A program made the translations under genes and the position numbers. The notes beneath the pieces are model-generated. The model saw only the letters and a list, made by a program, of their open reading frames with translations. It searched no databases and was not told where the DNA came from. 64,000 nt of DNA from Thermodesulfobacteriota bacterium (GTDB lineage Bacteria > Desulfobacterota_D > UBA1144 > Nemesobacterales > Mycalebacteriaceae): NCBI GenBank assembly GCA_965205855.1, contig OZ242184.1, forward strand, positions 640,001 to 704,000. Reading direction: 5' to 3'. Position 1 is the first letter of the stretch, and the number at the start of each line of letters is the position of its first letter. Positions 1 to 64,000 of the stretch are shown here, in pieces.

Positions 1-167
1 TTTTTGAGATTACGGTAACCGCCGTGTTGTGGAAATTAGTCTGGCGGTCATTTTGTTTGAACGGGTTATATAAACGCCCGCGAAGGTGAGTCCGTCCGGT
101 TTGTTGAATTCTACACACGCTTTTCAGGCGCAAATTACAAGGAACTCAAAATCTTTTTCCACTTCTA

Positions 168-195
168 TTGACACACCAAACAACCCTGATACACT
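168..195 (+). promoter_or_regulatory. sigma70-type promoter for the 23S rRNA gene
   Basis: TTGACA (168-173), 16-nt spacer, extended -10 TGaTACACT (187-195); a 16-nt spacer is typical of rRNA promoters. Confidence 0.75.
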
Positions 196-228
196 CCCTT
201 TTCCTTCCGTGCCAAGCTGTGCGGGAGT

Positions 229-243
229 TGTTCTTTGACAACT
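229..243 (+). promoter_or_regulatory. boxA-like rRNA antitermination element
   Basis: TGTTCTTTGACAACT resembles the boxA consensus TGCTCTTTAACA and lies between the promoter and the 23S gene. Confidence 0.7.
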
Positions 244-307
244 GAATACATAGCTGAGCGAATAAGAAACAACGCGCCATCTTGTTTCGGGTGTTTTTAT
301 GCCTCGT

Positions 308-3327
<3,020 letters not shown>

Positions 3328-3566
3328 ACGAGGCTTGAAAATATCCGAAAGGATGGACGTTGTTTCTTATTCGCTTATGTTGTGTGTTTTGGTTGTTTTT
3401 TGAAAGATAAGTAAATTTTCTTTTTATGAATTTTAACATTTTGACAGCGGACAATAAACTACCCCTTGCTGTTATTGCCAGTGCTCTTATATTGTCCATT
3501 GTTTTTTACGTCAGATAACCCGCTGATTGCCCTCTCTTTGATGAGTGCTATAATTTTGTCTCCGTA

Positions 3567-3932
3567 ATGAAACAATGGCTTAAAGATGTTCGGGGTGCGG
3601 CTCTTATCTGGATATCAGGAATTATCCTTATTCTGGTAAAAGATTTCTTTCCATTTTTTTATGAATTGGGCGTGGGGTTTTTCATCGCCTGGTTGCTTAA
3701 AAACAGACACTTTTCCGCTTCTCTGACAGCATTTGTGCTGTTGTTTGTCGTTCTGGTTGGTGTGTTTGCCGTTGATGTGTATTTCTCCGTTGACTCTGTT
3801 GAAACATCGCGGGAATTTCAGTCAATGCTGATGGAAAGGTTGTCCGCTCAGGCGACCGGCTCTCTCGGTGTGCTTTTGGCAAGTGTGATTGTGGCTTCGC
3901 TTCTCCTGCGGAGATTTTTCCACAAAATATAA
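3567..3932 (+). CDS. hypothetical membrane protein (about 4 hydrophobic segments)
   Basis: 121-aa hydrophobic ORF preceded by TGcTATAAT. Confidence 0.65.
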   Translation: MKQWLKDVRGAALIWISGIILILVKDFFPFFYELGVGFFIAWLLKNRHFSASLTAFVLLFVVLVGVFAVDVYFSVDSVETSREFQSMLMERLSAQATGSLGVLLASVIVASLLLRRFFHKI

Positions 3933-4015
3933 CGCTTGTACATCTGATATCCGTACCTGCTGTCAAGCTATGATTTCGTGACAACCTTCCGTATTTTGTG
4001 TATAATCTGATACAA

Positions 4016-4792
4016 ATGAAGAGATTATCCCCTTTCATTATTTTCGCTTTGTTTCTCCTGACATTTCCCGCACCTGCTTTTGCGGGCACTTGCAAATCGG
4101 GAGATTCAGATTTCAGAAACTGGGAAATTTCCACGGGTTTTTCCTTTGCGGGCGCGCGAGGCAATACGGATAAAACCAATATTGGAGCCCGGCTTTGTTA
4201 TGAATTTGATGATACGAAACACAGGTTGACAAGCAGAAGCAAATACCACTTCGGCAAGGTGGACGGGACAACCAATGAAGACTTCTGGGATTCCACTCTG
4301 TTCTACCTGCGCCGGATTTACAACAGCGGTTACACAAATAAAATGTATGGCAATACATCGGTATTTTTAAGTCTCGGTTCTTTTGTGGAAAAAGATGAAA
4401 TTCAACAAATATCTTTAAAATACGGCTTTGGAGGCGGTTTTGCCACGGATTCTATTTTGTCTTTGCTCGTTGTTAAAACAAGTGCTGGTGTTTTCTGGGA
4501 AAGAGAGGACGGAGTTTCCACTCCCACGGAGGATTTTATTTTACTCCGTCTCGGGTTACGGCTTGAAAAGGACATAGAAAATCTAAAAGCGTCCGCCGGC
4601 ACAGTCTTTCTTTTCCCATTTAATGAAACCGACAATTTTCGCAGCGAGTCCGAATTCTTGCTGGAGGTTCCTCTCTATAGAAGCTTCTCATTAAGACTCT
4701 CCGTCAATGTGGATTATGATAATCAGCCGATAGACGAGTCTGTCAAAAAGACAGATTTCAGATACATAACATCTTTGAATTTTGCTTTTTGA
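4016..4792 (+). CDS. DUF481/YdiY-like outer-membrane beta-barrel protein
   Basis: Signal peptide, GFSFAGARGNTD motif near the N-terminus, YDNQP...KKTD motif and terminal F; start moved to ATG 4016. Confidence 0.8.
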   Translation: MKRLSPFIIFALFLLTFPAPAFAGTCKSGDSDFRNWEISTGFSFAGARGNTDKTNIGARLCYEFDDTKHRLTSRSKYHFGKVDGTTNEDFWDSTLFYLRRIYNSGYTNKMYGNTSVFLSLGSFVEKDEIQQISLKYGFGGGFATDSILSLLVVKTSAGVFWEREDGVSTPTEDFILLRLGLRLEKDIENLKASAGTVFLFPFNETDNFRSESEFLLEVPLYRSFSLRLSVNVDYDNQPIDESVKKTDFRYITSLNFAF

Positions 4793-4854
4793 TTTCCGTT
4801 CTGTGCCGATTAAAAATACCGCGACATATTTTTTTGATTTATGTTAGAGTTGAA

Positions 4855-5003
4855 CCTGAGTTCTCAAGTTGATTTTCAAGTTTGAGAACTTACGGGAAGG
4901 GCTCCATAGATGAAAAATCAGTTTCGCTGAGTTTTAAGTATTATCCGAACTGATTTTTGTTTTGCGAAAACGCCAGTCTTACAGGTTGCAATACGGCATT
5001 TTC
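4855..5003 (+). ncRNA. candidate structured RNA with three hairpins, family unknown
   Basis: Stems 4855-4868/4881-4895, 4913-4923/4948-4958 and 4966-4974/4995-5003; extended -10 TGtTAGAGT at 4842-4850. Confidence 0.4.
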
Positions 5004-5064
5004 AATAAGTGAGGTTTGAACAAATGAAAAAATTTGAAATACTTTTTCAAAAGGTGCTAATAAT

Positions 5065-5604
5065 TTGAAAAATGCCGTTCTGATTTTCATAGCTTTAATT
5101 CTTGTCGCAGGTGCATACTTGGTTGTGAAAAAGCCTCAAGTTGAGATTCACATAACCGCCGCGCAGATTCAAAAGCAGTTGGAAAAGGCATTTCCCTATG
5201 AAAAAAGCCAGTATCTTATCGTAAAAACAGTTTTTTCAAATCCGCTCGTGCGGCTTGAAAACGGCAATAATCGCATGGGAGTCAGTTTCAACCTCTCCGT
5301 TTTTCTTACCGGAGTGGAAACCCTGAAAAGCGTTGTTTATGCTGATGCGGAAATTCAATATGACTCCGATTCAAAAAGTGTGTTCCTTACAAACCCCGAC
5401 CTTAAAGAGTTTGAAATTGAAGGGCTTCCAAGCGGCACCGGAGTGATTGTGCGTGATATAGTCGGGCAGGCGGTGCTGGAAATTCTTACTCTCCGTCCCG
5501 TTTACCAAATTAAACCGACTGATGTCAAAACAAAACTCGCGGGCGCGCTTTTGAAAGATATAAAAGTCAAAGACGGCGCTTTGACGATTGTTCTGGGCAT
5601 TTGA
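5065..5604 (+). CDS. DUF1439 (YceB-like) membrane-anchored protein
   Basis: N-terminal hydrophobic anchor, QIQKQLEKAFP, PVYQ and IKVKDGALTIVLG patterns. Confidence 0.65.
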   Translation: MKNAVLIFIALILVAGAYLVVKKPQVEIHITAAQIQKQLEKAFPYEKSQYLIVKTVFSNPLVRLENGNNRMGVSFNLSVFLTGVETLKSVVYADAEIQYDSDSKSVFLTNPDLKEFEIEGLPSGTGVIVRDIVGQAVLEILTLRPVYQIKPTDVKTKLAGALLKDIKVKDGALTIVLGI

Positions 5605-5610
5605 TTTGCC

Positions 5611-6729
5611 CTATGCTTTCGCCTGATAAAATCCGCCTTCAATTTTTTCGGCAAGTCCTTCCATTTCAAGTTCAAACATCACTATTGACAAAGAGGGAAC
5701 CGATTCTCCCAACTTTTCGGCTATTTCATCAATGTGAAGCGGCTGCTGCCGGATTAGGGAAAGCAGATTTTTCCGGTCTTCGGGCAATTTCGCGAGTTTG
5801 TCCGTAATCGCTTTTCGCTCGTCTTTCCCGCCTGTGTTTCGCAGACTTTTCATCGCAGGAATCTCTTCGGCTATGTCGTCCGCGCTTTCGGTGAGTTTCG
5901 CCCTTCCGCGTTTGATAAGGTAGTTTGTTCCCGCGCTTGAGTTCTCTCCTATTCTTCCCGGTACGGCAAAAACCTTCCTGTTCTGTTCAAGGGCAAGAGA
6001 TGCGGTTATGAGCGCGCCGCTTTTTCTTGCCGCCTGCACAACCACGGTGCCGAGAGAAAGCCCGCTTATGACTGAATTGCGCTCGGGAAAGTTGTTTTTG
6101 TCGGGTTTTGTGCCAAGCGCAAAGGCGGAGACAACAGCGCCGTTGTCCGCGATATTTTTATAGAGCTCATGATTCTCAGGCGGATATATCACATCGAGTC
6201 CGGTTCCAAGAACCGCGACCGTGCGTCCGTCCGCGGAAATCGCCGCCTTGTGCGCGGCGGAGTCAATTCCCCTCGCCATTCCGCTTACAACGCAGACGCC
6301 TTTCTCCGCGAGTTTACGGGAGAGAGATTGCGCCGTATCGGTTCCATATTTACTCGAGTAACGAGAGCCAACCACCGCGACGGAAAGGCTATCCCGCTCC
6401 TTTATTTCGCCGAACACATAAAGAACGGGCGGGGCGGAGTGTATTTCCTTTAGGTTCGCGGGATAGTCCTTGTCTGTGAGGGTTAAAATTCCAAAGCCGA
6501 GTTCGTGCGCTCTGGAAACCTCTTTCTCCGCATTTTTCCAGCCGGAAAAGTTTTTGACAAGGTTTTCCGTCTCCGCGCCTATTCCGTCAATTTGCGCGAG
6601 GGCGCCAGCGGTTTTCGCTGCCTCAAACACCTTCTCCGCCGAACCGCAGTCGTCAACCAGACGGCGTATGAGAACATTGCCGAGCCCTTTCACGAGTGTG
6701 AGGGCGATGAAACAGGTTTTTTCGTCCAT
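5611..6729 (-). CDS. dprA: DNA-processing protein DprA
   Basis: VAVVGSR, VSGMARGIDSAAH, FPERNSVISGLS, SGALITA motifs; C-terminal winged helix. Confidence 0.97.
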   Translation of the reverse strand: MDEKTCFIALTLVKGLGNVLIRRLVDDCGSAEKVFEAAKTAGALAQIDGIGAETENLVKNFSGWKNAEKEVSRAHELGFGILTLTDKDYPANLKEIHSAPPVLYVFGEIKERDSLSVAVVGSRYSSKYGTDTAQSLSRKLAEKGVCVVSGMARGIDSAAHKAAISADGRTVAVLGTGLDVIYPPENHELYKNIADNGAVVSAFALGTKPDKNNFPERNSVISGLSLGTVVVQAARKSGALITASLALEQNRKVFAVPGRIGENSSAGTNYLIKRGRAKLTESADDIAEEIPAMKSLRNTGGKDERKAITDKLAKLPEDRKNLLSLIRQQPLHIDEIAEKLGESVPSLSIVMFELEMEGLAEKIEGGFYQAKA

Positions 6730-6773
6730 TGTGATGAAGCCGATATAATAACCGAAAAGATAAGGAGCGAAGA

Positions 6774-8117
6774 ATGGACGTAATTACCATAGTTACCTTG
6801 ATTATCGCGGCGGTTGCCGGATTTGCGGCATACAGAAAAAACGCCGAGAGGTCAGCGGTTGCCGAAAAGAATCAGATTCTTGAGAGTGAACTTGAGAGGC
6901 GGGACGAACGGATAGGTGAGCTTGAAAGAGTGGAGAAGCAGGCAGAGGCGGACAGAATTAAAATTGTCGAACTTGAAACTGAAATCAGAATGGAACGCGA
7001 AAGTCATGATAGGGAAACCAAAACCCTCAAAGACTCCGAACAGAGGCTCGTAAGAGATTTTGAGAATATCAGCAACAGGATATTTGATGACAAAAGCGAG
7101 AAGTTTGAGAAACGAAACAAAGAAGGTCTTGAAAACATTCTGAGTCCTCTGAAGGAAGACATAAAAGAGTTCAAGGATAAATTTGCCAAGACTGACATAG
7201 GGTTTGCGGGGAAATTCGGGGAATTGAAAAATCAGATTGAGCAGTTCAGCAAACTGAATGAGACGATTGGAACCGAAGCGCAGAATCTGACAAAAGCCCT
7301 GAAGGGCGATTCCAAACAGCAGGGTAACTGGGGCGAGTTTGTGCTTGAAAAAACGCTTGAAATGTCAGGACTGCGCAAGGGGCGGGAGTATGAAGTGCAG
7401 CAGTCGATTTTCAAAGAAGACGGCGGAAGGAGTATTCTTGATGTGATTGTTCACCTGCCGGACGGCAAAGATATTGTGATTGATTCAAAGGTTTCCCTTG
7501 ATGCCTACACTGACTATTGTTCGTCTGAAAACGAAGAGAAGAGGGCGGTTTCCCTGAAAAAACACAAAGACTCCGTTGAAAGTCACATAAAGGAACTGAG
7601 CGGAAAAAACTACCAGAACCTGCCGGGTGTTAGCACTCTCAATTTTGTTCTGTTGTTTGTTCCCGTTGAGCCGGCTTATATTCTCACGGTCAACGAGGCG
7701 GAAAACATATTCAAGAAGGCGCTTGATAAGAATGTTGTGCTTGTCTGTCCGTCAACTTTATTTGCGGTTTTGCGAACCGTTCACAGTTTGTGGCAGATGG
7801 AAGACCGGAACCTGAACGCGCAGGAAATTGCCGAAGGAGCCGGAAAGCTTTACGATAAATTTGCGGGTTTTGTGGATCAAATGGAAAAAATAGACAAACA
7901 ACTGGGAACTGTCAGAGGCAGTTTTGACGCCGCCTATAACTCGCTTTCAAAGGGCAAAGGAAACGTTGTCGGCAGAGCTGAGAAAATGAAACAACTCGGC
8001 GCCAAAACATCAAAAGCGCTTCCCGCTTCGCTTGTTAAGAAATCCGATGGCGATAACGGAGACGGGCAAGACGGGCAAAAGGAAAAGGAGGTTTTACAAG
8101 TCTCAAATGAACAATAA
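6774..8117 (+). CDS. rmuC: DNA recombination protein RmuC
   Basis: N-terminal TM and coiled coil, QGNWGE, DVIVHLPDGKDIVIDSK, FVLLFVPVE; SD AAGGAG upstream. Confidence 0.95.
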   Translation: MDVITIVTLIIAAVAGFAAYRKNAERSAVAEKNQILESELERRDERIGELERVEKQAEADRIKIVELETEIRMERESHDRETKTLKDSEQRLVRDFENISNRIFDDKSEKFEKRNKEGLENILSPLKEDIKEFKDKFAKTDIGFAGKFGELKNQIEQFSKLNETIGTEAQNLTKALKGDSKQQGNWGEFVLEKTLEMSGLRKGREYEVQQSIFKEDGGRSILDVIVHLPDGKDIVIDSKVSLDAYTDYCSSENEEKRAVSLKKHKDSVESHIKELSGKNYQNLPGVSTLNFVLLFVPVEPAYILTVNEAENIFKKALDKNVVLVCPSTLFAVLRTVHSLWQMEDRNLNAQEIAEGAGKLYDKFAGFVDQMEKIDKQLGTVRGSFDAAYNSLSKGKGNVVGRAEKMKQLGAKTSKALPASLVKKSDGDNGDGQDGQKEKEVLQVSNEQ

Positions 8118-8295
8118 AAACGAAAGGTTCTCGTTTCTGTTTTATCTTGCCGACCGTGTCGCAGGTCCGCTTATGACTGCCACCCTTGTCGGCTGTCTGA
8201 TCGCGGGAAGATTGGAGACAAGCCATATGGTTCTTTTTTCAATTGGGTTTGGCCTTTTTGTCTTCTCATATTTTCACGCTATTAAAAGCCGCTAA
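8107..8295 (+). CDS. small hypothetical membrane protein (62 aa)
   Basis: ATG overlaps the rmuC end; two hydrophobic segments. Confidence 0.45.
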   Translation: MNNKNERFSFLFYLADRVAGPLMTATLVGCLIAGRLETSHMVLFSIGFGLFVFSYFHAIKSR

Positions 8296-8906
8296 AATAT
8301 CCCGAACCGTTTTGTTCTAAGTTTGTTTTGACAACGGCTTAACTGTCGCCCGTAGGATTTATTGGCTTCCTCAACTTTCCGGGCGACTTTAAGCAGCCAT
8401 TGTTTTTCCCGATACCTGCCTTTGCGGTATCCCGCCCATCCCTCATGGTAGGCGAGATAAAGGTTGTAGGAGTCATTCTTTTTTATTCCGAAAAGCCGCA
8501 TGCTTTTGTTGTTATACCAGCCGATGAAATCGGTCGCATCCTTGAAGTCCGACCGCCGCGTTAAAAACGAGCCTTTTCCGTTCTCTTTCAGATATTGATT
8601 CCATGTTTTGTTGACTGCCTGAGCGTATCCCGAAGCCGATGAAACACGTTTCCATGGAATTATCCACAGGATTTTTTTTCTCGGATGTTTTGCCCCTTTT
8701 CTGAATGAGGATTCCTGCCTGATAAACGCGAGCATTACCGGTATTGGAACTCCCCATTTTTTCTCCGCCCGGAGCAAATCGCCATACCAACCGCGTTTTT
8801 TGATGAGAATGGAGCAGGAGTCATTCATATCAGACGGAGTATACGCGCCGACACATCCGGTCAGAAGAAGCGTGGCGATTAAAAAAATGCGCGTTATTTT
8901 CCCCAT
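8292..8906 (-). CDS. lytic transglycosylase-like (SLT family) lipoprotein
   Basis: Lipobox LTGC, catalytic IRQESSF, SSASGYAQA and YLAYHEG motifs. Confidence 0.85.
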   Translation of the reverse strand: MGKITRIFLIATLLLTGCVGAYTPSDMNDSCSILIKKRGWYGDLLRAEKKWGVPIPVMLAFIRQESSFRKGAKHPRKKILWIIPWKRVSSASGYAQAVNKTWNQYLKENGKGSFLTRRSDFKDATDFIGWYNNKSMRLFGIKKNDSYNLYLAYHEGWAGYRKGRYREKQWLLKVARKVEEANKSYGRQLSRCQNKLRTKRFGIF

Positions 8907-10450
8907 CCGCCACCTCCCGGAGTCTCTATTCTGAGAATGTCCCCTTCCTCTGCTTCAAAACTCTGTTTTCCCGAGAGTTCCGTTTTCTCTCCGTTCCGTA
9001 TAAGGAAATTTTTTCCGCTTTTTCCGTCTTTTCCTCCATGGGCTCCCCACGGGCGGTATTTTCTCCTTTCCGTAATAACGGACACGGTTGCCGGCTCTAT
9101 GAACCTGTATTCCCTCACAATGCCGTCCCCGCCTTTGAATTTTCCTTTTCCTCCGGATTCTTTACGGATGGAGTAGGACTCAATACGCACCGGAAACTCC
9201 CTTTCAGTCGCTTCTATCGGGGTGTTGAGAGTGTTTGTCATATGCGTCTGTACAGCGGAGACGCCTCCGGCTCCGTTTCTTCCTCCCATTCCTCCGCCTA
9301 TCGTTTCGTAGGATACAAACTCCCGCCCATCGCTTCTTGTGGCGCCGAAGGTTATATTGTTCATGGTTCCCGAACTTGCCGCCTGTATCTTTTCCGGAAC
9401 CGCTTTTGAGAGCGCGCCAAAAACCGCATCCACAACGCGTTGAGAGGTTTCCACATTGCCTCCGGCTACCGCGCTCGGATACCGCGCGTTCAGTATGGAA
9501 TTTTCATCCGTAACAATCTCAATGGCGCGTAGCGGTCCCGAATTGAGAGGAATATCTTCCGGGGCAAGACATTGGAAGACATACAAAACGGCTGACACTG
9601 TCACGCTGAAAGGCGCGTTGAGGCATCCTTTGACCGGGGGCGAACTTCCTGAAAAATCCGCGTAGACAGAGCCGCCGGATATCCTCAAAAGAACCTTTAT
9701 CGGTATCTCGGTTGTTCCCGCTCCGTCATCGTCGAGAAAATCGGTAAAGCCATATTCGCCGTCCGGAATTTCCCTTATGACCTCCCGCATCATTTTTTCG
9801 CCGTAGTCAAGAAGCCGCCCGGATGCGTCGCTGATTTTTTCAACCGAGTATTTTTCAACCGTCTCAAGAAGTCTTTTCTTTCCGGTCTCAAGGGCGGCAA
9901 TCTGCGCTCTGAGGTCTCCGAGCCGCTCTTCGGGGTTTCTCATTCCCGCTGTGATTTTCCGCATAAGCGGTTCGTCCGCCTTTCCGTTTTTCGCAATCAA
10001 AGTTGGTGGGATGATAATTCCCTCTTCATCTATGGAGGTAGAAAGAGGCATTGAGCCGGGCGTTTTTCCTCCGACATCGGCGTGGTGCGCGCGTGCGGCG
10101 ATATAAAAAATCAGTCGCCCGTTTGAAAAAACCGGAATGATGCAAGTTATGTCCGGCAGGTGTGTTCCTCCCTTGAACGGGTCGTTCAGTATATAAGCGT
10201 CTCCGTCTGAAACCTCGTGTCCCTCAATAACTGCGGCAACTGAAAATGACATTGAGCCGAGATGAACGGGAATGTGCGCTGCCTGCGCTATCATTTCTCC
10301 GTTTGGGTTGAAAATCGCGCATGAGTGGTCGCGTCTTTCCTTGATGTTTGGTGAGAGGGACGAGCGTGTCAGGCACTCTCCCATCTCTTCGGCAATTCCG
10401 GCGAGGATGTTGTTGAAAATGTCCAGTTCAAACTGATTGAAGGACGGCAT
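8894..10450 (-). CDS. hydantoinase B/5-oxoprolinase family protein
   Basis: SPNIKERRDHSCA, HIPVHLGSM, NDPFKGGTHLPD, TPGGGGWG; start moved to ATG 10450. Confidence 0.93.
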   Translation of the reverse strand: MPSFNQFELDIFNNILAGIAEEMGECLTRSSLSPNIKERRDHSCAIFNPNGEMIAQAAHIPVHLGSMSFSVAAVIEGHEVSDGDAYILNDPFKGGTHLPDITCIIPVFSNGRLIFYIAARAHHADVGGKTPGSMPLSTSIDEEGIIIPPTLIAKNGKADEPLMRKITAGMRNPEERLGDLRAQIAALETGKKRLLETVEKYSVEKISDASGRLLDYGEKMMREVIREIPDGEYGFTDFLDDDGAGTTEIPIKVLLRISGGSVYADFSGSSPPVKGCLNAPFSVTVSAVLYVFQCLAPEDIPLNSGPLRAIEIVTDENSILNARYPSAVAGGNVETSQRVVDAVFGALSKAVPEKIQAASSGTMNNITFGATRSDGREFVSYETIGGGMGGRNGAGGVSAVQTHMTNTLNTPIEATEREFPVRIESYSIRKESGGKGKFKGGDGIVREYRFIEPATVSVITERRKYRPWGAHGGKDGKSGKNFLIRNGEKTELSGKQSFEAEEGDILRIETPGGGGWGK

Positions 10451-10517
10451 TGGGCTTATTCTAACGCAAAGTTGCGCAATTTTTCTATTGTGTATCAAAA
10501 ATGGTTAAAATCAAATT

Positions 10518-12374
10518 GTGTTGTCAACCGGCTTGCAAAAACAGACGATAGACCAATATAAAAAAGCACTTGAAATTCTGCGCGAAACTTTCGGTTTTAC
10601 CGACTTCCGCTCGCATCAGGGAGAGGTTGTAAGGACGCTTCTTGAAGGCGGGGACGCTATTGTCGTAATGCCCACGGGCGCGGGAAAGTCTCTTTGCTAT
10701 CAGATTCCGTCTGTCGTGTGTGAGGGAACCGGGGTTGTTGTCTCACCGCTTATTGCCCTTATGAAAGATCAGGTTGACGCCCTGCGCCAATACGGGGTTC
10801 GGGCCGCGTTTCTCAATTCAAGCATGTCTTACCGTCAACTTTGCGACACCGAAGACGCTTTACTCGGAGGAAATCTTGATTTGCTTTATGTCGCGCCCGA
10901 AGGGCTGATTTCCGGAGGGATACTTGGGATGCTTGAGAAAATCAATGTCGCGCTGTTCGCTATTGACGAGGCGCACTGCGTATCGCGCTGGGGCCATGAT
11001 TTTCGTCCCGAATATCTGGAACTCTCCGTTCTTGCCGACCGTTTCCCGGACACACCGCGTATTGCTCTGACCGCCACTGCGGACGATGCAACCCAGCGGG
11101 AGATTGCGGAGCGGTTGATTCTGCAATCCGCCGAAAGGTATATCGCCGGTTACGACCGTCCGAACATTCTCTACATGATAAGCGAGGCGGTTGAAGCGAG
11201 GGCGGCTCTGCTTGATTTCATCAATACCAAACACAAGGGCGACAGCGGGATTGTTTACTGTATGTCGCGCAAGAGTGTGGAGAAAACCTCCGAGTGGCTC
11301 TCGTCAAAGGGTCTTGATGCAATTCCCTATCACGCCGGAATGGCGAAAAGTGAGAGGGAGGAAAACCACAACCGGTTTTTGCACCGGGAGGGGGTTGTTG
11401 TTGTGGCGACCATCGCTTTTGGGATGGGTATTGACAAGCCCGATGTCCGCTTTGTGGCACACTTGAACCTGCCGAAGACCATTGAGTCCTACTATCAGGA
11501 AACCGGACGCGCCGGACGCGATGGGCTGCCCGCAAGCGCGTGGATGAGTTACGGCTTGCAGGATTTGATGATGCTGATTCAGATGGTTGACAACTCCGAA
11601 GCCGATGAAGCGTTCAAGAGAGTGGAGCGGTCAAAGATCAACTCTTTGCTGGGGCTTTGCGAAACCGCCGGATGCAGAAGGCAGTCGCTTCTCGGGTATT
11701 TTGGCGAACAGTATGAAGCCCCGTGCGGTAACTGCGACAACTGCCTCACTCCGCCCGAAACATGGGACGGGACGGTCGCCGCACAAAAGGCGCTTTCGTG
11801 TGTTTACCGCACGGGTGAAATGTTTGGAGTGGGTTATTTGATAGATGTGTTGCTCGGTAAAGACACCGAGAGGATAAGGAATTTCCGGCACGATAAATTA
11901 AAGGTTTACGGAGTGGGAACGGAGCTTGACGCCATGGATTGGCGTTCGGTCGTCCGGCAGCTTGTCACCGCCGGAGCGCTCGCTCCCAAGTCAGACGGCT
12001 ACGGAGGGCTCCGTCTGACGGAGAAAGGGGACGCTTTAATGCGCGGGAAAGAAAATATGTTTTTCCGCAAACTTACGAAGAGGGAGAAACCGAAGAAAGA
12101 GAGAAAGGCGAGACCGCCCCGTGTTTCAAAAGATGTGAGCGAAGCGGATATGCCGATTTTTGAAAAACTGCGCGAGTTGCGGGCAAGATTTGCCCGTGAG
12201 CAGAATGTGCCGCCGTATGTGATTTTTCACGATGCGACTCTTGCCGAGATGGCGAAGGAAAAGCCGTTTGATTTGTTGCAGATGGGTTTTATTTCTGGCG
12301 TGGGACAGAGGAAACTTGATAAGTATGGGGAAGAGTTTTTGAAGGTTTTGAAAGGGTTTCAAAACGCGGATTGA
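10518..12374 (+). CDS. recQ: ATP-dependent DNA helicase RecQ
   Basis: [40 protein letters not shown] cysteine cluster, HRDC domain. Confidence 0.98.
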
Positions 12375-12397
12375 AGTTGTCATAAAATACTTTTCCA

Positions 12398-12417
12398 ATT
12401 CCTGCAAAAGTGGGAAT
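12398..12417. repeat. degenerate REP/dRS3-like palindrome (ATTCCC-N8-GGGAAT type)
   Basis: ATTCCT-GCAAAAGT-GGGAAT; related copies at 15223-15246 and about 15390-15416. Confidence 0.5.
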
Positions 12418-12626
12418 CTACAATTTCTACAAAAATATATTTGATAAAAAGAAGATTTTCCGTATAAAATTTTTCCCGCTTACTGTTTGAAAAGAGACCC
12501 CGTGCTGTCGGGTCTCTGTGAATATAAGACCCTTGCGGGAAATTAACAGAACTTTCAAAACTCTTTTTGAACAGTAAGCAAGACCCGGCTCCTTGTGTGT
12601 CCGGTTTTGCAAAAAGGAGGTTTGAA

Positions 12627-12926
12627 ATGTTAAGTTGCAAAAGATCTTTTCATTTTTACTCTACAAGAAACGTGGGATTGCTGATTTTGGCAATCTTACT
12701 TCTAGCTGGTTTGTCTTCTTGTGGTGGTATGCCAGAACCAACCATGGGTCCCGATGGAAGGCTCGGATATACAGTTGATTGTGGCGGAAGAAACGTGGAT
12801 GGTTGCTACAGGCACGCCGCCAAAATCTGTGGGGGTAAGTATGAAATAGGTAAGACGTTTTCTTCACAGTCTCAATATAAAGGTTCTGGTAGCACCACAT
12901 TTTCAATGAGAATCTATTGCAAATAG
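12627..12926 (+). CDS. small Cys-containing lipoprotein
   Basis: SD AAGGAGG before ATG 12627, lipobox LSSC, four further Cys in the mature part. Confidence 0.8.
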   Translation: MLSCKRSFHFYSTRNVGLLILAILLLAGLSSCGGMPEPTMGPDGRLGYTVDCGGRNVDGCYRHAAKICGGKYEIGKTFSSQSQYKGSGSTTFSMRIYCK

Positions 12927-12943
12927 TTGGAGGAGGGTAGAAG

Positions 12944-13011
12944 TGCATGGAGAAATACGTATGGGAAAAGAAATGAGTATCAGACAAGGAAGACCCAAAT
13001 GAACAGTTATA
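12944..13011 (+). repeat. 68-bp direct repeat, copy 1 (copy 2 at 14361-14428)
   Basis: 62 of 68 positions identical by manual alignment. Confidence 0.95.
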
Positions 13012-13997
13012 GAAAAAGCAACAGTCTCAAAATATACGCAAACAAAAAGACCTTTTCGTTTTTATTTCACAAGAGACTGGGATTGCTGGTTTTGGCAATC
13101 TCATTTCTAATGGCGGGTTGCGGACCTAAGTTTGAGTTGTCCGAAGCGGCTTACAGAAAACAGACATCAACGGGCGTAAAGGTTCGTCCTGAAGTCGGGA
13201 TACCGAAAACACCTTCCGTTGAATACATCCGTATCCGAATGACGGACAGCGTTTTTCTTGACCCGCCGGAAGTTGACAATCCTTCCATTTATGTGCGCGT
13301 CCGCAACACTTCCGGCAGAGACATAGACCTTCAAGCGGCTGTGGCTCAAAAGTTACGCTCGCTTGGATACAAAATTACAAGAAACGCTTCCACGGCAACA
13401 TATGTTCTGCAAGCAAACCTTTTGTTTGCGGATGAAGTTTCAGTTGCGGAACTCGCCAAGATAGATGAAACCAAATACGGATTCAGCATAGGTAGAACCG
13501 CCGCCGGTCTTTTGGTTGGCGCAGGGTTGGGAGCCGGAGCGGGCGCGCTTCTCGGCGATGGCGATGTTACCGGAGAAGCCATAGTCGGCGGAGTTGTCGG
13601 CGGAGCAGTCGGCGCAATAGGAGATGCTCTCAGCCAACGCTCGCGCAATCAGCGTATGGCAGCCAAGCAGTGGATTAGATACTTCTCGCTTGTTGTTGAT
13701 ATTCAGTTGCGCGAACGCATAAAGGGTGAAAAAAACCAAGTTTTTATAGAGGGTTCCAGTGGTTCATCCGCTCAAGGAGATGACCAAGCAGGATCGAGAG
13801 AACAAGGTTTCGCCAGCGGTCAGGATTCACAAAGCTCCTATTCTCGGCGGGAATCTCAAACCTATTCTGAAACCAGCGATTGGAAACGTTATCAAACCCG
13901 CATATTGGGGAAAGCCAAGGGGAAGCTTGTTGTGTTTGAGGATGTTCAGCAGGACTTTGCTGTTAAAGTGGCGAGCTCCATTGCGGGGTTGTTTTGA
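12999..13997 (+). CDS. traT: TraT-family complement-resistance/surface-exclusion lipoprotein
   Basis: Lipobox MAGC; MTDSVFLDP..IYVRVRNTS..GYKIT..YVLQANLL; glycine zipper; VVDIQLRER; WKRYQTRI; C-terminal SIAGLF. Confidence 0.88.
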   Translation: MNSYRKSNSLKIYANKKTFSFLFHKRLGLLVLAISFLMAGCGPKFELSEAAYRKQTSTGVKVRPEVGIPKTPSVEYIRIRMTDSVFLDPPEVDNPSIYVRVRNTSGRDIDLQAAVAQKLRSLGYKITRNASTATYVLQANLLFADEVSVAELAKIDETKYGFSIGRTAAGLLVGAGLGAGAGALLGDGDVTGEAIVGGVVGGAVGAIGDALSQRSRNQRMAAKQWIRYFSLVVDIQLRERIKGEKNQVFIEGSSGSSAQGDDQAGSREQGFASGQDSQSSYSRRESQTYSETSDWKRYQTRILGKAKGKLVVFEDVQQDFAVKVASSIAGLF

Positions 13998-14009
13998 TGA
14001 AGGGAAAAA

Positions 14010-14393
14010 ATGCGTAATTTTTTAATGGTTTTTGTCAGTGTTGTTTTTCTTACTGGATGTGGCGGCGCGGTTTATAAACACAAGTCGTGGTTGCCTCCTG
14101 AGGAGGTTGACAAAGTAACTTCCGATTGGGATGTGGCGTCAACCATCTGTGACGCGAGAGCTGGAAACAGAGAACTAACTCCTGAAGAACAGCAACAAAT
14201 TGCAGAGAAAAGAGAAGCGCTAAATTATACCGGAACCGTTACAAAGGACATTATGGGTCAGGCAGGTATTGCTGGCGGTGAGTATGTGGCTGCCGCCGCA
14301 GGTTTTATAAGTGGACTCTTGGGACGCAAAAGCTCGGTAGAGAAAGAAGAGTTTGCCGTATGTATGGAGGAATACGGATGGGAAAAGAAATGA
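14010..14393 (+). CDS. hypothetical lipoprotein
   Basis: Lipobox LTGC, glycine-zipper-like segment, C-terminal CMEEYGW. Confidence 0.8.
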   Translation: MRNFLMVFVSVVFLTGCGGAVYKHKSWLPPEEVDKVTSDWDVASTICDARAGNRELTPEEQQQIAEKREALNYTGTVTKDIMGQAGIAGGEYVAAAAGFISGLLGRKSSVEKEEFAVCMEEYGWEKK

Positions 14394-14428
14394 GTATCGG
14401 ACAAGGAGGACTCAAATGAACAGTTATA
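14361..14428 (+). repeat. 68-bp direct repeat, copy 2
   Basis: Matches 12944-13011; spans the end of the 127-aa gene, the SD and the start MNSY of the next gene. Confidence 0.95.
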
Positions 14429-15203
14429 AAAGGAAATCTTTGAAAGAAAGGTCCACATTCTTTACACGCTTTTTGAGGAAGCATATAATACCTATCGTGG
14501 TAATGACTGGTAGTTTGTTTGGTGCTTACGAATACTTGGCTAAGTTTCTTACTTCCAAAAATTGCCTGGTTCCGAACAACGTATAACAGCTAACCAATCA
14601 GGCACAATTCACGCGGAGTTCACAAAAAACTCCAAACAGTATGGATATAATGGGGAGTTGTGGGGAAACTGGGCAAAAATGGATGAGTGTCCGTCCGAGA
14701 GTTTTGCCTATGCATTCAGGGTTAAAATTGAGAAAAAACAAGGTCGGGGCGATGATACTGCAGCAAATGGAATTCAATTGAAATGTAGGAAAAATAGTAG
14801 CAATCAAGAACAAAATAATAAAATTATTTCTTCTGCTGAAGGACCTTGGGGAACTTGGAGAGATTGGCACGAATGTGGAGACAACCAATTTCTATATGCA
14901 TATCAGTCGCGTATAGAAAAATACCAAGGCAGAGGTGATGATTCTGCTCTTAACGGATTTCGTTTTGCGTGCAAGAAATTCGGTGAGACAGAAGCAGAAG
15001 GAGAGAAAATGGTAAAAGGAGAGATGGAAGAAAGTGGATACTGGGGAGAGTGGACGGATAAAGCGGTTTGCCAAGGCAAAGCATTCATTGCCGGAATAAG
15101 GACAAAGGTCGAGCCGTATCAGGGGAAGTTTAGACGGGATGATACCGCTTTGAATGACGCAGAGTTCTTTTGTAAAAATATTAAAGTATCACCCACCAGT
15201 TAA
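14416..15203 (+). pseudogene. membrane-anchored VMO-I (vitelline membrane outer layer protein I, beta-prism) domain protein with a single-base frameshift
   Basis: Three repeats of G.WG.W...C...GDDTA.NG...C; SD and ATG at 14416 are in a different frame from the domain; the frames can join only in 14544-14583, which contains an A5 run (14557-14561). Confidence 0.8.
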
Positions 15204-15222
15204 AGCCCGATGTGTTTTCCAA

Positions 15223-15246
15223 ATCCCCGCTTTCGTGGGATATGAC
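15223..15246 (-). repeat. degenerate REP/dRS3-like palindrome
   Basis: Reverse complement reads GTCATATCCCACGAAAGCGGGGAT, similar to GTCATTCCCGCGAAAGCGGGAAT elements. Confidence 0.55.
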
Positions 15247-15426
15247 GGTTGGGGTCTTTTCGTTTGGCAATCTGAGCGGAATTTAGGGGAACACAATATC
15301 TAATTCATCCCAACCCAAAGAAGAGTGCTGTTTGTTTCCACAATTTACTGCTTCCAAGATGTCAGCATCGGCACAAATCGCTTTTCCCCATTTCTGTAGT
15401 AAAAGCGGGAATACAGAGTAAGATTG

Positions 15427-15855
15427 TCAGGCTAAGGGGTTAACCCACCGCAGTCCGGGAAACCTGCCGAAATCCGAATCATTGGAATGAACCTCCGCTT
15501 GATATTCTATCGCAATGGCGGCAATGTGGGCATCGGACACGAGATTTCCGCCAACTCCCGCGGCATCCAGATTTTGCCGGAAGTATGTCAGGTGTTCAGT
15601 GCCCGGATTTACCGGAATTACACTGTCATATTGAAACCATGACTCCACTTTGCTGACCGCTTTTAACGGCGTAACGGGATTTTGCAGCACACGGGGGTGA
15701 GTTATCAACCTTACAAATCCGGAGGACACCAACCAGGGTACGCCGATTCTTTTGTCGCCATTGACGGTTTCCTCCCACCAATGTTTGGCTTTTTTGTGAT
15801 ACGGTGACTCGCTGTTGTAGGCATAGACCAGCAGGTTGATATCCGGCACTATCAT
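15427..15855 (-). CDS. vapC: type II toxin VapC (PIN-domain RNase)
   Basis: PDINLLVYA, GNLVSDAHIAAIAIE, SNDSDFGRFPGL..NPL. Confidence 0.93.
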   Translation of the reverse strand: MIVPDINLLVYAYNSESPYHKKAKHWWEETVNGDKRIGVPWLVSSGFVRLITHPRVLQNPVTPLKAVSKVESWFQYDSVIPVNPGTEHLTYFRQNLDAAGVGGNLVSDAHIAAIAIEYQAEVHSNDSDFGRFPGLRWVNPLA

Positions 15856-16112
15856 TTTGTGGATTTTTTCACAAATTCGGCGGCTTCCAGTTCATCGTTC
15901 AACTGGTTGAGCCTTTGCCGGTCAACTCCGGAAACGAATTTGCTACGGATTGGAACAACCTTGAATTTGCGCGGACGCGGACTCTTGGCGCCGGGCTTCA
16001 TTCCTTTGCGCACCGCCTCATTTAACACTTCCTTGAAAGTCTTGTTGCGAAGACGGCTTTCCTTCTTCAAGTATTCCGCAACATCTTCGTCTAATGTCAG
16101 TGTTGTTCTCAT
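15852..16112 (-). CDS. vapB: antitoxin VapB (ribbon-helix-helix)
   Basis: MRTTLTLDEDV N-terminus; 4-nt overlap with vapC; start moved to ATG 16112. Confidence 0.88.
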   Translation of the reverse strand: MRTTLTLDEDVAEYLKKESRLRNKTFKEVLNEAVRKGMKPGAKSPRPRKFKVVPIRSKFVSGVDRQRLNQLNDELEAAEFVKKSTK

Positions 16113-16118
16113 GTGAGC

Positions 16119-16147
16119 ATCTTGATGTATTGATGATATGATGTCAA
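16119..16147 (-). promoter_or_regulatory. vapBC promoter, probably leaderless
   Basis: TTGACA-17 nt-CAAGAT-6 nt-ATG on the minus strand; repeated CATCA motifs may be operator sites. Confidence 0.55.
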
Positions 16148-16202
16148 GATTCTTTTTCTCCGTCATCCCGTGTCCGATACGGAGTTCTGAGTTTAAACCC
16201 AC

Positions 16203-16239
16203 AAAAAAAAGACGCCGCTTTTACACGGCGTCTTTTTTT
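16203..16239. terminator. intrinsic terminator after glnA (bidirectional shape)
   Basis: A8-GACGCCG-loop-CGGCGTC-T7. Confidence 0.9.
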
Positions 16240-16257
16240 CACAGTTCGACATTTCAA

Positions 16258-17721
16258 TCAAACATCATAGTAAAGAATAAACTCATGCGGAACCGGTCTC
16301 AGCCTTATGGGGTTGACCTCATTTTCCATCTTGTAGTCTACCCATGTCTGAAGCAGGTCTTCATCAAAAACTCCGCCTTTGAGGAGGAAATCGTGGTCTT
16401 TTTCAAGCGCCTTGAGAGCCTCTTCAAGAGAAGCGGGAACCGAAGGAATGCCCTGCAACTCTTCCGGTCCGAGAGCGTATATGTCTTTGTCCATAGGGTC
16501 TCCGGGCTTGATTTTGTTCTCAATTCCGTCGAGTCCGGCCATAAGCATCGCGGAGAATGTCAGATAACCGTTGCACGAAGGGTCAGGGAATCTGCACTCA
16601 AGTCGTTTTGCTTTCGGGCTTGGAGAATACATCGGTATTCTGACAGCCGCACTCCTGTTTCTTGCCGAGTAGGCAAGATTGACCGGAGCTTCAAAGCCCG
16701 GCACAAGGCGCCTGTACGAGTTGGTTGTTGAGTTGCTGAAAGCACATATTGCCCTTGCGTGTTTGAGTATGCCACCTATGTAGTGCATCGCGGTCTCGCT
16801 CATTCCCGCGTATCCGTTGCCGGCAAAAAGCGGCTTGCTTTTTTTCCAAAGGGACTGGTGAACATGCATTCCCGAACCGTTGTCGTCAAACAGGGGTTTG
16901 GGCATAAAAGTTACGGATTTGCCGTGCATACGCGCCACATTGCGACAGATGTATTTATACCACATCATCTGATCGCCCATTGTGAGCAGCGGGGCGAACT
17001 TCATATCAATCTCCGCCTGACCACCGGTCGAAACCTCATGGTGGTGCGCCTCAACAACAATCCCAAGTTCCTGCATAACGGAAACCATTTCCGACCTGAG
17101 GTCGTGGTGGCTGTCCGCCGGAGGAGTCGGGAAGTATCCCTCTTTGTGTCTCAGTTTGTACCCGAGGTTCGGGAAGTCATCGCTTCCGGAATTCCAGATT
17201 CCCTCATCGGAATCCACAAAGTAATAACCGGAGTTTGCCGTCTGGTCATAGCGAACATCTTCAAGGATAAAAAATTCAAGTTCGGGGCCGAAGTAAGCCG
17301 TGTCCGCCACGCCCGTGCTTTTCATATACGCTTCCGCTTTTGAGGCGATTGTTCTCGGGTCGCGGGAGTAGGGTTCTTTTGTAATCGGATCCACTATATT
17401 GCAGAGAACCGCAACCGTGGGTTTTTTCATGAACGGGTCAAGCTTTACCGTGGCCGGGTCGGGAACAGTGAGCATATCGCTTGAGTTGATGGTTTTCCAT
17501 CCCCTTATGCTTGAGCCATCAAATCCCATTCCTTCTTCAAAAGCCGACATTTCAAATTCTGTCACCGGAATTGTGAAATGCTGCCACATTCCCACAAAGT
17601 CAAGAAAGCGCAGGTCAACAAACTCCGCCTTGCTGCCCTTTATGAATTTGACCGCTTTTGCGATCTCCGTTCTATTCGGTTTTATCTGTTTTACAGATGT
17701 TGTTTTTTTCGAATTTGCCAA
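16258..17721 (-). CDS. glnA: glutamine synthetase type I
   Basis: [40 protein letters not shown], adenylylation-site region KDIY; TTG start with SD AGGAGG. Confidence 0.98.
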
Positions 17722-17824
17722 CTGGGTTTCCTCCTGATAGTTAAGCTAATTGTGAGACTTTACAGCAAGAATTTTTATCAGTCAATTGTGCAGAGGGGTT
17801 TGTCGCGGTTGTATAATAATTGTT

Positions 17825-18475
17825 ATGAAAGACATAAACCTCGGCTATAAATTCCGCAATCCCGTTCTTCTTAAAACAGCTTTGACGCACCCGTCCCACA
17901 GGCACGAAAAAGGCGGTGTTGACAACCAACGGCTTGAATTTCTCGGAGATTCGGTTGTCGGATGTGTTACCGCAGAGGTTCTTTATGAGACTTTTCCCGA
18001 TTCGGACGAGGGCGAGCTGACGGCGAAAAAAAACGCCATAGTGAGCGGCGCAAACCTTGCCGAATATGCCGCAGCTCTCTCGCTCGGCAAATGCCTGTTG
18101 CTCGGCAAAGGGGAGGAAAAGGAAGGCAGAAGCAGGGAGTCAACCCTTGCGGACGCTTTTGAGGCGGTTATCGGAGCGGTTTTTCTTGACGGAGGTTACT
18201 CTGCGGCACGCGATATTGTTTCCTCTCTCATAACGGACAGCGCGGAGAAATGGAGCGTGCGGTATGACTACAAATCTGAGCTGCAAAAGGTTTTTCATAA
18301 AAAGATGGGCTCTCTTCCCGTTTATGCGACGGAGGAGACCGGTCTTGAGCATAAGAGATATTTCTTCAGCGAAGTTGGAGACGGGTCTGAAACCTTTGGA
18401 AGAGGCCAAGGAAAAAGCAAAAAAGAGGCGGAGCAACGCGCCGCACAAGAGGCGCTTGAAGCGCTGTCCCTGTAG
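17825..18475 (+). CDS. rnc: ribonuclease III
   Basis: ALTHPS, NQRLEFLGDSV, LADAFEAVIGA, dsRBD with SKKEAEQRAA; start moved to ATG 17825. Confidence 0.96.
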   Translation: MKDINLGYKFRNPVLLKTALTHPSHRHEKGGVDNQRLEFLGDSVVGCVTAEVLYETFPDSDEGELTAKKNAIVSGANLAEYAAALSLGKCLLLGKGEEKEGRSRESTLADAFEAVIGAVFLDGGYSAARDIVSSLITDSAEKWSVRYDYKSELQKVFHKKMGSLPVYATEETGLEHKRYFFSEVGDGSETFGRGQGKSKKEAEQRAAQEALEALSL

Positions 18476-18483
18476 ATTGCCGC

Positions 18484-19773
18484 CTACAGGTCTCTGATTC
18501 TCAAAACAACGGTTGGCGTTTTTGTTATCCGTTTTTCAATTTCCGCGACCGCTTTTTTCATATTTTTTTCCGCGACTTTGCGGGTCATTATCACAACGGG
18601 AACCTTCTTTACCGACCCGTGTGGTTTCTGGATTACGGATTCTATGCTTATGCCCGATTTTCCGAGTATGGCGGAGATTTTTCCGAGAGTGCCGGGAGTA
18701 TCCTCGGCTTGGAATCTGGCGTAAAATTTGCCGGAGATATTCTGTCTTGGCACAAGAGAGAGAGTTTTTCCGCTTTGCGTAAACAGCTCCGCTATCCGCC
18801 CGCCGTCCGTCCGCCTCGCTATTCTCACAATGTCGCTCACAACCGCGCTTGCGGTTGGCATCATTCCCGCTCCCATTCCGTAGAACATCAACGGCCCCAC
18901 GGCGTCTCCCTCTATGCGCACGGCGTTGAAAACTCCCTCCACGGACGCAATCTGCGCGCCGGTTTTTACAAGAGCCGGGTAAACGCCCGCTTCTATGCCG
19001 CCACTTGAAACCTTTGCCGAAGCGAGGGGTTTGATTACATATCCGAGCTCTTTCGCGTATGATATGTCCGCTGGAGTGATGTTTTTTATTCCCTCAACCG
19101 TGAGGTCTTTGAGGTTAAACCTACTTCCCCACGCGAGCGTTATCATTATCAGCAATTTATGCGCGGAGTCCGTTCCGTTTATGTCAAATGACGGGTCTGC
19201 TTCGGCATATCCGTTTCTTTGCGCATCCGAAAGAATTTCTTTGAAAGGTTTTCCCTCCGCCGACATTCTGTGCAGTATGTAGTTTGAGGTTCCGTTCATT
19301 ATGCCGTGGACCGACAGTATTGTGTTTGCGCAAAGCCCTTCGCAAAGTCCTTGTATAAGCGGTATGCCGCCCGCCACACTTGCCTCAAATCCGACTTCTG
19401 CGTTGTTTGCGGCAGCGGCGGTGAAAATCTCTTTTCCTCTGTGAGCCAGAAGCGCTTTGTTCGCGGTGACGAGTTGTTTGCCGTTTTTCAGCGTGGCGAG
19501 CGCAAACTCTCCTGCGGTTGTTGTGCCGCCGATGAGTTCAACAATGATGTCAATTTCCGGATCGTTGATGAGTTCATACGCGTCTTTTGTGAATAGAGTT
19601 TTGGGTATTTTTACGGGTCTTTTTCTCTTTGGCTCCAGGTCTGCGATTTTTTTTATAACAAGGTCGGTTCCGGTTCTTTCTTTTATGATTTTCCGGTTGC
19701 GCCGTATGACTTCATACACTCCGCACCCGACCGTGCCGGCGCCGATGAGTCCGATGTTGGTTTTGTTTTTCAT
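18484..19773 (-). CDS. hom: homoserine dehydrogenase with C-terminal ACT domain
   Basis: GAGTVG, VTANKA, FEASVAGGIP, GYAEADP, GAGMMPTASAV. Confidence 0.96.
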   Translation of the reverse strand: MKNKTNIGLIGAGTVGCGVYEVIRRNRKIIKERTGTDLVIKKIADLEPKRKRPVKIPKTLFTKDAYELINDPEIDIIVELIGGTTTAGEFALATLKNGKQLVTANKALLAHRGKEIFTAAAANNAEVGFEASVAGGIPLIQGLCEGLCANTILSVHGIMNGTSNYILHRMSAEGKPFKEILSDAQRNGYAEADPSFDINGTDSAHKLLIMITLAWGSRFNLKDLTVEGIKNITPADISYAKELGYVIKPLASAKVSSGGIEAGVYPALVKTGAQIASVEGVFNAVRIEGDAVGPLMFYGMGAGMMPTASAVVSDIVRIARRTDGGRIAELFTQSGKTLSLVPRQNISGKFYARFQAEDTPGTLGKISAILGKSGISIESVIQKPHGSVKKVPVVIMTRKVAEKNMKKAVAEIEKRITKTPTVVLRIRDL

Positions 19774-19916
19774 TCAGTTCTCCTTCAATCCGCAATCCGC
19801 AAGTGGGGATGAGAGATTTTCCCGTTCAGTTTATAGGCGATTTTGTCCCGTTCCAACTCAAAAACGCGTTCGGTATCTTTTTTTTTTGCTCTGTGGTTTT
19901 GATACACGGGGCAACA

Positions 19917-22469
19917 TCACCCGAAAGTAAAATCCTTCTTATCCGTTCCAACTTTTATTTTCTTATCCTTTCCGATTTTCCCCTCAAGCAGCAATTTCGC
20001 AATCGGGTCTTCCAACTCTCTGCGGATAACCCTTTTTAGCGGCCTTGCCCCGTATTCGGGGTCATAACCTTTGTCCGCGAGTCTTTCCTTTGCTTTGCCG
20101 GTTATCTCAAGACCGATTTCCTTTTCCTCAAGACGCGACCGCAGTATCGTTATTTGAATATCAACAATTCCCTTGATTTCTTTTTTGGAAAGCGGTTTGA
20201 AAATTATCGTCTCGTCAATTCTGTTCAAAAATTCAGGCCTGAATCTCTCCCGTAACGCCTGCGTAACGCTCGCGCGCATTTTCTCTTCGTCATCAAGCAT
20301 CTCCCGAATCAGACGGCTTCCGAGGTTTGAAGTCATTATTATTACGCAGTTGCGGAAATTAACCGTTCTTCCCTGCCCGTCGGTCAACCTGCCGTCTTCC
20401 AGAATTTGAAGCAGAATGTTGAAAACATCCTCGTGCGCTTTCTCAACCTCATCAAGAAGAACAACCGAGTAGGGGCGTCTTCTTACCGCTTCGGTAAGTT
20501 GCCCGCCTTCGTCGTAGCCAACATATCCCGGAGGGGCTCCGATAAGCCGTGAGACGGAATGTTTTTCCATATACTCGCTCATGTCTATGCGCACAATGTT
20601 GCTTTCATCGTCAAAAATAAACTCAGCTAGGGCGCGCGCGAGTTCGGTTTTGCCGACTCCCGTGGGACCGAGAAAAAGAAGCGAACCTATCGGCCTCGAC
20701 GGATCGGAAAGCCCCGTTCTTGACCTTCTGATTGTGTTTGAAACCGTTTCAATTGCTTCGCTTTGTCCCACAACCCTGCGGGAAAGGTTTTTTTCCATTC
20801 CCAGCAGTTTTTCCGTTTCGCCCTCAATCACTTTTGCAACGGGAACGCCCGTCCACTTGGATACAACCTGTGCTATGTCCGCAGGGCCGACCTCTTCGGT
20901 GAGCATGGTTTTCGTTCCGCCGTCTCCGGCTTTGGTTTCAAGTTCTTTCTCAAGTTCGGGCAGTCTGCCGTAAAGTATTTCCGAAGCGGCGGAAAGATTT
21001 CCCTCCCTCTGCGCTTTTTCCGCTTCGGTGCGCGCAGCGTCTATCTCACGCTTGATTTTCTTTATTTCCGATACGCGTCCTTTCTCTCTTTCCCATTGGG
21101 CTGTCAGCCCGCCCAGATTCTCTTTTAAGTCCGAGATTTTTCTCTCTATCTCCCTAATTTTTTCGCATTTTCCGTCCGATTCTTTTTTCAAACTCTCGTG
21201 CTCCATCTCAAGTTGTATGACGCGGCGCCTTGCCTCGTCCACTTCGGCGGGCATTGAGTCAATCTCCATTTTAATTTTTGCCGCCGCCTCATCTATGAGG
21301 TCAACGGCTTTATCTGGCAAAAACCTTCCGGTTATGTAACGGTGCGAAAGTTTCGCCGCCGCGGTGAGCGCATCGTCCCTGATTCTGACGCCGTGGTGCG
21401 CCTCGTATTTTTCTTTGAGTCCGCGAAGGATTGAAACAGTGTCTTCAACGGACGGTTCGTCAACATACACTTGCTGAAACCTTCTCTCAAAAGCCGCGTC
21501 TTTTTCAATGTTTGAGCGGAATTCGTCGAGCGTTGTGGTTCCTATGCAATGCAGTTCACCTCTTGCAAGCGCGGGTTTGAGCATATTTGAAGCGTCCATC
21601 GCCCCGTCCGCTCCTCCGGCGCCAACAACAGTATGCACTTCGTCTATGAACAGAATAATTTCCTTTTCCGCTTCGGCGACTTCAGAGAGAACCGCCTTTA
21701 ACCTTTCTTCAAACTGCCCTCTGTATTTTGCCCCGGCAACCAGCGCCCCCATATCCAAAGCGATGAGGTTTTTGTTCTCAAGCCCTTCGGGAACATCCCC
21801 GTCAACAATCCTCTGCGCGAGCCCTTCAACAATGGCGGTTTTGCCGACACCCGGCTCGCCTATAAGCACGGGGTTGTTTTTTGTGCGGCGGAGGAGAACC
21901 TGCACCACACGCCTGATTTCCTCGTCTCTTCCGATTACGGGGTCTACCCTGCCGTCCCTTGCCCTTGCCGTAAGGTCGCTGCCGTATTTGGACAACGCTT
22001 GAAAGGTGTCTTCAGGGGATTCTCCCGTAACTTTGCGGTTTCCCCTTAAATCTTCAATCGCTTTTTCAACCGTCTCTTTGTTGACTCCGGCTTGCGAAAG
22101 CGCGTTTTTTAAATCCCCCGATGCCGCGGAGGCTATTCCAACCAGAAGATGCTCGGTGCTGATGTATTCATCCCCGCGGGACTTTGCCGACTCTTCCGCC
22201 GTCCTGAATGCGGTGTTGAATTCTCTACTTGCGTATTCCTCGTAATTGCCCTCAACGGCGGGAAGTTTTTCCATGTCTTTTTGCGCCGCATTCTTGATTT
22301 TGTCCGTATCCGCTCCGAGTTTGCGCAGAATTTCCGAGGGGATTCCCTGCTCCACAAGCGCAAGTGCCAAATGAGACAGGTCTATCGCCTGATTATTTTT
22401 CTGCCGCGCTATGTCCCGTGCTTTGGACAGAGTTTCGCGCGCTTTGATTGTAACTTTGTCGCTGTTCAT
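19917..22469 (-). CDS. clpB: chaperone ClpB
   Basis: Two AAA+ modules ([16 protein letters not shown]), coiled-coil M domain, [12 protein letters not shown]. Confidence 0.97.
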
Positions 22470-22572
22470 GTTTGTCTCCTCTTATAAAGTATGAACCCGC
22501 GTGCGCAATTCAATGAAGTTTTTTCAGAAAAAAATTGATTTTATATCCTTATGACTAATACAATGGACTCTT

Positions 22573-23607
22573 ATGTACAAAAAAAGATTGCACTTTTTCT
22601 TTTTGGCAATTGTTTTTGCTTTTCCGGTTCTTACCTTCGGGGAAGATTCATCTTCTCCGTTTGACGGAGCTTACTTCGGAATTGACAGCGCTTTTGTGTC
22701 AAGCAGGTCCGAAGGGCAGGTGGGACCGCTTAACGCTGCCACCAGCGTTCCTGTTCCGGCGGGAATGCTATCGGGAAGAATACCGGCGCCGGAATTGGAA
22801 GCACTAATAACGGGACTGCAAATGCAGGGACTTGTGCCACCGGCAGTAGACCCGGCAAATCCGGCGCCGAACCTGATTCTTCCTCTTCCGGTTTCGGCTT
22901 CATTCGGGCCGTTTCCGTTTGCAGGCACGGATAATCTTCCCGGAGGCTCGCTTTTTGCGGGTTATGGAAAAACTTTCGGCAAATTTTTCGTCGCGGGAGA
23001 ATTTGTCGGAAGTTACGGAAGTTACGACAATACGAATGCGTTTGGCAGCCCCAATTTTACTTCCGACATAGATATTACTCAGGGGCATTTTGGCATAATC
23101 TCACGTCTGGGTTTTCTGATTAGCAGAAACCTGCTCGCATACTCAACCCTCGGTTGGGGGCGCAGTTGGATTGAAGCGGAGGGAACGGTTCATACAATTT
23201 CCTTTTCCGGGCAGATACCAAATCCTACAGACCCTACGGGGCAAACTTTGATTCCGGTGAGCGCTAATGAACCTCTTAACCAGTCCATAAAAAGCGATCT
23301 TGTTTATGACGGTATTCAGTTTGGTATCGGGCTTGAATACGCTCTTGCCGACCTTGTTGAACGGCTGGACAACTTTTCCGTCCGTTTGGGGTATTCAAGA
23401 ATAGAGTATAGAAGGGAAAACTTTTCCTACAATGTTGGCGGTAACGGACCCCTGATGCTTACGGTCAACGCTCCTCTTGACCCCACTCCCGGGGCTGCCC
23501 CTGTGCCGTTAGATGTTACCGTTGAAGACAATAGCATACCAGCGCAAGTCAATCCCGGTGTGCATGTTGTTTCTCTGGGGGTTTCATACAGAATTGGAAG
23601 TTTCTAA
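22573..23607 (+). CDS. outer-membrane beta-barrel protein (Omp25/OmpA-TM-like) with Pro-rich loop insertions
   Basis: Signal peptide, PFDGAYFG, GGSLFAGYG, RLGFL..LAYSTLG, GIGLEYAL, terminal F. Confidence 0.7.
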   Translation: MYKKRLHFFFLAIVFAFPVLTFGEDSSSPFDGAYFGIDSAFVSSRSEGQVGPLNAATSVPVPAGMLSGRIPAPELEALITGLQMQGLVPPAVDPANPAPNLILPLPVSASFGPFPFAGTDNLPGGSLFAGYGKTFGKFFVAGEFVGSYGSYDNTNAFGSPNFTSDIDITQGHFGIISRLGFLISRNLLAYSTLGWGRSWIEAEGTVHTISFSGQIPNPTDPTGQTLIPVSANEPLNQSIKSDLVYDGIQFGIGLEYALADLVERLDNFSVRLGYSRIEYRRENFSYNVGGNGPLMLTVNAPLDPTPGAAPVPLDVTVEDNSIPAQVNPGVHVVSLGVSYRIGSF

Positions 23608-23650
23608 CCACAAGCTGAATGTAAAACCTCTGTTTTCGAGGGTTCGCACG

Positions 23651-24469
23651 TTGTTTGCCGCGGCTGCGTTTTCTCTGACAGCCGCTTTTGTGTCCGCATC
23701 CGGCGGTGCGCCCGAAGTTACCCTCGCAAGTATTTACAAAGGCGGCACTGATGTTTCCTCTTACCTTGTGAGCGAAAAACTGGACGGGGTTCGCGCCTAC
23801 TGGGACGGGGAAAAACTTGTTTCGCGCCGGGGGAATGTTTTTTTCCCTCCCGATTGGTTCACAAAGGGTTTTCCGTCCGAGCCGATGGACGGGGAGTTGT
23901 GGGTTGCCAGAAACAGTTTTGAGCGGACGGTTTCAATCGTCCGCCGCGGTGCTCCTCATAACGGGTGGAAAGATGTCAAATACATGGTTTTTGACCTTCC
24001 GGGACGCAAAGGCGGATTCCAAAAGCGGTTCAAGGTTTTGGAAAGGGTTATTGGCGCGGCGGGCAATTCGCGCCTGCGGGCTACCCGTCAGTTCAGAGTT
24101 TCCGGTGAAGCGGAGTTAATGCGCGAACTTGAGCGCGTAACCGCGTCTGGCGGGGAAGGGTTGATGCTTCATAAATCGGACGCTCCTCACAGAAGCGGCA
24201 GAAGCGGAGACTTACTGAAGCTCAAGAAATTTTACGATGCCGAGGCGGTTGTTGTGGCTCATAATCCGGGAAAGGGAAAATTTCACGCAATGATGGGAAG
24301 CGTAACGGTTGAGACGCCCGAAGGCGTCCGTTTCAGAATCGGCACAGGGTTTACCGATAAACAAAGAGCAAATCCTCCCGCAATTGGAAGCGTGATTACT
24401 TACAAATACAGAGGATTTACACGGAAAGGAAAGCCGAAGTTCGCGTCTTTCTGGCGTGTCAGGAATTAA
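23651..24469 (+). CDS. ATP-dependent DNA ligase, minimal Lig E type (start uncertain)
   Basis: SEKLDGVRAYWDG (KxDG motif), DGELW, GEGLML, LLKLK, OB fold FRIGTGFTD; hydrophobic N-terminal segment. Confidence 0.9.
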   Translation: MFAAAAFSLTAAFVSASGGAPEVTLASIYKGGTDVSSYLVSEKLDGVRAYWDGEKLVSRRGNVFFPPDWFTKGFPSEPMDGELWVARNSFERTVSIVRRGAPHNGWKDVKYMVFDLPGRKGGFQKRFKVLERVIGAAGNSRLRATRQFRVSGEAELMRELERVTASGGEGLMLHKSDAPHRSGRSGDLLKLKKFYDAEAVVVAHNPGKGKFHAMMGSVTVETPEGVRFRIGTGFTDKQRANPPAIGSVITYKYRGFTRKGKPKFASFWRVRN

Positions 24470-24486
24470 CGGGTAAACGCGCTTCC

Positions 24487-25647
24487 TTATTTCCCAAGCA
24501 AAGCGACAACGCAAGTGATTCCGTCCATCGCCGGTTGGGCTCCGCCCATTGTTTCTATCATTCCAACTTTCGCGTCCTTGACCTGCCTTTTGCCGGTTTC
24601 TCCTCTCAGCTGGCGGACAATTTCCGCGATTTGAAGAAGACCCGTTGCTCCGACCGGATGACCGCGGGAAAGCAATCCGCCTCCGGGATTAACGGCAACC
24701 TTGTCTCCGCCGACCCATGTGCTTTGTTCGTCAATCAAACGCGCGCCTTCGCCTTCCTTGCAGAAACCCAGAGCTTCGGTAACCATCATTTCGGCGATTG
24801 AAAAAGCGTCGTGGATTTCACACACATCCACATCATCGGGTCCCAGTCCCGACATTTCGTAGGCAAGGTTTGCGCTCCTTGTAACATTTTCCGAAGGCGC
24901 GCAGGTAAGACCCTTGGGACTTGAGTATTTGCCCGACTGCGACACGCAACCGAGAACTTTTATCGGGGCTTTGTTTTTCGCGAGTTTTTTCACCTGATCT
25001 CCGGAGCAAAGAACCGCTGCCGCCGCCGCATCTCCAACGGGGCAACACTGGTTGCGCGTGAGCGGGTCGGCTATAAGCGGAGAGTCCAGAACGCTCTCAA
25101 CCGTTTCTTCCTTACAAAACTGAGCGTCCGGATTCATTGTCGCGTGATGTCTGCTTTTTACCACAACTTTGGCAAGCTGCTCTTTTGTAACACCGTATTC
25201 GTCCATATATTTGCTTGCCCGCATCGCGTAAAGCGCGGGCATTCCCATTCCCATCGCGACCTCAATGTCATCTTCCTCAAGAGGGAGAGGGCCGCCCGAG
25301 AGAACCTTGCTCAGATTCTCAACTCCGAGAGCGAGCGCTATATCCTGTTGTCCGTAGGCGATTGTTCTCCATGCTTCCCAGAATGAAAGGGTTCCGCTTC
25401 CGCACGCACCCTCAACATTAATTGTCGGCTGTCCGACAAGTCCGATTTCTTTCATCGTTCTCTGCCCGACACCCATTCCCTGGTAGACATGTCCGCAAAA
25501 AACTATTTCAATCAAACGCGGGTGTATTTCCGCTTCCTGTATCGCTTTCCACGCGGCTTCTCTTCCGAGAATATGCGCCGCTTTGTCGGGAAATTTTCCG
25601 CAAGGCGTATTTCCGACTCCCAAAATATAGACATCTCTCAAAGACAT
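24487..25647 (-). CDS. thiolase-family protein (SCP2/lipid-transfer type)
   Basis: NVEGACGSG, CCPVGDAAAA, EIHDAF, VNPGGGLLSRGHPVGATG. Confidence 0.9.
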   Translation of the reverse strand: MSLRDVYILGVGNTPCGKFPDKAAHILGREAAWKAIQEAEIHPRLIEIVFCGHVYQGMGVGQRTMKEIGLVGQPTINVEGACGSGTLSFWEAWRTIAYGQQDIALALGVENLSKVLSGGPLPLEEDDIEVAMGMGMPALYAMRASKYMDEYGVTKEQLAKVVVKSRHHATMNPDAQFCKEETVESVLDSPLIADPLTRNQCCPVGDAAAAAVLCSGDQVKKLAKNKAPIKVLGCVSQSGKYSSPKGLTCAPSENVTRSANLAYEMSGLGPDDVDVCEIHDAFSIAEMMVTEALGFCKEGEGARLIDEQSTWVGGDKVAVNPGGGLLSRGHPVGATGLLQIAEIVRQLRGETGKRQVKDAKVGMIETMGGAQPAMDGITCVVALLGK

Positions 25648-25706
25648 AATCCACTCCCGTTCAGCGCTTGAATTGACGATTTTCGAACCGTCCGGCTGAG
25701 AGAACT

Positions 25707-25768
25707 AATATATGGAAACCGTATATGGGTGTCAATTCTTGACAACTCCTTAAGTTGCCAAGTAATAT
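25707..25768. promoter_or_regulatory. back-to-back divergent sigma70 promoters
   Basis: TGTCAA-TTC-TTGACA (25730-25744) gives a -35 on each strand; minus strand has TATATT after 17 nt, plus strand TAATAT after 18 nt. Confidence 0.5.
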
Positions 25769-25831
25769 GATTTCTGGCTGGCTTTTATTTTTGAAGCCGG
25801 CGAGAATTTCCAATAAGGGGGAAAATAAATT

Positions 25832-26863
25832 ATGGCCAGCAAACTAATACTGGACGATGTACCTGCGGCAAGCTCGGTACAAAATGTGAGCGCGCTTGAT
25901 GCCATTGGCACAAGACGTTCAATAAGGTGGTATGAGCCCAATGAGCCTGTTGAAAGATGGAAGATACAGGCGATGCTTGAGGCGGCAAGAGTCGCACCTT
26001 CGGCCGGAAACTTCAACGGACAAAGGGCGATTGTTGTTTACAGGGATGAAGACCCTGAGATTTGGGAGTTTATCTCGGACTGGAGCCAGATAACAACACA
26101 GATGGCTCCCGTTCTTATCTTCTGGTGTTATGACCTTGCGAACTACGATGTTCAGGGTCAGTCAATACACGACCTTATGAGGACGGGCGCTCTTGACAAG
26201 GCGCACGGATGGGAATACGACAGAGTTTCCAATCTCTTTCCTCTTCCGGGTCTGCTTCCTGATGCGGTTCTGCACAGGTTGGCCGCGATAGACCTTGGAA
26301 ACTCGCTACAGAACGCTATGATTGCGGCGACCGCTCTTGGTCTTGGCACCTGCCTTAACGGAGCGAGCGGCGGAGCGAGGAGAAACACCAAGCTAAAATT
26401 CGGCTTGCCGGACACTTATGTGTTCAGTTGGCTTATGACTGTCGGTGTTCCGGCTGAAAGCATGGACGGCGGCGGCGCGAGGTCAAGGCCTCCGTTTGAG
26501 AATATGTTTTTTGAGAAGAAGGTTGGACAGGGCTTCAAGAGAGACCCGAAAGCCACAAGTCTTCTTGAGGAGCTTAAACTGCTTCAGGATTACGGACCGC
26601 TTCCCGGAAGACTTGAGGAGCTCAACCGTCTTACCAAACGTTTCGGTCTTGGGGACGAAGCTCTTACGGACTGGAAGTTTGAGCCTTCACAGATGGACGA
26701 CCCCAAAGTGCTGAAGGACACAAGACTCATGTCTCTGAGCGCAGACGAGGTCATGGCATCCTCTCCGGGTGATATTCCCGTGGAATTTGAATTGAAGCCC
26801 ACGGTGAAGAGAGAGGTTCTTGACCAATACCGCAAGGATAAAGGAATCGGCGCCGCCGACTGA
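25832..26863 (+). CDS. nitroreductase-family flavoprotein with C-terminal extension
   Basis: RRSIRWY, AARVAPSAGN, IDLG..QNAMIAATALGLGTC. Confidence 0.88.
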   Translation: MASKLILDDVPAASSVQNVSALDAIGTRRSIRWYEPNEPVERWKIQAMLEAARVAPSAGNFNGQRAIVVYRDEDPEIWEFISDWSQITTQMAPVLIFWCYDLANYDVQGQSIHDLMRTGALDKAHGWEYDRVSNLFPLPGLLPDAVLHRLAAIDLGNSLQNAMIAATALGLGTCLNGASGGARRNTKLKFGLPDTYVFSWLMTVGVPAESMDGGGARSRPPFENMFFEKKVGQGFKRDPKATSLLEELKLLQDYGPLPGRLEELNRLTKRFGLGDEALTDWKFEPSQMDDPKVLKDTRLMSLSADEVMASSPGDIPVEFELKPTVKREVLDQYRKDKGIGAAD

Positions 26864-26901
26864 CTTTTTTCTTAAAAATAACTTCATGGAGGAATGAAAA
26901 A

Positions 26902-27099
26902 ATGGCTGAAATAACAATTAACATCCCTGACCCTATCTATAAGGTAATAGAGAAAAGGGCGAAGGATACAAACAATCCGAACGGTCCTCAGGGTGTGATT
27001 ATCGCTAACCTAGCTTTGCTTTTCGGCGCTTCTCAGTATCAGTCTGAGAAGTGGCTGAAAAACCAGACCGACGGCGACGATATGTCGCAGCCTTGGTAA
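26902..27099 (+). CDS. small hypothetical protein with RHH-like N-terminus
   Basis: SD GGAGG, MAEITINIPDPIYKVIEKRA; terminator follows. Confidence 0.7.
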   Translation: MAEITINIPDPIYKVIEKRAKDTNNPNGPQGVIIANLALLFGASQYQSEKWLKNQTDGDDMSQPW

Positions 27100-27119
27100 A
27101 ATTCGGGCGAAGACAAATT

Positions 27120-27156
27120 AAAAAAGGGGGAAGGTTGGTTCCTTCCCCCTTTTTTT
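27120..27156 (+). terminator. intrinsic terminator
   Basis: GGGGGAAGG-loop-CCTTCCCCC followed by a T run. Confidence 0.85.
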
Positions 27157-27185
27157 GCTTTTTTTAACGGAGGGATTTTAGGACA

Positions 27186-28037
27186 ATGGAACTTAACAGA
27201 GATTTTATCGGCAGAGATTTGGGAGTCCGTTCTCATATCGTAACTCAGGATGAGATAGACAAATATGCGGCAGCAATCGGCGGCGGCGGAAACTCCGCTT
27301 ATAAGCAAGGTGTTGCTCCGCCGTCTTTTCCGGTTATTTATGAACTGCCTTTTCTTGAGGAAATCTGGAGTGACCCCGAACTGAACGGCGGAGAGGAGCA
27401 GGCGAAAAAGAATGTTCTTATGCTGGTTCACGGCGACCAGAAAATGGTTTTTCATAAACCGCTCAAAGTCGGAAGCGAAGTTTCTTTTTCCGCCCGTGTG
27501 GTGGGAATTGAAGACAAAGGTTCGGGAGAGGTTCTCGCGCTCAAAACCGAAAGCAGGGCGGACGGAGATTTGATTTGCAAATCTGACTGGGGGCTTTTTG
27601 TTCGTGGAATCGGGAGCGGCAAAAGGCCTTCGCATCCCGCGGGCGCGAAAAAGCCGGCGGAAGCGGCTCCGCCACAACCCGTATTCAAAAGCGTTGTGGA
27701 AATTCCGGCGGACATAACGCCCCGTTATGCGAAAGCGTCAAACGACCACAACCCCATTCATCTTGACGGGGAAGTTGCGAAAAAAGCGGGGTTAAACGGC
27801 ATAGTTGTTCACGGGCTTTGCACGATGTCAACGGTTATGCAGAGCATCATAGACGGACACCTCGGCGGAGAGCCGGAAAGGTTGAAACAACTCGCCGTGC
27901 GTTTTTCCGCGCCGGTCTATCCCGGAGACACTCTTTGGGTTGAAGCGTTTGAAGCGGGGAGTTCCGCCGTGAAATTTGAAGTAACGCAAGAGGGCGGGGT
28001 GAAGGTGATTAAAGGCGGTTATGCGGAGTTTACTTGA
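27186..28037 (+). CDS. MaoC-family (R)-enoyl-CoA hydratase, double hot-dog fold
   Basis: LVHGDQ, EDKGSG, hydratase-2 motif YAKASNDHNPIHLD..AGLNG..VHGLCT, RFSAPVYPGD. Confidence 0.9.
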   Translation: MELNRDFIGRDLGVRSHIVTQDEIDKYAAAIGGGGNSAYKQGVAPPSFPVIYELPFLEEIWSDPELNGGEEQAKKNVLMLVHGDQKMVFHKPLKVGSEVSFSARVVGIEDKGSGEVLALKTESRADGDLICKSDWGLFVRGIGSGKRPSHPAGAKKPAEAAPPQPVFKSVVEIPADITPRYAKASNDHNPIHLDGEVAKKAGLNGIVVHGLCTMSTVMQSIIDGHLGGEPERLKQLAVRFSAPVYPGDTLWVEAFEAGSSAVKFEVTQEGGVKVIKGGYAEFT

Positions 28038-28107
28038 GGGTTAATTAAAGAAATTTCTGATTTTTTTCCGTCAAACTTTTAGGGTTCTGTTGATACACTT
28101 GGGGTTT

Positions 28108-28887
28108 CTACTGATACATAAGATCATTCAGTTTCCAGTATGCATCTGAGTTTTTTAAGTTCACATTTTCTTTAAAGTAGTCAAGCGCATTTTTACCTTC
28201 TTTAGAAACACGCCGTGGATTTGCGCCGTTTTGAATGAGAGCTATGATAACTTCAGGGTTATTGTTGAAATATGCCGCAATCATCAGAGCCGTCAAGCCG
28301 TTTTCCTTCCTTGTACTCACACTTGCCTTCACATTTGCGCCTTTTTGAATGAGAGCTGTGATAACTTCAGGGTTGTTGTTTCCATATGCCGCAATCATCA
28401 GAGCCGTCCAGTCGTTTTCCTCCCTTGTATTCACATTTGCGCCGTTTTGAATGAGAGTTGTGATAACTTCAGGGTTGTTGTTGTTAGATGCCGCAATCAT
28501 CAGAGCCGTCCAGTCGTTTTCATTCCTTGCGTTCACATTTGCGCCGTTTTGAATGAGAGTTGTGATAACTTCAGGGTTGTTGTTGTTAGATGCCGCAATC
28601 ATCAGAGCCGTCCAGCCGTCTTTATCCCTTGAATTCACATCTGCGCCTTTTTGAATGAGAGTTGTGATAACTTCAGGGTTATTGTTGTTAGATGCCGCAA
28701 ACATCAGAGCCGTCCAGCCGTTTTCCTCTCTTGCGTTCACATCTGCGCCGTTTTGAACTTCTCTCTCAATATCCGAGACTGTCGCAGTTTTCATAAATTC
28801 ATGGTCAAGAAATCTGTTTTCGGCATGCGCAATAGAGGAAAGCGCGCAGAAGGTAATTAAAATTACAGGCAAAAATATTTTTTTCAT
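28108..28887 (-). CDS. secreted ankyrin-repeat protein
   Basis: Sec signal peptide ending AHA; five 34-aa repeats GA(D/N)VN.R...(G/D)WTALM.AA..NNNPEVIT.LIQ. Confidence 0.95.
   Translation of the reverse strand: MKKIFLPVILITFCALSSIAHAENRFLDHEFMKTATVSDIEREVQNGADVNAREENGWTALMFAASNNNNPEVITTLIQKGADVNSRDKDGWTALMIAASNNNNPEVITTLIQNGANVNARNENDWTALMIAASNNNNPEVITTLIQNGANVNTREENDWTALMIAAYGNNNPEVITALIQKGANVKASVSTRKENGLTALMIAAYFNNNPEVIIALIQNGANPRRVSKEGKNALDYFKENVNLKNSDAYWKLNDLMYQ
28229..28749 (-). repeat. tandem 102-bp ankyrin-coding repeats (5 units)
   Basis: Near-identical DNA units; the last unit carries a 12-nt insertion. Confidence 0.92.
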
Positions 28888-28943
28888 TTTTTATTCTCCG
28901 TTATTCCCTTCGGTGGCAAAGAATTATAAGGCAAACGCCAAAT

Positions 28944-29951
28944 CTATTCCACAACCGCTGCCTTATAATCCTCAATATACATCTCCGCCATTTTTTTGAT
29001 TCCCCTGACCCGTTCAGACCTTAGCTCACGGCGTTTTTCCGCATCCTGCCAGAGGCGTTTTTCATAAGGCGTTTCAGGTGTTATTTGAGGAATTCCACAA
29101 GGTTTTCCTTTTTCATCCACTCTTACAAAAGACAGAAACGCCGTGCAAGTGTGATTGCTCTCTCCGGTTCGCGGGTTTTCGGAACTGATCTTTACGGCAG
29201 TCTCAAGCGAGGTTCTGCCCGTGTGAGTGATTCCCGCTTTCAAGGTGATGAACTCTCCCAGCCGTATCGGCGAAAAAAAGAACAGATTGTCCAGCGAGCC
29301 CGTTACAAGAGTGCCTTTTGAATGCCTCATTCCCACAAGCGCGGATGTCTCATCGGTGTATTTGAGCAGTTTTCCGGCGGACATAAAATCGCTGAAAAAT
29401 ATGTCTTCCGGCATAACGGCTCTTGAGGTCTCAAGTAGCAACCGCGTAACTTCGGTTTCATCCGCAATGTTGTCAATCTGCTGTTTTCTGATTTTGAGAT
29501 CGACAAGACGCTTCTCTTTTCGCTCCGCCGCTTTGTCGGAAACGGTTTTTTCCCTTATGTCCGCGGGAACAATTTTTTCCCCGACCGATCTCGGTTCTCC
29601 GGCTTTGTCAATCGCGACAAAAGCGAGGTGGGAAAGCGTTATGAACTTTTTCTCCCCGGTTTCGGGGCTTTCCGAATAAACCCTGACCGCCAACTCAAGA
29701 GAAGAAGTTCCTATAAATTCAACCCAGCTGTCCAGCGCGACAACGTCTCCCACCTTGACCGGATTCATAAAATCTATGTTGTCCGTTGCGGCGAGCACCG
29801 TAAGCCCCTTTGCGAGGCGCGTGGAGGTTATGTTCGCGGTTAACATTATCCAGTCCATCAACCTTCCTCCGTGCAAGGTGTTGTGCGAATTGGCATCTTG
29901 CTGAGAGACATAGCGGATGGCGCTGTTGAGAGTGTCTTTTATAGTGGGCAT
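28944..29951 (-). CDS. acyl-CoA thioesterase with two hot-dog domains
   Basis: DANSHNTLHGGRLM, F..PVKVGD, GTSSLE; second domain GRTSLE..FVRVDEKGKP. Confidence 0.9.
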   Translation of the reverse strand: MPTIKDTLNSAIRYVSQQDANSHNTLHGGRLMDWIMLTANITSTRLAKGLTVLAATDNIDFMNPVKVGDVVALDSWVEFIGTSSLELAVRVYSESPETGEKKFITLSHLAFVAIDKAGEPRSVGEKIVPADIREKTVSDKAAERKEKRLVDLKIRKQQIDNIADETEVTRLLLETSRAVMPEDIFFSDFMSAGKLLKYTDETSALVGMRHSKGTLVTGSLDNLFFFSPIRLGEFITLKAGITHTGRTSLETAVKISSENPRTGESNHTCTAFLSFVRVDEKGKPCGIPQITPETPYEKRLWQDAEKRRELRSERVRGIKKMAEMYIEDYKAAVVE

Positions 29952-30042
29952 TTCGGTTCTCCTTTTGCTTGCAGTTTGCGCAATCTATTTATAACATAAT
30001 GTCTTAAAGTCCCATTATTACCAGCCAGATGGATTTGTAACA

Positions 30043-31698
30043 TTGAATGCGTCAGTCGTAGCAGTTCTTGCCATTGTTCTCTTTTTACTCGGCTACCGTT
30101 TCTACTCGTCATTTCTCGCCCGTAAGGTTTTCAACATCTCCGATGAGGAGATAACCCCCGCCCATGAATTGGAAGACGGCATTGACTATGTTCCGGCTCC
30201 CAAAATGGTTCTGTTCGGACACCATTTCGCCTCAATCGCCGGAGCCGCGCCCATCATAGGACCAGCGATTGCGGTTTTCTGGGGCTGGGTTCCGGCCGTT
30301 CTGTGGGTTGTGTTTGGCACAATTTTCATGGGAGCCGTTCACGATTTCAGCGCTCTTGTGATATCCGCGAGGAACAAGGGCAAGTCTGTCGGGAATATTG
30401 CCGGAGATTTGATTACGCCGCGGGTGCGGACGCTTTTTCTTGTGATTGTCTATTTCCTTATCTTTTTTATAATGGCGGTTTTCGCATACGCGATAGCGGT
30501 TCTGTTTGTGAACTTCCCGTCAAGCGTTCTTCCCGTGAACTTCCAGATTGCAGTCGCGCTTGTTCTCGGATTTATGTTCTACCGCAAAAAAATGCCGATA
30601 ACCGTCCCGACACTTGTCGCTTTGGGGCTACTTGCCGCCGCCGTCTGGGCGGGAACCAAATTCGGTATAACGGTGCCGCCGGTCATGGGCTCTGAGGCGG
30701 CGACATGGGTTGTCATCCTTTTCATATATTCCTTTGTGGCTTCGGTGTTGCCGGTCTGGACTTTGTTGCAGCCCAGAGATTATATCAACAGTTATATGCT
30801 TATTATCGGGCTCGGTCTTCTTGTTGTCGGGCTTTTTGTTTCAAATCTTGAAATTTCCGCACCGGCTTTCAACATGAATTTGGATTCGGATGGAGTGCCG
30901 TTGTTGCCGTTTCTGTTTGTTACAATCGCCTGCGGAGCGGTAAGCGGATTTCACGCGCTTGTTTCAAGCGGAACAACGTCCAAGCAGATTGACAAAATGA
31001 CTCACTGCCGCCCGATTGGTTACGGCTGTATGCTCGGTGAGGGAACGCTTGCGATTATCGCCGTGCTTGCCGTAACCGCAGGTGTGGGGGGATATACCGA
31101 ATGGGCTGAGAGATACGCCACATGGGAAGGCGCGAACAACGGAGGGATTTCAAACTTTGTTTTCGGCGCCTCCGCGTTGCTGGGCGGAATACGCGTGCCT
31201 CAAGAACTCGCGGCGACAGTAATTAGCGTTATGGTTATCAGTTTCGCCTCCACTTCCCTTGATACCGGCACCCGGATACAGCGTCTTATAGTCAGCGAGC
31301 TTGCATCCGCCTACAAGGTTGATTTTCTCAAAAACAGATACGTGGCCACGGCGTTTGCGGTTGTTCCCGCGCTTTTTCTGGCACTGGCCGCCGAAGCGCC
31401 CGGCAAGGGGCCGGGGTCGGGCGGTTTTATTCTCTGGCCGCTTTTCGGCGCGACAAATCAGTTGATTGCCGGCTTTACTCTTCTTGTCGCGACCGTGTAT
31501 CTGTGGAAAACAAAAAGATCCTATGTCTACACGCTTGTTCCGATGGCGGTGGTTATTGTTGTTTCTGTTTTATCGGTTTTTCTGAATATTTTTTACCAGC
31601 ATCAGGGCAACCTTCTGCTGCAGGGGCTTTCAACCTGCATATTGTTCCTTGCTATGTGGTTGATTTTTGAGGCAGTTTCTTTCGTGAGGAGAGGTTAA
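30043..31698 (+). CDS. cstA: carbon starvation protein A family transporter
   Basis: DGIDYVP, FGHHFASIAGAAPIIGP, LLQPRDY, TIACGAVSGFH, WPLFGATNQL. Confidence 0.95.
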   Translation: MNASVVAVLAIVLFLLGYRFYSSFLARKVFNISDEEITPAHELEDGIDYVPAPKMVLFGHHFASIAGAAPIIGPAIAVFWGWVPAVLWVVFGTIFMGAVHDFSALVISARNKGKSVGNIAGDLITPRVRTLFLVIVYFLIFFIMAVFAYAIAVLFVNFPSSVLPVNFQIAVALVLGFMFYRKKMPITVPTLVALGLLAAAVWAGTKFGITVPPVMGSEAATWVVILFIYSFVASVLPVWTLLQPRDYINSYMLIIGLGLLVVGLFVSNLEISAPAFNMNLDSDGVPLLPFLFVTIACGAVSGFHALVSSGTTSKQIDKMTHCRPIGYGCMLGEGTLAIIAVLAVTAGVGGYTEWAERYATWEGANNGGISNFVFGASALLGGIRVPQELAATVISVMVISFASTSLDTGTRIQRLIVSELASAYKVDFLKNRYVATAFAVVPALFLALAAEAPGKGPGSGGFILWPLFGATNQLIAGFTLLVATVYLWKTKRSYVYTLVPMAVVIVVSVLSVFLNIFYQHQGNLLLQGLSTCILFLAMWLIFEAVSFVRRG

Positions 31699-32318
31699 AT
31701 TTCTTTTTTCTCCACAATTGCGTTTCTTATCGTTGTCTGGTCCAAGTGCTCAATGTCGCTTCCGGCGGGAACTCCCTGGGAAAGCCGGTAGATTTTTATT
31801 CCGAATTTGTCCGCGCGTTTTTTCAGTATATCAGCTATAAAATTGCATGTCGCAACACTTTCAACGCGGGAGCTTGTCGCCAGTATTACCTCTTTTACTC
31901 TCTTGTCCGTTTGCAGGCGTTTTATGAACTCGCGCAGTTTTAAATCCCCGGGTCCGATACCGTCAATCGGCGATATGAATCCGTGCAAAACATGGTAGAC
32001 GCCTTTGTATCCGCCGCTTTTTTCTATCGCGATAAGATCAAGGGGTTGTTCAACAACGCAAACGGTTGAAAAATCTCTTCTCGCGTCGTGGCATATCGCG
32101 CATTTGCCTCCCGATGAAAAATGAAAACAGACTTCACAGGCGGAAATTCCTTTCCGCGCGAGCGCGATGGACTCCGAAAGCCGGGACGCCTTTTCCCTTG
32201 AAGCCTTAAAAACTATGTGAAAAGCGAGTCGTGTGGCGTTTTTTTCGCCGATTCCCGGCAGTGAAGCGAGTTCACTGACGAGGTTTTTCATCTCTGCGGG
32301 CAGTCCGGAACCGTTCAT
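31695..32318 (-). CDS. recR: recombination protein RecR
   Basis: LPGIGEKNA HhH, C4 zinc finger, CVVEQP, YHVLHG.ISP.DGIGP Toprim. Confidence 0.96.
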   Translation of the reverse strand: MNGSGLPAEMKNLVSELASLPGIGEKNATRLAFHIVFKASREKASRLSESIALARKGISACEVCFHFSSGGKCAICHDARRDFSTVCVVEQPLDLIAIEKSGGYKGVYHVLHGFISPIDGIGPGDLKLREFIKRLQTDKRVKEVILATSSRVESVATCNFIADILKKRADKFGIKIYRLSQGVPAGSDIEHLDQTTIRNAIVEKKEI

Positions 32319-32324
32319 TTTATA

Positions 32325-32648
32325 TCAGAGAAGACCCGGTGGAATGCCGAGGTCTCCGGCAACTTTTGAGATTTCATCCTTCATTGTTTTACGACCTCTG
32401 GAAAGTGCTTCGTTAACGGCGGCGCTGACAAGATCCTGCAACATCTCAATGTCGTTTCCGTCAACTATTTCGGGGTCTATGCTTATTGACTGAATTTCTC
32501 CCTTTGCTTTTGCCGCTACGGTTACCATTCCGCCCCCTGATGATGCTTCCACAACTGTCTCCCCGGCTTCGTTCTGCGTTTTCTCCATATCCGCCTTGAG
32601 TTTCTCCGCCTGCTTCATAAGGTTTTTCAATCCGCCGTCAAATTTCAT
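32325..32648 (-). CDS. ybaB: YbaB/EbfC nucleoid-associated protein
   Basis: LMKQA, SGGGMVTV, DIEMLQDLV.AAVNEA; position between dnaX and recR; start moved to ATG 32648. Confidence 0.95.
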   Translation of the reverse strand: MKFDGGLKNLMKQAEKLKADMEKTQNEAGETVVEASSGGGMVTVAAKAKGEIQSISIDPEIVDGNDIEMLQDLVSAAVNEALSRGRKTMKDEISKVAGDLGIPPGLL

Positions 32649-34308
32649 TTTGTCCTCCTTTTCCCAATGTTGTGATTTTGCCGTCAAACATTTCAAGTGC
32701 CTGTTTGACAAGAGGTTTGTCCTGTATTTTCTCAATACCGTTTCCCTCTTCTCCGGTGTCAAAAAACTCAATTTTCGCGCCGCATTCAAAAAACTTCTCC
32801 GCCTTGCGTAGAAAACTCTCCCGTTCATCTTTTTTGTTTTTCAAAAAGCGCGTGTGCATAACGCTTGGTTTTGGCACTTTTATTACGGCGACCGAGTTTT
32901 CAATCCTGATTTCGCATTTGGCGACCATGTTGGCTATGAAACCGAACTCCTCTTCGCCCGACTTGAGAAAATCGGCAAAACTCCCGGCGTTTTCCTTTCC
33001 CTTTGCCGAAGAGTCACGTTCTTTGTCCGTTCCGTTTTCCCGCGTGGTTTGTACGGCGGATTTCTCTTCTGTTTTTTCCATTTTCTCCGTGGCGTTTCGT
33101 TTCGGGGTTTCCTGCATCCTCGCTTTTTTATCCGTCCCCGCCGGATTTGAATACGGGGTTTCCTCGCCCGTGAGTTTGTTCAGTTTGCGCATAATGTCGT
33201 CCAGAGGGACGGGCTTATCCGCAGAGCAGAGCCTTATTACCATGGCGTCAACCGTCATTTCCTGATAGAAAGACCTGCTTACTCTGTCGCACATCTCCAT
33301 TGCCATGTCAAAAAGCATCTCAAGGGTTTGAGCAGACCGGTCTTTTGCGGACTCAAGCAGGAGCGCCGCTCTTTCGTTCGAAATATCGGGAACCGAATTT
33401 TCCCCGCTCACTTTTAGAATAAGGGCGGTTCTGACAAGGGAGGTTATCCCTTCGGCGAATTTCGCGGGGCTGATGCCCTTATCGAGGATTTTCACAAGCG
33501 TTTCAATTCCCTTGGCGGGGTTTTTCTCCATTATCGCCTCAAACATCTCGTTCATCAGGTTTGTGTCAGCAAATCCGAGCAGTGAAAGCGCTTCGGTGTG
33601 ATCTATGTTGTTTCCAAAAGTCGCAATTAACTGGTCCAGAAGACTGAGGGCGTCTCTCATACTTCCGTCCGCTTCAAGAGCGATGGTGGAAATTGTTTCC
33701 GACGCTATTTTTATATTCTCGTTTTGCGCCGCGTCTTTGAGAGAGGAGCTGATTTCCGTGACCGATACTTTTCTGAAATCGTAACGCTGGCAGCGCGAGA
33801 GAATTGTCGCCGGTATTTTGTGCGGCTCCGTTGTGGCGAGGATAAAAAGCACGTGAGCCGGCGGTTCCTCAAGCGTTTTGAGCAGGGCGTTAAAAGCTGC
33901 CTGAGAAAGCATATGTGCTTCGTCTATGATGTATACCTTTGTTTTTCCTGATGCGGGAAGGTAGCGGGATTTTTCTATTATGTCCCGCACATCGTTTACG
34001 CTTGTGTGAGAGGCGGCGTCCATTTCCTGAACTTCCACCGCGCGCCCGTCCGATATAAGAGAGCAGGATTCGCACGAGTCTTTGGAGCAGGGGCGTTTTT
34101 CGGAGGGTTTTTCACAATTGACGGTTTTCGCCACTATCCTCGCCGTGGAGGTTTTTCCGACCCCGCGAGGCCCCGTAAGCAGAAGCGCATGGGCAAGTTT
34201 GCCCGACCTTGCCGCGTTGCAAAGCGCTTTGACTATGTAATCCTGACCCACAACCTCGTCAAAGGTTTGCGGTCTCAACTTTCTTGCAAGAACTATGTAG
34301 GAAGACAT
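32638..34308 (-). CDS. dnaX: DNA polymerase III subunit gamma/tau
   Basis: YIVLARKLRPQTF, GPRGVGKT, IIDEAHML, LLKTLEEPP, SRC; start moved to ATG 34308 because the longer ORF runs across ffs and tRNA-Ser. Confidence 0.96.
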   Translation of the reverse strand: MSSYIVLARKLRPQTFDEVVGQDYIVKALCNAARSGKLAHALLLTGPRGVGKTSTARIVAKTVNCEKPSEKRPCSKDSCESCSLISDGRAVEVQEMDAASHTSVNDVRDIIEKSRYLPASGKTKVYIIDEAHMLSQAAFNALLKTLEEPPAHVLFILATTEPHKIPATILSRCQRYDFRKVSVTEISSSLKDAAQNENIKIASETISTIALEADGSMRDALSLLDQLIATFGNNIDHTEALSLLGFADTNLMNEMFEAIMEKNPAKGIETLVKILDKGISPAKFAEGITSLVRTALILKVSGENSVPDISNERAALLLESAKDRSAQTLEMLFDMAMEMCDRVSRSFYQEMTVDAMVIRLCSADKPVPLDDIMRKLNKLTGEETPYSNPAGTDKKARMQETPKRNATEKMEKTEEKSAVQTTRENGTDKERDSSAKGKENAGSFADFLKSGEEEFGFIANMVAKCEIRIENSVAVIKVPKPSVMHTRFLKNKKDERESFLRKAEKFFECGAKIEFFDTGEEGNGIEKIQDKPLVKQALEMFDGKITTLGKGGQNEI

Positions 34309-34320
34309 TTTATGAAATAC

Positions 34321-34435
34321 AAACCCGGCTCGCCGAGTTCCCGCAAGCGCCTGGGAAGATGTGCTACCGTTGCTTCCTTCCGGACCTGGCGGAGTTCGCA
34401 ACCCTCCCACCGCACGGTCCGGCTTACCGGGGTTT
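34321..34435 (-). ncRNA. ffs: signal recognition particle RNA (small type)
   Basis: Minus strand CAGGTCCGGAAGGAAGCA core; closing stem AAACCCCGG...CCGGGTTT; conserved position upstream of dnaX. Confidence 0.93.
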
Positions 34436-34531
34436 GATTGCCGGAAGTGATTGTATCGGTTTGAGGTTTGACTGACAAGTGGTAAAAGGCCGACAGTGAA
34501 CGCGCTCTCCGCGAAATTTTGAAATTGTAAT

Positions 34532-34623
34532 TGGCGGAGAGGATGGGATTCGAACCCATGAGGGAGCGTGAACCCCCTACACGCTTTCCAGGCGTGCACC
34601 TTCGGCCGCTCGGTCACCTCTCC
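34532..34623 (-). tRNA. tRNA-Ser(GGA)
   Basis: GGAGAGG...CACGC-CT-GGA-AA-GCGTG, long variable arm, GGTTCGAATCC, encoded CCA. Confidence 0.97.
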
Positions 34624-34647
34624 GCTTGTTGTCTCGGTTTGCCCGCT

Positions 34648-35034
34648 CTACTTCCCGGTGAATTCGCACTTGCATATCTCTTTTCTTATATACGCGACAA
34701 CCTGCCAGGTTCCTTCCTCTCCGAGAACACCGCCCCACGCCGGCATCATGACTGACTTTCCGACTGCCGGGCCTCCCATGTTGATAACGTTGAACATATA
34801 TTCATCGGTCAGTTTTGACATATAGTTGGAATTACTCAAATCTCTCGGTTTCGGCTCAAGAGCCGCAGACGCGATTCCATCTCCCATACCGGTTTGTCCG
34901 TGGCATGAAGCACAGACTGCTGCAAATGACCGGCTTCCCGCTCCGGTATCGTATTCTTTTGACATGACGTCAGTGGCAAAAAACGCCGCAACGCATAGAA
35001 AAAAAAAGACCGTTGCAACACAATAGTAGATCAT
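34648..35034 (-). CDS. monoheme cytochrome c
   Basis: Signal-like N-terminus, CASCH heme motif, PRDL, distal MPAW. Confidence 0.9.
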   Translation of the reverse strand: MIYYCVATVFFFLCVAAFFATDVMSKEYDTGAGSRSFAAVCASCHGQTGMGDGIASAALEPKPRDLSNSNYMSKLTDEYMFNVINMGGPAVGKSVMMPAWGGVLGEEGTWQVVAYIRKEICKCEFTGK

Positions 35035-35100
35035 TGATTAACCTCAGGATAACAGGATAATGAACACCGCCGGCAATTACAATTCGGGTTGATATCGCGC

Positions 35101-35183
35101 GGGCAGGTGGCGAAACGGCAGACGCGGCGGCCTCAAAAGCCGTTGGGCTAACACCCGTGAGGGTTCGAATCCCTCCCTGCCCA
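35101..35183 (+). tRNA. tRNA-Leu(CAA), CCA not encoded
   Basis: GGGCAGG/CCTGCCC acceptor stem, GCGGC-CT-CAA-AA-GCCGT, variable arm, GGTTCGAATCC. Confidence 0.95.
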
Positions 35184-35188
35184 TAAAA

Positions 35189-36346
35189 TCAATATCGCGG
35201 CATTGAGGGCTCAAATTTATCCGCCCATTCGTCTATGCCGCCTTTAAGACTCTTTACCTTTGAAAATCCGTTCTCAAGCAGGTATTCGGCGGCTTTCAAA
35301 CTTCTCCCGCCGTGGTGGCAGTGAACAACAATCTCACTGTCCGGGTCCAGCTCTTCGGTTCTGTCGCGTACCTCTCCGAGAGGAATCAGAGAAGACCCTT
35401 CAATTTTGCAAATTTCGTATTCGTGCGGCTCCCTGACGTCCACAAGCGTCGGGCTCTTGTCGTTGCCGTTTTTCCATATTTTTCTGAAATCCTCAACGCT
35501 TATTTCATTGGGCCCCACGGCGCTCTGCTCAGCGCTTTCTTCTCCCAGGGGAATGCCGCAAAACTGCTCATAATCAATCAGTTCCGTAATTGTCGGCACG
35601 TCTCCGCAAATCGGGCATTCTTTGTCTTTCCTGAGTTTCAACTCTCTCGGACTCATCTCAAGCACATCCACAAAAAGCAGCCTTCCCACAAGCGGTTTTC
35701 CCGTGCCGAGAATGATCTTGACCGTCTCCGCGGCCTGCATTGTGCCAACTATACCGGGCAGAATTCCGAGCACTCCGCCTTCTGCGCAACTTGGAACAAG
35801 CCCCGGAGGGGGCGGTTCGGGATAGACGCATCTGTAGCAAGGTCCGCGTTTTGCGTCAAAAACGCTCACCTGTCCCTCAAAGCGAAATATGCTTCCGTAG
35901 ACATTGGGTTTGCCAAGCAGAACGCACGCGTCGTTCACGAGGTAGCGTGTCGGGAAATTGTCCGTTCCGTCCACAACCACATCGTAGTTTCTGATTATTT
36001 CAAGCGCGTTGGCGGATGTGAGCCTCTCGTTGTGAATTGTAACCTTCACATCCGAGTTCAAGTCCGCGATTCTCTTTTTCGCGCTCTCGGCTTTGAGTTC
36101 ACCGAGGGTGCTTTCGCCGTGAATTATCTGCCTTTGGAGGTTGCTGAAATCAACAACATCAAAATCAACTATGCCTATATGCCCGATTCCCGCGGCGGCA
36201 AGATAGAGCGCCAGCGGCGAGCCGAGCCCTCCGGCTCCTATGCACAGCACTCGCGCGTCGAGAAGTTTTTTCTGACCCTCAACCCCCACTTCGGGAAGTA
36301 TCAGATGCCTGCCGTATCTGCTTGCTTGCTCTTTTGTGAGTTCCAT
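35189..36346 (-). CDS. moeB: MoeB/MoeZ adenylyltransferase with C-terminal rhodanese domain
   Basis: RYGRHLILPEVG, GAGGLG, SNLQRQ, DGTDNF, CYRC..CPIC, rhodanese CHHGGRS; start moved to ATG 36346. Confidence 0.93.
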   Translation of the reverse strand: MELTKEQASRYGRHLILPEVGVEGQKKLLDARVLCIGAGGLGSPLALYLAAAGIGHIGIVDFDVVDFSNLQRQIIHGESTLGELKAESAKKRIADLNSDVKVTIHNERLTSANALEIIRNYDVVVDGTDNFPTRYLVNDACVLLGKPNVYGSIFRFEGQVSVFDAKRGPCYRCVYPEPPPPGLVPSCAEGGVLGILPGIVGTMQAAETVKIILGTGKPLVGRLLFVDVLEMSPRELKLRKDKECPICGDVPTITELIDYEQFCGIPLGEESAEQSAVGPNEISVEDFRKIWKNGNDKSPTLVDVREPHEYEICKIEGSSLIPLGEVRDRTEELDPDSEIVVHCHHGGRSLKAAEYLLENGFSKVKSLKGGIDEWADKFEPSMPRY

Positions 36347-36455
36347 TTCCGTTTCCTCGAAAAGCCCGTTCAATATCTCACGGCTTGCCCGCTTTGTCAA
36401 AGCGCCGCGTAGCTTGTAAGCGCGGGTGATAGCGGGAAATATATCAATCGTTTCA

Positions 36456-37304
36456 ATGTCTTCTCTCTACATAGTCTCCACCCCGGTAGGAAATCTTGAG
36501 GATATGACCCTACGCGCCATAAGGGTTCTCAAAGAGGTGGAAGCAGTGGCATGCGAAGACACACGCGTAACGGGGAAATTGCTTGCGCGGCACGGAATCA
36601 AAGCCCGTCTTATTCAATGCCATGAGCATAATGAGGCGAGGCAGGCGGGAGTGATAAAGCGGATACTCAAAAACGGCGGAGATGTCGCCCTTGTAACGGA
36701 TGCGGGAACGCCTCTTCTTTCGGACCCCGGACACAGGGTTGTCTCAACAATCGCGCGGGAGGGTTTTGATGTTGTGCCGATACCGGGCGCGTCCGCACTG
36801 CTTTGCGCTCTTGCCATGTCTGCGATTGATTTTACCGAGTTTACCTTTCTGGGTTTTCTTCCCCGAAAGCGCGGGCAAGCCGTGAAGACTCTTTCCGAGT
36901 TCTCTTCTTCGCAACGCCCGCTTGTTATTTACGAATCGCCCAGAAGGATTGCTGCGACTCTTCGTCTTATTCTTGAAATCCTCGGAGACCGCGAGGCGGC
37001 GGTGTGCCGCGAGATGACAAAACTTCACGAAGAGGTTGTTCGCGCCCCGGTTTCTTCCCTTGCCGAAGAATTTGGCGGCAGAGAAAACGTAAAGGGCGAG
37101 GCGGCGATAGTTGTCTCCGGCGCCCGAGGGAAAGGCGACCCCGATGAAAAAGAGCTGAAAAACCGTCTGCTTGAACTTAAAAAAGAGGGGATGAGCTTCA
37201 AAGACGCGCTTAAAACCGTTTCGGTCGAATCGGGCGCGGGGAAAAATACGCTTTACAATTTTGCTCTGAGGGTCTGGGACAAAAAAACGGAGATTAGGAG
37301 CTGA
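36456..37304 (+). CDS. rsmI: 16S rRNA C1402 2'-O-methyltransferase
   Basis: LYIVSTPVGNLEDMT.RA, ACEDTR, DAGTPLLSDPG, YESPRR, REMTKLHEE. Confidence 0.96.
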   Translation: MSSLYIVSTPVGNLEDMTLRAIRVLKEVEAVACEDTRVTGKLLARHGIKARLIQCHEHNEARQAGVIKRILKNGGDVALVTDAGTPLLSDPGHRVVSTIAREGFDVVPIPGASALLCALAMSAIDFTEFTFLGFLPRKRGQAVKTLSEFSSSQRPLVIYESPRRIAATLRLILEILGDREAAVCREMTKLHEEVVRAPVSSLAEEFGGRENVKGEAAIVVSGARGKGDPDEKELKNRLLELKKEGMSFKDALKTVSVESGAGKNTLYNFALRVWDKKTEIRS

Positions 37305-38760
37305 ACGGAAATCCCGCGCCGAACCGTCCGAGTTTTTCAAAAGCGCGCGCCGCGGTCAGAATGGCAGTCTCTTCAAACGGTCTTCCGATGAATTGAACCC
37401 CGATTGGCAAACCGGATTTTGTGAGTCCGCACGGAACGGAAACGGCCGGAACTCCTGCTATGTTTGCGGGTATGGTCAAAGCGTCCGAAAGATACATCTT
37501 TATCGGGTCGTCCGTTTTCTCTCCGAGTTTGAAAGCCGCTTCGGGCGTGGTCGGCGTCATTATCAAGTCCGCCTTTTCAAACGCCGATTTGAACTCCCCG
37601 CTTATGAGCGCGCGAACCTTCTGCGCTTTGAGGTAGTAGGCGTCGTAGTATCCCGATGAAAGCGCGTGAGTGCCGAGCATAATCCTTCTTTTCACCTCGT
37701 CGCCAAAACCCTCGCTGCGGCTTTTGATTATCATCTCTTTAAGAGAACCGGCGTTTTGCGTCCGCCGTCCGTATCTTACGCCGTCATACCTTGAAAGGTT
37801 TGAACTCGCCTCGCACGGGGCGATTATGTAATAAGCGGAAACCGCATATTCGGTGAGCGGCATGGATATTGCGGTTATTTCCGCTCCGAGCGATTCCATA
37901 TCTTTTATTGCGGCGCGGACGCTTTTCTCCACCTCGCCGTCCATCGCGCCGATGCCAAAATACTCTTCCGGCACGGCGATTTTCATGTTTTTCACTCCGC
38001 CTTCAATTTTCCCCGCGCACCCCGGAGCGGGGATGTCAAATGAAGTTGAGTCTTTTTCATCAAACCCCGCCATAACATCAAGCAGAACAGCCGCATCCTC
38101 AACCGTTTTTGCGAGCGGTCCCGCTTGATCAAGTGAAGACGCGAATGCCGTCATTCCGAATCTGCTCACCCTGCCGTAGGTGGGTTTCATTCCCACAACT
38201 CCGCAAAAGGACGCCGGTTGCCTGATTGAGCCACCAGTGTCCGTTCCCACCGCGGCGGAACAAAACCCCGCCGCGACCGCCGCCGCGCATCCTCCGCTTG
38301 AGCCGCCCGGAACTCTTTCAGCATCCCACGGGTTGCGCACGGGGCCGAAGTGAGAAGTCTCGTTTGAAGAACCCATCGCGAATTCATCCATGTTGTTTTT
38401 GCCGATAATTACGGCTCCCGAATGCTTGAGCCTCGCCGCCACCGTTGAGTCGTATGAAGGCGTAAAGTTCTCAAGGATTTTGGACCCGCAGGTCATCGTT
38501 ATTCCCTTGAGTGCGAAAATATCCTTGAGCGCGACCGGAATTCCGTGAAGCGGGCTTTTAATTTCTCCCGCGTTTATCTCCTTTTCCGCCTTTTTCGCAG
38601 CGGCTGTCGCGGCGTCCGGGTCAACCTTGATAAAAGAGTTTATGCCTCCGTCCAGAGACGATATTCTTTCAAGTGCCGCTTGCGTGAGCTCCACGGGCGA
38701 GATTTCCTTTGCCTTTATAAGCCGCGCCGCTTCCGCTATGCCGGGAAAACCGTTTTTCAT
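37294..38760 (-). CDS. gatA: Asp/Glu-tRNA amidotransferase subunit A
   Basis: Amidase signature GGSSGG, GTDTGGSIRQPA, SSNLSRYDG, EVKRRIMLG. Confidence 0.97.
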   Translation of the reverse strand: MKNGFPGIAEAARLIKAKEISPVELTQAALERISSLDGGINSFIKVDPDAATAAAKKAEKEINAGEIKSPLHGIPVALKDIFALKGITMTCGSKILENFTPSYDSTVAARLKHSGAVIIGKNNMDEFAMGSSNETSHFGPVRNPWDAERVPGGSSGGCAAAVAAGFCSAAVGTDTGGSIRQPASFCGVVGMKPTYGRVSRFGMTAFASSLDQAGPLAKTVEDAAVLLDVMAGFDEKDSTSFDIPAPGCAGKIEGGVKNMKIAVPEEYFGIGAMDGEVEKSVRAAIKDMESLGAEITAISMPLTEYAVSAYYIIAPCEASSNLSRYDGVRYGRRTQNAGSLKEMIIKSRSEGFGDEVKRRIMLGTHALSSGYYDAYYLKAQKVRALISGEFKSAFEKADLIMTPTTPEAAFKLGEKTDDPIKMYLSDALTIPANIAGVPAVSVPCGLTKSGLPIGVQFIGRPFEETAILTAARAFEKLGRFGAGFPFSS

Positions 38761-38775
38761 TACACCCGTCCCCGG

Positions 38776-39078
38776 CTATGAGCCGTCAATCACCTTCGGA
38801 ACCGAGAAAAAACCGTCCGCCGTTTCGGGCGCTCCCTCAAGGGCTTTTTCGCCCGCGTCCGTGGCTCGCGCGGTATCTTCTCTCATACGCGCGTTTATAT
38901 CAACTGCATGGGAGGCAGGTTTTACATTATCGGTGTCAAGTTCGTTCAGGTTTTCCATGTATAGGAGGATCTTCGCAAGATAGCCGCCGAATTTTTCAAT
39001 CTCCTCGGGGCTGAATTCAAGCATGGCGAGTTTTGCGGCATCGTGCGCACGCTCTTCTGGAATTCTCTTCTCACTCAC
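38776..39078 (-). CDS. gatC: Asp/Glu-tRNA amidotransferase subunit C
   Basis: AKLAML, LNELDTDNVKP, REDT, AP....GFFSVPKV; GTG start at 39078 inferred. Confidence 0.9.
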   Translation of the reverse strand: MSEKRIPEERAHDAAKLAMLEFSPEEIEKFGGYLAKILLYMENLNELDTDNVKPASHAVDINARMREDTARATDAGEKALEGAPETADGFFSVPKVIDGS

Positions 39079-40042
39079 GGGTTTTTCCTTTTTCCGAAAG
39101 CGCTTCGGCAAAGTCCATTATATCGGACTCAAGTCTGACATTCTCAAGTCTGTTGATTTCCCTTACGCAAGTGGGACTTGTGCAGTTTATTTCCGTGAGC
39201 ATTCCACCCACTATGTCTATTCCGGCAAAGTATATTCCCGTTTCCGCAAGATATGGACCGAGTGCGGCGCATATCTCTGTGTCTCTTTTGTTGAGTTCGG
39301 TTTTTTGCGGTTTTCCGCCGGAATGGAAATTACAGATAAACCCGCCTTCGGGGGGCATTCTGAGAACCGCTCCCAGCGGTTTGCCGTCAAGCATTATCAC
39401 GCGCTTGTCTCCTTCGGTTACTCCGTCTATAAATTCCTGAGCCATAGCGAAAACCTTTCCGTCTTCGGTTGTCTTGGCGACTGTTGCGGCAGTTTCGCCG
39501 TCTCTTTCCTCCAGAAGCGATATTCCCTCGCCACCGAATCCGTCAAGTGGTTTGAGAACAATTTTTGTTTTTTCCGCGAGAAAATCCAAGATTTCCCCCG
39601 TGTTTTTTGACACAAATGTATCGGGCATAAATTTCGTAAACTCAAGCGCGCTCAATTTTTCATTTGAGTTTCTTATCGCGCGCGGGCGGTTTATCACAGC
39701 CGTACCGTCATTTTCCGCGAGTTCCAGAATATGCGTCAGGTAGATGTAGTCCATATTGAAAGGCGGGTCTTTGCGCATCCACACAACATCCATAACGCAA
39801 AGAGTGCGGTCTTCCGCATCGCCGAGGTCGTAATCAAAATCTTTTTTATCCGGCGAGCCAAGTCGCAGACGCGCGGCTTGGCACCATGCCTTATTTCCGC
39901 GTGCCGCGAGGGTTTCGGGCGCCACATAAAAAACCTCATGCCCGCGTGACTGTGCTTCAAACATAAGGACGAGCGTTGTGTCCGTTTCGGTATTTACGGA
40001 CTCAAGCGGGTCCATTACAAAGGCCATTTTCATTGCGGACAT
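39071..40042 (-). CDS. gshB: glutathione synthetase
   Basis: FVMDP, DTT, WMRKDPPF, NEKL, KPLDG.GG, GDKRV, TEIN.TSPT. Confidence 0.95.
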   Translation of the reverse strand: MSAMKMAFVMDPLESVNTETDTTLVLMFEAQSRGHEVFYVAPETLAARGNKAWCQAARLRLGSPDKKDFDYDLGDAEDRTLCVMDVVWMRKDPPFNMDYIYLTHILELAENDGTAVINRPRAIRNSNEKLSALEFTKFMPDTFVSKNTGEILDFLAEKTKIVLKPLDGFGGEGISLLEERDGETAATVAKTTEDGKVFAMAQEFIDGVTEGDKRVIMLDGKPLGAVLRMPPEGGFICNFHSGGKPQKTELNKRDTEICAALGPYLAETGIYFAGIDIVGGMLTEINCTSPTCVREINRLENVRLESDIMDFAEALSEKGKTRE

Positions 40043-40048
40043 TGCGGT

Positions 40049-41170
40049 CTAATCCACCTTCATCATCTGGAGAAAGCCGTCAAAAAGATAGGACGAATCA
40101 TGAGGGCCCGGAGAGGATTCGGGATGATACTGAACCGCCGAGACCAGTTTGCCACGGTTTTCTATTCCCTCAACAGTGCCGTCGTTCAGGTTGATATGGG
40201 TTATTTCGGTTCCGCTGGCGAGAGAGTCGGGTTCAACGGCAAATCCGTGATTTTGCGAAGTGATCTCAACCTTTCCATCATTCAACCGTTTAACCGGATG
40301 GTTTGCTCCGCGGTGTCCAAATTTCATTTTGAATGTTTTGCCGCCGAGTGCGAGGCTTATTATCTGGTGTCCGAGGCATATCCCGAAAACCGGAACTTTA
40401 CCGATAATGTCTGCCATACTTTTTGCCGCGTATTCGATTCCTTCGGGGTCGCCGGGCCCGTTGGAAAGAAACACTCCGTCGGGTTTGAGGGCGAGCACAT
40501 CCTCCGGCGCGGTCTGCGCGGGAACCACGGTTACGCGGCATCCCATATCGATGAGATTTTTTAGTATGCTGCGTTTTATTCCGAAATCATAAACCACAAC
40601 GCGCGGCGGTTGCCCCGGGGCGGTTTTTGCGCCCGTGGCTTTCCAGCCCGCGTTCCCCTCCGTCCATTGGTAGGGTTTTTCGCAACTTACCTGTGTTACA
40701 AGATCCAGCCCCACAATGCCCGGGGAATTTCTCACTTTTTTGAGCAAACTTTTCGGGTCTGTGTCTTCGGTTGAAATCACGCATTTCTGCGCGCCGCCCG
40801 CTCTGATTTTTCTTGTTATCTTTCTTGTATCCACTTCCTGTATGCCGATTACCGAATGTTTCTCCATATATTTATGAAGAGGCATTGTCGAGCGCCAGTT
40901 GCTTGGGGTCTCCCAGTATTCCCTCACAACAAGCCCCTTTGCGAGAGGCAAGGCGGATTCGGAGTCTTCCTCATTTACGCCGTAGTTGCCGATTTCCGGA
41001 CTTGTCATCGTAATGATTTGACCGTTGTATGAAGGGTCTGTGAGAATTTCCTGATAACCGGTCATGGAGGTGTTAAAAACCGCTTCGCCGAATCTCTCTC
41101 CGCGCGCGCCGAAGTGTTCTCCCTCAAAAACGCTTCCGTCCTCAAACACGAGAAGGCATTTGCCGTTCAT
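40049..41170 (-). CDS. carA: carbamoyl-phosphate synthase small subunit
   Basis: GEAVFNTSMTGYQE.LTDPSY, LSNGPGDP, GICLGHQ, QYHPE. Confidence 0.98.
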   Translation of the reverse strand: MNGKCLLVFEDGSVFEGEHFGARGERFGEAVFNTSMTGYQEILTDPSYNGQIITMTSPEIGNYGVNEEDSESALPLAKGLVVREYWETPSNWRSTMPLHKYMEKHSVIGIQEVDTRKITRKIRAGGAQKCVISTEDTDPKSLLKKVRNSPGIVGLDLVTQVSCEKPYQWTEGNAGWKATGAKTAPGQPPRVVVYDFGIKRSILKNLIDMGCRVTVVPAQTAPEDVLALKPDGVFLSNGPGDPEGIEYAAKSMADIIGKVPVFGICLGHQIISLALGGKTFKMKFGHRGANHPVKRLNDGKVEITSQNHGFAVEPDSLASGTEITHINLNDGTVEGIENRGKLVSAVQYHPESSPGPHDSSYLFDGFLQMMKVD

Positions 41171-42597
41171 TTGTCCAATCCTTCCGCGAGTATTTTTTTA
41201 ATCTCTTCGTTCACCGTTTTCGGGTTCGCCTTGCCTTTTGTCATTTTCATCACTCCGCCGACAAAAAATCCCATGAGTTTTTCCTCTCCCCCCCGAAACC
41301 TTTTCGCCTCTGCGGGGTGAAGGGAGACAAACTCTCTTGCTATTTTACCGATTTCTCCGCTGTCTGACAGTTGCGAAAGCCCGGACGCCTCAACAATCTC
41401 AGCCGCCGTTTTCCCAGTTTCCGCCATTTGCGGAAATATCTCCTTGGCAATTTTTCCGCTTATTTTTCCGTTTTTTATCATCTCAATCATCCCGCCGAGG
41501 TTTTTTGCGGAGACCGGAAAATCTCCCGCGTTTCCTTCGGTGTGTCCGAGGACGTTTGTCAGTATCCAGTTCGCGGTTTCTCCGGGCATGCCGCTGTGTT
41601 TTGCCGCCGCTTCAAAGTAGTCCGCCAGTTTGCGCTCCGCCGTTAGTCTTTTGGCGTCTTCGGGTTTTATTCCGTAATCGTTTTCAAACCTTTTTATTTT
41701 CTCCCCGTGTAGCTCGGGGAGGGAGTTCTTTAACTTTTCAACCCAGCCATTTTCAACCACAAGCGGTGGCAGGTCGGGGTCGGGGAAATATCTGTAATCT
41801 TCGGCTTCCTCTTTTGAGCGCATAAGAAATGTTTTTCCGCTGTCGGGGTTGAACAGGCGGGTTTGCTGAGAAAGTTTTTCGCCGTTTTGCAAAGCCGCAA
41901 TTTGCCTTGCCGTTTCATACTCAAGGGCTTTTTTGATGAATCTGAAAGAGTTGAGGTTTTTAATTTCTATTTTAACTCCGAGTTTGCCGCATCCCGCGGG
42001 GCGCACGGAAATATTGGCGTCGCACCTGAGGTTTCCGCTCTCCATGTTGCCGTCGCAAGAGCCCGTGTAGCGTAGAATTTGGCGCAGAGTCCGCACATAT
42101 TCCACGGCTTCATCGGGCTGGCGCAAGTCCGGTTCGCTCACAATTTCAATCAGCGCCACCCCGGCGCGGTTGAGGTCAACCAGACTCAAGTTTCCAGAAT
42201 ACACGAGTTTTCCCGCGTCTTCCTCCATGTGTATCCGGGTTATGCGGATTTTTTTCACTTCTCCGCCGGATTCAATTACAATCCATCCGCCCACCGCGAG
42301 AGGCTTTTCGTATTGTGAGATTTGATAACCTTTCGGCAGGTCTGGGTAGAAGTAGTTTTTCCGTTCAAAACGTGAAACGCGGTTAATTTCGCAGTTTGTC
42401 GCAACCCCCGCTTTTACGGCGAGCTCAACCGCTTTTTTGTTCAAAACCGGCAGAACTCCGGGCATTCCGAGGCAAACCGGAGAGACATTGGTATTCGGCT
42501 CCGCATCCGAACCAACGGGAGCGTCTGAAAAGATTTTTGATTCTGTGAGAAGTTGGGCGTGGACTTCAAGCCCTATTACGGTTTCGTAATCAGCCAT
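41167..42597 (-). CDS. gatB: Asp/Glu-tRNA amidotransferase subunit B
   Basis: VIGLEVHAQL, RKNYFYPDLPKGYQISQ, HMEEDAGK, YRYFPDPDL. Confidence 0.98.
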   Translation of the reverse strand: MADYETVIGLEVHAQLLTESKIFSDAPVGSDAEPNTNVSPVCLGMPGVLPVLNKKAVELAVKAGVATNCEINRVSRFERKNYFYPDLPKGYQISQYEKPLAVGGWIVIESGGEVKKIRITRIHMEEDAGKLVYSGNLSLVDLNRAGVALIEIVSEPDLRQPDEAVEYVRTLRQILRYTGSCDGNMESGNLRCDANISVRPAGCGKLGVKIEIKNLNSFRFIKKALEYETARQIAALQNGEKLSQQTRLFNPDSGKTFLMRSKEEAEDYRYFPDPDLPPLVVENGWVEKLKNSLPELHGEKIKRFENDYGIKPEDAKRLTAERKLADYFEAAAKHSGMPGETANWILTNVLGHTEGNAGDFPVSAKNLGGMIEMIKNGKISGKIAKEIFPQMAETGKTAAEIVEASGLSQLSDSGEIGKIAREFVSLHPAEAKRFRGGEEKLMGFFVGGVMKMTKGKANPKTVNEEIKKILAEGLDK

Positions 42598-42814
42598 GAC
42601 GGGAGTTTTTCAGAAATCGGTTCGGTAAAGGGTGAAGGATAGGGCGGGTTTGTCAAGCATAAACGTTACGGCGATGTCCCACTTTCACAACGGTTACTGT
42701 TATAACGCTGTCGTCAATTTTATAGATAACTCTGTAATCTCTGTGCCTGATTTTGTATTCATTTTTCCTACCCTTTAATTTTTTGTCCAAACGCAGTGTA
42801 TAGTAGTTTTCCTT

Positions 42815-43669
42815 ATGACCCAATCAAATCCCAATCTTCCCGAACAGAGCGGAAACTGTAAGGAAATCTTCGAACTTACGGCTCTTATCTCCGCAATGGG
42901 GGCGGGGCTACTTTCCAATGAAATTGAAGATTTAAAAATAGAGATGGGTCTTTTTCTCGGAGAATACAATTCAAAGGTCGGCGATCTCTATGTGGAACTT
43001 GACAGGGTTAAACTGCAAATTCTTGAATACGAGTTGAGAAAAAAGATTGCGGAAAGCGCGGAATTGGATGAGTCAGGCAAAGATATTGAGGAAGAAGTAA
43101 GCGAAGCGTTTGCCAATGAGCGTGAAAAGATTGAGCAAATGGAAAATGAAGCGTCTGAGTCTTCCAAAAAGCGTGAGGAAAATATTGAGCGTGAAAAACA
43201 CCGTTCCGGCCTTGACGAAAATATAGCAGGGGAAATTAAAAAGATATACCGCGAACTCGCGTCCAAATTTCACCCCGGCAGGGCGAAAGATGAGGAATCA
43301 AAGTTAAAAAATCAGGAAGTCATGAAAAAAATCAATGTCGCTTACGAAGAGGGTGATTTGGAAACTCTTAAAAAATACCGCCGTCAGGCTGACGAAGAGG
43401 AAAAGGTTGAAAGAGAAACTCCCGAAGAAAATTTTGAGCGTTTGAAAAGTGAATATAAAGATGTTTTGAAACTTGTTGAAAAGCTTCAACCGGAGCTTCA
43501 AAATCTGAAAGAGAGCGACACATATAAGCTGAAAGAAAGAGTTAAAGAAGCCAAAGAACTTGGCAAAGATGTTCTTGCGGAATTGGTTGAGAAATTAAAA
43601 GGCGAAATAGAAGAAAATCAGGCAATTCTTCAAGGCCGGATTGCGGAATATGAGGAAGCGCTTCCATGA
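42815..43669 (+). CDS. coiled-coil protein with internal J-domain-like segment (HPG instead of HPD)
   Basis: IKKIYRELASKFHPGR...MKKINVAYEEGD flanked by E/K-rich coiled coils. Confidence 0.8.
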   Translation: MTQSNPNLPEQSGNCKEIFELTALISAMGAGLLSNEIEDLKIEMGLFLGEYNSKVGDLYVELDRVKLQILEYELRKKIAESAELDESGKDIEEEVSEAFANEREKIEQMENEASESSKKREENIEREKHRSGLDENIAGEIKKIYRELASKFHPGRAKDEESKLKNQEVMKKINVAYEEGDLETLKKYRRQADEEEKVERETPEENFERLKSEYKDVLKLVEKLQPELQNLKESDTYKLKERVKEAKELGKDVLAELVEKLKGEIEENQAILQGRIAEYEEALP

Positions 43670-44371
43670 GTGAGAGAAATAAATCCGTTGTTCCAAAAGG
43701 TTCTTCCTCTGTTGTGGAGTTTGACCCTCAAGGGCATAAAGAACTTGTTTTAAGAGGGCTTTCAGATATTGAGGCGGTTGAGGGTGTTTCCTTTCCACTT
43801 ACTAAAGAGTTTTGGAAAAAAGCGACATTGGAAGAAGTAGAGGGTTTGATAAATAGAGGCGGCAGATGTGAACGCAAGGAATAAATACGGCTGGACGGCT
43901 CTGATGGATGCGGCATCTAACAACAATAACGCTGAAGTTACCACAGTTCTCATTCAAAACGGCGCAGATGTGAACGCAAGGGATAAAAAAGGCAACACGG
44001 CTCTGAGGATTGCGGCATTGGACAACAATAACGCTGAAGTTACCACAGCTCTCATTCAAAACGGCGCAGATGTGAACGCAAGGGATAAAAAAGGCAACAC
44101 GGCTCTGAGGATTGCGGCATCTAAGAATAACCCTGAAGTTATAACAGCTCTTATTAAAAGAGGCGCAGATGTGAACGCAAGGAATGAAGGCGGCAAGACG
44201 GCTCTGAGGATTGCGGCATCTAAGAATAACCCTGAAGTTATAACAGCTCTTATTAAAAGCGGCGCAGATGTGAACGCAAGGGATGAAGACGGCAAGACGG
44301 CTCTGATGGATGCGGCATCTAACAATAACCCTGAAATTGCACAAATTCTCAAAGAGTCTGGGGCTAAGTGA
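43666..44371 (+). pseudogene. ankyrin-repeat protein interrupted by a +1 frameshift
   Basis: ATGA overlap with the upstream gene; AGA GGC G GCA GAT at 43855-43867 versus GGC GCA GAT in the other four repeats; removing one G gives a single 234-aa ORF. Confidence 0.85.
43858..44350 (+). repeat. tandem 99-102 bp ankyrin-coding repeats (5 units)
   Basis: GCAGATGTGAACGCAAGG recurs five times. Confidence 0.92.
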
Positions 44372-44652
44372 AAGTGTTTTTTGTTAAACAATAAGGAGTA
44401 AGTTTATAAGAAAAAATTGTAATGCCATTGAACTCATAAAAAGCAGGGTAGGTTCTAAAATAACTAACATTCTTCATTTTTCTCTGCTTTGGGCTTTATT
44501 TGAAGATAATGCCTGTAAGACAGATGCTCAAAAAACAAAATAGGCGAATTTGTGTATTGCAAACTCAATGATTCCCGAAAACAATTGAAGAAAAGGATTT
44601 TGATGCTTTTTACCAACGTTATGGTTTTGCTAAAGTAGATAAATTTCTTTCC

Positions 44653-45306
44653 TTACTTCAAGACCACTCCCGTTTTCTCACTCCAAAGCAACAAATCAAT
44701 CTCATCAATATCAAACCCGTTCCGTTTCGCGTAGCGTTTTAATTTCCCTTCAATCTCAACATACCGCTTCCCATTTGTCGGCGGTTTCGGGTCGTCAACA
44801 ACCTTTAACTCAAACAGACAGTTCATTATGTGCTTGTCCAAAATCGCGTAGCCGGAAAAACCTATGTTTCGCAGGAAGTGACTCGCCTCTTTGAAGCCAA
44901 TGCCCTTTATGTCTCTGTTTGCCGCGAAAAACTCCCGCCTTTCGTTCGGGGTTTTGAAGGAAAGAATCAGGTCTTTCATTTTCAACCCGTGAGTTTCGGA
45001 AAGGTAGTCTCTTGTGTGTAGAAGATAACGCGCTCTCTCATTGGGAAATCTGTGTGCTCCGTTTTTAATGAGCAACTTTGAAAACTGTTTGTCCGATTTC
45101 GCGGAAAACATAACGGGACGCACGGCTTCAATGGATTTTATTCCCATCTTCGCGCTCGCTCCGGCGGTGAATATGCAAAACGCGAGCTCCTCAAATAATT
45201 TCCTGTCATCCGCCCGTTTAATTATTTTGCGAAACTCAGAGAGTTTTGCGCGTATCTCTTTCCGCTTCTCGGGCAGAGATTTTTTCAGTATTTTTGTTGT
45301 CGTCAT
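44653..45306 (-). CDS. 8-oxoguanine N-glycosylase/DNA lyase (OGG2, archaeal/Thermotoga type)
   Basis: FEELAFCIFTA, HRFPNERARY, KGIGFKEASHFLRNIG, AILDKHI, C-terminal Lys. Confidence 0.88.
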   Translation of the reverse strand: MTTTKILKKSLPEKRKEIRAKLSEFRKIIKRADDRKLFEELAFCIFTAGASAKMGIKSIEAVRPVMFSAKSDKQFSKLLIKNGAHRFPNERARYLLHTRDYLSETHGLKMKDLILSFKTPNERREFFAANRDIKGIGFKEASHFLRNIGFSGYAILDKHIMNCLFELKVVDDPKPPTNGKRYVEIEGKLKRYAKRNGFDIDEIDLLLWSEKTGVVLK

Positions 45307-45317
45307 TAAAAACGGGC

Positions 45318-45355
45318 AAAAAAAAAACCGGCGGGTTTTACGCCGCCGGTTTTTT
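45318..45355. terminator. intrinsic terminator after the thiolase gene
   Basis: A-run-CCGGCGG-loop-CCGCCGG-T-run immediately after the stop at 45359. Confidence 0.88.
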
Positions 45356-45358
45356 GTT

Positions 45359-46762
45359 TTATGACTTTCTCGGTCTTCCGGGCCCGCGACGCTTCGCGCC
45401 CGATACCTTCGGTCTTCCGGGTCCGCGTTTTGCCTTCATACCCGAACCTTTGGGTCTTCCGGGCCCGCGTTTTGCTCCGGGCTTTGGTCCCGGTTTCGCT
45501 TTCACGCCCGAACCTTTGGGTCTTCCGCGTCCGCGTCTTCCCGAAGAGGAGGGAGCCGAAACCGAAGAACCACCCAGTTTCTCAACTATCATTGCTATTC
45601 CCATTCCGCCGCCAATGCACAGAGCGGCAAGCCCACGTTTTGCAGAACTTCTTTTTCTCATCTCATGCAGAAGTTTTACAAGAACAACCGTTCCCGACGC
45701 TCCGATCGGATGGCCAAGCGCAATGGCACCTCCGTTCACGTTGGTTTTGCTTTCAGGAATCGGCAGGTCGCTCAAAACCGCGAGAGACTGAGCCGCAAAC
45801 GCCTCGTTAAGCTCAAACAGGTCTATATCGTCAAGAGACATGTTCGCCTTGTCCAGCGCTTTGCGGATTGCCGGCACGGGTCCGACTCCCATTATTGAAG
45901 GGTCAACCGCCGCGACCGCGTAAGACACAATTGCCGCAAAAGGGGCAAGCCCCAACTGCTTTGCTTTTGTTTCGGAAGTTACAAGCGCCGCCGCCGCTCC
46001 ATCGTTAATTCCCGAAGCGTTGCCCGCCGTTACGGTTCCGCCGACTTTGAACACCGGACGCATTCCCGCAAGAGCTTGCTGAGTAACCTCAGGGCGCGGA
46101 TGCTCGTCAACCTTGAAGTCAATCGGGTCCTGCCGTCTCCGAGGAACCGACACGGGAACAATTTCATTTGTGAACCTTCCGGACTCCAGAGCGGCTTTTG
46201 TTTTCATCTGGCTTTTATACGCAAATTCGTCCTGCTCCTCTTTTGACAGATTATAGGATTCCGCGAGGTTTTCCGCCGTAACTCCCATGTGGTAGTCATT
46301 GAAAACGTCCCACAGTCCGTCATTTACCATTCCGTCTATCAGCTCGTCCTTCGGCATAGCCATTCTGTAGCCGTATCTGGCTTTGGTCAGATAAAACGGC
46401 GTCTGGCTCATATTCTCTATTCCGCCCGCCACTATCGTGTCCGCGTCTCCGGCTTTTATCGCCTGCGCCGCAAACGCGACACTCTGAAGCCCCGAACCGC
46501 ACACCCTGTTGAGAGTTATGCCGGGAATGTCCGTTCCAAGACCGGACTTGACCGCGACCTGTCTTGAAGGGTTTTGCCCGAGACCGGCGCCGAGAACATT
46601 TCCCATTATGCAATCATCAACCTCTTTGGGGTCAATTCCCGTTCCGGCGATAACGTCATTGACAACTTTTACTCCCAGTTCAACTGCGGGAATGTCTTTC
46701 AAGGTTCCCCCGAATCCGCCGATTGCCGTTCTGACGGGGTGGGAAATTACAACTTTTTCCAT
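45359..46762 (-). CDS. acetyl-CoA C-acetyltransferase (thiolase) with C-terminal AT-hook tail
   Basis: Catalytic motifs [25 protein letters not shown]; then a 71-aa K/R/G/P-rich tail with four GRP motifs; SD GGAGG. Confidence 0.95.
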
Positions 46763-46898
46763 TAAATAATCCTCCTTCTATATTGTTCAAATTATCGGTA
46801 ATTTGATACGCAAAATTTACACAAATTAATTTAATAACACAAAAACAAAATTATAAATAAATCGATTTGCTGTTAGTTTAACGGCGGAGATTTATTCC

Positions 46899-48032
46899 GT
46901 GGCAGTCAAAAACACATCCGCAGGTAAAACCGCGAAACGGAAAACCATTGCGGTTTTTTTCGGCGGGCGTTCCGCCGAACATGAAGTTTCGCTACTGTCC
47001 GCACGTTCGGTGATTGACAACATTGACCGCTCGCGCTTTTCGGTGCTCGCGGTTTTTGTCGACAGAAACGGAAGGTGGAGGAAAGCCGATGCGGACAGTT
47101 TTGCAATCCGGGGAGTTCTGCCGCCCGAAGCCTCCGCGATTCTTGCTCCCGTTCCCGGAGGGGGCCCTCTTTATGAGATTGAAAACGGAAATGTTTCGCT
47201 AACCCGCGCCGTTGACGCTGTCTTTTCCTTGGTTCACGGAACAGACGGAGAAGACGGGGTGATACAGGGGGTTTTTGAATCATGGGACATCCCGTACGTC
47301 GGCGCGCGCGTGACCGGCTCCGCGATCGCGGCGGATAAACTTACGGCAAAACGGCTTTTACAAAACGCCGGTCTTCCGGTTGTCCGTTTCGCAGCGGTTG
47401 AAAAAAGCGACTGGCACGCGAATGGAGACTCCGTAATTACGCAAGCCGCAGACCAGGTCGGGGTTCCGTGTTTTGTCAAACCTTCCAACCTCGGCTCAAG
47501 CATAGGCATCTACAAAATTGAAAATCCGGATGACATCGCGCCCTTTGCCGTGAAAAGTTTTGAGTTTTCCGACACCGTTATTTTTGAAAGCGCGGTGCCG
47601 GACGCGAGGGAAATAGAAGTGAGCGTCCTTGGTCTGGACAAACCCGAAATATCCGTTCCGGGCGAGATAGTTCCCGCCGGGGATTTCTATGATTACAACT
47701 CAAAATACCGTGATACGGGAAGTAAACTTCTCATTCCCGCTTTCCTGCCGCCGGATATCAGAGAAAACGTCCGCACCGCCGCGGGAGAAACCTTTGCCGC
47801 TCTTCGCTGCACGGGGATGGCGAGGGTTGATTTTCTTTTGGACTCCAAAACCGGAGAGTTTTTTGTGAGCGAATTGAACTCAATTCCGGGATTCACCTCA
47901 ATAAGTATGTATCCCAAACTTTGGGAGGCGAGCGGGGTGCCGTATCCCGATTTGATAAGCCGTCTTATTGATATCGCGTTTGAGTGTGCGTTGCGGAAAA
48001 AAAACCTGAATATTGAATACAAGGGCACGTGA
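46899..48032 (+). CDS. ddl: D-alanine-D-alanine ligase
   Basis: GGRSAEHEVSLLSA, HGTDGEDG, KPSNLGSSIG, FYDYNSKY, ELNSIPGFT..SMYP. Confidence 0.96.
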   Translation: MAVKNTSAGKTAKRKTIAVFFGGRSAEHEVSLLSARSVIDNIDRSRFSVLAVFVDRNGRWRKADADSFAIRGVLPPEASAILAPVPGGGPLYEIENGNVSLTRAVDAVFSLVHGTDGEDGVIQGVFESWDIPYVGARVTGSAIAADKLTAKRLLQNAGLPVVRFAAVEKSDWHANGDSVITQAADQVGVPCFVKPSNLGSSIGIYKIENPDDIAPFAVKSFEFSDTVIFESAVPDAREIEVSVLGLDKPEISVPGEIVPAGDFYDYNSKYRDTGSKLLIPAFLPPDIRENVRTAAGETFAALRCTGMARVDFLLDSKTGEFFVSELNSIPGFTSISMYPKLWEASGVPYPDLISRLIDIAFECALRKKNLNIEYKGT

Positions 48033-48047
48033 ATGCTTTGGAGAAAT

Positions 48048-49004
48048 CTATTTTCCCATAATTTTCCCTATGATCAGCGCCTCCGTTTTCTCGTCTCTGA
48101 ACATTACGAGGAAAACCACTCCGATGATGATGCACGCTCCACCGAGCAGTTTGGCGGTTGACGGAATGGTGTCAAAAAAGACTAGCGAGAGAAGCACAAC
48201 AAACAGGGATTCAAGCGGCATAACCGCCGTGCTCCGGGAAAGACCGAGAAGTCTTATGGAATAAAACTGCAGCGACTTCGCTATGTAGGCGCCGCAAGTG
48301 CCGCCCGCCGCCATGAGAAGCAGCTCTCTGGTTCCGGGAATCTGAAGAGTTCCCGATGCCATCAGATAAACAAGCAAAATCACCGAAACTCCCATTGTTC
48401 TCATTGTTGACACGGTCAGCATATTAAGTCCCCTGCGCACCGCGAGCGTTCTTACCCAGAACGAAACCATTGAATAGCAAAGCGCGGAAACAAGCACCGC
48501 CGCCACGCCGAGCAGCAGATATTGGTCTTTATGGTAAGTAACTACTATTCCGCCGGCGACCGTTAGCCCTATTCCGACCGCTTCTCCCCTGCCTATAGTT
48601 TCACGCAGAAACACCACTCCGAGTAGCAATGAGAAAAGAGTTTGAGCTTTCATAAGAAAGGAGGTCAGCGCGGGCCCTATTATCCAGAGCGCTTTGACCC
48701 AAAGCACGCCTCCGACTGAGGTAAAAAGCGAAGTCAGAATCAGTATGGTTCCGTATTTCCGCAAATTCTTTAATTCATGTTTCTGGGAAGGAATAATGAC
48801 GGATACCGAAAAAGCGGTGATTGCCGCGCCGAAAAACCAGAAAAAAGTTGTTGACGCCGTGCCGATGTTGTCGCTTGAGATGCCCAGATGTTTGCCTATC
48901 AGATATGAAAGGGCGGTAAAAAGAGCCGTTCCCACTATGAATATGTAACCCTTGAGCGGAAATTCTTCGTCACGATTCGCAGAATCTGTGACTGAAGCGC
49001 TCAA
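48048..49004 (-). CDS. DMT/EamA family transporter
   Basis: About 10 hydrophobic helices in two repeats, FLRE motif. Confidence 0.85.
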   Translation of the reverse strand: MSASVTDSANRDEEFPLKGYIFIVGTALFTALSYLIGKHLGISSDNIGTASTTFFWFFGAAITAFSVSVIIPSQKHELKNLRKYGTILILTSLFTSVGGVLWVKALWIIGPALTSFLMKAQTLFSLLLGVVFLRETIGRGEAVGIGLTVAGGIVVTYHKDQYLLLGVAAVLVSALCYSMVSFWVRTLAVRRGLNMLTVSTMRTMGVSVILLVYLMASGTLQIPGTRELLLMAAGGTCGAYIAKSLQFYSIRLLGLSRSTAVMPLESLFVVLLSLVFFDTIPSTAKLLGGACIIIGVVFLVMFRDEKTEALIIGKIMGK

Positions 49005-49007
49005 TTT

Positions 49008-49424
49008 CTACTTAATACCCCGCGCGCCGAGCGCGAGTTTTGTGTAACCCGCCGCCTTTACCGAAGCCATGATGTCGACAATGGTTCCGTGCGAGACGTT
49101 TTCTTCCGCCTTGATAACGGCGGTCGCGGATTTGTCGGGAGATTGTCTGAGCGATTCACCGAGCCCCTTGAGAGAAACCAGTCTTTCATTCAGAAAAATT
49201 CTTCCGTCTTCATAAACCGAGACTATTACTTTTTCCTCTTTTACGTTTTCCACCGGAGAGCCCACTTCGGGGACTTTTATCTGAATTCCCCTGACCGCGG
49301 GCGTGAAGTTGAGAGAAAGCGCGAAAAATATAAGCAGGTTGAAAACAACATCCACAATCGGGGTGAGGTCAAGGTGGTTTGAAAAACCGCGTTTTTTTGA
49401 GAGCCGCGCGCCGCGTTTTTTCAT
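49008..49424 (-). CDS. exbD: ExbD/TolR family protein
   Basis: LDLTPIVDVVFNLLIFF TM motif. Confidence 0.9.
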   Translation of the reverse strand: MKKRGARLSKKRGFSNHLDLTPIVDVVFNLLIFFALSLNFTPAVRGIQIKVPEVGSPVENVKEEKVIVSVYEDGRIFLNERLVSLKGLGESLRQSPDKSATAVIKAEENVSHGTIVDIMASVKAAGYTKLALGARGIK

Positions 49425-50050
49425 TTTCCGTTCCCCGGCACTTCAATCGCCTTAAGCGCTTCGCCCGATGATTGTTCAAGATGGAATATGACGGCTTCGT
49501 ATTTTCCCGATAGGTATTTGTATGCGATAAAAACCGGTATCGCCACTCCGAGCCCCAGGGCGGTTGTGTAAAGCGCCTCGGATATTCCGCCCGCGAGCAA
49601 AGCGGGATTGACTTCAATGTCAAGCGAAATAACGCCGAATATTTTTATCATTCCCGATATGGTTCCGAGCAGACCGAGCAATGTGCTTATGCTGCTTATC
49701 GCTCCGAGCATTTCAATATGGGAATACAGATCAAGCGCCTCATTTTCGAGAGACTGCTCCGTAAGTTCCCCCGCCTCTCTTTTTTCCCCGCCCGCCTCAA
49801 TGGCCACAAGACACACGCGCGCTATCGGGGAGTTGTTTTCTTCGCACAAGGCTTTTGCCCCGTCCAATTCGCCTTTTTCCGCGAGGCGTACAATCGCCCG
49901 CACAAAATTCCCCGGGGCGACTTTTGATTCCCTGAGAAAATAAATTTTTTCAATAAACAGCGCCGTTCCAATAACCGAGCACAGGGCTATCGGGTAGAAA
50001 AACAGACCGGACTTGCCCACTATTTCAAAAACCGCTTCCGCTCCGCTCAT
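49421..50050 (-). CDS. exbB: ExbB/TolQ/MotA proton-channel protein
   Basis: LLGLLGTISGMI, LAGGISEALYTTALGL.VAIP. Confidence 0.9.
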   Translation of the reverse strand: MSGAEAVFEIVGKSGLFFYPIALCSVIGTALFIEKIYFLRESKVAPGNFVRAIVRLAEKGELDGAKALCEENNSPIARVCLVAIEAGGEKREAGELTEQSLENEALDLYSHIEMLGAISSISTLLGLLGTISGMIKIFGVISLDIEVNPALLAGGISEALYTTALGLGVAIPVFIAYKYLSGKYEAVIFHLEQSSGEALKAIEVPGNGK

Positions 50051-51342
50051 CCGTTTTCTCCCTCTGCGGAGCGTGCGATTTTTTCGCCTCGTATCATGTC
50101 CTCAAAGTTTTCCCTCTCTCTTACGATTTGAAAATCGTTTTCTCTTACAAGCGTCTCCGCCGCGCGCGGTCTTGTGTTGTAGTTTGAAGACATTGTGAAA
50201 CAGTATGCGCCCGCGCTCATAACCGCAATTAACTCGTCCCGTTCCACAAGCGGAAAATCTCTGTCAGTCGCAAAAAAATCACCCGATTCGCACACGGGGC
50301 CCACGATGTCGGTTTTTTCCGTTTTCTCTCCGCTTCTGTCCTTCAAAGGAACTATTTCATGATGCGAGCCGTAGAAAGCCGGACGCAAAAGGTCGTTCAT
50401 GGCGGCGTCCACGACTATGAATTTTTTTTCGCTTCCGCGTTTTATGTAACGAGCGCACGAGATCAGCAAACCGGCGTTTGCCACAAGCGACCTTCCGGGC
50501 TCGAGAACAAGTTTGCACTTTGCGCCCTTCATAAGTTTTTCCACGGCTTGTGCAAAACCGCCAAGCGGGGGAGGAGAATCATCCTCCCCGTAGCGCACGC
50601 CGAACCCGCCGCCGATATCCATATAGCCGACTTCAATTCCGTGTTTTTTAAGTTTGAAAAGTAGCCCGAGCAGTTTTTCAACCGAATCCTCAAACGAGGA
50701 AATCTCCAATATCTGCGACCCTATGTGCGCGTCAATTCCCCTGATTTCAATTCCCTCCATTGACTCCGCGCGCAGATAGGTTTCCTCCGCCTCGCGCATG
50801 TCTATTCCAAATTTGCTTTTTTTGAAACCCGTTGAGATATAGGGGTGGGTTTTCGGGTCTATGTCCGGATTAACGCGCAGTGAAACCGGAGCTTTGGCTC
50901 CCATTTCCATCGCCGTCTCATTGATGGTCTCAAGTTCCTGACCGGACTCAACATTAAAAAACAGTATCTTTTTTTCAATCGCGAGTTTTATCTCGTCTTT
51001 ACTTTTGCCGACTCCGGAGAAAACGGTTTTTTTTAAGTCTCCGCCCGCTTTTTCAACCCTAAGTATTTCCCCGCCGGATACAACATCAAAGCCGGCTCCG
51101 AGTCCCGCAAAAAGCGAGAGTACCGACAGGTTTGAGTTCGCTTTGACCGAATAGCATATCAGGGGCGAGAGGGAGCGGAAAGCGGTTTCATACGCGCGGT
51201 ATGAATCTTCAAAAGCCCGCGAGCTGTAGACATAACAAGGCGTTCCGACCGCCTCAGCTATGCGCGAAAGAGGCGTGTCTTCAATAAACAGTTCGCCTTC
51301 CCTGTAGGAGGCGCAATGAGTTGGAATAAAGGGTTTGCTCAT
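50047..51342 (-). CDS. lysA: diaminopimelate decarboxylase
   Basis: YSVKAN, FDVVSGGE, HIGSQ, EPGRSLV, GPVCESGD, SSNYNTRPR. Confidence 0.97.
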   Translation of the reverse strand: MSKPFIPTHCASYREGELFIEDTPLSRIAEAVGTPCYVYSSRAFEDSYRAYETAFRSLSPLICYSVKANSNLSVLSLFAGLGAGFDVVSGGEILRVEKAGGDLKKTVFSGVGKSKDEIKLAIEKKILFFNVESGQELETINETAMEMGAKAPVSLRVNPDIDPKTHPYISTGFKKSKFGIDMREAEETYLRAESMEGIEIRGIDAHIGSQILEISSFEDSVEKLLGLLFKLKKHGIEVGYMDIGGGFGVRYGEDDSPPPLGGFAQAVEKLMKGAKCKLVLEPGRSLVANAGLLISCARYIKRGSEKKFIVVDAAMNDLLRPAFYGSHHEIVPLKDRSGEKTEKTDIVGPVCESGDFFATDRDFPLVERDELIAVMSAGAYCFTMSSNYNTRPRAAETLVRENDFQIVRERENFEDMIRGEKIARSAEGENG

Positions 51343-51465
51343 TTTTCGGAGTAAGACCGTATCCTACATTACATTGGTGGCGCAAGCGAATTGAAAAACA
51401 ACCGCCGGAAAAAGCGCGTTCCGGCATTTATTTTTTACCCTTCACCCTTCATAATAGAAGCTCCA

Positions 51466-53427
51466 ATGCCCGGCAATTTTAACGGTTTGAGAGTGGCGGC
51501 TTTTGAGAGCAGGCGTTCGGGCGACATAGCGGATTTAATTCTCTCAAAAGGAGGCAAACCGTTTGTCGCGCCGGCGATGCGCGAGGCTCCAATCAAACAG
51601 CCCAAATCCGTTTGGGATTTTGCCGACCGTCTTTTTTCGGACAAGACCGATGTTTTAATCCTTCTCACCCACACGGGCGTGAGGGCGATGTCGGAACTGA
51701 TAATCTCAAAATACGGCGCGCTTGAGTATAAAAGGGCGTTCAAAAAAATAAAGACAATCTGCCGCGGCCCCAAAACCGCCGCCGCGCTGTCGGAATCTGG
51801 AGTTGAGCCTGATATCAAAGTCTCCGAACCGGCAACATGGAGGGAGATTGTCACCCGCGCGCAAGAGGCCGGTCTGCTTCGCGGCAAAAGGGTTGAAGTG
51901 CAGCAGTCTGGCGCCGTGAATACCGGACTCTCCCGCGCGTTAAAAAACCACGGCGCGAAAACGCGCTCTTTTTCCGTTTACAAATGGGCGCTTCCCGAAG
52001 ACACCGCCCCGCTTGAGAAAACCGTCCGTTCGGTCGCCACCGGGTCTCTGGATATTCTTCTATTTACAAGCTCTCGTCAGGTTGTCAACATAATTGAGAC
52101 CGCACGGCGTGCGAAGGTTTTGACTCTTTTCAAAAAAGGCGTTTCCCGCGCGGCAGTCGGCTCAATCGGACCCTCTACGACCGGGACCCTTGAGCAGTTC
52201 GGCATATCCGCTGATTATGAGCCGGACACGGCGAAGATGGAAAACCTTGTCGTGGAACTTGCCGCGAGAGGGAAGCATCTTCTTGAGAAGAAAAGACGCG
52301 CCCGCAAAAACGGCGTTGACACTTTGAAATGGAAAAAAATCGATATGGTCTGGTCGCGTAGAACCGTATCTGTCTCCTCGTGCGATTCGCTTTTTATGAA
52401 AGCATGCAGGCTTGAGCGCACCGAGCGCACGCCGGTCTGGATGATGAGGCAGGCGGGAAGGTATCTCGGTGAATACAGGCGGATAAGGGCGAGGGTTCCG
52501 TTTCTTGACCTGTGTAAGACCCCGGAGCTGGCGGCGGAGGTTACCCTGATGCCGGTTGACAGGTTCGGTTTTGACGCAGCGATAATTTTTGCCGACATAC
52601 TCCTTATCCTTGAGCCGCTCGGCATTGAAATAGAGTTTTCAAAAGGGGACGGGCCCAGAATCAAAAACATCGCCCGTTCCGCCGCCGCAGTGGACACAAT
52701 AAGGGAGTTTGATCCCGAACGGATGTCGTATGTTTACAAAACCGTTGAAATCACGCGAAGAGCGCTGGATCCCGCTGTCGCGCTTCTGGGGTTTGCCGGC
52801 GCGCCTTTCACGGTTGCCTCATATCTTATCGAAGGAGGGGGCTCTTCCACTTACGCGAATACAAAACACCTTATGCGCTCCGACCCCGGACTTTGGAACG
52901 CGCTTATGGAAAAAATTGCCGCCGCGACTGCATCGTATTTGAACGCGCAGATAAAAGCCGGAGCGGATGCGGTTCAGATTTTTGACAGTTGGGCGGGCTG
53001 TCTTTCGCCCGATGATTACAAACGTTTTGTGATGCCGTACACAAGGGCGGTTTTCAGAGCTTTGCCGCGTGATGTTCCGGCGATACATTTTGGAGTTGGC
53101 ACGGGCTCGCTTCTGGGCTGTATGAAGAAAGCCGGCGGGGACGTAATCGGTGCTGACTGGACTGTTGACCTTTCGGACGCATGGAAAACTATCGGATACA
53201 AAACGGCAATTCAGGGAAATCTTGACCCTGCGGTTCTTCTCTCAAGCCGTTCGGTTGTGGAGGAGAATGTTGCCGCGATACTGAACAAGGCAGCGGGACG
53301 GCCGGGGCATATTTTTAATCTGGGACACGGCGTAATGCCCGCGACTTGCGCGGACAATGTTCTTGCACTTGTTGAAAAGGTCGGTGAATATTCATCGCTG
53401 ATCATGTCTGGAAAGGCGCGAAAGTGA
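51466..53427 (+). CDS. hemE: fused uroporphyrinogen-III synthase (HemD) and uroporphyrinogen decarboxylase (HemE)
   Basis: N-half: FESRR, RGPKT, VYKW, FTSS, SIGP.T (HemD); C-half: PVWMMRQAGRY, AAIIFADIL, QIFDSW, QGNLDP, FNLGHG (HemE). Confidence 0.92.
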   Translation: MPGNFNGLRVAAFESRRSGDIADLILSKGGKPFVAPAMREAPIKQPKSVWDFADRLFSDKTDVLILLTHTGVRAMSELIISKYGALEYKRAFKKIKTICRGPKTAAALSESGVEPDIKVSEPATWREIVTRAQEAGLLRGKRVEVQQSGAVNTGLSRALKNHGAKTRSFSVYKWALPEDTAPLEKTVRSVATGSLDILLFTSSRQVVNIIETARRAKVLTLFKKGVSRAAVGSIGPSTTGTLEQFGISADYEPDTAKMENLVVELAARGKHLLEKKRRARKNGVDTLKWKKIDMVWSRRTVSVSSCDSLFMKACRLERTERTPVWMMRQAGRYLGEYRRIRARVPFLDLCKTPELAAEVTLMPVDRFGFDAAIIFADILLILEPLGIEIEFSKGDGPRIKNIARSAAAVDTIREFDPERMSYVYKTVEITRRALDPAVALLGFAGAPFTVASYLIEGGGSSTYANTKHLMRSDPGLWNALMEKIAAATASYLNAQIKAGADAVQIFDSWAGCLSPDDYKRFVMPYTRAVFRALPRDVPAIHFGVGTGSLLGCMKKAGGDVIGADWTVDLSDAWKTIGYKTAIQGNLDPAVLLSSRSVVEENVAAILNKAAGRPGHIFNLGHGVMPATCADNVLALVEKVGEYSSLIMSGKARK

Positions 53428-54359
53428 ACGGTTTTGACTCCATTGTTCTCATTGGCTACGGCGCGCCCGAAAGGGCGGAGGATGTTCCGGAATTTTTGCG
53501 CAATGTTGCAAAGGGATTTTCCATACCCGAACGCAGAATGAAAGAGGTTGAAAGCCACTACAAACAGGTTGGAGGCGGCTCTCCACTGAATGAGCTTACG
53601 CGCAGGCAGGGCGAGGGGTTGCGTGCGTTTCTTGAAGGTGAGGGCGTGAAACTTCCAGTCTATATGGCAATGAGAAACTGGGACCCTTTCACGGATGACA
53701 CAGTTAAGGAGATGAAGAGGCGCGGACATAAAAAATGCGCCGCCCTGATAATGGCTCTTCACCAGTGCGACACAAGTTGGGATAGATACGAGCGTGAGGT
53801 GGCGGAGGCAAATTTAAAAACGGGCGCGGAAATTGATTTCGTCTATTCTCCTCCGCTTTTTGACAACCCTCTTTTCATAGAAAACTGCGCGGACAGGGTT
53901 GCGGAGCAGATAGAGAAACTTCCCGGCGGCCGTCTGTCCGATACGGCACGGCTGATTTTCACCGCTCACAGTATACCGCTTGATATGCCCGGAGCGGATA
54001 CTTATCAAAGGCAGTTTCGCAAGACCTGCGAACTCACGGCGGAAAAACTCGGCGCGGACGAATTTCTTACCGCTTGGCAGAGCAGGAGCGGAAGCCCCGA
54101 ACAGGAGTGGTTTGAGCCGGATATCTGTGACGTTATCACGGGGCTCAGGGGGAAAGTCAGCCATGTTGTTGTTCAGCCCGTCGGGTTTTTGTGCGACCAT
54201 GTCGAGGTTCTCTATGACATTGGAATTGAAGCCGCGCAAGCGGCCGGTAGCGCGGCAATAGAGATTCTCTCCGCGAAAACCGTGAATGACGACCCCAAGT
54301 TTGTAAAAGCCCTCGGAGAGACTGTTCTGAGCATTGTTCGCGCTCGGCGCGGTAGCTGA
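53424..54359 (+). CDS. hemH: ferrochelatase
   Basis: YGAP, GGGSPL, FTAHSIP, WQSRSG...W.EPD, GFLCDHVEVLYD. Confidence 0.94.
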   Translation: MNGFDSIVLIGYGAPERAEDVPEFLRNVAKGFSIPERRMKEVESHYKQVGGGSPLNELTRRQGEGLRAFLEGEGVKLPVYMAMRNWDPFTDDTVKEMKRRGHKKCAALIMALHQCDTSWDRYEREVAEANLKTGAEIDFVYSPPLFDNPLFIENCADRVAEQIEKLPGGRLSDTARLIFTAHSIPLDMPGADTYQRQFRKTCELTAEKLGADEFLTAWQSRSGSPEQEWFEPDICDVITGLRGKVSHVVVQPVGFLCDHVEVLYDIGIEAAQAAGSAAIEILSAKTVNDDPKFVKALGETVLSIVRARRGS

Positions 54360-54380
54360 TGGTTATATTTTGCGCAAATA

Positions 54381-55757
54381 ATGAAATGGCAAAACAAAAT
54401 CGCCGTCATAGGCGGTGGAATAGCGGGCTTGAGTGCCGCGCTTGAGATTTCCGACCGCTTCGGTAAACAGGTTGAAATTCTGGAGGCTTCGTCCTCCGTT
54501 GGAGGAACAGTCTCAACCATCTGCAAGGACGGGTTTGTGCTGGAGAGGGGGCCCGATTCCTTTTTGGCGGATAAAGAGACCCTTGATTTCTGTTCGCGCA
54601 TAGGTATCCGCTCCCGTCTTGCGCCGACCTCCGGGCAAGGGCGCAAGGTTTTTATAATGGAGAAGGGCGCGCCGGTTGCGTTGCCGGACGGTTTTTTTAT
54701 GATAGCGCCGCGCAGTGTTATCCCTTTTCTCACGAGCCCTCTTTTTTCCGTTTCCGGCAAGTTGAGAGCGCTCGCGGAAATTTTTATCCCGGCGCGTTCA
54801 GCTTCGCTGGGGGACGAGAGCGTTGCCTCTTTTGTCCGCAGACGGTTCGGCGATGAGATTTTGAGCAAAGCCGCCGCGCCCCTTGTAGGTGGCATATATT
54901 GCGCTCCACCGGAAACCCTTGGGGCGGAGTCCGTTTTGCGCGAGTTTGTCAAAATGGAGAGAGAGCACGGAAGCGTTTTGCGCGCGTTGCGCGGGAAAAA
55001 TGAAGACAAAAGCGGCGGGGCAAGATTCGGCGGGTTCTTCTCGCCTCTGGGGGGAATGTCTGAGATGGTTGACGCAACGGTGAAAACCCTTCCGGGCGGT
55101 TGCATAAAAACGGGTTTCAGGGTTTCCGGAATTTTCAAAAAAACGCAAGGATGGGAGATTGTTTCCGATTGCGGGCGTTCGACTCGTGCCGCTGCCGTTG
55201 TCGTTGCCGTTCCGTGCGGAGCCGCCGCTTCAATGCTTTCCGGGATGGATGTCGGATTGTCGCACCTTCTCGGGTCAGTGGAGCATTCTTCATGTGCGGT
55301 CGCGGCTCTTGTTTATGAGACTGCGACGGTTCCCCGCATTCCCCACGGATTCGGGCTTCTCATTCCCTATGCGCGCGAGGGGGAGGTTTTTGCTTGCTCG
55401 TTCCTGAGCCGAAAATTCCCGCAAAGAGCGCCGGAGGGTTTCAGTATTATCAGGTTTTTTATTGCCGGTGGCATCTGTGCCGCGAGCGATGGCGAGATAA
55501 TTTCGCGCGCGCAAGAGGCCGCCGGAAGGCTGTTTGGAGCGGCGGTCGCGCCCTGTGCCGCGGCGGTCGGCAAATACGGCGGACAGATGCCTGTTTGCGC
55601 CGTGGGGCACAAAGACCTTGTTGGAAGAATAACAGCCGCCGCAGATGAGCTCGGAGGGTTGTTTTTTGCCGGCGCGGGATACGGCGGCGTGGGAATACCG
55701 GACTGCATACGCGGCGGAAAAAGAGCGGGAGCCGAAGCCGCCGCTTTTGTGTCCTGA
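54381..55757 (+). CDS. hemY: HemY-type proto/coproporphyrinogen oxidase
   Basis: GGGIAGLSAA FAD motif, ERGPDSF, PLVGGIY, GVGIPDCI. Confidence 0.92.
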   Translation: MKWQNKIAVIGGGIAGLSAALEISDRFGKQVEILEASSSVGGTVSTICKDGFVLERGPDSFLADKETLDFCSRIGIRSRLAPTSGQGRKVFIMEKGAPVALPDGFFMIAPRSVIPFLTSPLFSVSGKLRALAEIFIPARSASLGDESVASFVRRRFGDEILSKAAAPLVGGIYCAPPETLGAESVLREFVKMEREHGSVLRALRGKNEDKSGGARFGGFFSPLGGMSEMVDATVKTLPGGCIKTGFRVSGIFKKTQGWEIVSDCGRSTRAAAVVVAVPCGAAASMLSGMDVGLSHLLGSVEHSSCAVAALVYETATVPRIPHGFGLLIPYAREGEVFACSFLSRKFPQRAPEGFSIIRFFIAGGICAASDGEIISRAQEAAGRLFGAAVAPCAAAVGKYGGQMPVCAVGHKDLVGRITAAADELGGLFFAGAGYGGVGIPDCIRGGKRAGAEAAAFVS

Positions 55758-55825
55758 ATTTGAAAAATATGAACGGCAATGTATAGAATAAACCGATTGG
55801 ATTCCGAAAAAGGAGGTGATTTATT

Positions 55826-56587
55826 ATGAAACTTAAGGGAAAGGTTGCTTTAATAACGGGTGGAAGTCTTGGGCTTGGGAAAGCCACCGCTTTTCTTTTC
55901 GCCAAAGAAGGCGCGACCGTGGTGATTACCGGAAGAACTGAACAGACGCTCAAAGAGGCGGTCTCGGAAGCCGAAGACAAAGGGCTCTCAATTGACTATA
56001 TGGTAAGTGATGTGGCGAAGGAGGAGGATTGTAAAAACGTGGTTGAATACACGGTGGAAAAATACGGCGCAGTGGACATTCTTTTCAACAACGCAGGCAT
56101 TCTTGCCGCCGCTCCGACTCATGAGACGGCGGTTGAACAGTGGGACAAAATTTTCTCAATAAACGTGCGGGGAACTTTTATGATGTCCAAGTTTGCGATT
56201 CCCCACATGCTCAAAAAAGGCGGCGGCTGCATAGTGAACAACTCATCGGTGCTCGGCCTCAAGGCGGTTGCCGGTTTTACATCTTATGTTTCTTCAAAGG
56301 GAGCGGTTACGCAGCTTACCCGTGCGATGGCGCTCGACTACGCTTCGCAGGGAATAAGGGTGAACGCTATATGCCCGGGCTCGATTGTAACTCCGATGGT
56401 AACCAACATGATCGGCGCCACCGAAGACGAGATAGCAACCGAGGAGATGATAGTCTCTTTCCATCCCGTAGGACGGCTCGGCCAACCCGATGAAATAGCG
56501 AACGCGGTGCTTTTTCTCTGTCAGGACGGGGTTGATTTTATGACCGGCTCCATGCTTTCGGTGGACGGGGGTTGGATAGCAAAATAG
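55826..56587 (+). CDS. short-chain dehydrogenase/reductase
   Basis: TGGSLGLG, NNAG, YVSSK, IRVNAICPG, VDGG; SD AGGAGG. Confidence 0.95.
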   Translation: MKLKGKVALITGGSLGLGKATAFLFAKEGATVVITGRTEQTLKEAVSEAEDKGLSIDYMVSDVAKEEDCKNVVEYTVEKYGAVDILFNNAGILAAAPTHETAVEQWDKIFSINVRGTFMMSKFAIPHMLKKGGGCIVNNSSVLGLKAVAGFTSYVSSKGAVTQLTRAMALDYASQGIRVNAICPGSIVTPMVTNMIGATEDEIATEEMIVSFHPVGRLGQPDEIANAVLFLCQDGVDFMTGSMLSVDGGWIAK

Positions 56588-56605
56588 TTTCGTGCTATTT
56601 TCGTT

Positions 56606-56677
56606 GCCGATGTAGCTCAGTGGCAGAGCAGCTCACTCGTAATGAGCAGGCCAGGAGTTCGATTCTCCTCATCGGCT
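56606..56677 (+). tRNA. tRNA-Thr(CGT), CCA not encoded
   Basis: GCCGATG/CATCGGC acceptor stem, TAGCTCAGTGG, GCTCA-CT-CGT-AA-TGAGC, GTTCGATTC. Confidence 0.95.
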
Positions 56678-56688
56678 TTTGAACAGAT

Positions 56689-57054
56689 ATGAGGGATTTT
56701 ACCGTCCAGAGAAGCGACATAAGACGCGCGTTCGCAAGCGCGAGGGTTTTCGCAGTGAGTAGAAAAATTGCCGGAGTGTCGGACGGCGTGGCGCACGATA
56801 TGGTATGCAATCTTTCGGAAATGGGAGTTAAAACGGTTTTTTTTGACAGCGCGGATGAAGTTGAGCCTCGTGGTGCGGTCTTTCTGGCTTTCGGAGAGAC
56901 AGACATCTCGGCGGCGGACACTGCGGCTTTTCTCGCGGCTCCCGCTTCCGCTCCTCTTGAGGTAAAGATGTGTTGTGCGTATGTCTCAAGTTTTGACGGT
57001 GAAAGCGCGGTGCTTGAAATGGCGGATTTGATAATAGAGGCGAAGAAGTCATAA
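56689..57054 (+). CDS. hypothetical protein
   Basis: 121-aa ORF filling the gap between tRNA-Thr and the next gene; no motif recognised. Confidence 0.5.
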   Translation: MRDFTVQRSDIRRAFASARVFAVSRKIAGVSDGVAHDMVCNLSEMGVKTVFFDSADEVEPRGAVFLAFGETDISAADTAAFLAAPASAPLEVKMCCAYVSSFDGESAVLEMADLIIEAKKS

Positions 57055-57084
57055 TTTTCCTCCGGACGGGGTGAAATCGACAGT

Positions 57085-57504
57085 ATGAGTGAAAAGAGCA
57101 TTAAGGAAGTTGAAAAGGCGCACGAGAATTTCTATGAGGCACTTAACAAAGCGGACATCCGTTTAATGGAGAGCATCTGGCTTGGCGACCGTAAAACTAA
57201 GTGCATTCATCCGGGTTGGCCCGCCATTAAGGGATGGGAGGCGATCAAGGCGAGTTGGATGAGCATATTTGAGTCTGGCGAGCTTGCGAGCGTGGAAACT
57301 TCGGATGTTCTCATTGATGTTGGGGAAAAAGCGGCGTGGGTTAACTGCATTGAAAGACTCAATCATTTTGTTGATGGAAGAATAGTCGTAACGCTTGCTC
57401 AGGCGACAAATATTTTTGAAAAAACCGACGAGGGCTGGCGCATGGCGCTTCACCATGCCTCGCCCGTTCCCGTAAGCACACTTTCGGAAGGGGATTTGCA
57501 GTAG
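57085..57504 (+). CDS. SnoaL/NTF2-like domain protein
   Basis: FYEALN..D...M..IW, CIHPGW..I.GWEAI.ASW, ATNIF....GWRM..HHASP. Confidence 0.88.
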   Translation: MSEKSIKEVEKAHENFYEALNKADIRLMESIWLGDRKTKCIHPGWPAIKGWEAIKASWMSIFESGELASVETSDVLIDVGEKAAWVNCIERLNHFVDGRIVVTLAQATNIFEKTDEGWRMALHHASPVPVSTLSEGDLQ

Positions 57505-57522
57505 TGGCGGCTGAGAGTTTGC

Positions 57523-58188
57523 CTACTTGCTGTTAATAAAAACCGCCTGTTTCTTAAACCTTCCGTCAATCGCCAAATCTACAAGCGCTTTCGCAAGTTC
57601 TGTCACGCGGACTTTACTTCCCGCAAGAGTGAAGGGGGTTATATTTGCGTCCTGTTTGTAGTCGCCAGGAAGGATGTATGGCGGACGCACAATTGTCCAG
57701 TCAAGGGAGCTTTCGCTCAGAATTTCATACTCTCCGCGTTTATCTGCAAGCAGCTTGTTTAGTTGCCCGCTTATTTTTGTGAGGACAAAAGCCGCCCCGC
57801 TGAAAAACTTTCCACGAACGCTGAATTTGTCAGTCGACACGGTCAAACTCGCGCCGGAAACCGATACATAACGCGAAATCCCCGCTTCGGGCATCAGGCG
57901 CGAAAGGTGGAGCGCGGCACTTGAATGAACCTTGAATCCCGTGTGAAAATCACTCGGCCCCAGCGCGCTTATCACGGCGTCTGTGCCTGTAATTAACTCC
58001 GCGATTGACAGCGGGTTTGTAACATCGCCTTTTATGATTTCAAGACTGCCGCCTTTTGCGGTTTCAGGCAGGGCGGGCATTTTCAGAGGGTTTCTCACAA
58101 GGGCACGAACGCGGTGTCCGCAGCGCAGGCAATAGCGCGTCGCCATTATTCCCGTGTTTCCGGTCGCTCCGAGAATGGCGAAAGTCAT
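57523..58188 (-). CDS. NAD(P)H-binding oxidoreductase (atypical SDR/flavin reductase-like)
   Basis: GATGNTG, ALVRNP, GDV, DAVISALG, LDWTIVRP. Confidence 0.88.
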   Translation of the reverse strand: MTFAILGATGNTGIMATRYCLRCGHRVRALVRNPLKMPALPETAKGGSLEIIKGDVTNPLSIAELITGTDAVISALGPSDFHTGFKVHSSAALHLSRLMPEAGISRYVSVSGASLTVSTDKFSVRGKFFSGAAFVLTKISGQLNKLLADKRGEYEILSESSLDWTIVRPPYILPGDYKQDANITPFTLAGSKVRVTELAKALVDLAIDGRFKKQAVFINSK

Positions 58189-59207
58189 TTGGTTTCGCCT
58201 CCGCGAATCTCTTCAAGCATCACTCCGGCTTTTTGGATAAGGCCTTTGACATTTGCCCCGGTAACGGCGGAGATTTCCACCGTGTCAATTCCTATTTTTG
58301 CGAAATGCCCGGCGAGTTCACGGGTTTTTTCCTCCGCTTCGGGAATGTCCGTTTTGTTGAGTGCGACTATCTGGGGTTTTTCCGCAAGGCGCGGGTCGTA
58401 GGAGCGCAGTTCGGTGTTGACTTTTTCGTAATCTTCAAGCGGTTCCCTCCCCGTGAACGGAGACATATCTATCAAATGAATAAGCAGTTTTGTGCGCTCA
58501 ATGTGGCGGAGAAAACGGATTCCAAGACCGCTTCCGGTGTGCGCTCCCTCTATGAGCCCCGGTATATCCGCCATTGTGAAGGTTTTGTAATCGCCCCATC
58601 TTACGACACCGAGGTTCGGGACAAGCGTTGTGAATTCGTAGTCTGCTATTCTGGGCCTCGCGGCGGACGCTTTTGAAATTAAGGTTGATTTTCCCGCGTT
58701 CGGAAATCCGGTTATACCGACATCGGCGAGAAGTTTAAGCTCAAGGAACAGTTCAATTTTTTCTCCGGGGCGCCCGTCTTCCGTTCTGCGCGGCGCCTGA
58801 TTTGTTGAGGTCGTAAACCTCGCATTTCCTCGTCCGCCCCGTCCGCCCTTCGCGGCGACTACGGTATCGGAAGGACTGCCAAGATCGGCGAGTGTTTCTC
58901 CGGTTTCAGAATTGCGGATAACCGTTCCCACCGGAACGGATATGACATGGCTTTCCCCATTTGCGCCGTGTTTTCGCGCTCCTTTGCCGTGCGTTCCGCG
59001 TCTCGCGCGGTAATGTCGCCTGTATCTGCAATCAAGTAGCGAACTAACTTCGGGGTTTGCGAAGATAATCACGTCCCCGCCGTCCCCGCCGTCCCCGCCG
59101 TCGGGACCACCTCTCGGAACGTGTTTTTCCCGCCGGAAACTCATGCATCCGTTCCCGCCCGCACCGGACTGCACATATATTTTCGCTTCGTCTATGAACT
59201 TAAGCAT
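58185..59207 (-). CDS. obgE: GTPase ObgE/CgtA
   Basis: FIDEA, FRREK.VP.GGPDGGDGG, GFPNAGKST, DIPG, NKTD. Confidence 0.98.
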   Translation of the reverse strand: MLKFIDEAKIYVQSGAGGNGCMSFRREKHVPRGGPDGGDGGDGGDVIIFANPEVSSLLDCRYRRHYRARRGTHGKGARKHGANGESHVISVPVGTVIRNSETGETLADLGSPSDTVVAAKGGRGGRGNARFTTSTNQAPRRTEDGRPGEKIELFLELKLLADVGITGFPNAGKSTLISKASAARPRIADYEFTTLVPNLGVVRWGDYKTFTMADIPGLIEGAHTGSGLGIRFLRHIERTKLLIHLIDMSPFTGREPLEDYEKVNTELRSYDPRLAEKPQIVALNKTDIPEAEEKTRELAGHFAKIGIDTVEISAVTGANVKGLIQKAGVMLEEIRGGETK

Positions 59208-59321
59208 GAGAGAGCAGTATTATACTCGCTCACGCATATATGGGAGTTTGAAAGCCGCAAACACTGTGAGGTTGAAAAATTTACGGATGCGAAAGTGAAT
59301 TATGAAACGGTTCGGGTGATT

Positions 59322-59750
59322 TTATTTTCCTTTTTTAACCATCACGGCCTTTATGCCGGTTTTCTTTACAACGGCTTCTATTATGCCGTTCCAGTACAAC
59401 CACCAGTGTGAATCCTCTTTGTGGTTGCCAAGTTGCTGCTGGGCATAGAGGAGGGCGTGTTCGGGTTTATTCTGGAAAAGCAGAAGTTTTTCCGCCGCAG
59501 TTTTGACTTCCTTTTTATCAACGGGAATTGCGTCAAGCTGGGTTTGAAGCGTTTCCCTTATAGCCGAAATCTCGCCGGAAACAATTTCCATGCTGTCCGA
59601 TATGCGTTCGCACTGCGTTGTTACATCGCCTTCAATGCTCGCGTTCTGTTTTTTCATCAGGTCGGCGAAGTCGCGCAACTTGTCCGCGGTGTCGCGCGCC
59701 TTGTTTGTTTCTATTATGATTTTTGTTATTGCTTTTGCGCTAATGGCCAT
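59322..59750 (-). CDS. hypothetical alpha-helical protein
   Basis: 142-aa ORF with SD AAGGAG; no motif recognised. Confidence 0.7.
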   Translation of the reverse strand: MAISAKAITKIIIETNKARDTADKLRDFADLMKKQNASIEGDVTTQCERISDSMEIVSGEISAIRETLQTQLDAIPVDKKEVKTAAEKLLLFQNKPEHALLYAQQQLGNHKEDSHWWLYWNGIIEAVVKKTGIKAVMVKKGK

Positions 59751-59814
59751 TGTTTTTCTCCTTCAAGTAATATTTCAATATATTACGCAATTTAGGGGTT
59801 TTTCAAGAATGCGG

Positions 59815-60564
59815 CTAACTTCTGAAGAAAAAGAAAACCGCCGCGATTGCTATGAACGGGGCGAAGGGAAAAACTTGAGAGAGTTTTTCCCCGCTAATTT
59901 TCAAATACACAAAGCCTCCGATTGCTCCAATCAGCGACGAGACAAAAATTGCCGCCACCGCGTCGGTAAAACCGATAAAAGCGCCGACTCCGGTCATAAG
60001 TTTTACATCGCCCATTCCCAACCCGTCTTTTTTCCGCACGCCTTTGTAAGCGAGAGAGACGGCAAGCAGCAGGCCCCCTCCTGCGGCGCTTCCCGTAACG
60101 GAGTCGGTAAAAGAACCGGCGGGAATTGAAAGCAGTATTCCCGCCGCTGCGAAGGGCAGGGTTATAAAGTCCGGAACCGTCATTGTTTGCAGGTCAAAAA
60201 CGGACGCGGCAACAAGGGCGTATAAAAAAACAAAGCACCCGGCACCGTCAACCGAAAGCCCGAACATTTGGACGGAGACAACGGCGCTTGCCGCGCAAAG
60301 CAACTCAACGGCGGGATAAAACGGAGAGATTTTCGCGTTGCACCGCAGGCATTTACCCGCGCAAATGAAGAAACTGAAAACCGGCACGGAAGCCCGGACG
60401 GCGATTGTATTTCCGCAAGTTTCGCAAAATGAACGGGGTCTTATTATCGAAAGACCGCGCGGAATCCGCCGGACGCAAACGCACAGAAAACTTCCAAATG
60501 CGCCTCCAGATAAGAGCAGTATCGTCCAGAAAACAAAAGAGTAGGGCGGAGCAATATCAGGCAT
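59815..60564 (-). CDS. pilD: prepilin peptidase (A24)
   Basis: GSFL.V...RIP, RSFC..C, GKC..C, D....VPD, GLGMGDVKL, PFAPF. Confidence 0.93.
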   Translation of the reverse strand: MPDIAPPYSFVFWTILLLSGGAFGSFLCVCVRRIPRGLSIIRPRSFCETCGNTIAVRASVPVFSFFICAGKCLRCNAKISPFYPAVELLCAASAVVSVQMFGLSVDGAGCFVFLYALVAASVFDLQTMTVPDFITLPFAAAGILLSIPAGSFTDSVTGSAAGGGLLLAVSLAYKGVRKKDGLGMGDVKLMTGVGAFIGFTDAVAAIFVSSLIGAIGGFVYLKISGEKLSQVFPFAPFIAIAAVFFFFRS

Positions 60565-60566
60565 TA

Positions 60567-62711
60567 TCAGGGGGAGAACGTGTTTTTTTCCTTGACTTCC
60601 TTGTACGCCTTGCGGAAATGAGACGCCGTTATTCTGAAAGCGCTTTTTCTGTTCTTTATCTGCTCGTTGAGGGCAAAAATGGACGCTTTTTGACAGACAA
60701 GTTTTATGTCCGCTCCCGACATTCCTTTCATCTTTGCCGCCAGAGTTTTAAGGTTCAGATTCTTTGCGACAGGTTTCTCGCCGTTGTGAATACCGAGGAT
60801 TTCCTCAATGCCCGAAGAGTCCGGAAGCGGTATGTCAAGAACCAGATCAAACCTTCCCGACCTCATTAGCGCAGGGTCCACAATGTCTCTACGGTTTGTC
60901 GCGGCAAGCACCTGAACGTCGGATAATTCCTCTATGCCGTCCATCTCGGCAAGCATCTGGCTTACGACTTGTTCCGACACTCTGTTGCCATCGGAATCCC
61001 TTCTTGCCGGCGCGAGTGCGTCTATTTCATCAAAGAAAATTATCGCCGGAGCCACCTGTCTTGCCTTTGAAAAAACATTTCTTATCGCCCGCTCGGATTC
61101 GCCGACATATTTTGAAAGAAGCTCTGCCCCTTTGACCGATATAAAGTTGACCCCGCATTCGTTTGCAAGGGCTCTGGCAATAAGGGTTTTTCCGGTTCCC
61201 GGAGTTCCGCATAACATTATGCCTTTTGGCGGGCTCACCTCTGCCGCTTTGAAAAGCTCCTTGTGTTTTAAAGGCATAATCACCGATTCGTAAAGGGTGT
61301 TTTTAATCTCTTTCAACCCGCCTATGCTCTCAAGCCCCGCTTCGGGTATGTCAACTGATATTTCTCTAATTGCGGAAGGCTCCACCTCTTTCAGGGCGGT
61401 GGTAAAGTTCTCCATTGAAACGACAACCGCGCTGTTATCTTTCTTCGCTTTCCGCGCGGTGGTGGTTGCGGCATCGTCATACTCCTGCGCGCCGCTGTCA
61501 AGCAGGCCGCTGAGTGCTTTGAGAGCGGATTCCTTGCACAACATCTCAAGGTCGGCTCCCGTGAAGCCACTTGTCATTTCCGCGATACGTTGAAAGTCAA
61601 CATCCTTTGCAAGCGGCATATCTTTACAGTGAATTTTGAGAATTTCGGCTCTGGAAAGAGTGTCGGGAACATCAAGCGTTATCTCTCTGTCAAATCTTCC
61701 CGCCCGCCGGAGCGCGGGGTCTATTGAGTCCGGAAGGTTGGTCGCACCTATGACAGTCACATTCCCTTTTTTCTTCAGTCCGTCCATCATTGTGAGCAAC
61801 TGGGCGACCACTCTTTTTTCCACCTCGCCGGAGACTTTGTCTCTGCGCGGGGCTATGGCGTCCAACTCATCAAGGAATATGATGGATGGCTGTTTTTCTT
61901 CGGCGAGTTCAAAGATTTCCCTTATTCGCGCTTCGCTTTCCCCGTAATGTTTGTTGATTACTTCGGGACCGTTCACAATCTGGAAATTAACTTTTGCCTC
62001 ATAAATCGCAGACTTGGCAAGCATGGTTTTGCCGCTTCCGGGAGGCCCGATGAGGAGAATTCCCCTTGGTGGTTCTATTCCCAGATTGGCAAAAACTTCG
62101 GGAAAACGGATTGGAATCTCAACTATTTCGCGGATTTTGCTTATCTGCTTTTTCAGTCCGCCGATTTGCCCGTAGCCGACTCTGCCGTCCGGTTGGCTGT
62201 CTGCATTTTTCAGAACCCGTGCGATATTTATTCCGGTTGTTTTTTCAACAAAAACCGGTTTGGGGGAGGTTGGCACTGTGCTTATCACATAGATTTCCTC
62301 AGGGTTTTTGCCGTTTTTTCCCATGCCGACTTTGTCTCCGACCGTCAGGGGAAGTCCCAAGAGGATTGAATGAATGGCTTTTTTGCCGCCTCTTTCGTAG
62401 AGAACGGTTTTGTCCGATACGGCAACGGTAATCTGCTTTGCGGCTTTAAGGGATGATTTTCTGATTATTACAAAGTCGTTTATTCCCGACCGCGCGTTGT
62501 GGCGCGTGAACGAATCAATCTCAACGATGCCTTCATTTGAGCCGCCTTCCTCCTCAAGAGGCACGGCTCTTGCTGCGGTCTTTCTTTTTCCACCAATCTC
62601 TATGGCGTCAAAAGGTTCAACGCCCAACTCATGCATATTGTTGCGGCTGAGTCTGGCAAACCCTTTGCCGTGGTCTTCGCAATCTATTTCTGAAATTTTC
62701 AGTGAAATCAT
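60567..62711 (-). CDS. CDC48/VCP-family AAA+ ATPase
   Basis: CDC48-type N domain; two AAA modules (IGGL..REIVEIP, GPPGSGKT, KRVVAQLLT.MDG, ALRRAGRFDREI; GTPGTGKT, RVSEQVVSQML.EMDG). Confidence 0.92.
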   Translation of the reverse strand: MISLKISEIDCEDHGKGFARLSRNNMHELGVEPFDAIEIGGKRKTAARAVPLEEEGGSNEGIVEIDSFTRHNARSGINDFVIIRKSSLKAAKQITVAVSDKTVLYERGGKKAIHSILLGLPLTVGDKVGMGKNGKNPEEIYVISTVPTSPKPVFVEKTTGINIARVLKNADSQPDGRVGYGQIGGLKKQISKIREIVEIPIRFPEVFANLGIEPPRGILLIGPPGSGKTMLAKSAIYEAKVNFQIVNGPEVINKHYGESEARIREIFELAEEKQPSIIFLDELDAIAPRRDKVSGEVEKRVVAQLLTMMDGLKKKGNVTVIGATNLPDSIDPALRRAGRFDREITLDVPDTLSRAEILKIHCKDMPLAKDVDFQRIAEMTSGFTGADLEMLCKESALKALSGLLDSGAQEYDDAATTTARKAKKDNSAVVVSMENFTTALKEVEPSAIREISVDIPEAGLESIGGLKEIKNTLYESVIMPLKHKELFKAAEVSPPKGIMLCGTPGTGKTLIARALANECGVNFISVKGAELLSKYVGESERAIRNVFSKARQVAPAIIFFDEIDALAPARRDSDGNRVSEQVVSQMLAEMDGIEELSDVQVLAATNRRDIVDPALMRSGRFDLVLDIPLPDSSGIEEILGIHNGEKPVAKNLNLKTLAAKMKGMSGADIKLVCQKASIFALNEQIKNRKSAFRITASHFRKAYKEVKEKNTFSP

Positions 62712-62820
62712 CTTTCCGAAAAGGATACATCATCACAAACGTAAAGTGTGAAACTCGCAAGTTGTTGAGCGCGCGAAAGATGTGTTGATTTTTCGCCTTT
62801 ATCACTTCACACTTCTAACC

Positions 62821-63927
62821 TTGATAATCAAATCCGTATCTCTTCGCAACATCAGGTCTTACGCCTCCGAAACCCTGACTTTTCATCCCGCTTTCAACCT
62901 TATATGCGGGGAAAACGGACAGGGGAAAACAAACCTTCTTGAGGCCGCCTATATGCTTTGCAGGTTCAAGCCTCTGAGAGGGTCTTCTTCGTCGGAGATT
63001 GTGCGTTTCGGAGAACAGTCCGCATTGCTCAAGGGAGTAATTGAAAAGTATTCTCCGGCTTCGGTAACAGAGGTAAGTATTTCTTTTTCGCGCACATCGG
63101 GCGGCAAAAGGGTTGAAGTTAACGGCAAAATGCCCGCGAATTTGTCAAAAAAAGCGCTTGATTTTGAGGTTGTTCACTTCACTCCGTCTGAAGTGGATAT
63201 TGTCAAGGGAACACCGTCTTTGAGGAGGCGGTACTTTGATTCAATAATATGTGGGCTTGTCCCGTCCCACTTTCAGGACATTGTGGATTTTCAACGGGTT
63301 CTTAAACAACGCAATTCCCTTCTTGCCTCCGGCCGTACTACGGCATCGGGAATTGAGTTGTGGAACGGACAAATGGCTGAAACAGGTGGGAGAATTGTTC
63401 AAAAGCGCGTTCGCCTTGTTGAAAGGATAAACCGTGAAATGAAGTCTATATACAGGCATATAAGCGGCACAAACGTAAACGTTTCAGCGGCTTACGAGCC
63501 GTCTTTTGAAGTTTCCGGTGCGGATAGTAGCTCCGATATGTCCGATTCCATCGGAAAAGCCCTTCAAAATGCCTTTTTGCACGATAAAAAGACAAGACAC
63601 ACATCAATAGGTCCCCACAGAGACAGAATCTCGCTTCAGATAGACGGAAAAGACAGTTCCCTGTTCGCATCTCAGGGAGAAGCAAGAAGTATCGTTTTAG
63701 CCCTTAAGGTAGCCGAAATCGGTCTTTGCAGAGCGATTAAGAAGGAAAGTCCCATATTCCTGCTTGATGACATATCAAGCGAACTTGATGCGAGAAGAAG
63801 AAAATTTCTTTTTGATATGCTTCTGGACTATTCTGGACAGGTCTTTGTAACTTCCACATCCACCTCCGATATTCTCTATCGGGGAAAACGGAAAGTTTTT
63901 GATATCAAAGCCGGAAGAGTGGCGTAG
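62821..63927 (+). CDS. recF: DNA replication and repair protein RecF
   Basis: NIRSY, GENGQGKTNLLEA, RRRYFD, GPHRD, SQGE, LLDDISSELD; TTG start at 62821 inferred. Confidence 0.96.
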   Translation: MIIKSVSLRNIRSYASETLTFHPAFNLICGENGQGKTNLLEAAYMLCRFKPLRGSSSSEIVRFGEQSALLKGVIEKYSPASVTEVSISFSRTSGGKRVEVNGKMPANLSKKALDFEVVHFTPSEVDIVKGTPSLRRRYFDSIICGLVPSHFQDIVDFQRVLKQRNSLLASGRTTASGIELWNGQMAETGGRIVQKRVRLVERINREMKSIYRHISGTNVNVSAAYEPSFEVSGADSSSDMSDSIGKALQNAFLHDKKTRHTSIGPHRDRISLQIDGKDSSLFASQGEARSIVLALKVAEIGLCRAIKKESPIFLLDDISSELDARRRKFLFDMLLDYSGQVFVTSTSTSDILYRGKRKVFDIKAGRVA

Positions 63928-64000
63928 GGTACGTTCTGGCTGATGAAAATTTCTCCAAAACTACGATTGATAAATTATAAGTTAACATAATATAACTTAC

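Follow-up and report, generated by a model that had tools for sequence, protein, structure and literature searches.

A genus-restricted array of AT-hook-like motifs on a housekeeping-type thiolase of Dadabacteria, with a putative role in DNA binding

Results

The stretch of DNA analyzed here (the window; 64,000 nt) carries a 467-amino-acid open reading frame on the minus strand (positions 45359 to 46762), in which a thiolase is followed by a tail of AT-hook-like motifs. A Shine-Dalgarno sequence, GAAGGAGG, is located at positions 46771 to 46778 (minus strand), with the ATG start codon 8 nt downstream. The thiolase core (residues 1 to 396; positions 45575 to 46762, minus strand) was identified as an acetyl-CoA C-acetyltransferase based on Pfam and NCBIfam matches, a solved relative, and an AlphaFold2 model. 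Specifically, Pfam Thiolase_N (PF00108) matched residues 4 to 264 with 306.1 bits (cut-off, 26.4), Thiolase_C (PF02803) matched residues 273 to 395 with 161.6 bits (cut-off, 27), and NCBIfam TIGR01930 matched with 473.4 bits (cut-off, 240.55). AlphaFold2, run with a 120-sequence alignment, modeled the core with pLDDT values of mostly 80 to 98.

Cys88, which lies in the motif NRVCGSG (positions 46490 to 46510, minus strand), and residues Asn319, His351, and Cys382 did not vary in either of two alignments, one of 15 and one of 120 homologs. We take these four residues to be the catalytic set, their roles being assigned from established thiolase knowledge. The first-pass annotation had described the catalytic Cys/His/Cys motifs as intact, and the alignments bore this out. 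The Cys/Asn/His/Cys set and the two-domain fold are common to the window protein and the solved biosynthetic or acetoacetyl-CoA thiolases (PDB 4n44, 4o99, and 1dlu). The 4n44 chain aligned end to end with window residues 1 to 395 (E = 4.5e-144); in this alignment, the only one given in full, it ended at query residue 395 and chain position 391 of 400. All of the listed matches to solved thiolases ended at query residues 393 to 397, and none showed anything equivalent to the cationic hook tail of 71 residues. Judged from these comparisons, the window gene encodes what looks like a complete and catalytically intact thiolase.

As had been claimed, the hook tail is fused in frame to the thiolase: the frame stays open for 71 residues beyond the core end (...AMIVEKL; residue 396), running through a Ser/Gly linker and the hooks to a TAA stop codon at positions 45359 to 45361 (minus strand). 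The tail (residues 397 to 467; positions 45362 to 45574, minus strand) contains four GRP hooks with linkers of K, G, P, and A. Hook 1 (RRGRGRPK; residues 409 to 416; positions 45515 to 45538) has the canonical R-G-R-P core. The other three of the four cores, namely those of hook 2 (KRGPGRPK; residues 431 to 438; positions 45449 to 45472), hook 3 (KRGPGRPK; residues 445 to 452; positions 45407 to 45430), and hook 4 (RRGPGRPR; residues 458 to 465; positions 45368 to 45391), are P-G-R-P and lack the first Arg of the canonical form, a point against the DNA-binding reading; all of the hooks are encoded on the minus strand. The protein ends in ...GRPRKS, as do those of three of the other species of the genus. 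A terminator-like hairpin and T-run, bidirectional in shape, lies directly 3' of the stop codon (positions 45322 to 45355, minus strand; 45345 to 45329 for the hairpin with its T-run), in agreement with the first-pass annotation.

The tail has 23 Lys/Arg residues and no Asp or Glu, and its net charge is +23 over the 72 residues that follow ...MIVEK. The pI is 9.7 for the whole protein and 5.5 for the core alone. Residues 398 to 467 had pLDDT values of about 30 and no secondary structure in the AlphaFold2 model, and the tail is predicted to be intrinsically disordered. All four motifs have the GRP core, the Lys/Arg flanks, and the disordered context that we used as the criterion for an AT-hook. 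The Pfam AT_hook model (PF02178; threshold, 17.4 bits) gave no match to the window tail or to the hook-rich relative P0002 at E ≤ 10. This silence is weak counterevidence because the same scan also missed the hook-rich proteins P0121, P0122, and P0126 to P0130; the 13-position model is insensitive in the scan as it was set up. An ESM Atlas look-up with the tail yielded no usable match. The earlier claim that the hooks are encoded by repeated DNA units held in part: the tail DNA contains three copies of a 54-nt unit that are 61% to 83% identical, but Tandem Repeats Finder reported nothing.

To establish whether the tail is real, we compared it with Logan contigs. Contigs from runs X1 and X2, which belong to one study and are possibly the source of the assembly, contained the entire 1,701 nt without a single difference. 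From run X4, which belongs to another study, a 444-nt contig covered positions 45318 to 45760, including the whole tail, and likewise showed 0 differences. The tail is not an assembly artifact because the assembly from the second study was identical across it. A six-frame regular-expression scan of the whole 1.40-Mb genome for hooks yielded just one further matching frame, with a single isolated match; the hook array is beyond chance occurrence. In addition, in none of the six genomes of the genus did searches with tail queries match any gene other than that for the thiolase.

The window genus is the only genus of its family; it belongs to the Dadabacteria and has reduced genomes of 1.2 to 1.6 Mb. 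The first-pass annotation had proposed a check for the tail in close orthologs and had argued that the tail was not chance read-through. We found the tail in every species genome of the genus (six of six), and this conservation, the open frame, and the terminator behind the stop codon uphold that argument. The GRP counts in the six genomes were 4, 5, 10, 3, 12, and 22, and this 7-fold spread (3 to 22) implies that hook dosage is not tightly constrained. The thiolase cores within the genus are 83% to 89% identical. One relative is labeled Candidatus Mycalebacterium, a symbiont genus; a literature search found nothing under the name "Mycalebacterium."

The gene ddl is divergent from the thiolase gene at all five of the other loci in the genus and at 19 of 24 loci in other families, and its recurrence indicates that the thiolase locus is orthologous across families. 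An ortholog was found in 99 of the 101 genomes of the order. Outside the genus, 24 loci were fetched and 23 were readable, all of which end 0 to 5 residues past VEK. Similarly, the 112 non-genus homologs among the best 120 have no more than 8 residues past this point, except for one with 17. Among orthologs in other lineages, some end in a short, plain stretch of Lys/Arg (17 amino acids in G021; also P0011). The hook tail is confined to the genus, and the orthologs of the order's other families are without it. Because the six genomes represent one genus, the tail counts as one evolutionary gain and not as six independent observations. No donor hook gene adjoining the thiolase gene was found in other families; the only motifs at 25 loci were two isolated chance occurrences, each in a frame other than that of the thiolase.

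In the eight tails that we compared, each [K/R/G]RG anchor was followed by PGRP or RGRP, or was itself within GRP, and no decayed hooks were seen. Linkers diverge among species, and the hooks are invariant in the form K-R-G-[P/R]-G-R-P. Arg is almost confined to the hooks, and Lys is found in the linkers; P0005, for example, has 25 Arg residues, 12 of which are the central Arg of a GRP, and 45 Lys residues. The tails of the genus have net charges of +18 to +69 and are almost free of acidic residues. All complete copies (six species genomes and seven database proteins) have an open frame to a shared ...GRP[RK][KG]S end. At the DNA level, the codons for the P(+2) position of 35 hook units varied synonymously (CCC, 13; CCG, 9; CCT, 13). 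Hook units are often identical at the DNA level within a species, so the uniformity of the motif is partly due to recent duplication.

We also examined which proteins bear similar arrays. When a relative's tail was used as the query, 42 of the 45 matches were not thiolases. Among these, 14 had a DDE transposase domain, 5 had a linker-histone domain (3 of which also matched Pfam AT_hook), and single matches included an SLX1/GIY-YIG nuclease, a ParA-like ATPase, and an AAA ATPase. No RNA-binding domain family was present among the Pfam-annotated bearers of similar arrays. This company, which consists mostly of transposases, linker histones, and a ParA-like ATPase, favors DNA binding by the tail. 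One match to the relative's thiolase tail (E = 4e-11) was P0134, a eukaryotic linker-histone/AT-hook protein with tandem KRGRGRPRK and KRGPGRPRK units and Ala/Pro/Ser linkers. Its array combines RGRGRP with RGPGRP hooks, and P0134 scored 50.4 bits with Pfam AT_hook. It differs from the window protein in bearing the array on a chromatin protein and in coming from a eukaryote, and the match implies no homology of descent because the repeats are short and of low complexity. A search with the tail against 1.84 billion representative sequences gave seven weak matches and no thiolases, a result that is little informative since tailed thiolases cluster under tail-less representatives.

The 136-bp intergenic region between the thiolase gene and the divergent ddl (positions 46763 to 46898) is a candidate promoter and, based on its composition, a candidate AT-hook target. 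It has a GC content of 25% and contains A/T-only runs of 15 and 16 nt. Just 0.03% of the 136-bp windows of the genome, in 16 regions, are as GC-poor. Two A/T-only runs of ≥14 nt fall within a 150-bp span at five sites genome-wide, and this region is one of them. The longest A/T run upstream of the thiolase gene was 15 to 17 nt at all six genus loci versus 6 to 12 nt at 17 loci of other families, a comparison made between kin. Promoter regions are often A/T rich for unrelated reasons.

The genome contains enoyl-CoA hydratases and acyl-CoA dehydrogenases, which make a beta-oxidation-type pathway probable for the thiolase. A mevalonate or ketone-body context was unsupported: neither an HMG-CoA reductase nor a CoA-transferase was found in the genome, and 3HCDH_N gave only weak Rossmann-type matches. 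The HMGL-like matches were to frames of 531 to 670 amino acids, which we do not take to be of HMG-CoA lyase size. The genome also has three HU/IHF-type genes. There is therefore no missing nucleoid protein to replace, and replacement of a lost HU was ruled out as a role for the tail.

Discussion

Nucleic acid binding, whether to DNA or RNA, is the best reading of the tail because the motif is kept while the linkers diverge and because similar arrays are mostly found on DNA-transacting proteins. We lean, with modest confidence, toward a housekeeping-type thiolase that gained its hook array in the ancestor of the genus and whose hooks bind A/T-rich DNA, thereby tethering the enzyme to the chromosome. 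In this proposal, an ancestral acetoacetyl-CoA or 3-ketoacyl-CoA thiolase at the conserved ddl-thiolase locus would have lost its stop codon in the genus ancestor and then acquired a disordered, strongly cationic C-terminal array of K-R-G-[P/R]-G-R-P hooks. The hooks would contact A/T-rich DNA by inserting into its minor groove. This class of thiolases is tetrameric, and a tetramer of the window protein, with up to 16 hooks by the estimate of the first-pass annotation, could form a multivalent, nucleoid-bound particle, with the enzyme tethered to or concentrated on the chromosome. DNA bridging, or binding of the gene's own A/T-rich promoter region, may also occur. Catalysis would continue, probably in a beta-oxidation-type pathway.

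A close parallel to this arrangement is Myxococcus xanthus CarD, which, like the window thiolase, joins a non-DNA-binding body to a C-terminal array of four AT-hooks. According to a published account (PMC2919716), CarD owes its DNA binding to the hook domain, and a histone-H1-like domain, such as that of Anaeromyxobacter CarD, can substitute for it. Hook tails and plain basic tails are, by that account, interchangeable in CarD, a parallel to the short Lys/Arg tails of some thiolases. The bodies of the two proteins differ, since that of CarD is an RNA-polymerase-interacting transcription factor domain and that of the window protein is a metabolic enzyme. The tails also differ: CarD has a contiguous acidic region, whereas the window tail has none and its hooks are mostly P-G-R-P instead of R-G-R-P. 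In the same account, an HMGA/CarD domain is defined by AT-hooks plus a contiguous, highly acidic region (PMC2919716), and the term "HMGA-like," which the first-pass annotation had applied to the tail, does not hold in this strict sense. We also considered whether the core supplies the acidic counterpart, as in HMGA-like autoinhibition, and rejected the idea; its net charge of -6 falls inside the spread seen for relatives that have no tail (mean, -5.7; standard deviation, 3.4).

Several other functions for the tail have to be weighed against tethering to DNA. The tail may instead bind mRNA or rRNA, or form RNA condensates, which would make the thiolase RNA-associated and not nucleoid-bound. AT-hooks can also bind RNA, and a cationic, disordered tail rich in Gly, Pro, and Arg would suit this role; we nonetheless regard it as unlikely given that the Pfam-annotated proteins with similar arrays are mainly DNA-transacting and include no RNA-binding family. 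The strong positive charge of all of the genus tails, with hardly any acidic residues, would likewise fit a generic polycation that contacts anionic lipids or polyphosphate, or a solubility or spacing "bristle," with hooks that are not read sequence specifically. The freely varying tail length and linker composition and the short plain tails of G021 and P0011 in other lineages are in line with this idea, but electrostatics leaves an invariant K-R-G-[P/R]-G-R-P amid changing linkers unexplained, and pure charge does not account for the division of Arg into hooks and Lys into linkers. A nonspecific polycation thus seems doubtful to us.

Two further explanations appear very improbable. If the tail were a tolerated, functionless read-through that grows and shrinks by slippage, a copy number of 3 to 22 and near-identical DNA units within species would be expected features. 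However, the frame is open to the common end in all complete copies, a terminator lies directly behind the new stop codon, and the motif is unchanged and free of decayed hooks among cores that have diverged to 83% to 89% identity, which makes this explanation hard to credit. It is just as hard to credit that the tail is a eukaryote-like nuclear or chromatin address for animal host cells, with the protein being released. The relative P0007 is labeled as coming from a symbiont genus, and a eukaryote-like ankyrin-repeat gene is located two genes away (positions 43868 to 44371), but the thiolase has a standard N terminus without a signal peptide-like extension, and its strongly conserved housekeeping core is at a conserved locus.

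The tethering of the enzyme to A/T-rich DNA, which we prefer, was also compared with two other groups of proteins. The tails of PhaM and PhaF join PHA granules to the nucleoid; like the window tail, they are basic and belong to proteins of acetyl-CoA/PHB metabolism. The first-pass annotation had drawn this analogy, and it did not survive: the PHA synthase models PF07167 and TIGR01836 had 0 matches in the genome, which is 98% complete, and the match to the PhaA equivalog NF042967 (361.9 bits) was below the cut-off of 740. A PHA-granule tether was therefore ruled out. The trigger enzymes PutA, BirA, and Escherichia coli PepA are metabolic enzymes that also bind DNA. They share with the window protein an active enzyme joined to a nucleic acid-binding element, which is putative in the window protein and would offer a possible connection of metabolic state with DNA, but they have folded, sequence-specific DNA-binding domains or surfaces and known regulons, whereas the window thiolase has a disordered hook array of low specificity.

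A more ambitious form of DNA tethering can be imagined, and we hold it to be a long way from probable. The tetramer would be an abundant nucleoid-associated protein of these reduced-genome symbionts, with 12 to about 90 hooks per particle that bridge A/T-rich DNA, including its own exceptionally A/T-rich promoter. Acyl-CoA or CoA binding, or acetylation of the enzyme, would set occupancy or bridging, and carbon status would thereby be passed on to chromosome compaction and transcription; the first-pass annotation had likewise proposed that acetyl-CoA status may be coupled to chromosome organization or transcription. Such a protein would be a disordered-tail "trigger enzyme" and one instance of a more widespread, undescribed practice in which uncultured bacteria hook CoA-metabolizing enzymes to DNA. 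The gene's own very A/T-rich candidate promoter region is the only hint of a regulatory output.

The fusion is a real, undescribed variant with a putative function. The first-pass annotation knew of no described thiolase-AT-hook fusion, and none was found in the literature that we searched. Most known AT-hook and H1-like tails of bacteria belong to proteins of transcription or chromatin, CarD being an example; in the window genus, a central enzyme of metabolism bears the motif, and the tail has persisted as the species diverged. Should the tail prove to bind DNA, the thiolase would be a clear example from nature of an enzyme that a disordered multivalent array tethers to the bacterial chromosome. 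Such tethering would be relevant to the spatial organization of metabolism in small genomes, to nucleoid proteins that moonlight, and to the ways in which acyl-CoA metabolism may be linked to DNA.

A comparable tail was seen in P0153, a metagenomic M17 leucyl aminopeptidase with three C-terminal hooks in the ...KRG[RP]GRPKGSG... style of the window thiolase. This protein is uncharacterized and belongs to another enzyme family and lineage; its sequence suggests that hook tails on housekeeping enzymes are a recurrent mode of tethering. In one genome, the thiolase gene is broken over two contigs. The tail breaks short-read assemblies, and such fusions may consequently be underreported.

The thiolase core and its C-terminal tail

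The thiolase open reading frame (45359..46762, minus strand) encoded a 467-aa protein and was preceded by a Shine-Dalgarno sequence, GAAGGAGG, located 8 nt 5' of the ATG. Pfam placed Thiolase_N at residues 4-264 and Thiolase_C at residues 273-395. The NCBIfam model TIGR01930 (acetyl-CoA C-acyltransferase) scored 473 bits (cut-off, 240.55), and the PhaA and BktB equivalog models scored far under their cut-offs. The closest solved structure was thiolase 4n44 (E = 4.5e-144, query residues 1-395); this alignment covered the 400-residue chain no further than position 391, and the solved-structure matches listed all ended at query residue 393-397. The first-pass annotation had described the catalytic motifs as intact, and alignments of 15 and 120 homologues indeed showed no variation at Cys88, Asn319, His351, or Cys382. 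AlphaFold2, supplied with the 120-sequence alignment, modeled the core confidently. Across the order, the thiolase core was 73-76% identical, whereas the identity of Ddl, the product of the divergent gene, dropped to 33-50%, which indicated that the thiolase was under strong constraint.

As the same annotation had proposed, the translated frame went on past ...MIVEKL for 71 residues containing four AT-hook-type motifs (hooks), the last of which was RRGPGRPR, and a terminator, consisting of a hairpin and a T-run, lay immediately 3' of the TAA stop. The 72 residues after ...MIVEK included 23 K/R residues and no D/E residues. Adding the tail to the core raised the calculated pI from 5.5 to 9.7, and the net charge of the core (-1 to -7) was in line with the values for tail-less relatives (mean -5.7, sd 3.4). 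Residues 398-467 had a pLDDT of ~30 and no secondary structure in the AlphaFold2 model. The idea that the hooks were encoded by repeated DNA units held in part: three 54-nt units could be recognized, but they were just 61-83% identical, and Tandem Repeats Finder reported nothing in the tail DNA.

The tail was not an artefact and, as the first-pass annotation had held, not a product of chance. Logan contigs from two runs of a single study, possibly the one behind the assembly, covered all 1701 nt with 0 differences, and a 444-nt Logan contig from a separate study, which spanned 45318-45760 and included the whole tail, also had 0 differences. When the complete genome (1.40 Mb, 49.7% GC, 98% complete) was scanned for hooks with a six-frame regular expression, only one other frame matched, and it had a single isolated match.

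Distribution and origin of the tail

In our genome collection, the family consisted of one genus with six species genomes (1.2-1.6 Mb), and the conservation check suggested by the first-pass annotation revealed the hook tail in all six. GRP counts were 4, 5, 10, 3, and 12 in five of these genomes, and the sixth (G001) had 22 hooks. The G001 gene was divided between two overlapping contig ends (loci L020 and L047, contigs C12 and C46) because short-read assembly failed across its 22 hooks; fusions of this kind may therefore be under-counted in draft genomes. The six nearest database homologues (444-629 aa, 79-83% overall identity via BLASTP) all had hook tails, and one was labelled Candidatus Mycalebacterium zealandia, a genus placed in class Dadabacteria. 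From the seventh homologue onward (≤76% identity), lengths were 395-412 aa.

A thiolase orthologue was present in 99 of the 101 genomes of the order. Among the best 24 non-genus loci, the 23 that were readable all stopped 0-5 residues past VEK (the other, L042, was missed by the motif filter). The remaining non-genus best matches that reached the C-terminal end stopped at query residue 395-415, with the sole exception of genome G021, in which the thiolase (L056, G021:C39) had a plain Lys/Arg tail of 17 residues, without hooks, before the stop. Within the top 120 homologues, the 112 non-genus proteins had at most 8 residues past the end motif, except P0011 (17 residues), an orthologue with a short plain Lys/Arg tail and no hooks. 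The basic tails of G021 and P0011 could have arisen independently or could represent a precursor state.

The divergent ddl gene was located next to the thiolase gene at 5/5 other genus loci and 19/24 non-genus loci. Directly downstream of the thiolase terminator was a genus-specific neighbor, the Ogg-HhH 8-oxoguanine DNA glycosylase gene (44653..45306, minus strand), which was found at 4/5 other genus loci versus 0/24 non-genus loci; at the fifth, the truncated G001 locus, it came after the tail on the second contig. This synteny points to a gain of the tail in situ. Two genes away from the thiolase was a gene for a eukaryote-like ankyrin-repeat protein (43868..44371, plus strand; 167 aa; Ank_2, 187 bits), and its near-identical repeats also opened long antisense frames. 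The Ddl proteins of the genus (loci L017 and L018; 46899.. in the window) had short K/R/G-rich basic N-terminal extensions ahead of a conserved VAVFFGG.

Hook conservation and a putative mechanism

When the 71-residue tail was used to query the six genus genomes, the thiolase gene was the sole match in each. The linkers varied by species (e.g., RMVAEETAAPA), in contrast to the constant hook, K-R-G-[P/R]-G-R-P. We searched eight tails for decayed hooks via [K/R/G]RG anchors, which were chosen so as not to select on GRP, and found none: each anchor preceded PGRP or RGRP, or itself belonged to GRP. In the codons of 35 hooks, synonymous variation was seen at some positions (Pro +2 was CCC in 13, CCG in 9, and CCT in 13), and the core GGA and AGA codons were nearly fixed. 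Hook units were often identical within one species; thus, part of the hook uniformity came from recent duplication. We gave very little credence to the idea that the tail is neutral read-through.

The best-supported reading, to which we lean with modest confidence, is that the thiolase is active and that its tail anchors it to A/T-rich DNA. The disordered, multivalent hook array would hold the enzyme on the DNA and, if the thiolase forms tetramers as its relatives do, one particle would present between 12 and ~90 hooks, depending on the species of the genus. CarD offers a precedent for hook-given DNA binding in a bacterial protein; its hook domain confers DNA binding and can be replaced by an H1-like domain (PMC2919716). 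A tail that binds RNA or forms condensates seemed unlikely to us. A tail serving as a generic polyanion binder or solubility aid was similarly doubtful: Arg was nearly restricted to hooks and Lys to linkers, a partition that charge alone fails to predict. Targeting of the tail to an animal host struck us as highly improbable.

Metabolic context and candidate DNA targets

PHA synthase, HMG-CoA reductase, and CoA-transferase were sought in the genome and not found. Three enoyl-CoA hydratases, two acyl-CoA dehydrogenases, and three HU/IHF-type genes were present. The window also contained a second thiolase-like gene (24487..25647, minus strand; SCP-x-type, Thiolase_C_1, 386 aa), which adjoined an ATP-dependent DNA ligase-like gene (23513..24469, plus strand) with DNA_ligase_OB_2 and DNA_ligase_A_M domains. 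A role for the tailed thiolase in beta-oxidation or amino-acid catabolism would be the most economical reading.

Candidate hook targets were plentiful, since A/T-only runs of at least 6 nt occurred about 10.7 times per kb of genome; those of at least 8 nt were 2-3.6x denser outside long ORFs. The ddl-thiolase intergenic region upstream of the thiolase gene (46763..46898) was 25% GC. A GC content this low was found in 0.03% of 136-bp windows (16 regions genome-wide), and the region was one of five genomic sites at which two A/T runs of at least 14 nt fell inside 150 bp. Its longest A/T run was 15-17 nt at 6/6 genus loci versus 6-12 nt at 17 non-genus loci. Given that the loci are related to one another and that promoters are rich in A/T in any case, this is a weak hint that the thiolase may bind its own upstream region.

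Similar hook arrays in other proteins

Pfam AT_hook was not reported for the tail, and the same scan missed other hook-rich proteins too. In P0134, a database protein that scored 50.4 bits with Pfam AT_hook, RGRGRP and RGPGRP hooks occurred within one array, which indicated that P-G-R-P is a natural variant in certified AT_hook arrays.

The tail of the relative P0002 matched 45 proteins. Three were thiolases of the genus, 14 had a DDE transposase domain, 5 had a linker-histone domain, together with a precomputed AT_hook in 3 cases, and 17 had no Pfam domain. Six were single cases: an SLX1/GIY-YIG nuclease, a ParA-like ATPase, an AAA ATPase, a DUF4282 protein, an M17 aminopeptidase, and a protein that we take to be ORC1-like from its precomputed domains. 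The window tail matched the genus thiolases and five unrelated proteins, and it had seven weak matches among 1.84 billion representatives. None of the tail queries recovered a non-genus thiolase in any search.

Consistent with the earlier statement that no thiolase-AT-hook fusion had been described, full-text literature searches turned up no thiolase described as carrying AT-hooks or binding DNA. Another enzyme, the M17 leucyl aminopeptidase P0153 (543 aa), had a three-hook C-terminal tail of the same style; thus, the thiolase tail is one case of a recurring, largely undescribed pattern and not a categorically new mechanism. P0126, a stand-alone small protein (116 aa), had five units identical to those of one relative's thiolase tail. 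Outside the window, a ~180-aa frame with no Pfam match (locus L055; G000:C1:970235-970792, minus strand) ended in a Lys/Pro/Ser/Thr-rich tail resembling histone H1, and its product could be a lineage-specific nucleoid protein.
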